Shown in pieces: positions 1-64,000 of a stretch of DNA of 64,000 bases. This stretch comes from Bacteriovoracaceae bacterium (GTDB lineage Bacteria > Bdellovibrionota > Bacteriovoracia > Bacteriovoracales > Bacteriovoracaceae): positions 1-64,000 of the forward strand of contig JABIHA010000058.1 in NCBI GenBank assembly GCA_018649885.1. The letters run 5' to 3'. Below the pieces are notes generated by a model. It was given only the letters and a program-made list of their open reading frames with translations, was not told where the DNA came from and ran no database searches. A program made the translations under genes and the position numbers. Within the stretch, counting starts at the first letter, position 1; every line of letters begins with the position of its first letter.

Positions 1-238
1 AGCATCTGCCACCGCCGAAGCAATGGCCTCTGCCACTGCCGAGGCACAAGCATCCGCTACCGCCGAAGCACAAGCATCCGCCACTGCCGAAGCACAAGCA
101 TCTGCCACTGCACAGGCACAAGCATCTGCCACTGCACAAGCACAAGCTTCTGCCACAGCACAAGCAATGGCCTCAGCCACTGCACAAGCGCAAGCTTCCG
201 CCACTGCTCATGCCCAGGCCACATCAACGGCCATTGCA
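1..238 (+). repeat. 24-nt coding tandem repeat (~10 units) encoding ASATA(E/Q)AQ
   Basis: Units such as gcatctgccactgcacaagcacaa, varying mostly at third codon positions. Confidence 0.95.
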
Positions 239-2023
239 ATGACTTATGTTCAATCAACAACGCCTATAAGAAATGCAACAGATATTGATCCTAATACTGA
301 AGTCACAGTAGTATTCGAAACAGCTATGGACGAGACAACTATAAATGAGAACACTGTTTATATTGCCCCTAAGTATTCAACTAGAAGGATCCCTGCTGGC
401 TATATGTACGATGCTCCTACTAAAACGTTGACTATGTACCCTATGAGAAATCTAAATCCTAAATATGACTATGAAATTGTTGTTACAACAGCAGTGGAAA
501 ATTCACTTGATGTTCCCCAACCAGTAATTTACCGAGAAGGATTTAAGCAGATGGGTGGATTTATAAATGTCCACGGACTTGATACCGAAGGCCCTAGTAT
601 TACAATGAAAACCAAGTGCAGTACCAATGCAACTGGCCTTGGCTATAGTATTGATAACTCCGGAACGCTATCATGGGTCGACAGTGACTGTCTCGATGGC
701 ACGGCTTCATTTACACTTACCCTGCCCACTTCAGAGGTAGACTACGAATTAACCCTGACCGCAGGGGTTGGTGGAGGAAACACATCCTCTAAAACAGTGA
801 CAATTAAAAGATGTACTTTTGGCACTATAACTGAAGCGGGAAGTTTCGCTGGAGGAACTGGGACCGATATCGATCCTTACCTTATTAATACCCAAGCCCA
901 ATTAGCTAGGATGAATAGTTTTAAAACATCTTCATTTAAGTTGACCAGTGGCATACCTCTGTCATGTAAAGAATGGACCCCTATAGGTACATCGGGTTCA
1001 AAATTCCAGGGTAGTTTTGACGGTAACGGTTATGCAATTAAAAGATTGAATGTGACCTCGACAGGGTCTTATAAAGGCCTTTTTGGATATGTTGATGATG
1101 GGTCAAAAGGTAAGTTTAAAAATATAAAGATATATAGTGCTAATCTAGAAGTAGATAACAATTATGTAGGTCTGCTTGCTGGCTATGCAACGGATGTCGT
1201 CAACTTAGATAATGTACATGTTAGTGGCCGAATTAACGCCTCAGGCTCGATTTATGTCGGAGGAATTTTTGGTTATATCAATAATAGTGTCATTAACACC
1301 CTGGCCTACCTAGACAACTCATCTATGGTAGATATTTATTCCTCAACGACTTCAACCTCTAGTCATATGGGCGGCCTTCATGGTTATGGCCTTCGAACCA
1401 AATATCTAAGTTCTTCGGCCCATGGAAATCTTGCCAACCTTGGAGCTAGACTTGGTGGAGCCTTTGGTTTCTGTGACTATTGCGACTTGCAAAAATGTCA
1501 CGCTACAGGAAACTTAACTGGCGATCAATATGTCGGCGGTTTTGGTGCAGATATTGGTGAGTCCGTAATCAATCAATGTTTTGCTACAGGAAAGATCAAT
1601 ATTCAAGGAGCCGAAGCAGGCATAAACTCTGGAGGGTTTGGCGCCTACTTGTGTAGCAGTAACGCTATTACCGATTCATATGCTACTGGAGATATGAGTG
1701 GTGGCTCCCACAACTACCGAGGTAGTTTTGGCGGGGCGATCTGTATGTCCACAACTGTTAATAGGGTTTATGGTCAAGGTGAGAGACTCGCAAACGGTAC
1801 TTTCCAACCATTTTCAAATGGCATTAGTGGCGGCGCCAACAATTACTATTACACAGACGAGGGTTGTGGTGCGTCTTCTCCTGGATGTTCAGGAAATGGA
1901 GGGACTGGCTACAATACCAATATGATGCAAAAATCTAGTAGCTATAATACTTGGGACTTTAACAATGTCTGGCAAATAGAAGAAGATGCTAGTTTTCCTT
2001 ATCTTAAATGGGAGAAAGAGTAA
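1..2023 (+). CDS. Surface/secreted protein, 5'-truncated by the window: Ala-rich octapeptide repeats, SbsA/Big_5-type Ig domain, GLUG-repeat beta-helix-like C-terminus
   Basis: Frame is open before the ATG at 23. VQSTTP..ATDIDPNTEVTVVFETAMDETTIN is Big_5-like; FAGGTGTDIDPYLI, WTPIG..FQGSFDGNGY, YVGGIFG and the terminal WDFNNVW..FPYL are typical of GLUG-motif proteins. Confidence 0.75.
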   Translation, partial: ASATAEAMASATAEAQASATAEAQASATAEAQASATAQAQASATAQAQASATAQAMASATAQAQASATAHAQATSTAIAMTYVQSTTPIRNATDIDPNTEVTVVFETAMDETTINENTVYIAPKYSTRRIPAGYMYDAPTKTLTMYPMRNLNPKYDYEIVVTTAVENSLDVPQPVIYREGFKQMGGFINVHGLDTEGPSITMKTKCSTNATGLGYSIDNSGTLSWVDSDCLDGTASFTLTLPTSEVDYELTLTAGVGGGNTSSKTVTIKRCTFGTITEAGSFAGGTGTDIDPYLINTQAQLARMNSFKTSSFKLTSGIPLSCKEWTPIGTSGSKFQGSFDGNGYAIKRLNVTSTGSYKGLFGYVDDGSKGKFKNIKIYSANLEVDNNYVGLLAGYATDVVNLDNVHVSGRINASGSIYVGGIFGYINNSVINTLAYLDNSSMVDIYSSTTSTSSHMGGLHGYGLRTKYLSSSAHGNLANLGARLGGAFGFCDYCDLQKCHATGNLTGDQYVGGFGADIGESVINQCFATGKINIQGAEAGINSGGFGAYLCSSNAITDSYATGDMSGGSHNYRGSFGGAICMSTTVNRVYGQGERLANGTFQPFSNGISGGANNYYYTDEGCGASSPGCSGNGGTGYNTNMMQKSSSYNTWDFNNVWQIEEDASFPYLKWEKE

Positions 2024-2090
2024 TAGCTAATTGCTAAGCTCAATAAAAGTACAAATTTCTGTAAAATTCATTGAGAACAAAAAGGAAAGA

Positions 2091-2288
2091 TTATTCTTCG
2101 GAGTTAAGCTTCTCTATTTCTTCGATAAAGTCTTCGTCACTAATTTTTGATAATTCTAGGTAGTGTTCAAGCTCTTCTTTTTTATCTGTGGTGGCAACTA
2201 ACTCTTTGAGAGCATGTCTGGCCTCTTTGATATTCATCCGACCTTTTAAAATTTCCATACACATAATACACATATCGATATCTCCCAA
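2091..2288 (-). CDS. Small hypothetical protein
   Basis: 65-aa ORF with CxxC (MCIMC) and an acidic helical composition. Confidence 0.55.
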   Translation of the reverse strand: MGDIDMCIMCMEILKGRMNIKEARHALKELVATTDKKEELEHYLELSKISDEDFIEEIEKLNSEE

Positions 2289-2338
2289 AAGACCCTATTA
2301 TTGTAACACAGATCACAAATTTTGATGTATGCCCCTAA

Positions 2339-2665
2339 CTAAACAAAATTTACCCGGGTGATTTGGCCAATACTGCTCTTCATAGCCTCCATTCCCCTAT
2401 CGTACTCTAGTTTTTTTACTGCCAATTGATGCTTTTTAGTGGGTAAGTGGGCATTATTCGTGACCTGCTTATCGTAAATATTGGCCATAGACACAATTTG
2501 GGCCCAGGGAGATATTTCATCAAACCCTAGTTTTTTGGGAAATCCCCCGCCATTATGGTTTTCGTGATGCTGCTCAATTATCTCTATTACTTTAGTGTGA
2601 ATATTTGTCATCTTTCGAACTAGATCGCCCCCTAGGGTTGGGTGTGATTTTACACTTTTAATTGG
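2339..2665 (-). pseudogene. C-terminal fragment of an HD-GYP domain protein
   Basis: Frame reads ..KSHPTLGGDLVRKMTNIH..IIEQHHENHNGGGFP..ISPWAQIVSMANIYD. The N-terminal HD part is missing and the frame begins right after the stop of the upstream ORF. Confidence 0.75.
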
Positions 2666-3154
2666 TTAGTCACATTTGCGCTTAACAATTGTTTTGCCAA
2701 GCACAGTTGTGCCAGCACCAACTTTTTCACCCTTACCTAAAATGGCCAAATCGCCACTAACGGAAGACAGGTGGCTTTTGCAATGAGTATTAATTGTGGT
2801 CTTTCCAAGAACGTTTACCTTGCCTTTAAAACAATACCATCCATTGGGATTAGTTAGATTGTAAGTCGTTGCAGAGAGTACACTAACGGACGCTCTGACA
2901 AATACCAAAGAAGGAGCAGCTGTCGCCTTAGTGTCTGAAATATCTTTGCCGATACCAAAAACTTTGACAGCTGGGGAAAACACTTTAAATTTTGTTTGGT
3001 CGTTAAAAGGATGTTTTCCCCAGTTGGACATACATTTTTTTACTTAGGGCCAATATTGAGAGTACTTGTCGTGAAGAGCAGTAGCAGATGCATCACTCAT
3101 CAATATAAATGAATAGCACATCGTAGTAAAACTAGTAATAAGCACTCTTCTCAT
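2666..3154 (-). pseudogene. Secreted hypothetical protein interrupted by an in-frame TAA at 3044-3046
   Basis: GGAG RBS and ATG at 3154 give the signal-peptide-like MRRVLITSFTTMCYSFILMSDASA..QYWP*VKKC, in frame with the 2666..3031 ORF. Confidence 0.75.
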
Positions 3155-3182
3155 AAATAACTCCGTTGTATCTAAAACCTAT

Positions 3183-3605
3183 CTATTTCTTCTTTTTCTG
3201 TGAACGATCATAAAATATATGCTTAACAGCTTGGCCAAATGCCTCTACTCGTACTGGTTTCTTGGCCTTTTCTATTGGGTCTCTTTGCTGTACTTTTTTA
3301 TAGGTTTTATTTGTTCCAGGGCAAGCTTTCACTACCCCACCACGGCATGATTTTTCCAGTAGCTGTGCTACATACCACCTATCTTCATAGTTTTTGAAAA
3401 AGCCAGCTAGTTCATAGCAAGCCTTCATTTGACCTTTATCACAAGCTGCCTGAAAATAGGATTTAGCATTTCGGACATCTTTTTTGGCAGCAGCTTTTTT
3501 ACCGTGAGCAAAAAGTTCATCACCACTTAAATCACTGTTTATTATCTCAGAGTGTGAACACGAGATTAAACAAAAAATTAATAAAATGGTATTGAGAATT
3601 TTCAT
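3183..3605 (-). CDS. Sel1-like repeat lipoprotein
   Basis: Lipobox LISC; YFQAACDKGQMKACYELA and LEKSCRGGVVKAC are Sel1/Hcp-like repeats. Confidence 0.7.
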   Translation of the reverse strand: MKILNTILLIFCLISCSHSEIINSDLSGDELFAHGKKAAAKKDVRNAKSYFQAACDKGQMKACYELAGFFKNYEDRWYVAQLLEKSCRGGVVKACPGTNKTYKKVQQRDPIEKAKKPVRVEAFGQAVKHIFYDRSQKKKK

Positions 3606-3737
3606 AGTATTAGATTGTATTAAAAATCACAGCATAAGGAAATGAACTTTAACTGGACGTCACTCGCTGGGTATCCCACTAACCGAGCGCCAAGGTCAAG
3701 CTTTAAAGAATAACCCCTACTATTTCGATCAGTCAGG

Positions 3738-5057
3738 GTGGTAAAGCAACTTTTTTTAGTCATATTCTTTTTAGTTTTCTGGTCTGTGAATGTCTATTCA
3801 CAGGAAGTGGAAATTATTCACGATTTTGTGACAAATGCACAAGGCATTCGAATCCCTATTACCATTTACAAATGTAACTCTCCTGGAACCTCGCTAGCTG
3901 ATCCAATCTTTGCCGTTCCAGGAACTACGGCCGTTATGTGGACATTTCAAAAATTAAAGCGAGCTGCTTGCAATAGCAAAAGTCGCTATGCCTTTTCCAT
4001 GAACACCACAGGCCATGGCTCGGGAGAGATGATGGCCGTTGACCCAGAGGATGCAAGGCGTGGAGTTACTGATGGGCAATTAACCTCAACAGGTCACAGA
4101 AAATATGGCATGCACACCATTGGACAAGATGATCTCAGTGCTGCTGTTCCGTATATAAGCGAAAAATACTTAAAAGGCGGAAAAGTCCAGCTAGTTGGCC
4201 ACTCTCTCGGCGCTCGAACCATAGTCGTTTGGGGGGGAGGGATAGAAAAACTACCTAACGGAGAATTCAGGGCCAATCCTGAACTTGCTCGTTTAAGAAA
4301 TCAATATGTCAGCGCCTATATTCCAATGGGAATGTGGGACCCCGCATACGCTCCCAAACGCATGAAGGCAGCCGCTATAGCAGCTCTTCCACTACTAGAA
4401 AAAGAGGAACTCTGGGGACTGCGATTGGTAAGTGAACAATCCGCAACTGAGATAGTAAGGAGTAATAGACCGCTTACTAAAAGTGAGCTCATAATGCGAG
4501 AGTTTCTTGGGCAACTTGGTGCCCAGCTCTTTCCCAAATCAATTGCTGATTTTAGAGGTATGAGAGGTGTAGCAGTAATTGAATTTGGAGAAAAAGGTGC
4601 CGGAACCAGACTTCATCCAGATATAATAAAAGATTTTATTGAAATGTTCGCCTACGCTGACGAAAGCTCCGAAGTCCTGCATGAGGCACTAAAAGTATTG
4701 GCCCAACAAGGTAAACCTATAATGTTCATAAGTAGTACAGGTGACGGAGTAACTCCAGGAGCACATGCTCAACACTTAGCTGATGTCATAACCAGCGAAA
4801 ATCCAAATACAACCGCCAAAGTTGTACTGCTCAAAGGTCGAGGACATCTAAACCTCTATATAGATGATGATTTGATTGAACCACTGGCCAGAGTCTTAGA
4901 AGAGTTTGCAAGAGATCCTGAGGGGTTTGATATTCATAAAGCATTTGAGGGTATTGAGCTAGTAGACCCAGCAAGTGAACCTCTTCGGGCCAGATCACAA
5001 ACGGCCATGGCAAGGCTTATAAAGTGCTATTTAAGAATGAAGCGAAGAGGAAAATAA
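3738..5057 (+). CDS. Secreted alpha/beta-fold hydrolase
   Basis: Signal peptide, GHG.S motif, nucleophile elbow GHSLG, later Asp (GDGVTP) and His (GRGHL). Confidence 0.75.
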   Translation: MVKQLFLVIFFLVFWSVNVYSQEVEIIHDFVTNAQGIRIPITIYKCNSPGTSLADPIFAVPGTTAVMWTFQKLKRAACNSKSRYAFSMNTTGHGSGEMMAVDPEDARRGVTDGQLTSTGHRKYGMHTIGQDDLSAAVPYISEKYLKGGKVQLVGHSLGARTIVVWGGGIEKLPNGEFRANPELARLRNQYVSAYIPMGMWDPAYAPKRMKAAAIAALPLLEKEELWGLRLVSEQSATEIVRSNRPLTKSELIMREFLGQLGAQLFPKSIADFRGMRGVAVIEFGEKGAGTRLHPDIIKDFIEMFAYADESSEVLHEALKVLAQQGKPIMFISSTGDGVTPGAHAQHLADVITSENPNTTAKVVLLKGRGHLNLYIDDDLIEPLARVLEEFARDPEGFDIHKAFEGIELVDPASEPLRARSQTAMARLIKCYLRMKRRGK

Positions 5058-5060
5058 ATT

Positions 5061-5444
5061 CTAGCTAATTAAAATGACCTGTTCCTGACGATTCCAAACA
5101 AGATACTTTGATAAGTCCTCTCCATAAGCCAGCCCATTACTCATTCTTTGAAGGTAGAGATCAACTTCTTCATTTGAAGGATCATTTCCCTCTTTTCCAC
5201 TCAAGGAGGAGACGAATATAAAATTCCAGCTCTTGGTCAAACCATCAGCCTCATCAACAAGGGCACTAAAATCAGTCAGCTCTTCAGGGCGCTTATCCAC
5301 ACACATCACAGGGTCAATAGTTCCACTGTGATGACTATTTTTTGAGTTATCAAGCATATCTGTAGACTTGGCAAAGAGAAATAAGAGCCTTTGGCGCTGA
5401 GGCATATTTTTAGCTTTTTCTAAAAGCTCATTAAATTGAGACAT
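5061..5444 (-). CDS. Conserved hypothetical protein (QRLLFLF..PVMCVDK.PEEL type)
   Basis: 127-aa ORF with an AAGG RBS; function not assignable. Confidence 0.7.
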   Translation of the reverse strand: MSQFNELLEKAKNMPQRQRLLFLFAKSTDMLDNSKNSHHSGTIDPVMCVDKRPEELTDFSALVDEADGLTKSWNFIFVSSLSGKEGNDPSNEEVDLYLQRMSNGLAYGEDLSKYLVWNRQEQVILIS

Positions 5445-5537
5445 GATCTAATCCTTTTTTCTATTTTTAACATAAAACCTCTGGATTCGACAAAAATATA
5501 GTGATTGATTGGCAAGCTGTGCAGTGCAGATAAATTA

Positions 5538-6995
5538 TCAAGATGAGATTCTTTCATCCCTTACAACTCGAAATATTGTTTTATTTTGATAGAGAGCTTT
5601 AACGATCAAGCCTGTCTCACTCCATGTACTGATCAATTTGTAGGCGCTACTTTTTTTAATATGATAAAAACTCATTAATTCAGATAATTCAAAACTATCC
5701 AAGTCATTCAAGAAAAGTGGAACACTGTCACTTTCGTCCCAGCTAACAAAAATTTTGTTTTGCTCTTTCTCACACATCTTAACCCATTCGCCTTGCGCTT
5801 CAATTTTTATTCCCAGTTTAGACTCAACTCTTTTAAATAGTTTCCGGAGACGATCGCCGTGAAGGAAATGTCCGCAAATATCATCACTCCATAAAAGCTC
5901 AAAAAGCCTAACCTTTGAAATTCCTAGCACTCCGGCCCTTCTTATGTAGCTCAGAAGTTCTACCTCCTTAGGAAGAAAATGAGATGGGACTCCCCGCTCT
6001 ATAAATTCACCCTTTGCTAGATATATTGAAATCTCACATTGATCTGGGTTTCCAATGGACATCAGACTTTTTAAATTTCTAAAGTGGTAGTTGTAAAAAT
6101 CTGTACTCGGATAACAATCAACTGCACTAATCAATTTTTTATCAAAAATATATTCTTTTCTAAGAAAGTCTAATATGAAAATAAATGATTCAACTCTAGA
6201 GAACCCATTTTCCAGCTGCCTAAACTCTAATTCAAGATACTCCTCCATCTCATTTTCACTTTGATCAAAAATGCCTAGTTTTAGCTTTGTGTATAAGTAA
6301 AATCCAGTAAACATAGCAGTCTTTAAAAACTTTTTACCTAAAGTACTTTTAGCTTGGCGCTGACTTTCAAAATATGTAAGTCCCTTTTGAAAATCCCCTT
6401 TCATGGACTCATTAAGGCCTCGCCAAAAATTGATTTTTGATTTGGCAATTTCATCATCAAATCCAGCAAGAATTTCAATATATTCGCAGGCCTTGGAGTG
6501 TTCTCCTAAGTAAATATGCCCAAGTATGATGTTGTGGAAGCAAACTCTTCTTTTTTTATAGGACTCACAACTCAAGTCTCCCAATGCCTTTTTATAAAGC
6601 TCTATCCCCTTCTCAAAATATCCATTGGTAAAATAAACGCCTCCCAAGTAATGAAACTCACTAGGCCTTGAAATACTTGCCCCTTCTAAAAGTCTCACAG
6701 CGAAGCTTCCCGCTCCTCTCATATTTAGCAAAACAGATGCATAGAATGCACGTTGCCCAAGAGAGAACGAAGTATCAATCTCACCTGATGGAAATTTATG
6801 GATGTCGAGGACTTTCAATCCCTGTTTGATATTTTTTGTTCGTTTATGCCAATTAAAAAGTCTCTCAATGTCTTCAAAAGAATCGGTATAGTGATCTTTT
6901 ATAAATTGTTTAATCAAATTCACAGGATCTTCAAAGGTATCGATACGACTTTCAATTTCCTCAATAGAATCTGTTTTAACTTTCTTTTTACTCAT
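5538..6995 (-). CDS. TPR-repeat protein with a possible C-terminal winged-helix DNA-binding region
   Basis: TPR-like LGGVYFTNGYFEKGIELYKKAL; C-terminal ISKVRLFELLW..LRKLFKRV resembles an OmpR-type wHTH; start placed at MSKKK. Confidence 0.6.
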   Translation of the reverse strand: MSKKKVKTDSIEEIESRIDTFEDPVNLIKQFIKDHYTDSFEDIERLFNWHKRTKNIKQGLKVLDIHKFPSGEIDTSFSLGQRAFYASVLLNMRGAGSFAVRLLEGASISRPSEFHYLGGVYFTNGYFEKGIELYKKALGDLSCESYKKRRVCFHNIILGHIYLGEHSKACEYIEILAGFDDEIAKSKINFWRGLNESMKGDFQKGLTYFESQRQAKSTLGKKFLKTAMFTGFYLYTKLKLGIFDQSENEMEEYLELEFRQLENGFSRVESFIFILDFLRKEYIFDKKLISAVDCYPSTDFYNYHFRNLKSLMSIGNPDQCEISIYLAKGEFIERGVPSHFLPKEVELLSYIRRAGVLGISKVRLFELLWSDDICGHFLHGDRLRKLFKRVESKLGIKIEAQGEWVKMCEKEQNKIFVSWDESDSVPLFLNDLDSFELSELMSFYHIKKSSAYKLISTWSETGLIVKALYQNKTIFRVVRDERISS

Positions 6996-7162
6996 AATAA
7001 GGTATCGGAGTTGGCCATAAATGCTAAACATGAAAGCTCGTGTAATGGCCCTATCACTTCATTAAATTTATTTAATAGTAAGTCTTCTTGCCACCATGCA
7101 ACTCAGCGGATATATCAAACCCGGGATGTCTTTAATAAAAAGAACAAAATTCGGAGAAATTT

Positions 7163-7525
7163 ATGAAAATGTTAGTTTTACTTCTATCACTATCAGCAGT
7201 CAGCTTAGCAGCTGCGTCAACTGACTTTAGCGCCTTTTCAGTTGGTGACAAACTCTATGTGACAGTTTTGGGTGACTCTTGCAATAGTATCAGGCCATCA
7301 CTTCTTGTGGCAGAGAACTGCAAAGATGACAGAGTGATGAAAAATTTGGCCTATAGATGCACAGTCAAATTTAGTTACGCTTCAACGAAAATGTACTGCA
7401 ATGACAAAGAGCCTGTGCCCAGAGTAATGAGCTTAAGTCTGAGTCAAAGCAATGTTGCGAAAGAGGCGAAGCTTCTCTACCTTGAGTTCAACGCTCAACA
7501 TATCAAAGTTCAATTAGATCAATAG
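7163..7525 (+). CDS. Secreted Cys-containing hypothetical protein
   Basis: GGAG RBS, signal peptide, 4 Cys (DSCN, TKMYC). Confidence 0.75.
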   Translation: MKMLVLLLSLSAVSLAAASTDFSAFSVGDKLYVTVLGDSCNSIRPSLLVAENCKDDRVMKNLAYRCTVKFSYASTKMYCNDKEPVPRVMSLSLSQSNVAKEAKLLYLEFNAQHIKVQLDQ

Positions 7526-7536
7526 TTTTTTTCTGG

Positions 7537-7557
7537 AAGGCCCAACCATTGGGCCTT
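7537..7557. terminator. Putative bidirectional intrinsic terminator hairpin
   Basis: AAGGCCCAA-cca-TTGGGCCTT between two convergent genes. Confidence 0.6.
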
Positions 7558-7560
7558 TAC

Positions 7561-8394
7561 TTAAAATTCAAATAAGAGCCTATCCTTAGGTAACAATACC
7601 TCGACGGTTTGCTTTGTATAGGGATCAACAAACTCGAGAAGATAGGAAACAAGTTGTAATCCTTCTCGGTTCTTATTATTTTCACCATATTTAGGATCCC
7701 CTATTACAGGATAACCTGCATGAGAAAAATGGATTCTGACTTGATTTTTCCTCTCAGTAGCAAGGCTTAGGTCCATATAGCTTTCCCCAAAATGAGTTTT
7801 TACACATTGATAGCGAGTTAAGGAAAACTTGTCATTTATAGGAAGATTGAACTCTGCGCTGCCTTCGATTTCACCTAGAACGATGGCCTGATATTTCTTA
7901 GTCACATCTTGGCGCCACATTGATTGAAGTAAGTTTTGAGTTTTGGAGTCATAAGCTATGACCACAAGTCCTTCCACTTCTTTATCTAAACGATTGACCA
8001 TGTGGGCGAATCTCTTATTTTTTTCAACAAAACGAAGTAGACTTACCCCGTCCCCATAGTTTGAACCTTCACTCATGGCCCCAGCTGGTTTGTGATAAAC
8101 ACCGTAGTGCTTTGTTTGATGGAGTGCTTTAAATTCATAGCTTTGATTTAAATCGATCTTGGGATCAAAATAGCATTCAAGCTGGTCACCACCCCTAAGA
8201 GTCATCTTTGCTTTTCTGACCCGTTTTCTAACATTTTTGTAGGTTTGAAAAACAGCGCCAAACATCATCAATTTTTTGATGAGCGATTTTGAAAGGCCCG
8301 AATTTTCGGCCAGAACATCGACTATAAGTCTGCCATTATCAGCGGGTTTGACGGTTAGTTTGATGATTTGTGCTTTCTGAATCTCGTTTTCCAT
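7561..8394 (-). CDS. RluA/RluD-family pseudouridine synthase
   Basis: S4-like N-terminus, HKPAG, catalytic NRLDKEVEGL, KKYQAIV, RKNQVRIH, GYPVIGDPKYG. Confidence 0.9.
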   Translation of the reverse strand: MENEIQKAQIIKLTVKPADNGRLIVDVLAENSGLSKSLIKKLMMFGAVFQTYKNVRKRVRKAKMTLRGGDQLECYFDPKIDLNQSYEFKALHQTKHYGVYHKPAGAMSEGSNYGDGVSLLRFVEKNKRFAHMVNRLDKEVEGLVVIAYDSKTQNLLQSMWRQDVTKKYQAIVLGEIEGSAEFNLPINDKFSLTRYQCVKTHFGESYMDLSLATERKNQVRIHFSHAGYPVIGDPKYGENNKNREGLQLVSYLLEFVDPYTKQTVEVLLPKDRLLFEF

Positions 8395-8596
8395 GGATTT
8401 CTTCTAGTTCACTTTCCTCAATAAGAAAAGCTGGCCATAAACTTTTCCTCTCGCCCCAGGATCTGGGGTGAAATCATCTGATTTCAAATAGATAGTACCT
8501 AATCTTTTAAAGAATATATTATAGAAGACTTGCTAAATGTGCTAAGTCTATGGTCAATAGGTTTAAATAGATTGCGAACTCCCTTAGGGCCTACTT

Positions 8597-9097
8597 ATGC
8601 AAGAAGTAATTGATGATATTGTAGAAAAAAGCTTCACTCAGAAAAAAGAGTTATTTTCGAAGCTTTTGAGTAAATGTATCTACAAAAGTAAAAGTTTCGC
8701 TACTGTCGATGAGTTTAGATTTGAAAGTGTAATATTCAGTGTCGACAAATTATTTAAGGGTTTTTCACCTTTTATCAATGAGCTAGGTAAAGATACAAAA
8801 TATGAGTCTGGAGTGGCCGCCCTCAGTACCATCCTAGAAGAGCTGGATATAGAAGTAGATAAAAATGAGTGCTTCATGCTTTTCCACATGAGAGATCTTG
8901 GAAAATTTAGGATAAATGAGGCAAAACTTCACCATGAGCTGAAGACACTTTGGAAGAAATATCCTCACTACTACCTTGAAGATATTGAGTTTTCCTACTC
9001 GCTTAAAAATTTAATGAGAAAAAAATTAATCAACTACCGCAGAGGAAGTGTTTACCTTAACCCCTCTGTTCTAATCCACTACCGCAAAGAACATTAA
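8597..9097 (+). CDS. Hypothetical protein
   Basis: 166-aa ORF with no recognised motif. Confidence 0.7.
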   Translation: MQEVIDDIVEKSFTQKKELFSKLLSKCIYKSKSFATVDEFRFESVIFSVDKLFKGFSPFINELGKDTKYESGVAALSTILEELDIEVDKNECFMLFHMRDLGKFRINEAKLHHELKTLWKKYPHYYLEDIEFSYSLKNLMRKKLINYRRGSVYLNPSVLIHYRKEH

Positions 9098-9178
9098 GTC
9101 AGACAATTTACATTAAACCCGCTTGCAAATGACTTTTCGCCTTGTTAGGAAATATTTAAACTAACTAGGAGTCAAATA

Positions 9179-9688
9179 ATGGAAAATACAGCCAACGAGA
9201 ACGCCAAAACTTGGGGACAAAAATGAGTCGAATTTGCCGTCAATGCAAAAACCGAGAAAGATTGGGACAAGTGGGAAACTGGAAAAAATGAGTTTGCTTT
9301 TGAATTCGGCAGTTGCTGGAACCAAACAATAGAATATAAAGTAAATGATTTTGAAGCAGAAGTTGGTTTTTTTATCGATGTACTAGGATTTGATTGCAAT
9401 AGTATCTCTGAAGACTATGCCATGTTAATGGGACCAAAAAAAGAATGTTTCTTTTCTGTCAGAAAACCTAAAGAAAATGAAAGTGCCACTCCTGCCGATG
9501 CCATAACAATAGAGTTTATGCTAGCTGATATTTTTGAGACCGCAAAAAAGCTTAGTGACAGAGGAATTGAGCTTACAAAAGAAGTATCAATGGATGTTCC
9601 AGACTATCCTCTTTACGATGCAAAATTTCAAACACCTAATGGTTTAAGTGTGAGAGTTTGGTGTTTCGATCCGAAAAGTAAACAATAG
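9179..9688 (+). pseudogene. VOC/glyoxalase-family protein with an in-frame TGA at 9224-9226
   Basis: AGGAG RBS and ATG at 9179: MENTANENAKTWGQK*VEFAV..YKVNDFEAEVGFFIDVLGF..IEFMLADIFETAKKLSDRGI..FQTPNG, all in one frame. Confidence 0.75.
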
Positions 9689-9744
9689 TTGAGTCGCAGT
9701 AGCGTAGGCCCATTTCGAGAACAATACTGGGAAGACCACTCTAA

Positions 9745-10059
9745 TTATTTTTCTTAGGTGGTTTTGCGCTTCCTATGTTTTTTATTTTAAAGTTATTGAT
9801 AGGCCAAAATATTGGAGAACTTTTTTTTATTAGCGCGACCTCTTATTACTTATTTTATGAATGGCCTCATTTTTATTATCATTTAAAGTCAAAGAGCTTT
9901 CTCGATTCAATAAACTGGCTCTATTTTTTAAAAAAATACCACACCCTCCATCACCAAAAGACAAAAATGAATAGTTGGAATTTTAATTTAACAATTCCTG
10001 TTATGGACTACCTTTTAAAAACAAAATGGAAACCACCTGAAATACATAAGAAAAATTAA
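9745..10059 (+). pseudogene. C-terminal half of a fatty-acid hydroxylase/sterol desaturase family gene
   Basis: His boxes YEWPHFYYH and YHTLHH, then NFNLTIPVMDYLLKT. The N-terminal His boxes are absent and there is a stop just upstream. Confidence 0.7.
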
Positions 10060-10258
10060 GGATTGATCAATTGCAGCACCCAACTGTCTCTTCAACTACA
10101 CCTTTTGTCCTATTAATCTAAACCTTTTGTCTGATTAAGCTCATAAATCTTCTAAATTATCGTCCTATAATTTAATTGAGTTAGAAAATAAATTAGAGAG
10201 AGAATGGGTTCGATAATGAGATTGACCCCAGATGCAAACGATAAAACTGGAGCCTGTT

Positions 10259-10717
10259 ATGAAGAGATTATTTGGATTTTTTTTAATTATGGCATTTGCC
10301 TTTTCTTGTAGTTCAACAACGAATAAAGAGATTGAAAGCGAGAAAGAATCAATCAAAGGCGTCGTAAGTAGAGCAGAGATGATTGATAGGACACGCAGTA
10401 TCCTGGAAAACTCAACAAATCTGACTAAGTCTCAGCGTGAAAGCTTTCTTGATCTACACGCTAGCATTATGAAAGATGTCAGCAAAATCAATGTGGACAT
10501 AAGAAAGTCGAAAGTCGTTCTCTTTAATGCAATGGTTGGGGAAAAATTCAACCAAGCTAAAGTAGATAGCTTAACTAAATCAATTAAAAAGCTCTATGAC
10601 AAAAAGCTAGACCTTATGATTGTAGGTATGGCCAAAGGAAAAGAGATCATAGGGGTATCCTCGGTAGATTTATTCCAACACGGAATGCCTCTCGAGCACT
10701 TTGGCAGCAACTACTAG
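10259..10717 (+). CDS. Lipoprotein with a Spy/CpxP-like helical periplasmic domain
   Basis: GGAG RBS, lipobox AFSC, NLTKSQRE motif similar to LTxEQ. Confidence 0.55.
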   Translation: MKRLFGFFLIMAFAFSCSSTTNKEIESEKESIKGVVSRAEMIDRTRSILENSTNLTKSQRESFLDLHASIMKDVSKINVDIRKSKVVLFNAMVGEKFNQAKVDSLTKSIKKLYDKKLDLMIVGMAKGKEIIGVSSVDLFQHGMPLEHFGSNY

Positions 10718-10743
10718 TCCTTGCTTTCATTACAGTGGGTCTT

Positions 10744-13700
10744 TTAGAGACCCACTGGTTTTTTAGAAAAATCATTGCCAATGCTATAGAGAATTGGCAC
10801 GAGTATCAATGTCACCAAGGTTCCAAAAAGTAGTCCATACATTAAGGCCAAACACATTGGACTAATGAAAGGGTCTGAACCTCCAAAACCGTAGGCCGTA
10901 GGTAAGAGCCCAAGAATTGTTGTTATTGAAGTGAGAAGTACAGGGCGAAGCCTTGTCACTGCTCCATCGATAATTTTTTCAATATGAAACTCTGCTTTAG
11001 AGATAAGCTCACTAATAGTAAAAACCATAACGAGAGAATCATTGACAATAATTCCCGAAAGACCAATTAAAGAAATGATCACAAACATGGAAAGTGGCAT
11101 ACCGTGGGCCCAAACTGCCAGTACTATCCCTACAGCACCAAAAGGTACTGCGCTCATGACAATAAGAGGTTTTATCAAAGAATTCAAAATAATGGCGATA
11201 ACAATAAAGACGGCAAAAATAGCAGAGATGGCGGCCATCCCCAGACTTCCAAAGATCTTCTGGTTTTCAATGGGCTCGCCTGCAAAACTCACTTGAACTT
11301 CTTTAGTTGAAGGAAATTCTTTTTTGGCAAAAGTTAGAATGCTTGCAGGCGTTTGATTAACCTTATCAAGCTGTCCAAAAACCACTGTAGTGCGGTCACC
11401 TCCGATGTGTTTAATTTGTGATAAACTTACCCTCTCACTAAATGAAGTTACCTTTTGTAGAGGGATAATATTTCCTGAGCGATTGATGACTTTTAGAGTT
11501 CGAATAAACTCAGGGTCTCCCCTACCCTCACTATCAAGTCGCACACGTATATCAATGGGCCTGTTATTCTCTACATAGTCGGTGACCACTTGACCGTCAA
11601 AGGCCAAGCGAATGGTCTGGAGAACATCTTCCACAGTAAGACCCACCATGCTGAGATGATCATAATCGAGAATTAGGTTAAGCTCTTTTTTTCCAAAGAC
11701 CTGATCGTCATCGACATTTAAGACCCCTTTTAAATCACCAAGACGCTTTTTAATTTCCGCCGCTTTTGCATTTCTCAGCTCATCACTTCTGGAGCTGACA
11801 CGAATTTCAAAAGGTCTTCCCACAGGAGGACCAATACGAATGATTTCAAAAAGAGCACTCACTTCCAGTTTCTTTAAGTCATCTTTCATCATCACCTTAA
11901 GATCATCCACAATCTCTTGGGCCATGCGACTTCGTTTACTAAATGGTTTTAGGTACACAAAAATTATCCCCAGGTGAGGCTCTGTTCCCCTCTCTGTAAA
12001 TGATTTCTTGGACTGAGTTCCAATTCTTGATGAAATCCCAGAAAGCTCTCCATCAGGAAGGGCCAGCAAGTGTTTTTCCAAAATTTTTAAATTATCTTCC
12101 GCTTTCGCCATGCTGATACCAGGTTTTCCGGTCAACTCTATGGTAAAGCCTTCCGCTGAGTCTTGAGGAAAAGGCTCTTTTCTCAAATGCTTGGCGGCCA
12201 CAAATACGGCCGAAACAAGTACCACTACAAATAAACTGATAATGGCATAGCGGAGCTTGATGGCCAAATTAAGAGTGCTTCTATAAAAACCTTCTAATTT
12301 TAATAGCCCTGCTCCCTTTTTTTCTTCCACATGTTTTCCATGGGCCAAGTGATTGGGAAGAAGAAAATAGGTATCAAATAGTGAGAGGATTAGCGCAATC
12401 CCAACGACAGTAGGTATCATCCAAACAAATTTTCCGGCCATGCCACCCATTTGGCTGATGGGATAGTAAGCAAGTACAGTTGTGATACTGGCACCTAAAA
12501 TAGGTCTCCAAACTTTTCTTACGGCCACGACAGCTGATTCAACACCTTTTAACCCATTTTCTTTTTCATTATTCACCTGTTCGGCAACAACGATGGCGTC
12601 GTCAACCAACATCCCGAGTACTAGGACAAAACCAGCAAGGCTAATAGAGTTAATTGTAATTCCAAGATAGGGAAGAAAAATAAAGGTTCCTGCCAAAGTC
12701 AAAGGAATTGAAAAAGCGGTCCAAAAAGCAGTTTTGGCACCTAATACAAAGAATAAGACAATTGCCACCATCGCTATCCCAATCAGTGCATTGCCAGAAA
12801 GAAGGGAGAGACGATCACGGGTTAAAACTGATTGATCATTGAGAAGTCTTATTGATACTCCCTCAGGCTTTTGAATACTCTCAGTTACTTTTCTTATTTC
12901 ATCAATAGTATTGAGGAGGTCTCCATTAGATTTTTTAACTACCACTAAACTGATTCCAAACTTACCGCTATTTCTAACCTTAAGTTTAAGATCTTTAGGT
13001 GTTGTACTAATCACGGCCACATCGCGAACTTTGACCCCACGATCACTGGTAGAGCGCCTAATATTGGTATTTAAAATTTCCTCTACTGTATTAAATTTAT
13101 TAAAGGCGACAATTTTTTTCTCACCAACATAAGATTCCAGAGTTCCACCACTACCCTCAATATTTCTTGAACGAAGAGCACCTACTATGGATTTAAAATC
13201 AACCTCATACTGATTCATCTTTTTTGCATTGACTTCAATCACCATCTCTTCATCTGGAAACCCAACTTCTACAATTTTTGAAATTCCTGGGTTTCTCTTT
13301 AACTCGTTAACAATGAAAGGAACAAATTTTCGAAGCTCGCCTTCAGCTCCTTCAATGGCAATTTCAATAACTGGCATATCTTCTGAGGTAAACTGGGTAT
13401 AAGACGGCGGCGAATCCAGCTCAGTGGGGAGATCTTTTACCCTCGCCAGCGCATCTCCAATTTCATCGTAAACTTTTGCAAATTGCTTATCACTCAGATC
13501 ATCATCGGCGACCAGGGTTATACTAGACATTCCCTCAGAGGAAGTGGACAGAATTTCTTTAACATTTGCTATATCGCGTAGCTCATCTTCAATGGGAACT
13601 GTCACATTGAGCTCCACATCCTTAGCAGAGGCGCCTGGATAAATTGTGCTGATCATCGCCTTATTCTGAGAAGCAGATGGGAAACCCTCTTTTTGAGAGC

Positions 13701-13794
13701 CCAGCATGGATTTTATTCCCAAGAAGAAAAGTAGAACAATGGTTAAATTAACCAGAAGACGCCTTTCGGCAAAGTAGCGAGTGAGATTTTCCAT
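10744..13794 (-). CDS. RND efflux permease (AcrB/CzcA family)
   Basis: 1016 aa; YPGASAKDVE, GMLVDDAIVVAE, RLRPVLLTSITTILGLLP. Confidence 0.95.
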   Translation of the reverse strand: MENLTRYFAERRLLVNLTIVLLFFLGIKSMLGSQKEGFPSASQNKAMISTIYPGASAKDVELNVTVPIEDELRDIANVKEILSTSSEGMSSITLVADDDLSDKQFAKVYDEIGDALARVKDLPTELDSPPSYTQFTSEDMPVIEIAIEGAEGELRKFVPFIVNELKRNPGISKIVEVGFPDEEMVIEVNAKKMNQYEVDFKSIVGALRSRNIEGSGGTLESYVGEKKIVAFNKFNTVEEILNTNIRRSTSDRGVKVRDVAVISTTPKDLKLKVRNSGKFGISLVVVKKSNGDLLNTIDEIRKVTESIQKPEGVSIRLLNDQSVLTRDRLSLLSGNALIGIAMVAIVLFFVLGAKTAFWTAFSIPLTLAGTFIFLPYLGITINSISLAGFVLVLGMLVDDAIVVAEQVNNEKENGLKGVESAVVAVRKVWRPILGASITTVLAYYPISQMGGMAGKFVWMIPTVVGIALILSLFDTYFLLPNHLAHGKHVEEKKGAGLLKLEGFYRSTLNLAIKLRYAIISLFVVVLVSAVFVAAKHLRKEPFPQDSAEGFTIELTGKPGISMAKAEDNLKILEKHLLALPDGELSGISSRIGTQSKKSFTERGTEPHLGIIFVYLKPFSKRSRMAQEIVDDLKVMMKDDLKKLEVSALFEIIRIGPPVGRPFEIRVSSRSDELRNAKAAEIKKRLGDLKGVLNVDDDQVFGKKELNLILDYDHLSMVGLTVEDVLQTIRLAFDGQVVTDYVENNRPIDIRVRLDSEGRGDPEFIRTLKVINRSGNIIPLQKVTSFSERVSLSQIKHIGGDRTTVVFGQLDKVNQTPASILTFAKKEFPSTKEVQVSFAGEPIENQKIFGSLGMAAISAIFAVFIVIAIILNSLIKPLIVMSAVPFGAVGIVLAVWAHGMPLSMFVIISLIGLSGIIVNDSLVMVFTISELISKAEFHIEKIIDGAVTRLRPVLLTSITTILGLLPTAYGFGGSDPFISPMCLALMYGLLFGTLVTLILVPILYSIGNDFSKKPVGL

Positions 13795-13835
13795 GGGTTA
13801 TTCTATATCAACTACACATCGCTACGCAAGACAGA

Positions 13836-15287
13836 TTAAGTACCACAATAAGTCGTGCAAACTCTTTGATCCACAGCTGCTGGTTCTTTGAAGTGATCAT
13901 ATTTAGGTTGTTGTTCAAAAGGATTTTGAAGCAATTCATTCAATTGGTGAAACACACTGAGATCTCCATTCTGAGCTCCCTGAATCGCCTTTTCCACAAG
14001 GTGATTTCTTGGGATAAAGATAGGATTTTTGCTATTCATTAGCGTGACAACTTCATCAAGGCCACAAGCCTGGTTTTGAATCCTCTCTTTCCAAGACTTT
14101 TCAAATTCTTTAAATTTCTCAGTTTTTTCTATGCTTGAAGCCGTGCTCTCACCCATAAAAAGTGCGAGAAGTTCTCTAAAAGAATTAGTAAAATCGTGGT
14201 CTCCCTCTTCGAGTAATTCTAGCCAATCAGTAATGAGTTTTTGATCACTGCTAGTTGGATTTAAAATTCCAAGTTTTCTTCCCATTTCAGAAATCCATTT
14301 TGCTAGAAATATGTCTTGAATTTTTTCCAACTCACGGCCTAGAATTTCCTTTGCCTTATCTTCATCACTATCCACAAGAGGCACTAAGCAATCAGCTAGC
14401 CTAGAGAGATTCCAATAAATAATAGTGGCCTGATTCATATAGGAGTAACGGCCATTTCTATCAATATAGCTAAAGACTCGATTAAAGTTAAAATTTTCCA
14501 TAAAAGCGCAGGGGCCAAAATCGATGGTCTCCCCAGAAATTGAAGAATTATCTGTGTTCATAACTCCGTGAATAAAACCAACCCCCATCCATTTAGCGAC
14601 AAGTGTGGTTTGGGCCTCTATCACCTTCTCCAGAAATAGCACAGGAGCATTTGAAGGCCCTATAATTTCTGGATAATGCCTTTTTATGGAATAATCAAGA
14701 AGTGCACGTAGACCCTCATGATCATCTCTTATGGCAAAATATTGAAATGTCCCAATACGAATATGACTTGAGGCGACTCTGGTAAAGACTGCTCCAGGAA
14801 GGGGTTCTTCTCTATCCACATAGTCACCAGTGGCCACAGCAGCGAGCGCTCTAGTTGTAGGTACACCTAAGTGAAACATGGCCTCACTAACAATATATTC
14901 TCTTATGACTGGCCCTATAGCAGACTTGCCATCCCCATTTCGAGAAAAAGGAGTAGGACCTGAACCTTTGAGTTGAATATCAAATCTTTTCCCTAAAGGA
15001 TCGACGACTTCCCCTAAAAGCATCGCCCTACCATCCCCAAGTTGTGGGACAAAATGACCAAATTGATGACCGGCATAGGCCATGGCAATAGGCCTAGATC
15101 CTGCTGGCAGAAGTTTACCTACAAAAATCTGTGCTAGTTCACTATCGCTAAAGGCCATAAGGTTTAAACCTAATTTTTCCACAAGATCAGTGTTGAGTTT
15201 TAGGAGTTTTGGGTCTGTTGAATAAGCTGCTTCTACATCTGCAAAAAATCGGCTGGGTAAATTGTCATAGGTATTGTCAAAATTCAT
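13836..15287 (-). CDS. selO: Protein adenylyltransferase SelO (YdiU family)
   Basis: YAGHQFG, LGDGRA, DIQLKGSGPTPFSR.GDG, GFIHGVMNTDN, TIDFGPC, C-terminal TYCGT. Confidence 0.95.
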   Translation of the reverse strand: MNFDNTYDNLPSRFFADVEAAYSTDPKLLKLNTDLVEKLGLNLMAFSDSELAQIFVGKLLPAGSRPIAMAYAGHQFGHFVPQLGDGRAMLLGEVVDPLGKRFDIQLKGSGPTPFSRNGDGKSAIGPVIREYIVSEAMFHLGVPTTRALAAVATGDYVDREEPLPGAVFTRVASSHIRIGTFQYFAIRDDHEGLRALLDYSIKRHYPEIIGPSNAPVLFLEKVIEAQTTLVAKWMGVGFIHGVMNTDNSSISGETIDFGPCAFMENFNFNRVFSYIDRNGRYSYMNQATIIYWNLSRLADCLVPLVDSDEDKAKEILGRELEKIQDIFLAKWISEMGRKLGILNPTSSDQKLITDWLELLEEGDHDFTNSFRELLALFMGESTASSIEKTEKFKEFEKSWKERIQNQACGLDEVVTLMNSKNPIFIPRNHLVEKAIQGAQNGDLSVFHQLNELLQNPFEQQPKYDHFKEPAAVDQRVCTTYCGT

Positions 15288-15454
15288 ATAAATGAAGCTT
15301 AAGCGAACAATTCAAACTTGTCACCTCGTCCCACAGAAAAGGTAGTGGATACCTATAGAGGCTTAAAAGGTTTTCACGCTTTAATATTTAGAGTTTTCTT
15401 TTAATTTTTGAATTTTTCATGTAGGTAAAAAGAAAAACTATTTAGGAGAACTCT

Positions 15455-16621
15455 ATGCGTTATTTACTGATTGCTCTTACTCTGTCCACTCAACTCTACG
15501 CCCAGTCTATTTCTTTTAATGGTAAAAAATTTGCTCCACTTGATTCAAGAAATTATTACCAAAATAAATTTCAATCATTTTACTTAGAAAAAATGTATAA
15601 CTCTGTACTATTTCCGGCGACATTAGATAAGTCTTATTATGACCCGAGAAGTTTTGAACAATATAAAAAAGCAGTAGGTGAACTAGGAAGTGTTACTGAG
15701 GGAGAAAAGTTTGATAATATCTTTATTCGAGTGCAAGACTTCAGCCTGACTCCATCCCTTGCCTCCCTTGCTGTCATTTCAAAATTTGCAAAAGAAAAAA
15801 TCATTGTGCTTTACTACGGCATCGAAAGTGATCCAGTGAAATATGGTTTTAAAAAGGCTACACATTTCGATGGATCCCCCACTCCCGTCAGATTAAAAAA
15901 CCAACTTTACCAGATCGGAAGAGCTGGTATGTTCATGATCCCCTACACAAGTGCTTCAGATAATTTTCTCAGAAACTTAAGCTCTCTGGAAAAAAGTGGA
16001 GTCTTTAAAAAAAATCAGAAAAATTTATTAATCTCCCATGGAATTGGAGTTGTTGACAGTATACTCACTTTAAAAAGATTAAACGACAATGGGGCGATAA
16101 GTCCCTTTTCCAAGTTTTGGGCCTTTTCTTGCCCAGATATGACCTCTAATAGTGCTCCGTTTGTAGTGAGAGCTTTTAGAGACTACGTCCCCTATCTATT
16201 TAGAGCAAGCATGGGTGGAAGAGGTCATGCAGAGGGACTAAAGCTAATGACCGAAAAAAAGATTAACCACTACCTTAGTCGACCCCACTTTGATCAGTTT
16301 GTAGACCTAAGTATTTCAGGAGTTCTTGGTTTGTCTAAGTCCAAGGGAGTCAAATCTCCAATTTCACCAGTGTTTAGAATTGTGGCCCAATTTGAGGAAA
16401 TTAATCAACCGTCTACAAGAGATTTTAGAAAATTCCTAAAGTCTATAAGTAGTGGCCGTAGTACACTTAAAGGCTCACTATTAAATAATGGTGTCGTCAC
16501 TTACGAGCATACTCTCTATGGAAAAGATCAGCTAAAACTCAAAACGAATGTAGACCACAATTCAATTTGGGGCGATTATCATGCGATGATTGAAGTTTTC
16601 AAAGGGTCTGCTACCCCATAA
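15455..16621 (+). CDS. Secreted hypothetical protein, possibly a degenerate alpha/beta hydrolase
   Basis: AGGAG RBS and signal peptide; LISHGIG lacks the catalytic Ser; NNGVV..DH near the C-terminus. Confidence 0.6.
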   Translation: MRYLLIALTLSTQLYAQSISFNGKKFAPLDSRNYYQNKFQSFYLEKMYNSVLFPATLDKSYYDPRSFEQYKKAVGELGSVTEGEKFDNIFIRVQDFSLTPSLASLAVISKFAKEKIIVLYYGIESDPVKYGFKKATHFDGSPTPVRLKNQLYQIGRAGMFMIPYTSASDNFLRNLSSLEKSGVFKKNQKNLLISHGIGVVDSILTLKRLNDNGAISPFSKFWAFSCPDMTSNSAPFVVRAFRDYVPYLFRASMGGRGHAEGLKLMTEKKINHYLSRPHFDQFVDLSISGVLGLSKSKGVKSPISPVFRIVAQFEEINQPSTRDFRKFLKSISSGRSTLKGSLLNNGVVTYEHTLYGKDQLKLKTNVDHNSIWGDYHAMIEVFKGSATP

Positions 16622-16625
16622 CTCA

Positions 16626-17954
16626 CTATTTTTTACCATTGAGGTAGAGCTTGAGTTTAGTTTTAGAAAAACTAACACTCTCCCCTTGCCATGTTCTAGT
16701 GATCCTAATTGTTAGGTAAAACTTCTTCCCAGATTTTTTTAAATTCTTATAGGCTTCTTTGGCAACAGCTCCAACTTTGAGCACAAATTTTCCATCAGAA
16801 ATCGTAGTTTGGGCCTTAGGGAATTTTCCTTCAAATAACGTCTTCTTCCTGAGTCCCTTTTTTCTTTTAAAAAGAACTTCAAAATTTAATTCTCCAATGA
16901 GTCCCAGATTTGAAAGATCAGAGATAGTAACAATGGATTTATCACCCAATCCGGTGAGACCATCTATAGAGAAATTTCTAAGCTCACTTTTTTTGTAAAT
17001 TTCAAGAACGCGGTGAATATGAACATCACCTTTTTCTAAAATTTCCTTTTTATAGATTACATCCCCAGAGATTCTACTGGTAATTGTTCTATCATCATTA
17101 AGTACACTCATGGTCATCAAATTAAAGTCACCAATATCTCTGCTGCTGACCCATTCATAACGAAATAATTTCTGGATAGTTTTATCAAACTCATAATAAT
17201 TATTATTTAAATATGAATTTGGAGCTAGCAAACTGAGGGCCCCAACTTGTGAGAGCCACAAATGTTTTGATAACTGAGTATCCACTGATTCGATTGCTGC
17301 AAGTGATTCACGAAGTGTTGGCCTTACCCCAGGCAAGCGAGCGTCTCTTTTAACAATGTGGAGGATTCCACTGGATCCATCGCTTCCGTCTGAACCGTCA
17401 TTCCCATCCTCTCCAGACTCTCCATCTTCACAGTAATGGGTTCTCTCACATGTGATTTCTTTGCCCGTATCATCAGTACAACTGTAGCTAGTCTGCCAGC
17501 TGTAAGTATCACAAGTGCACCCACTTCCCCCGTAAGCTCCTCTACCTGCGTATGAGGCATATCCGCCCCGGGACTCTATGAATATATTTTTTAAAGCATC
17601 GATATTTTTATAATAAATAGTAACTTCTCCTCCGTTACCTCCATCTCCTCCATTGCCGCCATCACCACCGTCGCCACCGGGTGCTCCAGAGATGTCATAA
17701 TCTGGCTCAGACTGATAACAGCTATAGCCACTATCGCCTTGTTCACCATCTTCTCCAGAAGTGCCATCCCCTCCATTTAAAACAAATTGCTGAGAAGCAG
17801 CTGTTGCAAATGTAATCTCATTATTTCCGTCGTAACCGTCATCTCCACTACTTCCATCACTGCCATCACTTCCAGCTGATCCAAAGTCATAGGCATATGC
17901 GCTTATGGCGTAAATAAGTAAAATAGATGTAAATGTGATTAATTTCTTTTTCAT
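16626..17954 (-). CDS. Secreted glycine-rich, collagen-like (G-X-Y) protein
   Basis: GGGAG RBS, signal peptide, several acidic GxD/GxxG triplet runs with Cys-rich spacers. Confidence 0.75.
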   Translation of the reverse strand: MKKKLITFTSILLIYAISAYAYDFGSAGSDGSDGSSGDDGYDGNNEITFATAASQQFVLNGGDGTSGEDGEQGDSGYSCYQSEPDYDISGAPGGDGGDGGNGGDGGNGGEVTIYYKNIDALKNIFIESRGGYASYAGRGAYGGSGCTCDTYSWQTSYSCTDDTGKEITCERTHYCEDGESGEDGNDGSDGSDGSSGILHIVKRDARLPGVRPTLRESLAAIESVDTQLSKHLWLSQVGALSLLAPNSYLNNNYYEFDKTIQKLFRYEWVSSRDIGDFNLMTMSVLNDDRTITSRISGDVIYKKEILEKGDVHIHRVLEIYKKSELRNFSIDGLTGLGDKSIVTISDLSNLGLIGELNFEVLFKRKKGLRKKTLFEGKFPKAQTTISDGKFVLKVGAVAKEAYKNLKKSGKKFYLTIRITRTWQGESVSFSKTKLKLYLNGKK

Positions 17955-18159
17955 TAAGACTCCCCCGAATATAACAACCCTACTCAATTGATAAGTACAG
18001 GGAGCAGATTGGTCAATAATTACCAGGTGAAGAATTAATTACTTTTTTTTATTCACTAAATTTCAATTGCTTAATTTAATTCTTACAATATTTTACCACC
18101 ATCAGGGCCAAATTGTCCTGGCCAGAGCTGAACACCTTGCCGAATGAGTTTGGCAACCA

Positions 18160-18551
18160 ACTACAAATCATTTAAGAAGGGTTCTTCCCGAGTGGAATGT
18201 TAACGGAATGGGCGACTATCTTCTGAGAAATTTCTTGCGTACCGAACAGAGTACTCAAATTCACTAAAAATTGCCGAAAGTGATAAAGAAAAGGCCCGCG
18301 ATACTTTAAAAGAAATAGGTGGAATTACAGTTTTTCCAAGTGCTGCGAATTTCTTTTACGTAAAGCTTCCACAAGACATTAATGGAGCTGAGCTCAGAAA
18401 TCGGCTGATCAGCAAACACAACCTGTTCATCAGAGAATGTGGTAATAAAATTGGCCCTTCATCGCAGTTTTTGAGAATTTCCGTCAAACCACTTGAAGAT
18501 ATGAAAAGGCTGAAAGAAGCTCTGCTAAAGGAGTTGTATATATTGCACTAG
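18160..18551 (+). pseudogene. Frameshifted C-terminal remnant of a class I/II PLP aminotransferase (HisC/CobD-like)
   Basis: Manual translation: LRRVLPEWNVNGMG / frameshift / ..VFPSAANFFYVKL..HNLFIRECGNK..FLRISVK..*; absent from the ORF track. Confidence 0.75.
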
Positions 18552-18589
18552 ATCAAGCAGTGGCCCCTTTTTACCTTGCCCAGCGGTAA

Positions 18590-18611
18590 AGACAGCACCG
18601 TGGTGCTGTCT
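18590..18611. promoter_or_regulatory. Perfect 10-bp inverted repeat upstream of yebC (operator or terminator)
   Basis: AGACAGCACC-gt-GGTGCTGTCT. Confidence 0.45.
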
Positions 18612-18688
18612 CAGTATTTTCTCTACTATTCACATAGGGACAATTTTGGTAAAAGTAGGCAACTATTTTTACTATAAGTGAGATCACC

Positions 18689-19402
18689 ATGGGCAGAAAA
18701 TCCGCAAAAATCGCCACTAGAAAAGGTGCAGCTGACAAAGCAAAAAGCAGAGTCTACTCCAAGGCACTACATGATGTTGCCATTGCCATAAAAAGTGGTG
18801 GTGGGGATCCGGCCACAAATTTTCTTTTAAAGATTGCCCTTGATCGCTGTAGAAAATTTAATGTGCCAAAAGACAATATTGACCGGGCCATAAAAAAAGG
18901 ACTGGGCAGAGATAGCGACGGTTATCAAGATATTAATTACGAAGGCTATGGCCCAAGCGGTGTGGCCATATTTATTGAGGCCTCAACTAATAATATTGTC
19001 CGTACGGTGGCCAATATCAGAAGTTACTTCAAAAAAAGTAATGGCTCTCTAGGAAAAGACGGCTGCTTGCAATTTGTTTTTGACAGAAAAGCCGTTTTTA
19101 CAATTCCGCAGGGTGAGCTCGATGAAGATGACTTTACTCTAGAGATGATTGATGTGGGAGCTGAAGATATTGATCTTGAAGAAGGTGTATTTGAAGTTAT
19201 TGGTCCCATGGACAGCTTCGGTGAAATTCAAAGTAAACTACAACAGTTATGTGTGACTCCTGAAGAAGCCGGTCTTGAGAGGATTCCCACTAACTACAAA
19301 GCTGTTGATGGTGAAGAGTCAATGGAGCAACTTGAAAAGCTCATAGGCCTTTTAGAAGATGATGAAGACGTAGTCAGCGTTTATCACAATATTGAAGCCT
19401 AG
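18689..19402 (+). CDS. yebC: YebC/PmpR family protein
   Basis: GGGDPATN, NVPKDNIDRAIKK, YEGYGPSGVAI, LEDDEDVVSVYHN. Confidence 0.95.
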   Translation: MGRKSAKIATRKGAADKAKSRVYSKALHDVAIAIKSGGGDPATNFLLKIALDRCRKFNVPKDNIDRAIKKGLGRDSDGYQDINYEGYGPSGVAIFIEASTNNIVRTVANIRSYFKKSNGSLGKDGCLQFVFDRKAVFTIPQGELDEDDFTLEMIDVGAEDIDLEEGVFEVIGPMDSFGEIQSKLQQLCVTPEEAGLERIPTNYKAVDGEESMEQLEKLIGLLEDDEDVVSVYHNIEA

Positions 19403-19416
19403 CTTACCCAGTTCAA

Positions 19417-23571
<4,155 letters not shown>

Positions 23572-23824
23572 TGATCCTCCACAGAATACTGGAATTACCC
23601 AGCAGGCACCTTTGAGAGTGGAACATACAACAATGACGCATTGCATTCAACTAATAACATGCACCCTCTGTAGTATTTTCACATTCAGAATTCTTGTAAT
23701 TTTAAGTGGTTAGATCCTGAAAGGATTAAAAGCAAAAAAATCTATGCTATTTAAATTTTTCTCCAGCCATGGCCTTTATGCCGGGTAATACTTCCCCTCA
23801 TGCCCGCTATGTTCATAGTAATAA

Positions 23825-23865
23825 AACCACAATACGTTTCACAATTTGTGAAACGTATTGTGGTT
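23825..23865. repeat. Perfect inverted repeat, 20-bp arms with a 1-nt spacer
   Basis: AACCACAATACGTTTCACAA-t-TTGTGAAACGTATTGTGGTT between divergent genes. Confidence 0.95.
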
Positions 23866-23953
23866 AACATTTTTTCAGATGGATGGTTAATCTTTCAAAA
23901 TGCTCTATAGTCCTGAAAAACTAGCTAAAAACTATCGCAACATAGGGACTTAA

Positions 23954-24676
23954 ATGGACTACGACTCCAAAATTTACTCAATTGCCAAAAGCTGCCCTTG
24001 GTACGATCTTCAGCAAAGATTTGGCCCCCCCAATGTAAAGTGGTGTGAGGAAACTCTTTGTCAGTATATTACAGAGCCCGCCAATACTTGGAGCAATCTT
24101 GGCTACATGCTACTTTCATTTATCATTATTTACCTCATCAGAAAAAACAAAGTCGAAGGATATTTAAAGCTCTATGCCCCGATCGTTTTCATCATGGGTC
24201 TATTTTCCTTTATATATCACTTCTCACTAAATTATCTGACTCAGTATCTAGATTTCTTTGGTATGTACTTCTTTATTGGAATTGCGATCGTAGGATCTCT
24301 TTCATGGAATAAACAAAAATCAGTCGCACAGGCCAGTTTAATCATCTTGGCAGTAGTAGTGGTTAATAGCTTGTTGTTTGCATTGTTTCCCTTCATCGGG
24401 ATTCCTATTCAAACTATTATAGGGCTCAATGTTCTTTTTGCCGTGGCGATAGAACTGAGAAACAAGTTTGTCTTAAAAATTAACTTACAATATAAAAATT
24501 TGGTTATTTCTTTGTGTTTATTTTCAGTGGCACATATTTTTCAAGTCTTGGATCTCAAAAGAATTCTTTGCGATCCCACCAATCATTTCTTTCAAGGCCA
24601 TGCCATGTGGCATTTAATTGGCGGTGTTGGCAGTTTATTTGTATTTTTACACTACTCTCAAAAAAGAGAGTCCTAG
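23954..24676 (+). CDS. Ceramidase-domain (CREST family) membrane hydrolase
   Basis: WCEE..ITEPANTWSN, SFIYH..D, HAMWH; about 7 TM helices. Confidence 0.85.
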   Translation: MDYDSKIYSIAKSCPWYDLQQRFGPPNVKWCEETLCQYITEPANTWSNLGYMLLSFIIIYLIRKNKVEGYLKLYAPIVFIMGLFSFIYHFSLNYLTQYLDFFGMYFFIGIAIVGSLSWNKQKSVAQASLIILAVVVVNSLLFALFPFIGIPIQTIIGLNVLFAVAIELRNKFVLKINLQYKNLVISLCLFSVAHIFQVLDLKRILCDPTNHFFQGHAMWHLIGGVGSLFVFLHYSQKRES

Positions 24677-24680
24677 TACA

Positions 24681-25790
24681 CTAGTGAGGGTTTACTGCAA
24701 AGATGCTGGTTTCATCAAACCAATAGGATCCAAGCATAACCCTGTGTCCGCCCTGCTTACAAAAAGTATTTTTGAGTCGCATTTTTGAAAGAGTGTTCAC
24801 TGCCTTTTTGGGTAGTATGTCGGCACTATATTTTAGAAAGTCAGCCTTATTTCCAACTTTGACGAATCTTCTTCCTCTAAGGTTGAGGCGAAATGGAAAT
24901 TTGAAATACTGAAAGAAATGTAAGTAATCAAATTTTTTGATGGCCGCTCTTTTAAGAGAAAAGTAGGTTTTTATAAATGATTCTTTAAGGGAAACCGAAT
25001 CCATTTGACAGAGAGATCCCCCCTGGGCACCTTGATTCCTGGAAACTAATCCCGCAGGGTAATCATAGTAGAACTCAAGACGATTGTATCCGCAAAATGC
25101 AGTTTTAGATTCTATGAGAACATCATCATCACTAAATTCAAATTTAATCTTTTCATTTTTTGCTACTTGCTTTTTAGTTTTTGAGTACGGTGACTCTATT
25201 TTCAACAACCCTTTAAGATTTGCTTTGCAATTGGATTCAGAGAATTTTAATTGATATTCAATACCACCATTTTTTGTCAACCTTGTTTTTAAACTTCCTC
25301 CCAGTGTTTTGAAGTCTCCGGAGAAAAAAGCGGGGTCCTTTGATATGGATCTAGTATAGGGACAGGTAGAGTAATGGTAGGGAAATTGTCCACTTGATTT
25401 TCTATTTTGACGATCACTGGGAAAGCGACACGCATAGTTGGTACTGACCCAAAAGAACTCTCCTGATTTTGCTTTAACACAAGAATAGGTTCTCTTGTAA
25501 GGAGTAGAGCTAAAGCTTAAAATTTCCTCATACTGATAGATCGCATACTCTGTGAACTCTGTATTTTTTATGATTTTAGAAATGTCGAGAAGTTTGCAAT
25601 ATTTTGGATCTGAGCAAAATTTGGGATTGGGCCCAATGATTTTATTCGACACAATTCGAATCACTCTATTTGTGGCCGTCACCCCATCTGCTTTTACACC
25701 TTTTGGAACACACTTGGCGGGAATAGCGCTTGAATCTGCCCATAGATTAAAATAAAAAAGGGTGGACAAGAGCGATACAAATAATTTCAA
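24681..25790 (-). CDS. Secreted Cys-rich hypothetical protein
   Basis: TTG start with a GGAAAG RBS, signal peptide, about 10 Cys. Confidence 0.7.
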   Translation of the reverse strand: MKLFVSLLSTLFYFNLWADSSAIPAKCVPKGVKADGVTATNRVIRIVSNKIIGPNPKFCSDPKYCKLLDISKIIKNTEFTEYAIYQYEEILSFSSTPYKRTYSCVKAKSGEFFWVSTNYACRFPSDRQNRKSSGQFPYHYSTCPYTRSISKDPAFFSGDFKTLGGSLKTRLTKNGGIEYQLKFSESNCKANLKGLLKIESPYSKTKKQVAKNEKIKFEFSDDDVLIESKTAFCGYNRLEFYYDYPAGLVSRNQGAQGGSLCQMDSVSLKESFIKTYFSLKRAAIKKFDYLHFFQYFKFPFRLNLRGRRFVKVGNKADFLKYSADILPKKAVNTLSKMRLKNTFCKQGGHRVMLGSYWFDETSIFAVNPH

Positions 25791-25855
25791 GATTCTTTCC
25801 TTAAAATACAGAATTTTATATTGAATTGTATTTTAAATATCTGAGATAGGCCATT

Positions 25856-26707
25856 TTACAAGAGGTAGTGCTGACATTCACCACTGGCACTTAGAAGTAT
25901 AAAACCTCTAACCAGTTTTCCATCGTAACTACCAGTATCTTCTGAACCTTCATTGGGGTGTGCAAGTTCGGTACCCAACAGCTGAGCATCCATAGTGCCG
26001 CTAATTGCCATGGATGAAAATGAACTAGACCCGGTCAAACCATAGTTGTTTTGAATATTGTATTCATCTGTTGCCGTGAGAGATCTCTGAATTGTTCCGG
26101 CCGAAATAGTGGGCCCCATAACAGTATTTGATGAGCTGTGATCAAGGCCTAGAAGATGACCTGTCTCGTGAAGGATAATTGAGGGTAAATCATAAGTCCC
26201 ATTTGATCCATTGGTTGAAAAATTCCAGTTTTCTTCGTTTATAAAGATATCGGCATGCTCTAGTTCTATATAACTTCTGCCACTACTATCAATTCGGGTA
26301 ACTCCAAAGTACTGAGTGACAGCAAGAGCATCTGATGAAAGTGAGCTAGGCCAATCAGTTAAACGATAAATTCCCATTTCACCGTCATAGTAATCTTCCA
26401 GGTTTTGTCTTTCCACATTTGGACCTGTAGTAGTTGATGTAAAGAAATCTTTTCCACCATTCGTGGCCGTTTCCCACTTCCCTAACATGCTTGAAAAATA
26501 CGAGTGATCGCTATTTGAAAAATCATCGGAATAAGTGATTGTTAGTGGTAACCTGTTATCCGGCCAATGACTATTGCCTTTAGAGCTAGCAGAAGAGCTT
26601 CCTGAGGAGGTATTAGAAGTCCTCTCTCCTCCACTGCTTCCACCCATAAGTGCATTACAGCTGGTTAAAATTATGAAACTGGCCATTAATAAAAATTTTT
26701 GTAGCAT
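25856..26707 (-). CDS. Matrixin (M10/metzincin) metalloprotease lipoprotein
   Basis: Lipobox LTSC, Ser-rich linker, HETGHLLGLDH zinc motif, Met-turn VMGP. Confidence 0.9.
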   Translation of the reverse strand: MLQKFLLMASFIILTSCNALMGGSSGGERTSNTSSGSSSASSKGNSHWPDNRLPLTITYSDDFSNSDHSYFSSMLGKWETATNGGKDFFTSTTTGPNVERQNLEDYYDGEMGIYRLTDWPSSLSSDALAVTQYFGVTRIDSSGRSYIELEHADIFINEENWNFSTNGSNGTYDLPSIILHETGHLLGLDHSSSNTVMGPTISAGTIQRSLTATDEYNIQNNYGLTGSSSFSSMAISGTMDAQLLGTELAHPNEGSEDTGSYDGKLVRGFILLSASGECQHYLL

Positions 26708-26964
26708 CCATTTTCCCTTGCTCTTCTATTTTCAGGCCATAGGGAAATCAATGCTCCATAAATGTTACTATTAATGAAAAAATGTTCTTTTTACCATCAT
26801 TTAGACAATACGTGCATATTTAGGTCACTAAAAAGAGCGCCAATAATTATTGCGGTATTTGGGCCATGAGCACAATAAAATATATTTATATAATGTTATA
26901 CCTACCTCATATTTTATTTGGAAAAAAGATGTTTAAAGTTGGTGAAAATAGTTATGGGAAAATT

Positions 26965-27330
26965 CTGTTCACGATACTGGAGCTTTTAGTGATCTAATGA
27001 AGTCCTATAAATATCTTTAACAGGGTCGCCCAGACAAGGCATGATTTTTAAGCAGAGTATTTTTTCCTGTAACATTTGTGGAATCAATTAAGGAAGGATG
27101 CTGTTCACGGTGCTGGAACTTTTAGTGATCCTATGAAGTCTTATAAGCACCTTCATCGGGGTCGTCGCCCAGACAAGGCATACTTTTTAAGCAGAGTATT
27201 TTTTCCTATAAGATTTGTGGAATCAGTTAAGGGAGGATGCTGTTCACGGTGCTGGAAGTTTTAGTTATTTTATGAAGTCTTATAAGCACCTTCTATCAAG
27301 GCGTAAATTTTTAAGCAAAGTAATTTTTTA
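26965..27330 (+). repeat. Tandem array of ~136-139-bp non-coding direct repeats (two full units plus a third, shortened and diverging unit)
   Basis: Units start with CTGTTCACG at 26965, 27101 and 27240. They share TTTTAGT.AT..ATGAAGTC.TATAA and AAGGC.T..TTTTAAGCA.AGTA; units 1 and 2 also share ATTTGTGGAATCA.TTAAGG.AGGATG. Confidence 0.95.
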
Positions 27331-27396
27331 TTGATGTCTCGCTCTAGCAGAGTTTAGTTAGCGTGGTAATTGCTCTTATTAAAAATAAATATGTGG
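27175..27396 (+). repeat. Left arm of a long inverted repeat (pairs with 28641-28864)
   Basis: 27209-27307 is the exact reverse complement of 28732-28830; 27175-27348 vs 28691-28864 has 4 mismatches in 174 bp; degenerate match continues to about 27396. Confidence 0.95.
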
Positions 27397-27544
27397 TTCG
27401 GTGGTAAATTTGATTAATACATTAGTTTGTCAGTTTGATAGCTATTTGGATTTTTTTTTGTCAATGTGGTGGGACAAATTTTGGCCGCAGCTTGATATCA
27501 ATAAACAAGTAAGAGAAAAAAATTGAAGCCGATCTATGAGTTGC

Positions 27545-28414
27545 CTAGCTCTGATTTATATATAAATCCATTTTTCCTTGTGAGAGTGCCACAATAGCAG
27601 CTCTTGCATTACAATTTGAGCATAATTGGCGCACGTTCCCAATCGCCGATGATCCTGAAATACTATAAGGGATGATGTGATCAAAGTGTAGATTGTATTT
27701 TGAACCACAGTTCTCACACTTATTTCCGGATCTTGCGATCACAGCTTTTTTGATAACAGCAGAGATTGCTCTTTTGTTTGTGATGACCTTAGATTTTCTT
27801 GATCCAATACCCTTTATCTTTTTTCTCATGGATTCTGCCGCAGAATTAATAATATGTCCGATGACCTCATCTGGTTTATAGATTCCCTTATTAGATAGCT
27901 GCTCTTTTATAAACTCATAGTCTTTTGCAGTTTGTCCCACCAAGGTTAGGTGCATACGTAGACTACCATCTGAATGAGCACAAGTTTTAAATTTTGTAGC
28001 ACGCTTCTTTCCAGTTAATTCGTCCACCATCTCCCTTGTCTGGGTTTGAGTTTTCCCTTTAATACAGTTGAGTATTTCATTTTTCTTTTTGTTGCTTTTG
28101 ATATTTCCCACTAAATTTGAGACTTCGGCAAGGTTAGTAAGTGTCACTTGTTTATTTGCCAGTGCTTTATCCGCACCTGGAATATGTCTTAGTGTTTTTG
28201 CTGCTAAAACCCTGCGACTTGTTTCACTATCACTTTTATTAAAATTCTTGCGAATATATTTAAAGAGAGAGCCTGTCTTGTCATCACAAAAAAGTCTCCG
28301 TCTATTGACTTCATTAATGTGGCGAAGGAATTGGCGAGTACAATGTTCCTCTTTTTCATTCCACATTTTAGTATCTGCAATAAGTCTTTCATCTGATAAG
28401 TTTCGTAATGACAA
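27545..28414 (-). CDS. HNH endonuclease with an N-terminal helical (DUF222-like) domain
   Basis: GGAGG RBS and TTG at 28414 (MSLRNLSDERL); C-terminal R.IS..IKKAVIARSGNKCENCG..LHFDHIIPYSISGSSAIGNVRQLCSNCN, a McrA-type Zn-HNH. Confidence 0.9.
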   Translation of the reverse strand: MSLRNLSDERLIADTKMWNEKEEHCTRQFLRHINEVNRRRLFCDDKTGSLFKYIRKNFNKSDSETSRRVLAAKTLRHIPGADKALANKQVTLTNLAEVSNLVGNIKSNKKKNEILNCIKGKTQTQTREMVDELTGKKRATKFKTCAHSDGSLRMHLTLVGQTAKDYEFIKEQLSNKGIYKPDEVIGHIINSAAESMRKKIKGIGSRKSKVITNKRAISAVIKKAVIARSGNKCENCGSKYNLHFDHIIPYSISGSSAIGNVRQLCSNCNARAAIVALSQGKMDLYINQS

Positions 28415-28640
28415 AGCTACCTCCCAATTAGAAGTAACATACCATTTCAATCACATAAATTAAATGAAAAGATAAAAAGTTGTCCAATCTGAAGTTAATA
28501 AAGGCTAGTGCAGTAAGCACTTTTAAGCAACTCACATTCAAAAAACAAGGCAATGTAAAATACAACACATCAACCAATTATCACAAAACCATTCCACCAA
28601 ACTGATAAAAAAAGACAAAGATTCCAAATACCCATAAGGC

Positions 28641-28864
28641 CCACATAATCACTTTTTCTATAAAAGCAACTACCACGCTAATTAAATCCAGCTAGAGCGA
28701 GACATCAATAAAAAATTACTTTGCTTAAAAGTTTACGCCTTGATAGAAGGTGCTTATAAGACTTCATAAAATAACTAAAACTTCCAGCACCGTGAACAGC
28801 ATCCTCCCTTAACTGATTCCACAAATCTTACAGAAAAAAATACTCTGCTTAAAAAGCATGCCTT
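28641..28864 (-). repeat. Right arm of the long inverted repeat (pairs with 27175-27396)
   Basis: Its reverse complement matches the left arm base by base. Confidence 0.95.
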
Positions 28865-29058
28865 TTCTGTGCATCCCTGAAAAGTGCTCTTCAAAATTTA
28901 GCATCCCCACTAATTTTTCCAGGACCATAAACAACTTACCCCGCAATTCGTTCTACAAGGCGCTCTTCCCTTAAAGAAGTCATCTTTAAGCACTCTTCTG
29001 CAAAATTAAGTGGGGTTTTAATCAGATAGCCAAATACAAGGTTATCAGCACAATTTAC

Positions 29059-29709
29059 TTAAAAAATTTTTGGATTATTGAAGTCATTATTGTCAATGCA
29101 CATAGAGGCCTTACTCATAGGATTGCAGCGATTAAGATAAATCAACTGTCCCTGGTAATATCTTGTGTTCTTTTCATCGAGAAAATCTGCAGGACAACCA
29201 TCACGTTTTGCCATTCTTTGGTATGTAGTTCCAAAAGAGGCATCGAGAAATACTGAATAATCCCAATAGTCACACACCTCTTCTCGGTGGAGAAATATCC
29301 CATCAAAAACCAAGATCACATCTTCAGCAAATGAAATGGGACAGCTGGCCAGCTCTGAGTCTATTTTGTGATCAAAATGCTTTAAATCGATTTGTGGATC
29401 GGTTTAAAATTTTAATGGATCAAGCAGCTTTTGTTTTACAGCATGGTAATTAAAAGAATCCTCAAAAAAACTTTCAGCAGAGCTTTTTCCTTCTGGATAT
29501 CTTTTTATTCGTGGGTTATGAAAATAGTCAATTGAGCTATGTAGTACTGATCGGTCAAAAGACTCTAGAACACTTGTCAATTCAGTTGCAAAGTGTGTTT
29601 TCCCCGATCCATCAACTCCATCTATTCCTACAAGAAGTGGACCTTGTTTATCGATGGATAAAAGTTTTTTTGCAAGTGAAACTAAAAATTTGTTTTTAAC
29701 ATTCATCAA
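29059..29709 (-). pseudogene. Uridine-kinase-like P-loop kinase split by an in-frame TAA at 29404-29406
   Basis: The two ORFs share one frame: IDGVDGSGKT..SIDYFHNPR..DPLKF*TDPQIDLKHFDH..LVFDGIFLHR..WDYSVFLD..RYYQGQLIY. Confidence 0.85.
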
Positions 29710-29732
29710 GTTGAAACCAATAGTTGAGGATA

Positions 29733-30842
29733 TTAAATCTGGCAGTTATTGAATTTAGCAAAGGCCTTTAATTTATTCATAACTCGGTCTTTGTACTTAG
29801 TCTTATACTCCTGGCTTTCCCAGGAAAGGGTGTTAACAAGGAGTTTCCCCACTTTGCGATCGGCCTTACAATCAATTCTGGCCACGAAGTTTTGTCCCAC
29901 AAGAATGGGAAGACAGAAGTAGCCATACTTTCTTTTTGCGGCTGGAACATAGCATTCGATTTGATAGTCAAAATCAAAAAAATCTAATAATTTTTTTCTC
30001 TGAATAACCAAGTTATCAAAGGGGGAGAGAATGTGAACTTGTCTATTTCTGACAGGCTTATGGTGGAGGGTCTGAGGACTAGCAAAGTAGTCTTGATCAA
30101 TACCTTCTACTGCCAACCTAACCAACTCTCCATTTTCAACCAAGTGATTAACTTCAGTTTTCACAAGATTTTTAATGTGGCCACGTTGTAAGTAGGCCAT
30201 CTCACTAGGAGTGGCAAAGTTGTGGTGCCTAAGAGTTCGCCTTATAAGATATTGTGCAAATTCAGAATCCGTGGGCATGGTTTTATCAACACTGTCTGGT
30301 ATCACTCTCTGTGCTAAATCATAAACTTTATGAAAGCCTTGGCGGTGTGTGACTTCAAGCTTTCCCTCCATAAAAAGTCTTTCAAGTGCTTTTTTGGCCG
30401 GCTTCCACTGCCACCAGCCATTCTTTGTGTCACTAGGCGCGCTAAAATCCTTTGACTGAAGGGCCCCCTCATTTTTTATGCGCGAGAGTACCGCTTTCAT
30501 TAATTTAGGATCTCTTGGCCACCATGAACTCTCCCTTTTAGCAAAGCGCTTTTTCATATGAAGAGTGTATCTATAATCTTCCATTGGAAGATAAGCCGCT
30601 GCATGGGCCCAGTACTCAAAGGCCTGCCTTGAGCTAACTAATTGTTCCAGATCACTCGGCTTATATTTTGGGAATCGACTCCAAAAAACGTGGTGGTGGG
30701 CCCTTTCAACAACACTGATGGTATCAATTTGGACATAACCGAGCTGCTTTAAAACATCTATGGGAGAACTCGAAACACTACCTAGTGCTTGGCCTTGGAG
30801 GAGAAGACTTCGTGCTTGAGAAAGAGAGAGTTTATAAGTCAT
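29733..30842 (-). CDS. ycaQ: YcaQ/AlkZ-family interstrand crosslink DNA glycosylase
   Basis: VQIDTISVVERAHH, FEYWAHAA, LSPFDNL, YQIECYVPAAKRKYGYFCLPIL. Confidence 0.9.
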   Translation of the reverse strand: MTYKLSLSQARSLLLQGQALGSVSSSPIDVLKQLGYVQIDTISVVERAHHHVFWSRFPKYKPSDLEQLVSSRQAFEYWAHAAAYLPMEDYRYTLHMKKRFAKRESSWWPRDPKLMKAVLSRIKNEGALQSKDFSAPSDTKNGWWQWKPAKKALERLFMEGKLEVTHRQGFHKVYDLAQRVIPDSVDKTMPTDSEFAQYLIRRTLRHHNFATPSEMAYLQRGHIKNLVKTEVNHLVENGELVRLAVEGIDQDYFASPQTLHHKPVRNRQVHILSPFDNLVIQRKKLLDFFDFDYQIECYVPAAKRKYGYFCLPILVGQNFVARIDCKADRKVGKLLVNTLSWESQEYKTKYKDRVMNKLKAFAKFNNCQI

Positions 30843-30930
30843 CCCTTGTATTTACTAAATCAGGAGCCTAGGCGCAAATAATCATAAAAGGACCCATTTT
30901 GAAAGTCTGCAAGAAGTGATACAATTTTGT

Positions 30931-32160
30931 ATGTCGAAAAATACAACTCCTAGCTGGAAAGCGAAAATGAAAGTCTATCGGGCCCATCAACTAATGATGA
31001 GGTCCCTATCAAAGGTAATCCCCTTTCCAAGGCCCAAATTATTAACTGGTGCTGGGTGTGTAAGTGAGTTGGCCGACCATATAAAACAAAAAGGTTTAAA
31101 AAGGGTTTTAATTGTCACCGATAGTGTCTTGATGGGATTAAAACTCCTAGACACTCTCACCGCCTCTTTTGATAAACACAATATTAAATACACAATTTTT
31201 GATGAAGTGCAGCCTAATCCAACTATTAAAAATGTTGAAGATGGAAGAAAGGTCTACCTAAAAAACCGCTGTAATGGCATCGTGGCGTTTGGTGGTGGCT
31301 CCCCCATGGACTGTGCAAAGATGATTGGAGCCCGAGTACGTAACCCCTATATGTCGGTACAAAAAATGAGGGGTCTATTTAGAGTTTTTATCCCTATCCC
31401 ACCATTTTATTGCGTTCCCACTACTGCAGGTACTGGATCAGAAACAACAATTGTCGCCGTTATAAGTAATCCTGAAACCCACGAAAAACTTGTTATTACA
31501 GATTTTAAATTGGTGCCTAAGGTTGCAGTTCTTGATCCTGAGTTAATGGTAGGTCTTCCAAAACATATTACCTCCACAACAGGAATGGATGCTCTTACTC
31601 ATGCCATTGAAGCTTATATTGGCCACAATGGAACAAAATTTACAAACGGTAATGCAGAAGAGGCCACAAAACTAATTTTTGAAAATCTTGAGAAGGTCTA
31701 TCACGACGGATCAGATCTTGAGGCGAGAAGTAATATGGCCTTGGCCTCTTTTTATGCAGGCCTTGCTTTTACCAAGGCCTATGTGGGTTATGTACACGCC
31801 ATTGCTCATAATATGGGTGGCCTTTATGGAGTGCCTCACGGTCTTGCCAATGCCATCATCCTTCCCCATGTCTTAGAGTTTTCGGCAGAAGCTGCAGAGT
31901 CTAAACTTGCAAGTCTTGCTATCGCTGGTGGCATAGGAAAATCTACAGAATCAGAAAGAGAGCTTTCACATCGCTTTATCGCTAAAGTAAAGGCCATGAA
32001 TGAAAATATGAGTATGCCCACCACTATAAAAGAGCTTAAAGAAAGTGATATACCCCTTATTGCAAAACGTGCGCTTGCAGAGGCCCATCCCGATTACCCT
32101 GTACCTACTTTTATGTGCCAAAGTGAGTGTGAGGATTTAATAAGAAAACTTCTGCCTTAG
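30931..32160 (+). CDS. Iron-containing alcohol dehydrogenase
   Basis: GGGSPMD, PTTAGTGSE, GMDALTHAIEAY, HAIAH, PHGLANA. Confidence 0.95.
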   Translation: MSKNTTPSWKAKMKVYRAHQLMMRSLSKVIPFPRPKLLTGAGCVSELADHIKQKGLKRVLIVTDSVLMGLKLLDTLTASFDKHNIKYTIFDEVQPNPTIKNVEDGRKVYLKNRCNGIVAFGGGSPMDCAKMIGARVRNPYMSVQKMRGLFRVFIPIPPFYCVPTTAGTGSETTIVAVISNPETHEKLVITDFKLVPKVAVLDPELMVGLPKHITSTTGMDALTHAIEAYIGHNGTKFTNGNAEEATKLIFENLEKVYHDGSDLEARSNMALASFYAGLAFTKAYVGYVHAIAHNMGGLYGVPHGLANAIILPHVLEFSAEAAESKLASLAIAGGIGKSTESERELSHRFIAKVKAMNENMSMPTTIKELKESDIPLIAKRALAEAHPDYPVPTFMCQSECEDLIRKLLP

Positions 32161-32185
32161 CCCACTGTACCCTCTCGGCCCTAAA

Positions 32186-34384
32186 CTATATTTTTGTTGT
32201 CTTTAGCCTCAGTGAATTTGTAATAACTGAAACGGAACTAAAGCTCATGGCCGCAGCTGCAATCATTGGGCTCAGTAAAATTCCAAAAAAGGGATATAGA
32301 ACTCCAGCAGCAATGGGTACCCCAGCAGCGTTGTAGATAAAAGCAAAGAATAAATTTTGCTTTATATTGGCCATGGTAGCACGACTCAATTTTCTGGCGC
32401 GAACAATACCTCTTAGGTCCCCCTTAACAAGTGTCACTCCAGCACTTTCCATGGCCACATCTGTTCCCGTGCCCATGGCCACTCCGACATGGGCCTTAGC
32501 CAGTGCGGGAGCATCATTAATGCCGTCTCCTGCCATGGCGACAATTTTTCCTTCGCCTTGAAGTTTAGTGATGGCCTCTACTTTTTGTTCAGGTAGAACT
32601 TCTGCAATGACTTTATCTATTCCTAGCTTCCCTGCTACCGCCTCAGCAGTTGTTAAGCTATCACCAGTCAGCATCACTAATTCGAGTCCTTCTTTGTGAA
32701 GTTCTAAAATCGCCTCTGCAGTTGTCTCTTTTATGGGGTCGGCCACTCCAATCAATCCACCAAGTGAATTATCGATTGCCACAAACATTACTGTTTGCCC
32801 CTCTCGCCTATAACTTTCCGCCTCGGTCATAACATCTTCTAGAGAAATATTTAAATCCCTCATTAAAGATGCATTTCCTAAGGCCACCTCTTTGTTATTG
32901 ATAAGACCTTTAACACCCTTACCAGTCACAGATTCAAAGTTAGTCACACTTGAGAAGTCGATATTTCGATCCATTGCACCTTTGACGATCGCCTCGGCAA
33001 GTGGATGCTCACTGGCTTTTTCAATGCTACCGACAAAACTTAAAAGAGAGCTCTCATCTAATTCTCCCATGACCTTGACAGTCACAAGCTTTGGTCTTCC
33101 CTCAGTTAAAGTCCCCGTTTTATCAACAACTAAAGTGTCCACCTTTCTCATCACTTCAATAGATTCTGCATTTTTAAAGAGCACTCCCATAGTAGCTCCC
33201 CTTCCGGTGGAAACCATAATAGACATGGGGGTAGCAAGCCCCAGAGCACATGGACAGGCAATAATGAGAACTGCAACAGAGTTAATCATGGCATAGGCCA
33301 TAGCAGGATCTGGTCCCCAATTGGCCCAGACGATAAAAGTGGTGATTGCTGCAAAAATGACTGCAGGAACAAAGTAGCCCGCAACCACATCGGCCATTTT
33401 TTGGATAGGAGCGCGACTTCTTTGCGCCTCAGCAACCATGTGAACGATTCTAGAGAGTAAGGTGTCTGCACCTATTTTTTTTGCAACGATTACAAGTGAG
33501 CCTGTCCCATTAATTGTGGCCCCAACGACTTTCTCTCCAGACATTTTCTCAACAGGAATGGGCTCACCTGTTATCATTGATTCATCAACTGAACTTTTTC
33601 CCTCTAAGACTATACCATCGACAGGAATTTTTTCACCAGGTCTTACTCTTAGTTTGTCACCTAACTGGACTGCTTCAAGTGGAGTGTCTTCTTCTGATCC
33701 ATCTGGATTAATTTTTCTTGCAGACTTGGCAGCTAAACCTAAGAGTTTTTTTATCGCCTCATTGGTCTGACTTCTGGCACGAAGCTCTAAAACTTGCCCC
33801 AATAATATCAAAGTCACGATGACACCTGCGGCTTCATAGTAGACAGCAACATGTCCACTTGCATCTCTAAATGAAATTGGAAATAAATTGGGAATGATGG
33901 TTGCGACCAAGCTATATAAATAGGCCACACTCACCCCCAAACCAATTAATGTGAACATATTGAGGCTTTTTCTTTTTATAGAATCAATTGCCCTCATGTA
34001 AAATGGCCATGCAGAATAAAGAGTCACAGGAGTTGCTAGTAAAAACTCAATTCCAATTTTCCACTTTGGTGAAAAAACTTTAGATATTGGACTACCTGGT
34101 AAAAGATCTCCCATGGAAACAATAAATAGTGGAATAGTAAAAAGTGCTGCAAGAGCAAATCTTCTTTTCATGTCAGCTAGTTCTTCATTTCCGCTATCAT
34201 CTGCAATAAGTGGCTCTAGTGCCATGCCACACTTGGGACATGGCCCTGGACCAATTTGTCTTATTTCTGGGTGCATAGGACAGGTATAGACAGCATTGGG
34301 ATCACTGCTTTTATGACTTGCAGTTGAGGCTGCATGCTCTTTGTGATGATGACAACTGTGTTTCATCTCTGAGTGCGTTTCCAT
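32186..34384 (-). CDS. copA: Cu(I)-translocating P1B-type ATPase
   Basis: His-rich N-terminus with [46 protein letters not shown]. Confidence 0.95.
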
Positions 34385-34396
34385 CAGTATTTTCCT

Positions 34397-34684
34397 TTAT
34401 AATTTTCCACGTTTTACTTTTGTGATAATCTCCATTAACTCATTAACGAGATCCTCCGTATTGGCAGCTGATTTTCTTTTTAGAGAGTCTTTTACACAAC
34501 CTTCCACATGTCCTCTTAAAATATTTAATTCCACTGAATTAAGGGCCGCTTTAACAGCTTTAACTTGATTGAGAATATCAATACAATAGCGTTCATCTTC
34601 AATCATTTTGATGATTCCTCGAACCTGCCCCTCAACTTTGTTGAGTGAGATCACTTCTTGAATATGACACGATCCCTTTTTCAC
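34397..34684 (-). CDS. csoR: CsoR-family copper-sensing repressor
   Basis: EGQVRGI.KMIEDERYCIDILNQ..HVEGC (Cys-His-Cys ligands); directly upstream of copA. Confidence 0.9.
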   Translation of the reverse strand: MKKGSCHIQEVISLNKVEGQVRGIIKMIEDERYCIDILNQVKAVKAALNSVELNILRGHVEGCVKDSLKRKSAANTEDLVNELMEIITKVKRGKL

Positions 34685-34739
34685 AAATACCTCACCTTAT
34701 ATTTAATCCACTGCTAATTGGAGCTTACCCCTTGCTTCT

Positions 34740-34754
34740 ATACCCCCCAGGGTA
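34740..34754. promoter_or_regulatory. Putative CsoR operator
   Basis: ATACCCCCCAGGGTA, a TACC/GGTA pseudo-palindrome with C/G tracts, about 55 bp upstream of csoR. Confidence 0.75.
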
Positions 34755-34827
34755 CATAGCAAGAATAAACATGACTATACTCATGAAATTTAATCAGATA
34801 CAAAAGTGGCGGCTGCAGCCAGGATGG

Positions 34828-35286
34828 TTAATTTGAAAATCGATCGGCGTCGTTTAGAATTTTTTCTGTCATCATCTGATAGCTGTGAGAATGATCTGTC
34901 TTTGTTATTCGCGGACAAAAATTGTGGCCCATGGGTGAATGGATCTCTACTTTTTCCCAAAATGCAGTCTTGGCGTTTAACCATTTTTCACCGGAAATAT
35001 CTTTGACCCAAACTGATCGAATGGCCTGTTTTGAATTGCTATTTATCCAGTGAACAGCGCAGCCTATATCATCAAATTTATAAACTTGATTATTTTCTCC
35101 AATCACTTGAGCGGCAAATCTTTTATCACTAATAACCATTCTACAATTTGAACAACTATCGCGGTCCCAATGAAGCTCAATTGGTTTTTCTATTTTTTCT
35201 GACAAACAGGATTGGAATAAAATGAACGCTGCACAGAGTAGGAAAGTGCTAAGTGAAATTTTTATGAATTTAAAATGAACTACCAC
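34828..35286 (-). CDS. nosL: NosL copper chaperone lipoprotein
   Basis: Lipobox FQSC, C..C.M.ISD.RFAAQ, KFDDIGC, SPMG. Confidence 0.9.
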   Translation of the reverse strand: MVVHFKFIKISLSTFLLCAAFILFQSCLSEKIEKPIELHWDRDSCSNCRMVISDKRFAAQVIGENNQVYKFDDIGCAVHWINSNSKQAIRSVWVKDISGEKWLNAKTAFWEKVEIHSPMGHNFCPRITKTDHSHSYQMMTEKILNDADRFSN

Positions 35287-35334
35287 ATTCCACCCATTTT
35301 TTCTAAAAAAACATAACGATTTGTTAGTTTAAGA

Positions 35335-35350
35335 AGTGATCTAGATCATT
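35335..35350. promoter_or_regulatory. CRP/FNR-like palindrome
   Basis: aGTGAT-CTAG-ATCATt, with the perfect palindrome TGATCTAGATCA at 35337-35348, between nosL and nosZ. Confidence 0.5.
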
Positions 35351-35389
35351 AGATCATTAGATCATTAGATCATTAGATCATTAGATCAT
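35342..35389 (+). repeat. (TAGATCAT)6 octanucleotide microsatellite
   Basis: Six exact copies, each containing GATC. Confidence 0.95.
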
Positions 35390-35592
35390 TAACCAATAAA
35401 CATTAAAGTCAATCATATTCGGTTACCTAATGATCAACAATGTAGGCTTTTAGCTTTCCGGATTGTTTTTATTTCTCAAAGAATTATAAGTCAAACTAGC
35501 AGTACTTGAAATTTATTGGGAAGTAGGTTTTGAGTAATGTTTAAAAAATATTTCATAGTAAAAAAAAATCAATAATATCGAGGAGGACATTT

Positions 35593-37527
35593 GTGTCAAA
35601 AAGAGCAACATTGAAGACTTTTTTGAGTCTAATCACAGTACTCAGCTTATTTTCAACTACTTTATTTGCTGAGTCGTTAAAAAGTATCGCAAAAAGAAGA
35701 GGCCTATCTGACAAAGATTTGATAGCCGCTGCAAAAACTTACACTCCTACTGGTAAGAAAGATGAGTACCTCGTTTTTTCTTCTGGTGGTCAATCAGGAC
35801 ATCTCATTGTTTATGGGGTTCCCTCAATGAGACTACTAAAATACATTGCTGTTTTTACGCCTGAACCATGGCAAGGATATGGTTATGGTGAAATCGAAGG
35901 CATGCATCGCCTGAAAGAAGGTGAGATTCGCGGAAGGAAGATTACCTGGGGTGACACTCACCACCCGGCCCTTTCAGAGACAAAAGGTGACTATAATGGT
36001 GACTACGTCTTTATTAATGATAAAGCGAATCCAAGAGTTGCTGTTATTGATTTGAACACCTTTGAAACAGTTCAAATCGTAAAAAACCCCATTTTTAAAT
36101 CTGAGCACGGCAGTGCAGTTGTGACCCCAAATACTGAATATGTTTTAGAAGGAGCTCAGTATCCAGCTCCCTATGAAAATAAATATGTTGCTCTCACTCA
36201 AGAAAACTTTAACAAAGTCTATAGAGGTGGGATGACATACTGGAAATTTGATAAGAAAAAAGGAAGAATCGATCTGAAGAGATCATTTACAGTAGAGCTT
36301 CCTCCCTACATGCAAGATATCACCGATGCCGGTAAATCAATAAGTTATGGATGGTCTTTCACCAACTCCGTTAATACCGAAAGATATATTGGTGGTTATG
36401 GTAATGGAAATACAAAACTAAAAAATAGATTGGCCAATGAAGCGGGAATGTCTGAAAAAGATACCGATTACATGCACATCATTAATTGGAAAAAAGCTGA
36501 AGAGCTCTTTAAAAAAGGAAAATTCAAAAAAACAAATGGCATGCCGGTAATTTCCATGAAAGATATGGTCGCCGCCAATGCACTTGTATTACTTCCTGAA
36601 TCAAAAAGTCCACATGGTTGTTCTGTTAGCCCGGATGGACGATATATCATTGTGGCAGGAAAGCTAGATACCCACGCAACTGTTTTTGATTTTAAAAAGA
36701 TAAAAGCGCTTATTGATGCTAAAAACTATGCAAGTAAAGATGCTTACGGAATTCCTGTACTAGACATGAAAAAAACTATTCATAAACAAGTTCAACTGGG
36801 CCTTGGACCACTCCATACTCAATTTGATAAAGAAAAAGGAATTGTTTACACATCTTTATACGTTGACTCATCAGTTGCTAGATGGAATTACCTTGAAGGG
36901 AAATTAATCGAAAAGCTTCCCATTCATTACAATATTGGCCACCTTATAACGGCCGAAGGAGATACTGTTAATCCTGATGGTAAATATCTTATTGCATTAA
37001 ACAAACTTGCCATTGATAGATTTAATCAAGTTGGACCACTCCACCCACAAAATCACCAGTTAATTGATATTACTGCTAAAAAGCCAATGCAGCTTCTCTA
37101 CGATATGCCTCTGCCACTGGGAGAGCCCCATTACGCACAAATGATTAAGGCCGATAAATTGCATCCTAAAATTAGATACAAAAAGAAAAGCTTTAAGCAC
37201 TATGTAAGACCAGGGCAAGAAAAAGTTGAAAGATCTGGTAAAAGTGTCACCATTCATTCAACTGCAATTAGAAGTCACTATAGCCCAGAAGTTATTGAAG
37301 TTAGAAAAGGAGATCAGATTACATGGCACATCACAAATGTTGAGCGTGCTCAAGATCAGGTCCACGGCTTTGGTCTCGATACTTACAACATTCATGGAAG
37401 TATTGAACCTGGCGAAACTGTGACTTTTGAATTTGTAGCAGACAAACGAGGAGTTTTTCCTTTTTACTGTACTGAATTTTGTTCGGCCCTTCATTTAGAA
37501 ATGACTGGTTATTTCTTAGTCAAATAA
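35593..37527 (+). CDS. nosZ: Clade II (Sec-dependent) nitrous-oxide reductase
   Basis: GAGGAGG RBS, Sec-type signal, SGGQSG, CuZ His motifs DTHH/SEHG/PHG/GPLH/EPH, CuA motif HGF..CTEFCSALHLEM. Confidence 0.97.
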   Translation: MSKRATLKTFLSLITVLSLFSTTLFAESLKSIAKRRGLSDKDLIAAAKTYTPTGKKDEYLVFSSGGQSGHLIVYGVPSMRLLKYIAVFTPEPWQGYGYGEIEGMHRLKEGEIRGRKITWGDTHHPALSETKGDYNGDYVFINDKANPRVAVIDLNTFETVQIVKNPIFKSEHGSAVVTPNTEYVLEGAQYPAPYENKYVALTQENFNKVYRGGMTYWKFDKKKGRIDLKRSFTVELPPYMQDITDAGKSISYGWSFTNSVNTERYIGGYGNGNTKLKNRLANEAGMSEKDTDYMHIINWKKAEELFKKGKFKKTNGMPVISMKDMVAANALVLLPESKSPHGCSVSPDGRYIIVAGKLDTHATVFDFKKIKALIDAKNYASKDAYGIPVLDMKKTIHKQVQLGLGPLHTQFDKEKGIVYTSLYVDSSVARWNYLEGKLIEKLPIHYNIGHLITAEGDTVNPDGKYLIALNKLAIDRFNQVGPLHPQNHQLIDITAKKPMQLLYDMPLPLGEPHYAQMIKADKLHPKIRYKKKSFKHYVRPGQEKVERSGKSVTIHSTAIRSHYSPEVIEVRKGDQITWHITNVERAQDQVHGFGLDTYNIHGSIEPGETVTFEFVADKRGVFPFYCTEFCSALHLEMTGYFLVK

Positions 37528-37549
37528 TAAGGCCATAAGGAGAATTGAT

Positions 37550-38074
37550 ATGAAAATCTTAAAAACTATAATATTTGTACTTTTAATGAGCGCCTATTCC
37601 ACTTTGGGATGGGCCAATACTGAAAAAATTGACTATAAGGCCAAGTATGTTGAAAAACAAAAAGTGAATAATGACACTATCGGTATCATCGCTGGAGTCA
37701 TTAACTATGTTTGTCCAAAACTAGTCAGTAAATCGACTAAAATTTGTAAAGTTAAAGACCCCGTAGGAAGTGCTGTGGGATTCCAAAAACAGCTTTTGGG
37801 AAAAGGCGACATTGATGATCTTGATGATATATCAGATAAAGAGTTAAAAGCTGCCCTAAAAAAGAGAAAGATTCTGCACAAAGAAGGTGCCATGCAATTT
37901 TATGATGCCGTCGAACAATTTAAGATGCACTACCCAGAAAGAAAACTTGCCACTGATTTTGCGGCAAAGAAAAAATGGAGACAGGCATTCCAACACGAAG
38001 AGATGGCATGGCAATTTTTAGTTAAATGTGCCAGCCGTGGAATTTTTGCTAAAAAAATGGTTGATGGAGAATAA
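37550..38074 (+). CDS. Secreted hypothetical protein inside the nos operon
   Basis: AAGGAG RBS, signal peptide, 3 Cys, no CxxCH; its stop overlaps the next start (TAATG). Confidence 0.8.
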   Translation: MKILKTIIFVLLMSAYSTLGWANTEKIDYKAKYVEKQKVNNDTIGIIAGVINYVCPKLVSKSTKICKVKDPVGSAVGFQKQLLGKGDIDDLDDISDKELKAALKKRKILHKEGAMQFYDAVEQFKMHYPERKLATDFAAKKKWRQAFQHEEMAWQFLVKCASRGIFAKKMVDGE

Positions 38075-38499
38075 TGATGTTTAATATCCTAAAGACAATG
38101 AGTAGTTTTTTCTGCATTTGTTTATTAGCGGCCTTTCTGATTCCAGGGAAGGCCAAAGCCGAAACAGGTGCAAAACTTTTTAAAAAATTGACCTGTATTT
38201 CATGTCACGGAAAAGAAGGACGTGGGAAAGTAAGGCGTAAAGATAGAAAGGATCCGAAAACTGGTAAGTTTAAATACAGAAAAGGTGATCCGATGAGAGG
38301 ATTTGAGGAGTATCCTAAGCTTGCAGGACAAAATCCTCTCTATCTATATATCCAAATGAAAGATATCTTCAGTGGAAAAAGAACAAATGGAAAAACCAAG
38401 GCGATGTATGGGATTCGGAGAATGATTGAAAAGCAAGCAACTGACGCCGATTTAAAGGCCATTGCTGAATACTTGTCAAAAGTAAAACCGCTACCATAA
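38074..38499 (+). CDS. Monoheme cytochrome c (NosC1-like)
   Basis: Signal peptide, CISCH, YPKLAGQ, distal Met. Confidence 0.9.
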   Translation: MMFNILKTMSSFFCICLLAAFLIPGKAKAETGAKLFKKLTCISCHGKEGRGKVRRKDRKDPKTGKFKYRKGDPMRGFEEYPKLAGQNPLYLYIQMKDIFSGKRTNGKTKAMYGIRRMIEKQATDADLKAIAEYLSKVKPLP

Positions 38500-38526
38500 C
38501 TAGTTTTAAATTTAAGGATATGATAA

Positions 38527-39282
38527 ATGAAAAAATTAACAATGCTACTTCTCTTAGGACTCTTTGCTCTTTCGAGTACCCTATATGCACAAAAAAAGAA
38601 GTCTACAGGGAAGTCTACTGGAAAGAAGTCTACAGGAAATAAGCCCTCAGATTTTAAAGGTACTTGGGGAACAAAGGTTGAAGAGGCCCTCAAGGCCTTG
38701 AAAATAAAAGGCAATACTAAACACGGCGCAATTATTTATGAAGAAATCTGTGCTAATTGCCACCAGCCTGAAGGTCATGGAGATCCCGCTGGTAACTTCC
38801 CTCAGCTGGCCGGACAGCACAGTACAGTTGTCATCAAACAAATCGCAGATATCCGGGCCGGAAATCGTGATAATCCAACGATGTATCCATTTGCAAATGC
38901 TATTGCCCTCCAAGAGCAAACAGATGATCTTTTTGATAAGCCAAAAACAGGAGCCGAAACACTGGCCGATGTTTCTGCTTTTATTGAGACTCTAAAAATC
39001 TCTACTAAAAATGCTAAAGGGGATGGAAAAGATTTGGCCCACGGCGAGAAACTTTACAAAGCTAACTGCGTAAAATGTCACGGGGACCATGGGGAAGGAA
39101 AAGCAAAAGACTACTACCCTCTAATTGCCTCACAGAATTACAATTATCTGATGAGACAATTTAAATGGATTAAGGCAGGTAAAAGAAGAAATGCCAACCC
39201 AGACATGATTAAACAAATTAAGAATTTTTCAGAGCGTGATATGAAAGCTGTTCTAGATTACGTTTCAAGACAGGTGAAGTAG
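38527..39282 (+). CDS. Diheme cytochrome c4-type (NosC2-like)
   Basis: CANCH and CVKCH, FPQLAGQ, NPTM/NPDM. Confidence 0.9.
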   Translation: MKKLTMLLLLGLFALSSTLYAQKKKSTGKSTGKKSTGNKPSDFKGTWGTKVEEALKALKIKGNTKHGAIIYEEICANCHQPEGHGDPAGNFPQLAGQHSTVVIKQIADIRAGNRDNPTMYPFANAIALQEQTDDLFDKPKTGAETLADVSAFIETLKISTKNAKGDGKDLAHGEKLYKANCVKCHGDHGEGKAKDYYPLIASQNYNYLMRQFKWIKAGKRRNANPDMIKQIKNFSERDMKAVLDYVSRQVK

Positions 39283-40109
39283 TGTCAGATTCGCAGAGTA
39301 TTAACTCAAGAATTCTTTTAAGCAAAGTACTGATTGTACTCTCAGTATTGTTGTATTTGGGCACTTACACTCTTGGACCACTATTCGAATATATCGATCC
39401 AGTGACCAAGGAAGTGGAATTTGATCCTGAAAATCTTTCCTTCCAACCATTTAAATTCTTGATGCCAGATGGTCTCGAGGAGATGACGGTTCCACCTGAG
39501 CAGCAAAAGTACTTGGGGAAAGTTTCCTATGAGTTTTTTCCTGAGGGAATTTATGCTTATCTTATAGGATACAAAACAATGCCAATTTGGAGGGTTTCAC
39601 TAGAGGCCCCCCAATATCCAAAAGCATCTTATCCTGAGGGTATTCCCGTTTATTTTACTCTAACAGACTTCCGCGGACAAGTGGTTGAAATGAATGTGAT
39701 TAATCACTACATTGGTATGGACCCCATGGAAGTTGGCGCTTTCAAAGTCAGGAAGATGGTGCCCTTTCTGATTGGAGGCGCACTTCTTTGTTTAATGGTT
39801 TCCCTATTCTATAGTGGCCCATTTTGGTGGATACTAACTCTTGGTCCATCTGCTTTCCCTTGGATTTATATGGGGACTTATATTTACTGGTTATACTGGT
39901 TTGGCCATAATCTCCACTCCTATGGAGCATTTACCATCAAGCCATTTATGCCAACAGTTATCGGTGATGGGAAAGTTGCCCAATTTACCACCCACTCATA
40001 TCCTGCGGTAGGATTTTATTTCTTATTTTTTGGCTTTATTTTAATCATATTATCCACATTAATTAAAAGGAAGGCCTTAAAAGAGAAGAAAGAAACCATT
40101 AGAATATGA
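39282..40109 (+). CDS. nosB: NosB membrane protein
   Basis: PIWRVSLEAPQYP..PEG, MNVINHYIGM, WLYWFGHNL, FMPTVIGDGKVAQFTTHSYP. Confidence 0.9.
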   Translation: MSDSQSINSRILLSKVLIVLSVLLYLGTYTLGPLFEYIDPVTKEVEFDPENLSFQPFKFLMPDGLEEMTVPPEQQKYLGKVSYEFFPEGIYAYLIGYKTMPIWRVSLEAPQYPKASYPEGIPVYFTLTDFRGQVVEMNVINHYIGMDPMEVGAFKVRKMVPFLIGGALLCLMVSLFYSGPFWWILTLGPSAFPWIYMGTYIYWLYWFGHNLHSYGAFTIKPFMPTVIGDGKVAQFTTHSYPAVGFYFLFFGFILIILSTLIKRKALKEKKETIRI

Positions 40110-41404
40110 AGTGCACAGTCCTACTTATCGCTTTCATTTTCTCATACGCACATGCACTGGAGCGGCCTTCGCTTCAGGCAATAATAGACTCAACTCCTAA
40201 AGATGCAACAGTAGTGCTTAAGGCCGGAACATACCAAGGCCCGGTAATAGTAAATAAAGCAATCACCATCGATGGTCGAAATGAAGTGATCTTCGATGGC
40301 GGTGGTAAAGGAAGCGTTATTACTATCTTGGCAGATGGTGTTGTAGTAAAAAACTTAAAGGTAATTAATTCAGGTGACAGCCATGACAAAATGGATGCTG
40401 GAATACTTGTAAGGTCATCAAATAACAAATTTCACAACAATATAATTTCCAATACTCTATTTGGATTTAATTTAGCTAAATCTCACAACAATGAATTAAT
40501 TGGAAATGATATCTCGTCAAAAAAAGTTGACCTAGGTATGCGCGGTGATGGCATAAAAGTATGGGCGAGTAACAACAACCTCTTTTCCAAAAATATCATT
40601 CACGACTCAAGGGATATGGTGATTTGGTATTCTGATGGGAATAAGGTTTTGGATAATAAGGGGTGGAATAATCGCTACTCACTACACTTCATGTATTCTG
40701 GCGCCAATACCGTTCTTAGAAATAAATATAGAAATAGTGCTGTAGGAATTTTCTTGATGTACTCCCATGATACCGTCATTGAAAACAATCAAATTAGTTT
40801 CTCAACAGGTGGTACCGGTATGGGAATCGGTATGAAAGAAGTGGATAATCTAACAATACGATTTAATAGTATCGTTTACAACACAACGGGCATCTATCTC
40901 GATCAGTCTCCTCATAAACCATCCGCTCACAATATAATTTTTGGCAATACAATAGCTCACAACAAAGATGGGGTTGTTCTCCATGGCACACTGATAAACA
41001 ATGTTTTTAAAGGAAATGCATTTCTAGATAATATTGAAGACGTCTATGTTCATTCAAATGGGACTGCAAGTGAAAATATTTGGAGCGGTAATTATTGGGC
41101 AGATTATGAAGGATTTGACAGAAATAGCGATGGATATGGTGACTACAAATTCACCAAGAAGAAATATTTTGCCCAGCAATGGATCGAGCACCCCAATGGA
41201 AAATTCTTCTATGGCTCACCTATTTTGTCTGTCTTAAATTTTTTATCAAGGCTTGCTCCATTATCTGAGCCCATTTTTGTTCTCGAAGACAAAAAACCTA
41301 TCTTTTTTAAGAATTCAAAGTTAAGACTTTCATCAAACAATATGGTTTTTGACCGCAGTGAGCTAATCTTTGATGAAGATCTAGAAGATGACGAGGATTA
41401 TTAA
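40106..41404 (+). CDS. nosD: NosD maturation protein
   Basis: Parallel beta-helix repeats, RGDGIKVW, RYSLHFMYS, GNYWADYEGFDRNSDGYGD. Confidence 0.95.
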   Translation: MKCTVLLIAFIFSYAHALERPSLQAIIDSTPKDATVVLKAGTYQGPVIVNKAITIDGRNEVIFDGGGKGSVITILADGVVVKNLKVINSGDSHDKMDAGILVRSSNNKFHNNIISNTLFGFNLAKSHNNELIGNDISSKKVDLGMRGDGIKVWASNNNLFSKNIIHDSRDMVIWYSDGNKVLDNKGWNNRYSLHFMYSGANTVLRNKYRNSAVGIFLMYSHDTVIENNQISFSTGGTGMGIGMKEVDNLTIRFNSIVYNTTGIYLDQSPHKPSAHNIIFGNTIAHNKDGVVLHGTLINNVFKGNAFLDNIEDVYVHSNGTASENIWSGNYWADYEGFDRNSDGYGDYKFTKKKYFAQQWIEHPNGKFFYGSPILSVLNFLSRLAPLSEPIFVLEDKKPIFFKNSKLRLSSNNMVFDRSELIFDEDLEDDEDY

Positions 41405-41405
41405 T

Positions 41406-42056
41406 ATGATTTGTTTAGAAAATGTTGGAAAGAAATTTTTTAAACACCATGTTTTATCAAAAATTAATCTCAAGTTAAATTCTTCAGACCGCATAGCTAT
41501 TATCGGTGGTAATGGGGCCGGCAAGACAACTCTTTTTAGATGCCTACTTGGTCATTACACCCACCAGGGTAATATCACCATATTTGGGAGAAATGCCAGG
41601 CGCAATAGAGTGGAGCTATTAAAAGATGTAGGCTTTGTCCCCCAGATCCCTCCTCCCATCCAAATGACTGTTGAAGAATTAATCAACTTTAATCTTTCAA
41701 TCTCAGATACTGTGACAAAAGATGATATTTTTAGCGTTGCCAGTGATTTGAAACTAGATATTTTAGAGCATCAAAAAAAACCATTTTTCAAATTCTCTGG
41801 AGGAATGCAACAAAAACTTTTAATCGCTTTGGCCTTAGCAAAAAAACCTAAATTATTAGTTTTAGATGAACCTGCGGCCAACCTAGATCCTTATGGCAGA
41901 GAGATTTTCTTTGAAAGGCTTCAAGAAATCCCCAAGGAAACAATCGTTCTACTCACCAGCCATAGAGTTAATGAGGTGAAAAATTTTGTCAATCGTGTGA
42001 TCGAGATGGATTGTGGCAATGTAATTGGCGATCAAAGATTTGAGGTAATAAAGTGA
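41406..42056 (+). CDS. nosF: ABC ATPase NosF
   Basis: GGNGAGKTT, FSGGMQQK, LDEPAANLD; lies between nosD and nosY. Confidence 0.9.
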   Translation: MICLENVGKKFFKHHVLSKINLKLNSSDRIAIIGGNGAGKTTLFRCLLGHYTHQGNITIFGRNARRNRVELLKDVGFVPQIPPPIQMTVEELINFNLSISDTVTKDDIFSVASDLKLDILEHQKKPFFKFSGGMQQKLLIALALAKKPKLLVLDEPAANLDPYGREIFFERLQEIPKETIVLLTSHRVNEVKNFVNRVIEMDCGNVIGDQRFEVIK

Positions 42057-42880
42057 AAAGCTTTAACTCCATTGTTTATACTGAGATTCGCGAATCTATG
42101 CGAACTAAATGGTTTTTTCTATATAGCTTAATTTTTGGTGGCGCAGTTATTACGCTCTACTCACTAGGAATTACAGAATCTCAAGTTTTAGGTTTTGTGG
42201 GTATCAGTAGAGTTTTGATCATTTTCATTCAGCTATGTCTTGCAATCCTGCCTATTTTTATTTTAATTTCAACAGTACGGGCAGTTGTAGGTGATAGAGA
42301 GACCCATGTTTTAGAATATTTTCTATCCATGCCCATTTCTTTAAGAGCATATTTTTGGGGGAAATTTCTTGGAAAATTACTAGTTGTTTTTATTCCTACC
42401 GCCTTGGCCCTGATCGGCGCTACTCTTTGGGGTTTTATTAAAGGTCTTGAAGTGGCATTGCCTTCAGTATTTCTCTATATTGTCCTACTATTCTCTCTCA
42501 TTATATGTTTTCTAGGCCTTGGCATGTTCATTTCATCTATTGTCAAAAAAGTGGAATGGGCCCTTGGGTTATCTTTTCTTATTTGGCTTACACAGCTTTT
42601 ATTCATAGACGTGCTACTTATCGGTATTATGCTCAAATACCAAATTAAAGAAACTTTAATTGTGGCAGTTACCCTCTTAAATCCACTTCAAGTTTTTAGA
42701 GTCGCCTCGATCCTCGTTTTCGATCCAGAAGGATCGATTTTAGGTCCCTCATCATATGTGATTCTAGACTCTATTGGTCGAACTGGTTTTTTAGTTTTTT
42801 CCACGATCTACCCTATAAGTATTGGCTTTCTACTGGCAATTCTTGGATACAGTATTTTTCGAAAAGGTGACCTGGTCTAA
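42053..42880 (+). CDS. nosY: ABC permease NosY
   Basis: Multi-TM; DRE..VLEYFLSMPIS..YFWGK, NPLQVFRV. Confidence 0.9.
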   Translation: MKSFNSIVYTEIRESMRTKWFFLYSLIFGGAVITLYSLGITESQVLGFVGISRVLIIFIQLCLAILPIFILISTVRAVVGDRETHVLEYFLSMPISLRAYFWGKFLGKLLVVFIPTALALIGATLWGFIKGLEVALPSVFLYIVLLFSLIICFLGLGMFISSIVKKVEWALGLSFLIWLTQLLFIDVLLIGIMLKYQIKETLIVAVTLLNPLQVFRVASILVFDPEGSILGPSSYVILDSIGRTGFLVFSTIYPISIGFLLAILGYSIFRKGDLV

Positions 42881-43743
42881 ATTAGCTTATCAAGATATTT
42901 AATACTTGGAGTTAAGGCAGTATCGTCACAGACATCAACGCAGAGTCCACAACGAGTGCATTCCCCCGAGGCTATATACTCCCCAATACCTTTATTGACG
43001 GTATCTTTTAAAACAAAAGGTACCATACACACTGCCTGACACTCTTTGCAGTTTGAGCACTTATTTGGATCCCAATGAATTTTGACAGGAGAAATCATTC
43101 CCAGGCTTATATAGCTGACTCCAACAGGGCAAAAGTACTTGCACCACGCTCTTTTACTGAATAATACTTCTAGCGCGAGCATGAAAAAGACAATCACTAA
43201 AATAAGACTTGGCCCATAGACAAAACTTCGACTGAGTCCGCTGACAGGATTTATAAATTCAAAGACAGTAAATCCTGTCACAAAGGCCAAAATGAGAAAG
43301 ACAAAAAATAGGTAGTATTTTATTTTTCTATTAAAGGTCTGGTTTTTAAATTTGATCAGGCCCTTTTTTCGCAAAGTTTTGTGAAAAAACTCAGCAATTT
43401 CAGAAAGGGCGCCGTAAGGACAAACCCATGAACAAAATGAGCGTCCGCCAATGAGAATGTAGAGCACAACAATAGTAACAAGGCCTATGACTAAATTAGT
43501 TTTTACCATTTTACTGGCCAACATAATTTGTAGAGAGGCAAAGGGATCGGCAAGGTGCAATCCTAAAAACCTTGATGCACTAAGGGATCCTTCAAGGATT
43601 TGAATATCAAAATAAAATGAAGCAAAGAAAAATAAGTTAATAAAAATGAGTGATATCCAGCGAAGAATTCTCCATTTACGAGGAGATTGGTTTTCTTTAA
43701 TAGAGATTTCTCTGCGTCCAGGACCTTTTTTTAATGTACTCAT
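42877..43743 (-). CDS. nosH: NosH/NapH-type membrane polyferredoxin (quinol dehydrogenase)
   Basis: GRSFCSWVCPYG, WCKYFCPVG, CSNCKECQAVC, CTRCGLCVDVC. Confidence 0.9.
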   Translation of the reverse strand: MSTLKKGPGRREISIKENQSPRKWRILRWISLIFINLFFFASFYFDIQILEGSLSASRFLGLHLADPFASLQIMLASKMVKTNLVIGLVTIVVLYILIGGRSFCSWVCPYGALSEIAEFFHKTLRKKGLIKFKNQTFNRKIKYYLFFVFLILAFVTGFTVFEFINPVSGLSRSFVYGPSLILVIVFFMLALEVLFSKRAWCKYFCPVGVSYISLGMISPVKIHWDPNKCSNCKECQAVCMVPFVLKDTVNKGIGEYIASGECTRCGLCVDVCDDTALTPSIKYLDKLI

Positions 43744-44642
43744 ACCACACTCCCTTTTTCAAATTGTGGTGTAATCACAATACAGGGGTCCTCAACAGGG
43801 CACTCCATTTCACAAACTCCACAACCAACACAGCTATTTTGGATATGGGGCCTAAATGAGCCTGTAGAAGCTGAGTCCTCTTTAAAAATAATAGGCTTTT
43901 CATCTTTAATAGGACATTTTTCAAGACATATTCGGCATGTCGTTTGACTTTGCTGGGCCTGCTTGGCAGATTCCGCGAGGGTGTTTACATCTTTAGATGT
44001 TTTTATTTTTCCAGCAATTTCTAATGCCAACTTTTCACCATCACTTTTAGTACCAAGGCCAAATGATGAAATTAATAATTGTTTCTCTGCATCTGTAAAT
44101 CTAGAGACTAATTCTTTAATTGTTTTTGTAAGTTTAATCTTTTTTAAAATTGGGCCTTGTCCTGAAAAACCCAGAGCTATTTGATTAAAGGTATAGACAA
44201 GATCATTTTCTTTTTTTACAGCGAGGCAAGTTTTTGGACTTCTAAGTACGGCCAGGCCCATATCAGCATCTTTCCCCTCAGATAGGTCATGGTTTAAAGA
44301 TCCTGTTGGACAGGCAAGTACACACGGTAGGCCCTTGCATAGCACGCAAGCTTGCTCTCTGGCAGTTATATAGGGTGTTCCAAAACCAAAACCCTGGTCG
44401 AAGCCAGCTAGATTAATGGCCTTTGGAGGACAAACTTGAAGGCACTGTCCACACTTTATACATGAGGCAAGAAAAAGATCTTCATCAAGTGCCCCTGGAG
44501 GCCTTAAGAGTAGTTTCTTTCTTCGCAGCACAAATTTACTGCCGAAACCAAGACCAAAAGTGCCAACAGCGATGGTGACCACAGAACTTTTGAAAAATTT
44601 TCTTCGATTTGTCTTATCTGTGAAATTCTTAAATATGCCCAT
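43740..44642 (-). CDS. nosG: NosG/NapG-type periplasmic polyferredoxin
   Basis: Tat signal NRRKFFK, LRPPGA, CIKCGQCLQVCP, CVLC..PCVLACP, CRICLEKCP, CVGCGVCEMECP. Confidence 0.9.
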   Translation of the reverse strand: MGIFKNFTDKTNRRKFFKSSVVTIAVGTFGLGFGSKFVLRRKKLLLRPPGALDEDLFLASCIKCGQCLQVCPPKAINLAGFDQGFGFGTPYITAREQACVLCKGLPCVLACPTGSLNHDLSEGKDADMGLAVLRSPKTCLAVKKENDLVYTFNQIALGFSGQGPILKKIKLTKTIKELVSRFTDAEKQLLISSFGLGTKSDGEKLALEIAGKIKTSKDVNTLAESAKQAQQSQTTCRICLEKCPIKDEKPIIFKEDSASTGSFRPHIQNSCVGCGVCEMECPVEDPCIVITPQFEKGSVV

Positions 44643-44767
44643 ACTGTAATTGTAATATAAATGGAAACACTTGAAAAGTATCTCTATAGCGTAGTTAGGC
44701 CACCGAGTAGAATTGTTTTAAACATGATAAAACTCAAGTTTGAAGGGCAGTGGAAACTTCTATCAAA

Positions 44768-45247
44768 TCATTTCTTTATTCCCATCTTTTCAAAATGGGA
44801 TATATTAGTTTCATCGTAGTTGTAGCTATTAGAAATCACTCCTAAATTTATTCCGCGGTCTTTCAAGCTGGCAAGTGTTTCACAAAGATCTTCTTCCATA
44901 ACAAGATGCTTGCTATAGATTGAGTTTTGCTTATTTAGAGCTTCTATTTTCTGAGAAGTAGTTAGCACGATACTTCTTTTCTCTAAAAATGGATTAAGGA
45001 AATCCTCAATAGGGTATTCTATTAGATGTTCTTTTCTTCTTGGGGTCACATAAGATAGCCATGGGTTTAAGAATTCACGCTCTAGCTCAATTGGTGAAAC
45101 TGCCAGATTGCTAAACTGGCTTAGATATTTGGCCATCTCGACTACCCCAAGCATTTCTTTCTCATCATCACTTGGACCTTCGTGAAAACGAAGTAAGGTA
45201 TTACCCATATCCATAAATATAGTTTCAATTTTTGGTTTCATGATCAA
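44768..45247 (-). pseudogene. Truncated HAD-superfamily hydrolase
   Basis: Motif I IFMDMGNTL and motif II LGVISN are present; stops at GIKK*FDRSF, and the later KP and GD motifs are missing. Confidence 0.7.
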
Positions 45248-45730
45248 TTTCTCTCTCTATTCAGCTCAAAAAGAAACTCACCTTTAGCACCACTAAAAAC
45301 ATATAGTTTTTCCATGATCAGAAATTGATCATCCCTTTCGTAGGCACCAGTTATGAAATCATCAATACCATCATCATCTAGGTCTCCAATGCTGTGGATG
45401 CTGAGACCAAGGTATGAGAAATCATTAATTCCTTTTGATTGACCCGGTATTCAATGGGATTTTCAAGTCCAGATTTCTTTAACCAACTTTTGTATTTAGT
45501 AGATTTTTTCAACTCTCCAACTTGGGTAAGTAGTTAAATTGAGTTTTTTAAGATGATGGTTTGACCTGAGCTTAACTCACTAGAGGAATCTAGTTTATTC
45601 CACACAGCAATTTTGTCAGACATTTTGATATTTCCGTATTAGAATTTTCCTTACCTCTTGTTCCAAAAGCTGGAGAAATGGCAAATAAGAAGAAAGTAAA
45701 AATGAATAACCTACAAAGCAATGAACCCAT
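45244..45730 (-). pseudogene. Degraded FG-GAP (integrin-alpha-like) repeat gene remnant
   Basis: Manual translation near 45260-45430: YLGLSIHSIGDLDDDGIDDFITGAY..LYVFSGAKG; broken signal-peptide-like frame upstream. Confidence 0.6.
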
Positions 45731-45964
45731 TGAACTATTTTAGCACAGTATTAAATTGCAGCATCCTCACCGCGCTTAATTTACTTTCATGTCCCCAAAC
45801 CTGACTAACTAATTATGTCCGTTATTACTCGCAAAGGGCCAAATTTTTCCTGTTTGGGGTTAATTTAACCTAACTAATTAATAATGGGGATTAAAAGACG
45901 AAATGTTACATAAGAGGTTCGCATAAACCGTGCGCTACCACTAAACACAACTTCTCTATGACGG

Positions 45965-47365
45965 ATGAGGATGAAAAAAGTAAGAAAAATTTCGTTGTTA
46001 TTTATTGCGACCATCAGCTGTCTGTTTGCACAAAATACCAAGCCCGCGGCTAACAATAACTTCTTTGAGTTGGCGGTTAAGGCCCAAAACAATGGGAACC
46101 TATATCAGGCGATAGATTATTACCAACGAGAGCTGTCAAAAAGACCTTATAACATCAAGGCCCATTTAAATTTGGCAACACTATATTACGGAGTGAAAGA
46201 ATACCAAAAGGCCCATTTTGTAATGTCAGAAATTTTAGAGCTAAATCCATTTAATCTAGAAGCAAATTATAATATGGGAATGATGTATTCCAAGGAAAGA
46301 AAGTGGAGTAAAGCAGCAAAATATCTTATTACAGCGGCCAAACTAAGACCAGCAGATTTTGATTCCCAGTACCAGCTGACTCGTGTTTATTCAATGTATA
46401 TGCCTTTTTCTGTAACAGAGCAACAGTATGTGGAACTGCTACAACTCAAACCTGCTGATATTTCAATTAGAGTGCAACACGCAGATTTTCTTATTAAAAA
46501 CAAAAAATATGAACAAGCCGAAAAAGAATATTGGAAGCTACTTAGTCTTGATAAGAAAAATTTTAATATTAACTACCAATATGCAACTCTTTTAGATCTT
46601 ATGAAAGATCGCGTTGATAATGCAATTAAACAATATCAAAACGTACTCCTTTTAAATGAAAATCATAGTCAGGCCCGTTATAATTTGGCCTTTAATTATG
46701 AAAAAATGAAAAATTGGGAGCTGGCAAAAAAGCACTACACATCTATCACTGTGAATGATCCAAACTTCTACCAGGCCCATATTAGGCTAGGAGTACTCGC
46801 TAGAAGAGAGAGCAAAGATGATAAAGCATTTTATCATTTTGATCGTGTGATCAAACTAAGGCCCAAGGAAATTATCTCCTACGAAGAAAAGGCCCTTATT
46901 TATATCAAGCAAGAAAAATTTGATAAAGCGGCTGAGCAATACCTTACTATATCAAGATACCATCCAAGGTATGCTAAGGCCTATATTTTTAAAGGATGGT
47001 TGTTTGAACAACTGGGACAGGTCCTTCGGGCTGAAAAAGAATACCAGCATGCCTTAAAGGTAGACAGTAACTCACTTGAATCATTACTTAGTCTCGTCGA
47101 ATTCTATCATAGTCATGGACGTGTCGATGATGCCAAGCAAGTGTACAAAGATATACTAAAAAGAGACCATCGCAATGACTTGGCCAAATATCGGTTGGGT
47201 CAAATTTATCATGGTCAACAAAGTTTCAATCAAGCAAAGCTTTACTTCAATAAAATAACAAAAGAGTCAAAGTACTACTCCCAATCACAAACTGAATTAA
47301 AAAATATAGAAGATACCATTGCAAAAAATAAAAAGGATGTTCAAAGATTACCTGCGAGTGAATAA
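45965..47365 (+). CDS. Secreted multi-TPR protein
   Basis: Signal peptide, about 12 TPR repeats, C-terminal RLPASE. Confidence 0.9.
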   Translation: MRMKKVRKISLLFIATISCLFAQNTKPAANNNFFELAVKAQNNGNLYQAIDYYQRELSKRPYNIKAHLNLATLYYGVKEYQKAHFVMSEILELNPFNLEANYNMGMMYSKERKWSKAAKYLITAAKLRPADFDSQYQLTRVYSMYMPFSVTEQQYVELLQLKPADISIRVQHADFLIKNKKYEQAEKEYWKLLSLDKKNFNINYQYATLLDLMKDRVDNAIKQYQNVLLLNENHSQARYNLAFNYEKMKNWELAKKHYTSITVNDPNFYQAHIRLGVLARRESKDDKAFYHFDRVIKLRPKEIISYEEKALIYIKQEKFDKAAEQYLTISRYHPRYAKAYIFKGWLFEQLGQVLRAEKEYQHALKVDSNSLESLLSLVEFYHSHGRVDDAKQVYKDILKRDHRNDLAKYRLGQIYHGQQSFNQAKLYFNKITKESKYYSQSQTELKNIEDTIAKNKKDVQRLPASE

Positions 47366-47396
47366 GAGGTAATTGAAAATCAAAAGTAGGTCAGAC

Positions 47397-50051
47397 ATGA
47401 TGAGACACAGTTTATTGATATTTTTATGTACAGTACTGACAGTCTTTTCTTATGCTAAAAGTGAGAATACGACTCCTCAATTAAAATATCGTGTCAAAAT
47501 AAGTGACTCCTTAATGACAATTTCCCATCAGCATTATGGAACCCATCAATGCTGGAAGATTATACAAAGCGCAAATCCACAAATTAAAAACTCGAATCAA
47601 CTAGAAGTTGGAGAACAGCTCAATATTCCAGCTAACTCCTATTGTAACCACCCAAATAAACCTTCCACTAATGTTAAAAATATCGTCACCTCAAAACCCA
47701 CTATTAAAAAAAGAGTAAGCCCGGTAGTTAAGCGCAAGAAATCAGCAAAAAGAACTGAAACTGCAGGAGGTCTTGTCCTATTTAATGAAAAGGGTCAAAA
47801 AAAGAAAATCGGCAATTTGAATATTGGCAATAGGCCAAAAGGCTTTAATAAAATAGCTGTTTATGAAAATCCTAAATTAAAAAAGATGAGAGAAAGGCAA
47901 AGGTTGAGAGTGGCCCTTGCACGTAAAAAAGCAAAACAAAAAAATCTAGCTCATCAAAAAGAAATTGAACGTCAACGCAAATACAAAAAGCAAATGGAAA
48001 TTGCCAAAAAAGCAGAGAAACAAAAAAAGAAGTTAGCGGCAAAACAAAGAAAAATAGAACAACAAAAACAACGCGAATTTTTAGCTAAGAAGAAAAAGAA
48101 GGCACTACTGGCCTTAAAAAAAGAAAAAAGAAAGAGAGAAGAAGAAAAGTTCAAAAGAGAACTTGAACACCAACAAAAGCTAGCAGAAATTTCAGAAGAA
48201 GATAGGCAAAAAAAGCTTGCTTATCAAAAGAAAATGGAGATCATACGCCAGCAAGAAGAAACAATAAAGATTGCCAAAGCAAAAGAATTAAAAAGAAAAA
48301 AACAAGAAAAGAAAATAAGTGAGCTGAAGCACCAAAAAGCATTGGCCAAAATTGCGGAAAAAAAATGGCAAAAGAAGTTGGCTTATGAGAAAAAAATTGA
48401 ACAATTAAAATTACAGAAAAAAGATGAACAAATTGCAAATGAACTTAAGCGCAAAAAAGCATTGGCCAAAATTGCTGAACAAAAATGGCAAAAAAAGCTG
48501 GCTTATGAGAAGAAAATTGAACTATTAAAATCACAGAAAAAATCAGAAAATATTGCAAATGAACTTAAGCGCAAAAAAGCGCTGGCCAAAATTGACGAAG
48601 AAAAAAGGCAAAAAAAGCTGGCATATGAAAAAGAGATCGAGCGAATCAGACTGCAGAAAAAAGCGATGAAGATTGCCAAAGTAAAAGAGTTAGAAAGAAA
48701 AAATCATGAAAAGAAGTTAAATGAGCTTAAGCACAAAAAAGCACTTGCCAAGATTGCAGATGAAGCACAACAAAAAAAGATTGAATACGAAACACAAATA
48801 GACGCAATTAATAAGCAAAGAAAGCTAAAAAAGGCTGCTCTTGCTAAAGAAGAGAGAGTTGCCAAAAGAAAAGAAGAGCAAAAAATTGCAGAAGAAGAAA
48901 GACAAAAGGTATTTGAACATCAAAAAAATCTTGCTAAATTGGCCGAAGAAGCCAGAGTCAAACAAGTGTTACACAATAAAAAAATGGCAATTCTGAGAAA
49001 TCAAAAGAAACAAAAAGAAAGAGAAACAAAGAAATACGAGGCACTTGCAAAGACAGAAGAGGCAAAGAGGATAAGAGAAGAAGAGCATAAAAGTGAAAGA
49101 GAACACAAAAAATCATTAGCAAAAATATCAGAGATGGCAAGACTCAAAAAGGAAGCGGGAATTGAAAGAAAAGAACGTGAGATATTGGCAAAAAAAGAAG
49201 AAGAGAGAATAAAAGAGTTAGAATATAAAAAATCACTTGCAAAAATTGCTGAAGATGCAAGACTAAAGAAAATAGAGCAAGTTGAACAGGCCAAGATAAG
49301 ACTTCTACAGATAAAGCAAGCGGAAGCAACTCGCATAGAAAATGAGAAAATTGCCAAGAGAGAAGCGATTCAGCAAAGAAAAGAACAAAAGCTTGCAAAA
49401 GAGCTTAGTCACAAAAAGATGCTGCTAAAAGTAGCTGAGGATGCAAGACTTAAAAAGATTGAAGATCAAAAAGTTCTCGCTATGTTACTTAAACAAAACA
49501 AAAATATAGAAATATCGCAAAGAAAAGAGCATATAAAAGCACTGGAAGTTAAAAGAAAAAAAGAGTTTAAATACAAATGGGCCGTGGCGGGAGCTATTGA
49601 AGAAAAACGACTACAAACAATTGCTGAAAATTCAGAAAGAGAAAGAAAAAGAGAAATTGCACAACATCGAGAGTTAGCACAAATACAAAGAGAGATCCTT
49701 GAAACCAAAAGAAAGATAAAGCAAATCAAGACGGTCAAAGAAACCAGGGCCTTGTTAAAGCGAACATTGAGAAACTTAAATAAAAGATCTATTGCAAGCA
49801 GCGACTTGGAAGCCCCCTCATACACTATCCAATTAGCGGCCTACAGCTCACCACAAGAAGCACGCATTCTTAGTAAGAAGTTGAGCCTTTCCGGTATCAA
49901 AAATAGGGTTGTAAAATTCAATGAGAAAAACAAAAAACTATGGTACCGAGTTCGTGCTGGTCAGTTTCAGTCTATGAGTGCGGCAAAGAACTTCCTTTTA
50001 AAATCCAATATTGGATTTTTCTCTAAAGACTCCTACATTATCAAAAACTAA
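47397..50051 (+). CDS. LysM / long charged coiled-coil / SPOR domain protein
   Basis: Signal peptide; LysM YRVKISDSLMTIS..ANPQIKN..LEVGEQLNIP; ~600-aa K/E/R/Q-rich helix; SPOR YTIQLAAYS..WYRVRAGQF. Confidence 0.85.
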   Translation: MMRHSLLIFLCTVLTVFSYAKSENTTPQLKYRVKISDSLMTISHQHYGTHQCWKIIQSANPQIKNSNQLEVGEQLNIPANSYCNHPNKPSTNVKNIVTSKPTIKKRVSPVVKRKKSAKRTETAGGLVLFNEKGQKKKIGNLNIGNRPKGFNKIAVYENPKLKKMRERQRLRVALARKKAKQKNLAHQKEIERQRKYKKQMEIAKKAEKQKKKLAAKQRKIEQQKQREFLAKKKKKALLALKKEKRKREEEKFKRELEHQQKLAEISEEDRQKKLAYQKKMEIIRQQEETIKIAKAKELKRKKQEKKISELKHQKALAKIAEKKWQKKLAYEKKIEQLKLQKKDEQIANELKRKKALAKIAEQKWQKKLAYEKKIELLKSQKKSENIANELKRKKALAKIDEEKRQKKLAYEKEIERIRLQKKAMKIAKVKELERKNHEKKLNELKHKKALAKIADEAQQKKIEYETQIDAINKQRKLKKAALAKEERVAKRKEEQKIAEEERQKVFEHQKNLAKLAEEARVKQVLHNKKMAILRNQKKQKERETKKYEALAKTEEAKRIREEEHKSEREHKKSLAKISEMARLKKEAGIERKEREILAKKEEERIKELEYKKSLAKIAEDARLKKIEQVEQAKIRLLQIKQAEATRIENEKIAKREAIQQRKEQKLAKELSHKKMLLKVAEDARLKKIEDQKVLAMLLKQNKNIEISQRKEHIKALEVKRKKEFKYKWAVAGAIEEKRLQTIAENSERERKREIAQHRELAQIQREILETKRKIKQIKTVKETRALLKRTLRNLNKRSIASSDLEAPSYTIQLAAYSSPQEARILSKKLSLSGIKNRVVKFNEKNKKLWYRVRAGQFQSMSAAKNFLLKSNIGFFSKDSYIIKN
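48339..48640 (+). repeat. 120-bp (40-aa) internal coding repeat, about 2.5 copies
   Basis: gc(a/g)(t/c)tggccaaaattg starts at 48339, 48459 and 48579 (ALAKI.E.K.QKKLAYEK.IE). Confidence 0.9.
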
Positions 50052-50226
50052 ATATACCTCTCAGGCCAAATAGAATTAGTCGATTCTATAGGTATTTAAA
50101 ATTATTTAGAAGTATTAATTTATCCTTATTTGCAAACATAGGTTGCCACCTTTGATAAATAGGCACCAAAGCACTCACTTGTAATCTCTCAAATTCCAAT
50201 CACTTATATTTTTTTATTAATCCACC

Positions 50227-50276
50227 ACTCCCCTGTATTAGTATGTATTAAACTCCCCTGTATTAGTATGTATTAA
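50227..50276 (+). repeat. Exact 25-bp tandem duplication just upstream of the giant lipoprotein gene
   Basis: ACTCCCCTGTATTAGTATGTATTAA x2. Confidence 0.95.
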
Positions 50277-50292
50277 AAGGACATGAGATTAT

Positions 50293-53200
50293 ATGAATCT
50301 AGTGAGACTTACTCTCATGAGCATGATGCTCCTATTTTATTCATGCATAATTAAGGATGGTTACAAAGACATTACGGGAGGCGGAAGCACCTCTTCAAGC
50401 TCAAGCGCTCTTCTATCAGGATCAATTTCACCTTTTTCTGGGCTCATTGCCCACAAATCTCACCCTCTAAATCCTTTTAGTTCTGCATGGGCTGCAACTT
50501 GCGCTGGAGTAGTTGAAGCAAAGCTTTATTTGCTCGATTCAAACGGACAAGCAACTGGTAGTGCTCTAGCAACTTCGAGCGTTGGATCAGATGCAGCGTA
50601 TAGTTTTGATTTTACTTCTCTGGGAATTACTGTTGGTTCAAAAGTTACTCACGTAGTTGAAGTTACTGGCTGTACTGAAGTTCTCTCACTTCCTGTAACT
50701 GGTACAGGATCAAATAATATTGACTACACAACAACCCTTATGAGTTTTTCAGGTGGAACCATCAACCTCAAAAATGTAGATACCTCTTCCCTAAAAACCT
50801 TTATGGGAAATGTCTCAGGTGCCACCCTTACTGGTGTATATAATAATATCAATGGAGACGCAGGCCTCAGTGCAAGCTTTTTATCCGTTTTTGGACAGGC
50901 CCACACAAAAATTTTAAACGCTCCTCCCAAATTAAATTCTGTTACCATTCCAACCACCATTGCAGAGGGAACACTATCTGCTTTCCAGGCAAGTGCCTTT
51001 CACTTTGCAGGTGGCTATGATCTCAAGTACCGGTGGGTTCTCGATGGAAGTACTGTATCAAATGCTGCCACTTGGAACTGGACTCCAGGAAAGAACCAAC
51101 AGGGCGCACATACAGTTCAGCTCTTTATGGGCCAAAATAATGATGGAGGTGATGTTGATATAGCAAAAGATCATCTCATTAAGGCCTTTTCTGTCACAGT
51201 CGCAGATACTTTTCCTGCAACTTCTCCAACACTTAGCTTGACTACTCCCGCCTCATCTCCTGTTACTGTAGACAACTTAACTCTCAATATTGCAACTGGT
51301 GCAGCTCTTGTAAACTGCGCGACTTTTACCAGTCTTGCTATAACAGAAAATGATGCGACTACTCCAGCAGCTGGCGCCTTTACTATTACTTGCTCTACTA
51401 ACACAAACCAGTCCCTCGCCCACACATTAACTGATACCAGCGAAGGAACTAAAAACTTTCGGCTTTGGGCAATAGATGCAGCTGGCAATATTTCAAGTTC
51501 AGCTAGCACTTTAAATATAGTCAAAGACACAGCAAATCCTGTTTCATCACTAACAACTCCTACTGGCCCACTAAAAGGTGGATCAACTGAAACAATTTCA
51601 CTTGCTGGAACCGATACCGGTGGCAGCGGTGTTGCCCAAATTGCACTTCATTATGCAAGTGACGGATCAACTTTTGCTCTTGTAACAAGTGGAATATCAA
51701 CAAGTGCCACGAGCTATAACTGGACCGTCCCCAGTGATGATGTCGTAACGGCTAAGCTAAAAGTCATTGTCACTGACGCCGGCGGAAATACACATCAAAC
51801 GATTTCATCGGCCTTTACAATTGATTCAACTGGTCCTGGTGCTCCTTCTTCAACAATGGTAAATAGTGCATACACCACGGCGGCAAGTGCAACCTTCACC
51901 ATCACCAGTTGTGCTGACAGATCCGCAATTTTTGTCAAAAGTACTGCAGGTGCCCCACTAGACTCAGATGCTGGTTGGCAAACATGTGCTACTACTGCTG
52001 GGGCCATAAGCTATACACTAGCAACAGAAACTTCATACACCTTAAGGGTGTGGGCCAAAGATGCCCTAGGAAATGTTTCTGCAACTTCAACCGATCACAG
52101 CGTAACCAAAGATAATACTAGTCCCGCAGTCTCAGTAACCGGCCCAAGTGCCACAGCAAGTAGTGGTCAAGGAAATATCACTATCACCTGGACTGCAACA
52201 GATACCAATATAGCGACCAACCCAATCTCTCTAGATTACTCTGCTAACGGAGGAACTAGCTGGACTTCAATAGCCACTGGTGAAGCAAATGACGGCACCT
52301 ATACTTGGGCCTCTCCTGGATTTGATGGAACAAGCTACCGAGTGAGAGTTACCGCTATCGATCAAGCATCACTCACTACCACCTCAGAGCAGTCTTCCAA
52401 CTGGACAATGGATTCAACTGACCCTGCAGCCGTGGCAGCCTCTTTTGTCATCAATGGCGGCAGTGCTACAACCAATACAAATTTTATCAATGCAGCTTTT
52501 AATGTTACAGATGCTCTCACGACTGCCACTGCTTTTTGTCTTCAAGAAAATTCAACCACTCCCCCCTCTTCGGGTGATAGTTGTTGGATTCCCTTTTCAA
52601 CAATTTCGGTCACACCTTCAAGTAATGTGGCTGTGACAACTTATGGTCATCAGCTCCCCTTTGCTAACGGGGGATACGCAGTCTATTTATTTATTAAAGA
52701 CGGTGTGGGAAATATTTCTGATCTCACAAATACTGGTGCTGGAACTGATGGACAAGATAAAGATAGTGTTACCTACACTCCAGGGAATGCACCTGTTGTT
52801 CAGGATATTCTTGCAACGGGCGCCGATGCTCCTACAAACCCTCCAACCTCAGGTGAAAAGACAGTTACCTCAGGTTCTGATCTCTATATCAAATGGAATG
52901 CCAGTGATGTGGAAGACGCCGACTCTACACTCACAATAAATCTATACTACACCACTGATGACTCTACTTGGACCAGTATTGCAGCAGGACTAACGAACGC
53001 CCAAAATGGTACTTGTACAGTTAACCATGGTTCAACAACTGCCGATGACAATGCTACTGGTTGCTACAAATGGACAACTGGCTCCCCTACTTCTTCTTAC
53101 TATCGTGTAAAAGTCGAAGTGGCCGATTCAGCTTCTTCATTAAACTACGCAACTTCTGATTCAATTAACGTGCCATTTTTAAGAACTATTGCTGGCAAAA

Positions 53201-55356
53201 CCGGTGATGGTATTGGAGCAAGTGCAACTTCAGCAGTTGTTGGAACTGGGAATCCCGGTATAACAGCTCCTGATGTAAGATCATTTGTTGTCAGAGGTGA
53301 TGGCACCGTTTATTTTCGTGATATAAGTAAAGGGATTTTAAAAGTTGACCCCATTACGGGAATATTATCAGTGTATATTCCCTATACTGGTACCTACTCA
53401 GGAGAAGGTGGCGCGCCTACAAGTGCTACGCTTAATTACGTGGAAGGCATTGTACTCGATTATAATGATGATCTATACATAAGAATGACGGACCGGATTT
53501 TAAAGGTTGATTTTACTGCAAATACTATCTCAACTTGGATTGGTGGTGGCTCTGATTACAGTGACACAATTGTCACTCCAACAAACCTTGCCTTTACTGC
53601 TCCTCCAGCTACAGCTGCTTACCGCTCTTATGTTGATCATGACCCTTTCTTTTTTACTCCCAACGGTGATTTTTATTTTGCCTCTGAGAGAATTCTAGCT
53701 TTTGGTACTTATGACGGAGCAGGAGGAACTAGTAATAATAAATCTAGAATAAGAAAGTTTGTTGCCAGCAGCGGACAAGTTGCTTCAATTGATCCGGGAG
53801 GTACAGGTATCGCCGGACTACCAACACAAGATTTATCAAAATGTAGTCTTTTTAATTTTGCTGTTAAGTTTGACCTATCAACTTCTGCCTTTACAAGTGC
53901 CATCACAATGGCGACAGGGAGGCCTAGTCTTGGAGGAGAATCAGCTACAGGGTGTGAGACCAACGTTTTGCCAGCTTACACCGCAACTCTAAACCCAACA
54001 ACCTTTCAAAGTCTGGGCTCTGCGAATGCCTTTACACACCCCGCGGTGTCCACATGGTGGCAATGGGGTAGCCGCTTTGTACAGGGTATGAATGGAGAGC
54101 TATATATGCTGATGCGTGAGACCTCAACGGTTTACCAATATAATTCTTCAACCAAATCATTTGACATAATAATTGGTACTGGAAGCAGAGGAACTTGTGC
54201 AGATGGAACAGCTGCCACCAGCTGTACTGTAGACCCTTGGGATTTATTCGTTTCTTCTGCCGGTACAATTTACCTTCTCGATAACGGTGTTATTAGAACC
54301 ATCGACTCTAGTGGAAATCTTCAAACAATTTTTTTCCAATCAAAATTTTATGGTGATGGTGGAGTTGCAACTAATGCCCGCCTCAATCAAGTACAAAATA
54401 TTAAACTGTGGAGAGACGGCTCCACAGACAAAGTTGTCGCCTACGATGTAGGTGAATTTAGATTTAGAGAATTTGCTGTGGATGGAAATATTAATACCAT
54501 TGTTGGAAATGGTGATAGCTATGGAAAACACAGCCTTGGCTCATCCATTTTAGGTAAGCACTATGCTGTATCTTATGGCCAACCCATGCCTAATTTTGGT
54601 CTAGATAGTTCAGGGAATCTTTATCTTCCTATAAACGATTACGTTGTCAAAACCAATAGAACTTCAGGGCTATGGGAAAGCTGGCTTGGTAACCCGACAA
54701 GCGGTACCACCTATTCACTTGCCGATGGAACAAATGATGTCGATATTGAATCGGGTTACTTCCCTCAATTCATTGGTAATAACGGTACCGATTTTCTTGT
54801 CACTAAAGGGACTTACAATGGCACAAGTTTTCCCGATAACACTGTTTTAAAAACCTATAATATCACCACCGCTACTCAGGGGCATGTCGCAGGGATCGTT
54901 GGTACCAGCCAATACGCAAATCTTTTCAATTGCGCAAATGGCGCTGCTTATTCAACATGTGATTTTGCTACACTATCAGCCACTTTAGCAATGTATTGGC
55001 CATGGGATAGTAACAATAGTCGTTTTATTGGAGCTCAAAATGGCAAAAAAGATCTCTATGCTGTTGCAGCTGGTGGAACAAAAACTGTGATCGCCTCAGT
55101 TGCCCAAAATATACATGGACTAGCTTATAATACGACAGCAGATATCATTTACTACTGTAGTACGGATACTGGTAGAATTTATCAATACAATGTTGGCACC
55201 ACAACGGAAACTGCACTCAATTGGCCAATAACCTCTATGGCATGCACCAGAAATAATTTGATTTATAATCCCAATGGAGATGGAGGCAATGGCTCACTTA
55301 TTTTTGTCTATACATTGAACAATCAGCAGGCCATTGGCGAATATCTCAATCCTTAA
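50293..55356 (+). CDS. Giant surface lipoprotein/adhesin: Ig-like repeats and a C-terminal NHL/beta-propeller region
   Basis: Lipobox FYSC; Thr/Ser-rich Ig repeats (WAIDAAGN, VTDAGGN, WAKDALGN); NHL-like IRTIAG..GDG, GDGGVATNARLN. Confidence 0.8.
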   Translation: MNLVRLTLMSMMLLFYSCIIKDGYKDITGGGSTSSSSSALLSGSISPFSGLIAHKSHPLNPFSSAWAATCAGVVEAKLYLLDSNGQATGSALATSSVGSDAAYSFDFTSLGITVGSKVTHVVEVTGCTEVLSLPVTGTGSNNIDYTTTLMSFSGGTINLKNVDTSSLKTFMGNVSGATLTGVYNNINGDAGLSASFLSVFGQAHTKILNAPPKLNSVTIPTTIAEGTLSAFQASAFHFAGGYDLKYRWVLDGSTVSNAATWNWTPGKNQQGAHTVQLFMGQNNDGGDVDIAKDHLIKAFSVTVADTFPATSPTLSLTTPASSPVTVDNLTLNIATGAALVNCATFTSLAITENDATTPAAGAFTITCSTNTNQSLAHTLTDTSEGTKNFRLWAIDAAGNISSSASTLNIVKDTANPVSSLTTPTGPLKGGSTETISLAGTDTGGSGVAQIALHYASDGSTFALVTSGISTSATSYNWTVPSDDVVTAKLKVIVTDAGGNTHQTISSAFTIDSTGPGAPSSTMVNSAYTTAASATFTITSCADRSAIFVKSTAGAPLDSDAGWQTCATTAGAISYTLATETSYTLRVWAKDALGNVSATSTDHSVTKDNTSPAVSVTGPSATASSGQGNITITWTATDTNIATNPISLDYSANGGTSWTSIATGEANDGTYTWASPGFDGTSYRVRVTAIDQASLTTTSEQSSNWTMDSTDPAAVAASFVINGGSATTNTNFINAAFNVTDALTTATAFCLQENSTTPPSSGDSCWIPFSTISVTPSSNVAVTTYGHQLPFANGGYAVYLFIKDGVGNISDLTNTGAGTDGQDKDSVTYTPGNAPVVQDILATGADAPTNPPTSGEKTVTSGSDLYIKWNASDVEDADSTLTINLYYTTDDSTWTSIAAGLTNAQNGTCTVNHGSTTADDNATGCYKWTTGSPTSSYYRVKVEVADSASSLNYATSDSINVPFLRTIAGKTGDGIGASATSAVVGTGNPGITAPDVRSFVVRGDGTVYFRDISKGILKVDPITGILSVYIPYTGTYSGEGGAPTSATLNYVEGIVLDYNDDLYIRMTDRILKVDFTANTISTWIGGGSDYSDTIVTPTNLAFTAPPATAAYRSYVDHDPFFFTPNGDFYFASERILAFGTYDGAGGTSNNKSRIRKFVASSGQVASIDPGGTGIAGLPTQDLSKCSLFNFAVKFDLSTSAFTSAITMATGRPSLGGESATGCETNVLPAYTATLNPTTFQSLGSANAFTHPAVSTWWQWGSRFVQGMNGELYMLMRETSTVYQYNSSTKSFDIIIGTGSRGTCADGTAATSCTVDPWDLFVSSAGTIYLLDNGVIRTIDSSGNLQTIFFQSKFYGDGGVATNARLNQVQNIKLWRDGSTDKVVAYDVGEFRFREFAVDGNINTIVGNGDSYGKHSLGSSILGKHYAVSYGQPMPNFGLDSSGNLYLPINDYVVKTNRTSGLWESWLGNPTSGTTYSLADGTNDVDIESGYFPQFIGNNGTDFLVTKGTYNGTSFPDNTVLKTYNITTATQGHVAGIVGTSQYANLFNCANGAAYSTCDFATLSATLAMYWPWDSNNSRFIGAQNGKKDLYAVAAGGTKTVIASVAQNIHGLAYNTTADIIYYCSTDTGRIYQYNVGTTTETALNWPITSMACTRNNLIYNPNGDGGNGSLIFVYTLNNQQAIGEYLNP

Positions 55357-56281
55357 AATCTAATGTAAATCTCTCATGCAAAAAATCAACAAGACCCTTA
55401 AGCCTTGCAGGCATATACTGTTTGTCATAATAAAGTAAGTGAATAGGAACCCTATAAGGGGCCCACTTGTCTAAGACTTCAACTAGCACTCCACTGGCCA
55501 CTTCCTCCCTACAGTAAACTTCAGGAAGCCTTACAACACCTAGTCCTTTTAAGGCGGCATTCTTTAATGCGCGGCCATTTTTACAAGAATATTTTCCTGA
55601 AACGCTAACTTCTTTAATCGTTTTTTGGTTTTTGCGATTGGTAAAAGACCAAGTTGAAATACTTCCAGTGAGACAATTATGCTTTTTTAAATCCTTTGGA
55701 CAATCTAGAGCTGGCGCGGAAGATAGATAGTCCTTACTGGCCAAAACACTCATGCAGGCAAATCCTAGTCCTCTTGCCATAAACTCTGAATCTTCTAATT
55801 TCCCCAAACGCACAATAAGGTCATACTTGTCTTTAACCAAGTCAACCCGAGAGCTATTGAAGTCTATCTCAAGTTCAACTTCCCTATGGAGGGCCGCAAA
55901 ATCAGCAAGAAGCGGAGCTATTATATCTTCACCAATAATACCTCCCACACAATTTATTAAAATCTTTCCCTTCATTTCTTCTGAGTTGTCCAAAACCTCT
56001 TCGACGGCGCCAGCAATGCCTCCAAGGGCCTCTTTGCAACGCCTATAGAATTTATGCCCATCCGCAGTCAGACTGAGTGACCTTGTAGTTCGAATTACCA
56101 ATTGAACTGACAGCTCGCTTTCCAAGTTCTTTAATTGCTTAGATAGATGACCCCTGGAAACACCCAAGGCCTGGGCTGCTTTAGTAAAACTTCCATAATT
56201 TCCGATAGTTACAAAGGATTTGATATCCTCTAGCTTAAGATTATTACTCATATAGAAACTATTATTTTCATTATAGGTCAT
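55346..56281 (-). CDS. LysR-family transcriptional regulator
   Basis: GSFTKAAQALGVS..SKQLKNLE..L.IRTTRSLSLT. Confidence 0.95.
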   Translation of the reverse strand: MTYNENNSFYMSNNLKLEDIKSFVTIGNYGSFTKAAQALGVSRGHLSKQLKNLESELSVQLVIRTTRSLSLTADGHKFYRRCKEALGGIAGAVEEVLDNSEEMKGKILINCVGGIIGEDIIAPLLADFAALHREVELEIDFNSSRVDLVKDKYDLIVRLGKLEDSEFMARGLGFACMSVLASKDYLSSAPALDCPKDLKKHNCLTGSISTWSFTNRKNQKTIKEVSVSGKYSCKNGRALKNAALKGLGVVRLPEVYCREEVASGVLVEVLDKWAPYRVPIHLLYYDKQYMPARLKGLVDFLHERFTLDFKD

Positions 56282-56345
56282 TTACGCACAATACTTCTAA
56301 GCTTAAAAACAATCAACCAAATTTAACAAACCCAAAGGAATTAAC

Positions 56346-56759
56346 ATGAAAATTTTAATCACTCTTTGCATCACCTTAGTATCCTCACTCAGTTACGCTG
56401 GAGGAAAATACAGCTCAAAAAACTTTGTCATCTGTGCCATCACAAACACAAGCTGGACTCAATTTTCGAAAACAGGAATCTATAGTCCTGATTCACTCTC
56501 CGAAGAAGGCTTTATCCATTTCTCAAAACCAGATCAGTTGAAATATGTCATGAATAAGTATTTAACAGCTGATTCCTACGTGCTCGCCATTTCGAGTAAG
56601 GGTAAACTAGGCAAAGGGCTTGTATATGAAAGTACCGGTGCCTTGGCCTTTTATCCTCACCTTTACCGACCTCTGCTGTTTGAAGAGTTAATCACCACCA
56701 TAAGTATTGTAAGAAACCATGATGGTACATTTAGTTTGCCTGAAGAATTTAGATTATAG
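56346..56759 (+). CDS. DUF952-family protein with a signal peptide
   Basis: SL.EEGFIHFS, YE..FYPHLYRPL; divergent from the LysR gene. Confidence 0.8.
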   Translation: MKILITLCITLVSSLSYAGGKYSSKNFVICAITNTSWTQFSKTGIYSPDSLSEEGFIHFSKPDQLKYVMNKYLTADSYVLAISSKGKLGKGLVYESTGALAFYPHLYRPLLFEELITTISIVRNHDGTFSLPEEFRL

Positions 56760-56919
56760 GCAGGCAACGGGGGGCATCCCACAAAGCGAAGTCCCCTCTT
56801 CTAAACGCGATGTGCGTCATTAAAATGCTATGACTAACCCTTCAAAATAATTAAGAGGAGCATTACGCCCAGCTAAGTTTTCTGGAACTTCCAAATGAGA
56901 CATGTTAACAATCTAGCCC

Positions 56920-58461
56920 ATGGATAATACAGACGATTTAATCAAAACTGAGTTTTCAGAGCAAGAGCTTGAAAATGCCCTTAAGGTACTAAAAAGCTTT
57001 AGTGAAAATAGCGAGCAGCTTACTGTTTTGTCTGAAGAACAAAGAGTTGATCTACTTAAAGCATCTGGGAAACTCTCAAGACCAGACCGAGAAGAAATTA
57101 GAAAAAGACAAAAAGATGTGAAACGTCTTCGAAGACAAGTTACCAAGTCAGAAAATAAAAGAGCAAGAAGGGCCACAGGTATACGCTCAGCTAGAGAAGT
57201 TGATGTATTTGTCGCTCCTAAAATGATTGAAAATGCTAACACCAATGACTCACCTGAGCGTGAGTACAATACTCCACACGATTGTTATGTATGTAGAGCA
57301 AAGTTCACGAGTGTTCACCACTTCTACGATACAATGTGCAAAAGCTGTGCTGACATAAATTATTTTAAACGCTATCAAAAAGCCGATCTCACAGGCCAGG
57401 TCGCCTTGATCACTGGATCTAGACTTAAAATTGGATACCAGGCCACTCTCCTACTCCTTAGAGCAGGTGCAACGGTCATTGCCACAACTCGCTTTCCCGT
57501 TGATTCGGCCCTTAGATACTCAAAAGAGCCAGAATTTGAAAAATGGGGTCACCGCCTTCAAATTTATGGGCTGGATCTTAGACACACCCCAAGCGTAGAG
57601 ATTTTTGCTACATATATTGAAAAGACATATGAGCGTCTAGATATTCTCATTAACAATGCGGCCCAAACAGTCAGAAGGCCTAGTGGATTTTACTCCCATC
57701 TTATGGAATATGAAAGAAACCCAGAGAGGGTTTTAACTGCTGGGGCAACAAGTCTTTTGTCAAAGCATCACGCGTGTATAGGAAAACTTGAGGCGCACAT
57801 ATCTGGTGACAAAAATTTACCCGTTGCCTGGCATAGTGACGCTCCAGGAGTTGGAATTCGTGCATCAGCGGAGCTTTCTCAGATCCCCTATAGCTTTGAT
57901 AACTCACTTGTTAGTGACGAAGTATTTCCTGTAGGAGAGCTCGACTGTGATCTTCAACAAGTTGATCTTAGAAAATCCAATAGCTGGAGGTTAAGACTTG
58001 GAGAAATTCAAGCACCTGAGATGCTTGAGGTTCAGCTAGTCAATGCTGTAGCACCATTTGTCCTGGTTAATCGTTTAATCAAACTTATGAGAAAAGACTA
58101 CACTGGAAAAAAACATATTGTGAATGTGACGGCGATGGAGGGGAAGTTTCACCGCTTTAAAAAAGAAGACCGCCACCCTCACACAAATATGGCCAAAGCT
58201 GCACTCAATATGATGACCCACACTTCGGCGTTAGATTTTGCAAAAGATGGGATTTACATGAATGCTGTGGATACGGGCTGGGTTACAGATGAAGACCCTG
58301 CAATATTGTCCAATAAGAAAGTTGAGATTCACGATTTTCAACCACCACTTGATATTGTCGACGGTGCAGCAAGAGTATGTGACCCTTTCTTTGATGGAAT
58401 TAATACAGGTAAGCATTGGTGTGGTAAATTTTTAAAAGATTACTTTCCTATTGATTGGTAG
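56920..58461 (+). CDS. SDR-family oxidoreductase with an N-terminal Cys-rich extension
   Basis: [36 protein letters not shown]. Confidence 0.9.
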
Positions 58462-58462
58462 C

Positions 58463-58870
58463 TCACTTCAAAATTTTAATTTCTTTTTGGAGGCGTGTAA
58501 CTTCCTTTTGGTGGGAAACAATAAATTGTTGTGAGGCAGGTCGATCTAGATCTTTTTGCCAATAATCAAGAGAAGCTTCAGCACTTTTCAGTAAATCTGG
58601 AAGCATCTTCTTCGCCTCGGCATTAGAAATACGCGTGATCCCCTCATCAGTATATCCATTGCCTACACCAGACTCTGAGTCGTGATCATAGTGATAGATA
58701 TAATAAGTAAGGCAGTGCTGACACTTTCTTAGTTCACCATCTGTAGCATATCCACCAATGGTACTAAGCTCACTTACCTCTTTAGGTAACCTCTTAGGCG
58801 TGTGAAGCTTTTCCACCATCAAAGTCTTTGGAATATTTTTGCAGCTAGAGCAATTTTCAAAATCAGTCAT
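58463..58870 (-). CDS. Hypothetical protein with two CxxC motifs
   Basis: Start placed at MTDFEN; CSSC and CQHC. Confidence 0.6.
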   Translation of the reverse strand: MTDFENCSSCKNIPKTLMVEKLHTPKRLPKEVSELSTIGGYATDGELRKCQHCLTYYIYHYDHDSESGVGNGYTDEGITRISNAEAKKMLPDLLKSAEASLDYWQKDLDRPASQQFIVSHQKEVTRLQKEIKILK

Positions 58871-58937
58871 ATAGTTATTATATTCAATAATCGATGGATC
58901 GAAAGTAAGTTCTATAACAGACAAAAATGAACAGAGA

Positions 58938-60101
58938 CTAAAACTGGATATTAGTGATGGGACAGATAAACTCAGACAGACGCATCTTGTAGTCCTGTTC
59001 AAACTCTTCTCTTGAAATGTATGCAAGCTCGGAAAATTTAGATTTCTTTATATCTGCAATAAGATCATAGGGAAGATCTTGTTCGAAAGTGTCTAGCCCG
59101 TCATCAAGTTCATTTAAAAGTGTCTTAAATCCTCTAATATAGCCAAAAGCTTGGTCTTGTCTTTTGTATCCTTCAAAAAGGGCCGCCACTATCTCAGCTT
59201 TTTCGGTCAGTGATAAAAGACTACTTTCCCCTAAAACCTTGCCCCAATCATCCATAAATGGCCCCACCGGAATCAAAAACTTGTAGGATTTTCGTATACA
59301 CTTAGGTTGCCTCATAGACATGTGGCGATGATTTTCTTTTGAGCAAAATTCTTTGTTAACTTTTCCTGTGTAAACCAAAATGGGTGAATAGGCGCTATTG
59401 AGAGTATGACCTAGCTTGTAGATTTCCTGATAAAATGGATCACTAGAATCCATCTGCCATTGGTCTACCACCCTATCTAGGTCTCCGAAGTTATGGGCCA
59501 TAAGGGGAGCCGCTCGTAAAAAATTTAAGTGGTCTCGGTCTTCTCTCAATTGAAGTAGTATCTTTTCTTCTTTTCTAATTTCAAGGAGAATAAGCTCCGC
59601 CATTTGTGAGGCCAACTGGGTTTTGCGATTTTTAACAAGAGCGCAGTATGCACCGATGGCCACACTCAACCAGGTACCTTCATGAGTGCTCATAACTTGA
59701 TGGTTTAAGCTATTATAGGATTTTCTATTGGTAACCTGTGAGTAATCCCACTCCCAAGAGGCCATAGTGGTTTTTGCCATCTTCTCTATAAATTTTAGAA
59801 TCTGTCCGTGTTTCCAAAGGCCTTCTCGAATTTGATTATCAACGTCTGTGGGAACAAAGGTTCCAGCAGTACTCCAATGGGCGCAAAGGCAGATATGAAA
59901 ATATTCGGCTAAATCAATATTTTTTAAGAGTTTTAGGTTTTTTTTATAGAAGCGGAGTTTTTCTAGGTATTCACATTTTGGAGATTTGCTATCGATCTCC
60001 CCTTTAAATAAAAAGGGGGCGGTATTTTCCACGTGCTGTAAAAGGATATTAGGTGATATCCCACTCAGTACGGTTCCCGATTGTAGTTTCTTTTTTGCCA
60101 T
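58938..60101 (-). CDS. Hypothetical protein
   Basis: ~387-aa ORF from MAKKK; scattered His/Asp/Glu motifs (THEG, AHNFGD, ENHRH). Confidence 0.75.
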   Translation of the reverse strand: MAKKKLQSGTVLSGISPNILLQHVENTAPFLFKGEIDSKSPKCEYLEKLRFYKKNLKLLKNIDLAEYFHICLCAHWSTAGTFVPTDVDNQIREGLWKHGQILKFIEKMAKTTMASWEWDYSQVTNRKSYNSLNHQVMSTHEGTWLSVAIGAYCALVKNRKTQLASQMAELILLEIRKEEKILLQLREDRDHLNFLRAAPLMAHNFGDLDRVVDQWQMDSSDPFYQEIYKLGHTLNSAYSPILVYTGKVNKEFCSKENHRHMSMRQPKCIRKSYKFLIPVGPFMDDWGKVLGESSLLSLTEKAEIVAALFEGYKRQDQAFGYIRGFKTLLNELDDGLDTFEQDLPYDLIADIKKSKFSELAYISREEFEQDYKMRLSEFICPITNIQF

Positions 60102-60246
60102 GCCCGAGTCATACCACGACAAGCTCAAAAAAATGACCAAAAACCACTATTTCTATCAATTTTTAAATAGTTAGACTTGCTAGAAAGAAATGAAATTACG
60201 TAATGGGTGTGTTACAAAAGCTCAGCTCATAGAAGGTACAAGATAG

Positions 60247-61104
60247 ATGTTAGACAAAATATCAATCAGATTAAACAAATACATTGCTCAAAGTGGCATG
60301 TGCTCGAGACGTGAGGCAGATCGTTACATTGACGAAGGCAAAGTTATCATCAATGGCAAACAGGCCGGCGTGGGTGACCAGGTATTCCCAGGTGATAGCG
60401 TAAACGTTAATGGAAAAAAGATTGAGCCCCGAGATGAGGAACGCTTGATTTTCCTTGCTTTAAATAAACCAATTGGCATAGTTAGTACCACTGAGAGTAG
60501 CGAGCGAAGCAATATTGTAGACTTCGTAGGTCACCCCACCCGCATTTTTCCCATTGGTCGTTTGGATAAAGATTCACAAGGCTTGATCTTTCTTACTAAT
60601 AATGGAGATCTGGTCAATAAGATTCTTCGCGCTGGCAACAATCACGAGAAAGAGTACCTAGTCACAGTAAATAGGCACATTACCGAGGACTTCCTTAAGG
60701 GTATGAGTAGCGGTGTACCCATTCTAGGAGTTATGACAAAAAAATGTAAGGTTCAAAAAGAATCTACAGATGTTTTTAGAATTACACTTATTCAGGGAAT
60801 GAATCGCCAAATTCGCCGTATGTGTGAACATTTTAATTTTGAGGTAACGAGGCTTGAGCGCGTTCGAATTATGAATGTGGGCCTTAAAGATTTGCCTGTT
60901 GGGGACTGGCGAGATCTATCGCAAGATGAGTTGAAGACACTATTTACACTAACAGAAGACTCGTCTTCCGCTTCCGCGAAGGAAGCAAAAAAGAAGAATT
61001 CTCCAAAGCGATCAAAAAGGCCATCTAAAGAATTTAAGTTTAAAATCGACAGTGAACCAAAAAAGAGATTGGGGCACTCGAGCAAAAAACAAAGAAGACG
61101 ATAG
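60247..61104 (+). CDS. rluF: 23S rRNA pseudouridine synthase RluF
   Basis: S4 domain [59 protein letters not shown]. Confidence 0.9.
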
Positions 61105-61264
61105 CTGCCCCGTAAATCAATACCTGTTATTTATAAATAAAAACCACCCTATCTCTAAAAAATGATATAGATGACCAATTTTATTAAATTCCAGTAAGGA
61201 AAATTTGATTGTTATTACTTAAAAATGACCGATTATATAGTATATACATTTTTTGAGGTATTAA

Positions 61265-63172
61265 ATGATAAAGAGTCTCAAAAACAGCAGCGACCTTTAC
61301 TACCTCGTTGGTGTGATAATACTAAGTGTATCAATACACATCTTCTCACTCATCGCATCGAGGACCTTTCTTTCTAGCTGGAGTTTAGTTCACTACCCCC
61401 TTCATACTGCTCTTGAAATCGGAGGCTCATTTATCGCCTTCTTGGTAGCATCATCGCTCATAGTTTTGGAAAAGAATGGCAGAGGAACATCTTATAACTA
61501 TATTATCGCCATGGCGTTACTCGGAATGGGAATTTTTGATGGGTTCCACTCATTTGTCCACGCTGGTAAAGAATTTGTCTTACTTCACAGTATGGCCACG
61601 CTATGGGGGGGATCTCTTTTTGTATTGATCTTTCTCCCTCGCCCTCTAAGGACAAAAATCAAACTTTCTTGGTGCATGGGAATAGGATTGGTTTCTGTGG
61701 CACTTTGCCTTCTCGTAATATCAAAACCTCATATCTTTCCAAATATGCTAAGAAATGGTCAGTTCACAATGTGGGCAAAGGCACTCAATATTATGGGGGG
61801 GATTTTCCTGATCCTGACCTCTATGAAGTTTATTTTGTATTTTGTGAAAAAGAGAAACTTCGATGATTTCCTTTTTTTCCTTCACACCCTTCTTTTTGGA
61901 CTCGCTGCAGTTATGTTTGAACAATCTCAACTTTGGGACGCTGCCTGGTGGGGATGGCACTTCCTCCGATTTTTTGCCTACGCTGTTGCTGCTTGGTTTG
62001 TCATAAAAAGCGTCAAAGCCTCCATGCGCGAAATAGCTGACAAAGAGTTAGAACGTAGTCTCATTTTAGAAAATAACTTTTTCCTTAAAACTATTTTGGA
62101 TTCTTTTGAGGATTTTGTGTTTGTATTTGACCAAAACAACCAGTATTCATTTTGCAGTAACTCCGTTGTTGAAACACTCGGTTACGATTTAAAAAAGTTT
62201 TCTAACAAAAATATGGAGGAGGTCAAAGATATTGTTTTGAAAAGTCACAAGAAAAAAACAAATGTATTAGAGGCGGCAATTGAAGAGTTTTACATGGTAA
62301 ATTTAAAGGGCGAAAATGTTCCAATTTCTATATCTATCAAAGACTTGACTAACAGCAAGAGAAAAGAGATTGGAAAAATATTAATTTTCAAAAATTTGAT
62401 AAAGCTTAAACTGCGAGAGAATTTAATAAACCTTCAAAAAGAAAAAATCATCAATTCTTCAAAACTAGCTTCGTTAGGAGAAATGGCAGGAGGGATTGCC
62501 CATGAGATTAATAATCCGTTGACAATCATTTCATCCTCTACCTATGTTTTAAAAAAGATCATTAAGAAAGGTAAACTTAGTGAGGATTCTGTTAATAAAG
62601 TCATCTCAGATATTGAAACGACGGTAAATAGAATAAGCAAAATCATCAATGGTCTGAAAACAGTTTCAAGGGACTCAAGTGGTTTTAGCTTAGAAAAAAC
62701 TACACTTGGGGAAATCTTCAGTGATGTCTTAGGACTCTGCTCAGAGCGCTTTAAAAACAATGACACCAGGCTTGAAGTGAATACTGATTCAAAAGAATTC
62801 AAAACGGTATTTAAATGTGACAGAGTTCAACTCTCACAAGTGCTACTCAATATGCTGGGAAATGCATATGACGCCGTGGAAGACTTAGATGAAAGATGGG
62901 TAAAAATTGAACTGACTGAAAGTGATGATTTTTTCACCCTGGCCATTACCGACAGTGGACATGGCATTTCAGAGGAAGTTCGAAAAAGGATATTTAATCC
63001 ATTTTTCACCACCAAAATAACGGGAAAGGGAACAGGCCTAGGACTATCCATCTCAAAAACAATTATTGAAAAACATGGTGGTTCACTTGAAATCGACAGG
63101 GGTTGCCAAAACACGTGCTTTATCATTACGCTGTCAAAAAAACTTTCAAAAGATAGTTTAGATGTGGACTAG
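61265..63172 (+). CDS. Membrane sensor histidine kinase (multi-TM MASE3-like sensor, PAS-like domain, HisKA/HATPase)
   Basis: About 7 TM helices; [41 protein letters not shown]. Confidence 0.92.
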
Positions 63173-64000
63173 AGAAAACCTACTTTAAATTTTCGATTTT
63201 TAATTTTTCCAGATCTTAGTTTGAAGACTACCTCTTCCGCCTTTTCGCTAACAATAGCGACAAAGCTTGTAACATTTGTGACAGAGATTTTGCCAATCTC
63301 TTTAAAGTCTAACCCAACTTCTCCAACGATAGCACCAACAATGTCCCCAGGTCTCAATTTATCTTTCTTTCCACCACTAATATAAATAGTGGTCATAGGT
63401 GGAGTTAAGTCATATTCGCTTGCACTAGATAACTCTTTAATAGACTGGGGTTGAAATTTTTTGCCGCTTATCTCCGAAATTTCCTCAAATTCGTCAACTT
63501 GCTTTGCTGTAAAAAAACTAATGGCAATACCTTTTTTTCCCGCCCGAGCAGTCCTACCTACTCGGTGAACATAAACTTCTGGACTAAAAGGGAGATCAAA
63601 ATTAATAACTAGCTCAAGATCTTGAATATCAAGCCCTCTTGCAGCCACATCGGTTGCCACAAGTGCGGACAAACTTCTATTTGAAAACATTGTAAGCACT
63701 TCGGTTCTATCATTTTGCAGTAAATCCCCATGGATCGCCTCAGCATATACCTTATTTTGCCTTAGAAATTTGGCAACACTATCTGAGATGATTTTTGTTT
63801 TACAAAATACCAGAAATCTATCGGGCCTGTAATGGGCCAAGACTCTAAGTAACGCCTCTTCCTTATCCTTGTGAGATTCAAGCTCAAAAAAACTTTGTTC
63901 AATAATGTCTTTAGAATGCTCTGTATCCACTTCAACAAGCTCCGCATCACTTTGAAGTTCAAGTCCAAGATCTTTTATGGCCTCTGGAAAAGTTGCTGAA
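63169..64000 (-). CDS. dbpA: DEAD-box RNA helicase DbpA (C-terminal part; start lies beyond the window)
   Basis: SATFP at the window edge, [22 protein letters not shown], DbpA RNA-binding [15 protein letters not shown]. Confidence 0.93.

Follow-up and report, generated by a model that had tools for sequence, protein, structure and literature searches.

The HNH nuclease gene described here and the long inverted repeats that enclose it are one copy of a selfish element of about 1.6 kb that carries a single gene. The feature is real and, as a single locus, ordinary, and it is part of an unexplained class of transposase-free elements. The element's DNA-cutting enzyme is unlike any known transposase; the known transposases of bacteria belong to the DDE, HUH, Tyr/Ser, DEDD or Cas1 classes. 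The features of the locus are as follows, with coordinates given for the window (i.e., the whole stretch of 64,000 nucleotides that was analysed).

25856 to 26707, minus strand: flanking host gene, a matrixin (Pfam), outside the element.
26934 to 27064, minus strand: decayed outermost tandem copy on the downstream side, with the outer two-thirds of the end module (profile match 27064-26953, E 2.7e-8).
27070 to 27204, minus strand: second tandem copy, 139-bp period (repeat and arm-profile searches).
27167 to 27396, minus strand: downstream arm, an inverted copy of the upstream end (module 27229-27384).
27331-27335 and 27295-27299, minus strand: halves of helix 1 of the downstream arm (helix analysis of the module).
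27285-27290 and 27248-27253, minus strand: halves of helix 2 of the downstream arm (helix analysis of the module).
27545 to 28414, minus strand: HNH gene, 289 aa from TTG (Pfam, alignment of the copies, structure model).
27553 to 27568, no strand assigned: 16-bp palindrome in the final codons of the HNH gene (sequence).
28420-28424, minus strand: ribosome-binding site GGAGG (alignment of the copies; region 28420 to 28444).
28436-28444, minus strand: conserved extended -10-like sequence, a putative promoter element.
28641 to 28872, plus strand: upstream arm, the probable ancestral end (module 28654-28810).
28704-28708 (ATCAA) and 28740-28744 (TTGAT), plus strand: helix 1 of the upstream arm, 31-nt spacer.
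28749-28754 (GGTGCT) and 28786-28791 (AGCACC), plus strand: helix 2 of the upstream arm, followed by GTGAAC at 28792-28797.
28834 to 28940, plus strand: degenerate second unit on the upstream side (arm-profile match).
29059 to 29709, minus strand: flanking host kinase gene with an in-frame stop (sequence), outside the element.

Alignment confirmed the near-perfect inverted repeat reported in the initial annotation, in which positions 27175-27348 and 28691-28864 are reverse complements over 174 bp with 4 mismatches and share a perfect 99-bp core (27209-27307 and 28732-28830), together with its degenerate continuation to about 27396 and 28641; the full match extends to 232 bp at 92% (27167-27396 and 28641-28872, E 5e-92). 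The tandem copy at 27070 to 27204 has a GC-rich insert at its hinge, and a similar insert is present in several other arms. Mis-assembly of the inverted repeat, which had been named as a way in which the feature might fall, was rejected because locus L041 of another assembly is 100% identical over window positions 24548-29239 and contigs of public runs join flank to arm and arm to gene with 0-1 differences, none of these contigs spanning the whole locus. Rfam searches over the window returned chance-level eukaryotic matches only.

Between the arms lies a single ORF with an HNH domain (Pfam HNH, E 1.6e-10) and no match to any recombinase or transposase family, as had been described. Its likely start is the TTG at 28414, which has a GGAGG site and gives a protein of 289 aa; the 12 codons above this TTG carry stops in other copies. 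The AlphaFold2 model (pLDDT 93) comprises, in 301-aa numbering, a long helix (residues 20-51), a ParB/KorB-like HTH domain (31-149), an RHH-like region (155-216) and a Zn-binding HNH domain (223-293). Residues C245, C248, H258, N272, C277, C280 and N281 of the HNH domain are intact, and the Zn and catalytic positions are invariant or nearly so among 102 homologues. Residues 31-149 matched the DNA-binding domains of ParB-parS (Z 7.2, rmsd 3.7, 99 aligned) and KorB (Z 7.0), a likeness of fold only, at 9-15% identity; residues 155-216 matched RHH proteins (Z about 5), and residues 223-293 matched the HNH protein of phage GVE2 (Z 7.5). Foldseek gave the same kinds of match, none at E<=0.001. These fold scores are middling, and Z values under 8 may reflect common arrangements. 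The N-terminus had been called DUF222-like, a description that missed the ParB-like DNA-binding fold of residues 31-149 and was not borne out by Pfam: DUF222 (PF02720) matched neither the window protein at E<=0.1 nor anything else in the genome, and it was weakly matched in 12 of the 102 aligned homologues (best 5.8e-5). The nearest Atlas clusters are mostly from Bdellovibrionota, and DUF222 is present in 14% of the members of one neighbouring cluster.

Structure prediction also pointed to a homodimer, with a score of 0.77 against 0.00 for the best of 3 controls; the mark used was reached by 20 of 30 solved pairs and by 1 of 23 single chains. Runs agreed in at least 44% of contacts with a partner pLDDT of at least 71, and the predicted interface involves residues 15-56 and 161-209. 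The score may be explained by similarity to helical and RHH dimers of known structure. The protein is predicted to be a dimer in which an HNH nuclease is joined to an RHH-like region and to a ParB-type head that reads DNA. In the available text of the respective papers, ParB-type DNA-binding domains bind palindromes as dimers (PMC7383237) and phage HNH domains are strand-specific nickases (PMC3592412).

The nuclease had been described as solitary, a term that does not fit this genome, in which 25 loci of the same HNH subfamily (clade I) were found at >70% identity by tblastn (range 75-92%). Of these, 17 hold the complete gene and 8 a fragment of it, mostly where a contig ends, and the copies are intergenic, between unrelated host genes. 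Read from the TTG, 16 of 20 rows keep an open frame of at least 270 codons and the other 4 are disrupted, and a 1.4-kb insertion divides one additional copy. The median dN/dS of 0.089 at a dS of 1.17 (120 pairs of 16 rows, two rows being near-duplicates) indicates that the gene is under purifying selection and that the copies, at a dS of about 1.2, are old. Near-identical gene pairs were limited to C17 with L059 and to the 5' ends of C113 and C114, and may reflect conversion or assembly.

An iterated profile of 164 positions for the arm module (about 160 bp) matched the genome 55 times. Forty-two of these matches adjoin HNH paralogues, within 700 bp of clade I loci, and nearly all point away from the gene; the other 13 comprise 1 at the IS-interrupted copy L051, 3 in a gene-less unit at C25 and 9 strays. 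The arm is thus not the genome-wide repeat without HNH association that had been considered as a refutation. Among the 15 copies with both flanks assembled, two arms are present in 7, one arm in 7 and none in 1. The site C25:38415 shows a head-to-head fusion of downstream ends that stem from two different copies, at the equivalent of the gene-end palindrome. A search for target-site duplications, as had been proposed, found none above control in 9 end pairs (longest direct repeats 5-8 nt, control mean 6.9). The ACTACC-type palindrome, considered as a genome-wide binding site, was found inside elements only, with 59 occurrences against 60 in the control at 1 mismatch. Some arms have a tail that may resemble a DnaA box. 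Phage and plasmid collections contained no match to the element, and a scan of the genome contigs with P0019 gave no match. Among the roles proposed in the initial annotation, that of ends of an HNH-associated selfish element is supported by the arms adjoining paralogues, the patchy multi-copy family and the empty sites in relatives.

A profile of the whole family found 38 loci in the genome, where three separate star-like expansions are resolved (SH-aLRT 100 each, in a quick tree with long branches). The copy number and the one-ended sister clades, II and III, had both been missed. These two clades are at about 25% protein identity to clade I and have no second ORF; clade II loci share about 450 bp upstream, with similarity ending at the stop codon, and clade III loci share about 570 bp upstream. 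At their upstream limit both carry a module built like the window arm, in which the halves of helix 1 stand 31 nt apart; helix 2 begins 3-4 nt further on, with 31-35 nt between its halves, and GTG or GGG comes next. Each helix closes an A/C-rich, G-poor loop of 31-35 nt. All 8 clade II modules lie upstream of the gene or at a contig end, and conservation in clade II drops within about 10 nt past GTGAAC, in place of which clade Ib and clade III have GTGCA and GGGCA. Because clades II and III carry the module upstream of the gene only, the ancestral element was probably one-ended, and clade I probably duplicated its end.

In clade I the halves of helix 1 are ATCAA and TTGAT, with ATCGA/TCGAT in one arm; clade II has ATCAC/GTGAT and clade III has TTCAC/GTGAA. 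Symmetric half-sites that co-evolve with the protein could explain these forms of helix 1. Of 50 modules, all but 3 could be anchored, and helix 1 has a 31-nt spacer in 37 of these 47; three mis-anchored rows (C17D, C47D helix 2 and the second C60 locus) were kept in the totals. Helix 2 takes at least four forms (GGCGCT/AGCGCC, GCCC/GGGC, GGTGCT/AGCACC and GGGCC/GGCCC). Within clade I, 3 of its 4 core pairs show two-sided changes, a score reached in 0 of 500 shuffles, and from the aligned arms these compensatory changes are few independent events. A two-helix descriptor, written after clades I and II had been seen, matched the genome 44 times and its reversed control once, and 3 of 5 clade II modules gave weak matches to the clade I arm profile. 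Conservation along the arms showed no significant helical phasing at 10-11 bp (p 0.065).

Arms were compared in six two-armed copies with near-complete arms, the seventh (C59) being omitted for its decayed upstream arm. For every arm, the partner from the same copy came 1st to 4th of 37. Identity averages 0.84 within own pairs and 0.69 when arms are paired otherwise, which places the true pairing first among 720 permutations, and a single clade of upstream arms was rejected by tree testing (p-AU 1e-28, 19 against 13 rows). In addition, a tandem-unit junction peculiar to the window copy has 3 occurrences in the genome, all at the window locus and on both sides. These comparisons indicate that the two arms of one copy are homogenised against each other. 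The near-identity of the arms had been read as recent duplication or homogenisation; homogenisation is supported, in all 6 of the two-armed copies that could be compared. Side-by-side inheritance of arms, with exchange in patches, occurs as well, and a 14-bp insert switched sides between two related copies as a patch rather than a crossover. Signs of pervasive mosaicism among the HNH genes were weak, long conversion tracts among diverged genes being rare (2 of 78 pairs). Arm pairing in a single-stranded intermediate, or nick-induced conversion, could produce the near-identity of the arms, and the window copy, the most homogenised of the two-armed copies (arm identity 0.94), would simply be the one most recently homogenised.

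The family numbers 980 representatives at E<=1e-10, and homologues were found in 60 of 200 family genomes with 1-13 matches each. Two Peredibacter strains are described as having 10 and 13 HNH genes, 6 at shared sites, in the available text of PMC13147790. In 106 loci of relatives, some of them duplicates, the best arm-profile match had an E of 0.95, and an inverted repeat of at least 80 bp was found at 1 locus (L102), the next longest being 45 bp; in 300 other genomes, arm DNA gave two 27-28-bp matches only. The two-helix module may be local to the window lineage, since 0 of 80 upstream flanks from other genera carry the descriptor. Other lineages have instead their own short, lineage-specific palindrome. 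In genus g37 this is an 18-bp sequence with 57 copies in genome G427 and 62 in G452 (control, 1 each), sometimes a doublet, that is found both upstream of and inside the gene at 9 of 10 G427 loci and that may resemble parS/NBS sites. Palindromes of the resident subfamily occur 9 times in G034 and 9 times in G024, and for each of them four further genomes were searched and held none.

One site that is occupied in G427 is empty in 6 of the 7 congeners. G452 carries an insert of about 840 bp, truncated at its 3' end, where G427 has the palindrome only, a filled/empty pair in close genomes; the palindrome-only site could be an empty target or a footprint. Sequence comparison shows mobility for the family at about 30% identity, and not for the window clade. 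An empty site between the matrixin and kinase genes had been suggested as a check and was not found, none of 24 matrixin orthologues having the kinase gene next to it. The genes that flank the C3 copy are not adjacent in any of 24 relatives either, and the duplicated flank C125/C12 gave no empty-site junction.

On balance, we think it probable that this transposase-free element is copied by nick-initiated single-strand replication, a mechanism that fits because there is no target-site duplication, one end is fixed and structured, the other end is loose, modules occur in tandem, and ends are fused at C25. The HNH dimer would bind the end module and nick at or near it, host replication from the nick would peel off a single-stranded copy in which the module helices fold, and host repair would join the copy into a new intergenic site with no target duplication. 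Repeated nicking and re-priming at the module could give rise to the tandem units. The logic would resemble one-ended rolling-circle transposition of IS91, with a hydrolytic HNH nickase in place of the HUH transposase. HNH cleavage leaves no covalent protein-DNA link, so strand joining would need host enzymes, and we know of no precedent for HNH cleavage combined with strand joining by host enzymes. More tentatively, and a little short of an even chance, the protein family may be an unrecognised transposase class in which a ParB-HTH/RHH/HNH dimer reads and nicks its cognate end for one-ended single-strand transposition. If true, this HNH family would seed REP-like repeats and repair its own arms against each other, and it would supply the missing mechanism for REP13E12-type repeats.

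It is unlikely that the element is non-autonomous and moved in trans by an HUH transposase of the IS91 or IS200/605 type, with the HNH protein as a passenger that protects or restores copies, as IscB and TnpB do. The genome has 2 Y2 and 3 Y1 transposase matches, and the two subterminal helices and missing target-site duplication recall the IS91 oriIS, as described in the available text of PMC13181058. In addition, a GAAC/GTTC tetranucleotide ends clade II and many clade I modules, like IS91 oriIS, and the 5' end of one Y2 element has a 44-bp AT-rich match to the tail of the C3 arm. However, the 5 HUH loci (with 2 kb on either side where assembled) match none of the three module profiles (best E 0.36), the Y2 element ends differ in sequence from the module, clades Ib and III depart from GTGAAC, and in three other lineages the resident HNH subfamily has an end palindrome of its own. 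A helper could be missing from the assembly, because the assembly is 92% complete.

A little less likely again is a role of the module as a non-coding RNA partner of the nuclease, its two short stems and constant-length loops acting as scaffold or guide. The helices covary, within clade I at helix 2 and more across clades, and the constant-length, G-poor loops recur in tandem arrays. Folding of the arms, however, is near that of shuffles (mean z -0.54 outward and +0.27 inward, 38 arms), the consensus fold reaches only -1.96 kcal/mol, Rfam gave no match in 3 other loci, and there is no G-U bias (6 G-U pairs, 8 A-C pairs), which singles out neither strand as the folding strand. The loops show no guide match, matching their own flanks over 9.5/8.7 nt and control flanks over 9.3/8.9 nt, and an exact 18-mer was found elsewhere for 0 of 38 arms (120 bp around each arm masked, a search for unsplit guides). 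Tandem units repeat the same loops and not new spacers, and the N-terminal half of the protein resembles a fold that reads double-stranded DNA. The IscB model NF040563 scored 32 bits against a cut-off of 175, over residues 221-271 only, and structure matches to IscB and Cas9 were confined to the HNH domain. What stands of the RNA partner proposed in the initial annotation is a pair of short covarying helices, which came with no Rfam, fold or guide match.

We regard it as improbable that the gene is a domesticated host nuclease of defence or repair that was spread long ago by ordinary recombination, with arms that are passively homogenised regulatory leftovers. Purifying selection on old copies and the lack of matches in phage or plasmid collections agree with domestication, and REP13E12 loci are gene-conversion hotspots with a link to LexA in the available text of PMC13061034 and PMC4181829. 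Against it are the three separate star-like expansions in one genome, a patchy distribution among relatives together with their empty sites, the disrupted or truncated state of several copies, and PADLOC matches that were weak only (E>=0.005).

We hold it very improbable that the locus is an invertible cassette or that converging promoters control a toxic nuclease. Recombination between long inverted arms is possible and the 14-bp insert did switch sides, but there is no recombinase, that switch was a patch, two arms occur in only 7 of the 15 both-flank copies, and clades II and III have one end. A search for inward sigma-70-type sites, which bears on the paired promoters once proposed for this locus, found none within the main arms (3 in the region, 8.5 expected). 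With a putative promoter of its own lying between the arms, the gene would be little affected by a flip. For the cassette proposed earlier, a check confined to the contigs of 4 public runs found no inversion or empty-site joint attributable to the window locus; the joints that were listed have short sides and fit paralogues.

Returning to nick-initiated copying, elements that spread with an HNH gene alone would add a transposase class, and the family is large. Mirror-image ends, being two copies of an end signal that is single in related elements, give a handle on how such elements spread. The genome offers three protein clades, three versions of one end module and both one- and two-ended forms, and relatives offer exact empty sites with cognate palindromes. 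Binding specificity, nick position and mobility are directly testable in this system, which the REP13E12 repeats lacked. A 289-aa dimeric, site-specific nickase with evolvable palindrome specificity, as predicted here, could be a useful tool.

Several known systems share parts of this arrangement. A classical DDE insertion sequence was rejected, there being no DDE transposase by Pfam, no short terminal inverted repeats and no target-site duplication. IS91 is described in the available text of PMC13181058 as having two subterminal palindromes at oriIS, GTTC/CTTG targets, no target-site duplication and one-ended transposition; IS91/ISCR elements thus share with ours one fixed, structured palindromic end, a looser other end, no target-site duplication and a GTTC-like tetranucleotide. 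They differ in using an HUH Y2 transposase where the element has an HNH nuclease with a ParB-like head, and the element's fixed end is upstream of the gene, twice in clade I; the two Y2 genes of the genome lie elsewhere and lack the module. ISC/OMEGA systems (IscB, HEARO-type) are likewise mobile, with a resident HNH gene beside a conserved non-coding module, but the window protein has no RuvC match, its IscB match is HNH-confined and far below the cut-off, and the element has no Rfam RNA, guide match or linked TnpA. In RAYT-REP/REPIN systems, as with the g37 homologue and its 57-62 dispersed palindromes per genome, some in doublets, a palindrome is scattered through the genome. RAYTs are HUH enzymes and typically single-copy (PMC5581495, available text), whereas the window nuclease is HNH, has 25 loci and keeps its module mostly tied to the gene in the window genome, where the Y1 genes occupy other loci and do not have the module. 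Phage HNH nickases and free-standing homing endonucleases of the HNH type are also selfish single genes with a Zn-binding HNH domain. Homing endonucleases have one homing site, in contrast to the many unrelated chromosomal sites of the element, which differs from both groups in its dedicated end modules and in having no match in phage collections. ParB, KorB and Noc share the fold of residues 31-149; the window protein, unlike them, lacks a CTPase domain and is fused to RHH-like and HNH domains. The element is not a member of the IS91, ISC/OMEGA, RAYT or DDE families.

In open-licence PMC and bioRxiv literature no HNH-only elements with such ends are described, and the only printed parallel found there, given with no mechanism, is REP13E12; further relevant material may exist in subscription papers on REP13E12 and in the supplements to PMC13147790 and PMC13061034. 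REP13E12/HNH/DUF222 is listed among the repeats of M. tuberculosis (PMC10589994), the 13E12 HNH genes are under LexA (PMC4181829), and 87 gene-conversion events are reported for REP13E12 loci, which 'lack defined biological function' (PMC13061034). The available text of these three papers describes no end modules, arms or mechanism, and DUF222, which marks the mycobacterial proteins, was weak in the homologues and undetected in the window protein and genome. Like clade I, however, the REP13E12/DUF222-HNH genes of mycobacteria are dispersed, multi-copy genes with a C-terminal HNH domain, a helical N-terminal region and no transposase, and they undergo gene conversion among copies. Kinship between the element and REP13E12 is probable.

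Across window positions 26800-29000, GC skew passes from positive to negative over the element, the putative selfish unit of ~1.6 kb that carries a single HNH nuclease gene, and its inverted arms are G-poor when read outward, with a skew of -0.35. The host gene beside the element carries an in-frame stop codon, and a public-run contig spanning this gene shows 0 differences from the window.

Window 29059-29709, minus strand: uridine-kinase-like gene (PRK07667 family), interrupted by the in-frame stop TAA (29404-29406)

In the source genome, a dozen HNH copies contain a hairpin-rich insert of 100-116 bp located ~50 bp inward of an arm, found on either side of the HNH gene and including optional palindromic modules of 14 bp and 33 bp. 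Arms adjoin 13 of the 15 matches to this insert. Further inserts of this kind and a rearranged unit without a gene are as follows.

C143:22595-22689: hairpin-rich insert
C43:94181-94263: hairpin-rich insert
C25:38109-38900: unit without a gene; two downstream ends, from different copies, meet in a head-to-head junction at the gene-end palindrome

Tandem duplications of 25-340 bp directly flank several HNH genes of this genome (contigs C62, C28, C17, C104 and C137), likewise flank the HNH homologues at loci L013 and L237, and are present even at homologues lacking arms.

The same genome also contains an IS91-family element with a 486-aa open frame, in two copies that are 88% alike (C138 and C63). 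The 3' end of this element is also present, without the rest of it, at a dozen other sites. A double palindrome is dispersed as well.

C44, C51, C65, C89, C132 and C144: GTTAAC-N-GTTAAC, 10 copies

One of these copies adjoins a Y1 transposase and one adjoins stray arms at C132; the repeat and the transposase possibly form a REP-RAYT pair.

In two relatives, an 18-bp palindrome is dispersed genome-wide (57 in G427 and 62 in G452), sometimes as doublets, and is additionally encoded in the linker of the HNH gene. This palindrome is REP-like, and may also resemble parS/NBS sites. At seven G427 loci (L111, L114-L117, L119 and L120), the 3' end of the HNH reading frame extends into a GC hairpin, next to a convergent host gene. 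The HNH homologue L102, in relative G320, has its own shorter inverted arms of 81 bp and 47 bp, which end in GGCCCGTG, as does clade II, one of the two distant HNH expansions of the source genome.
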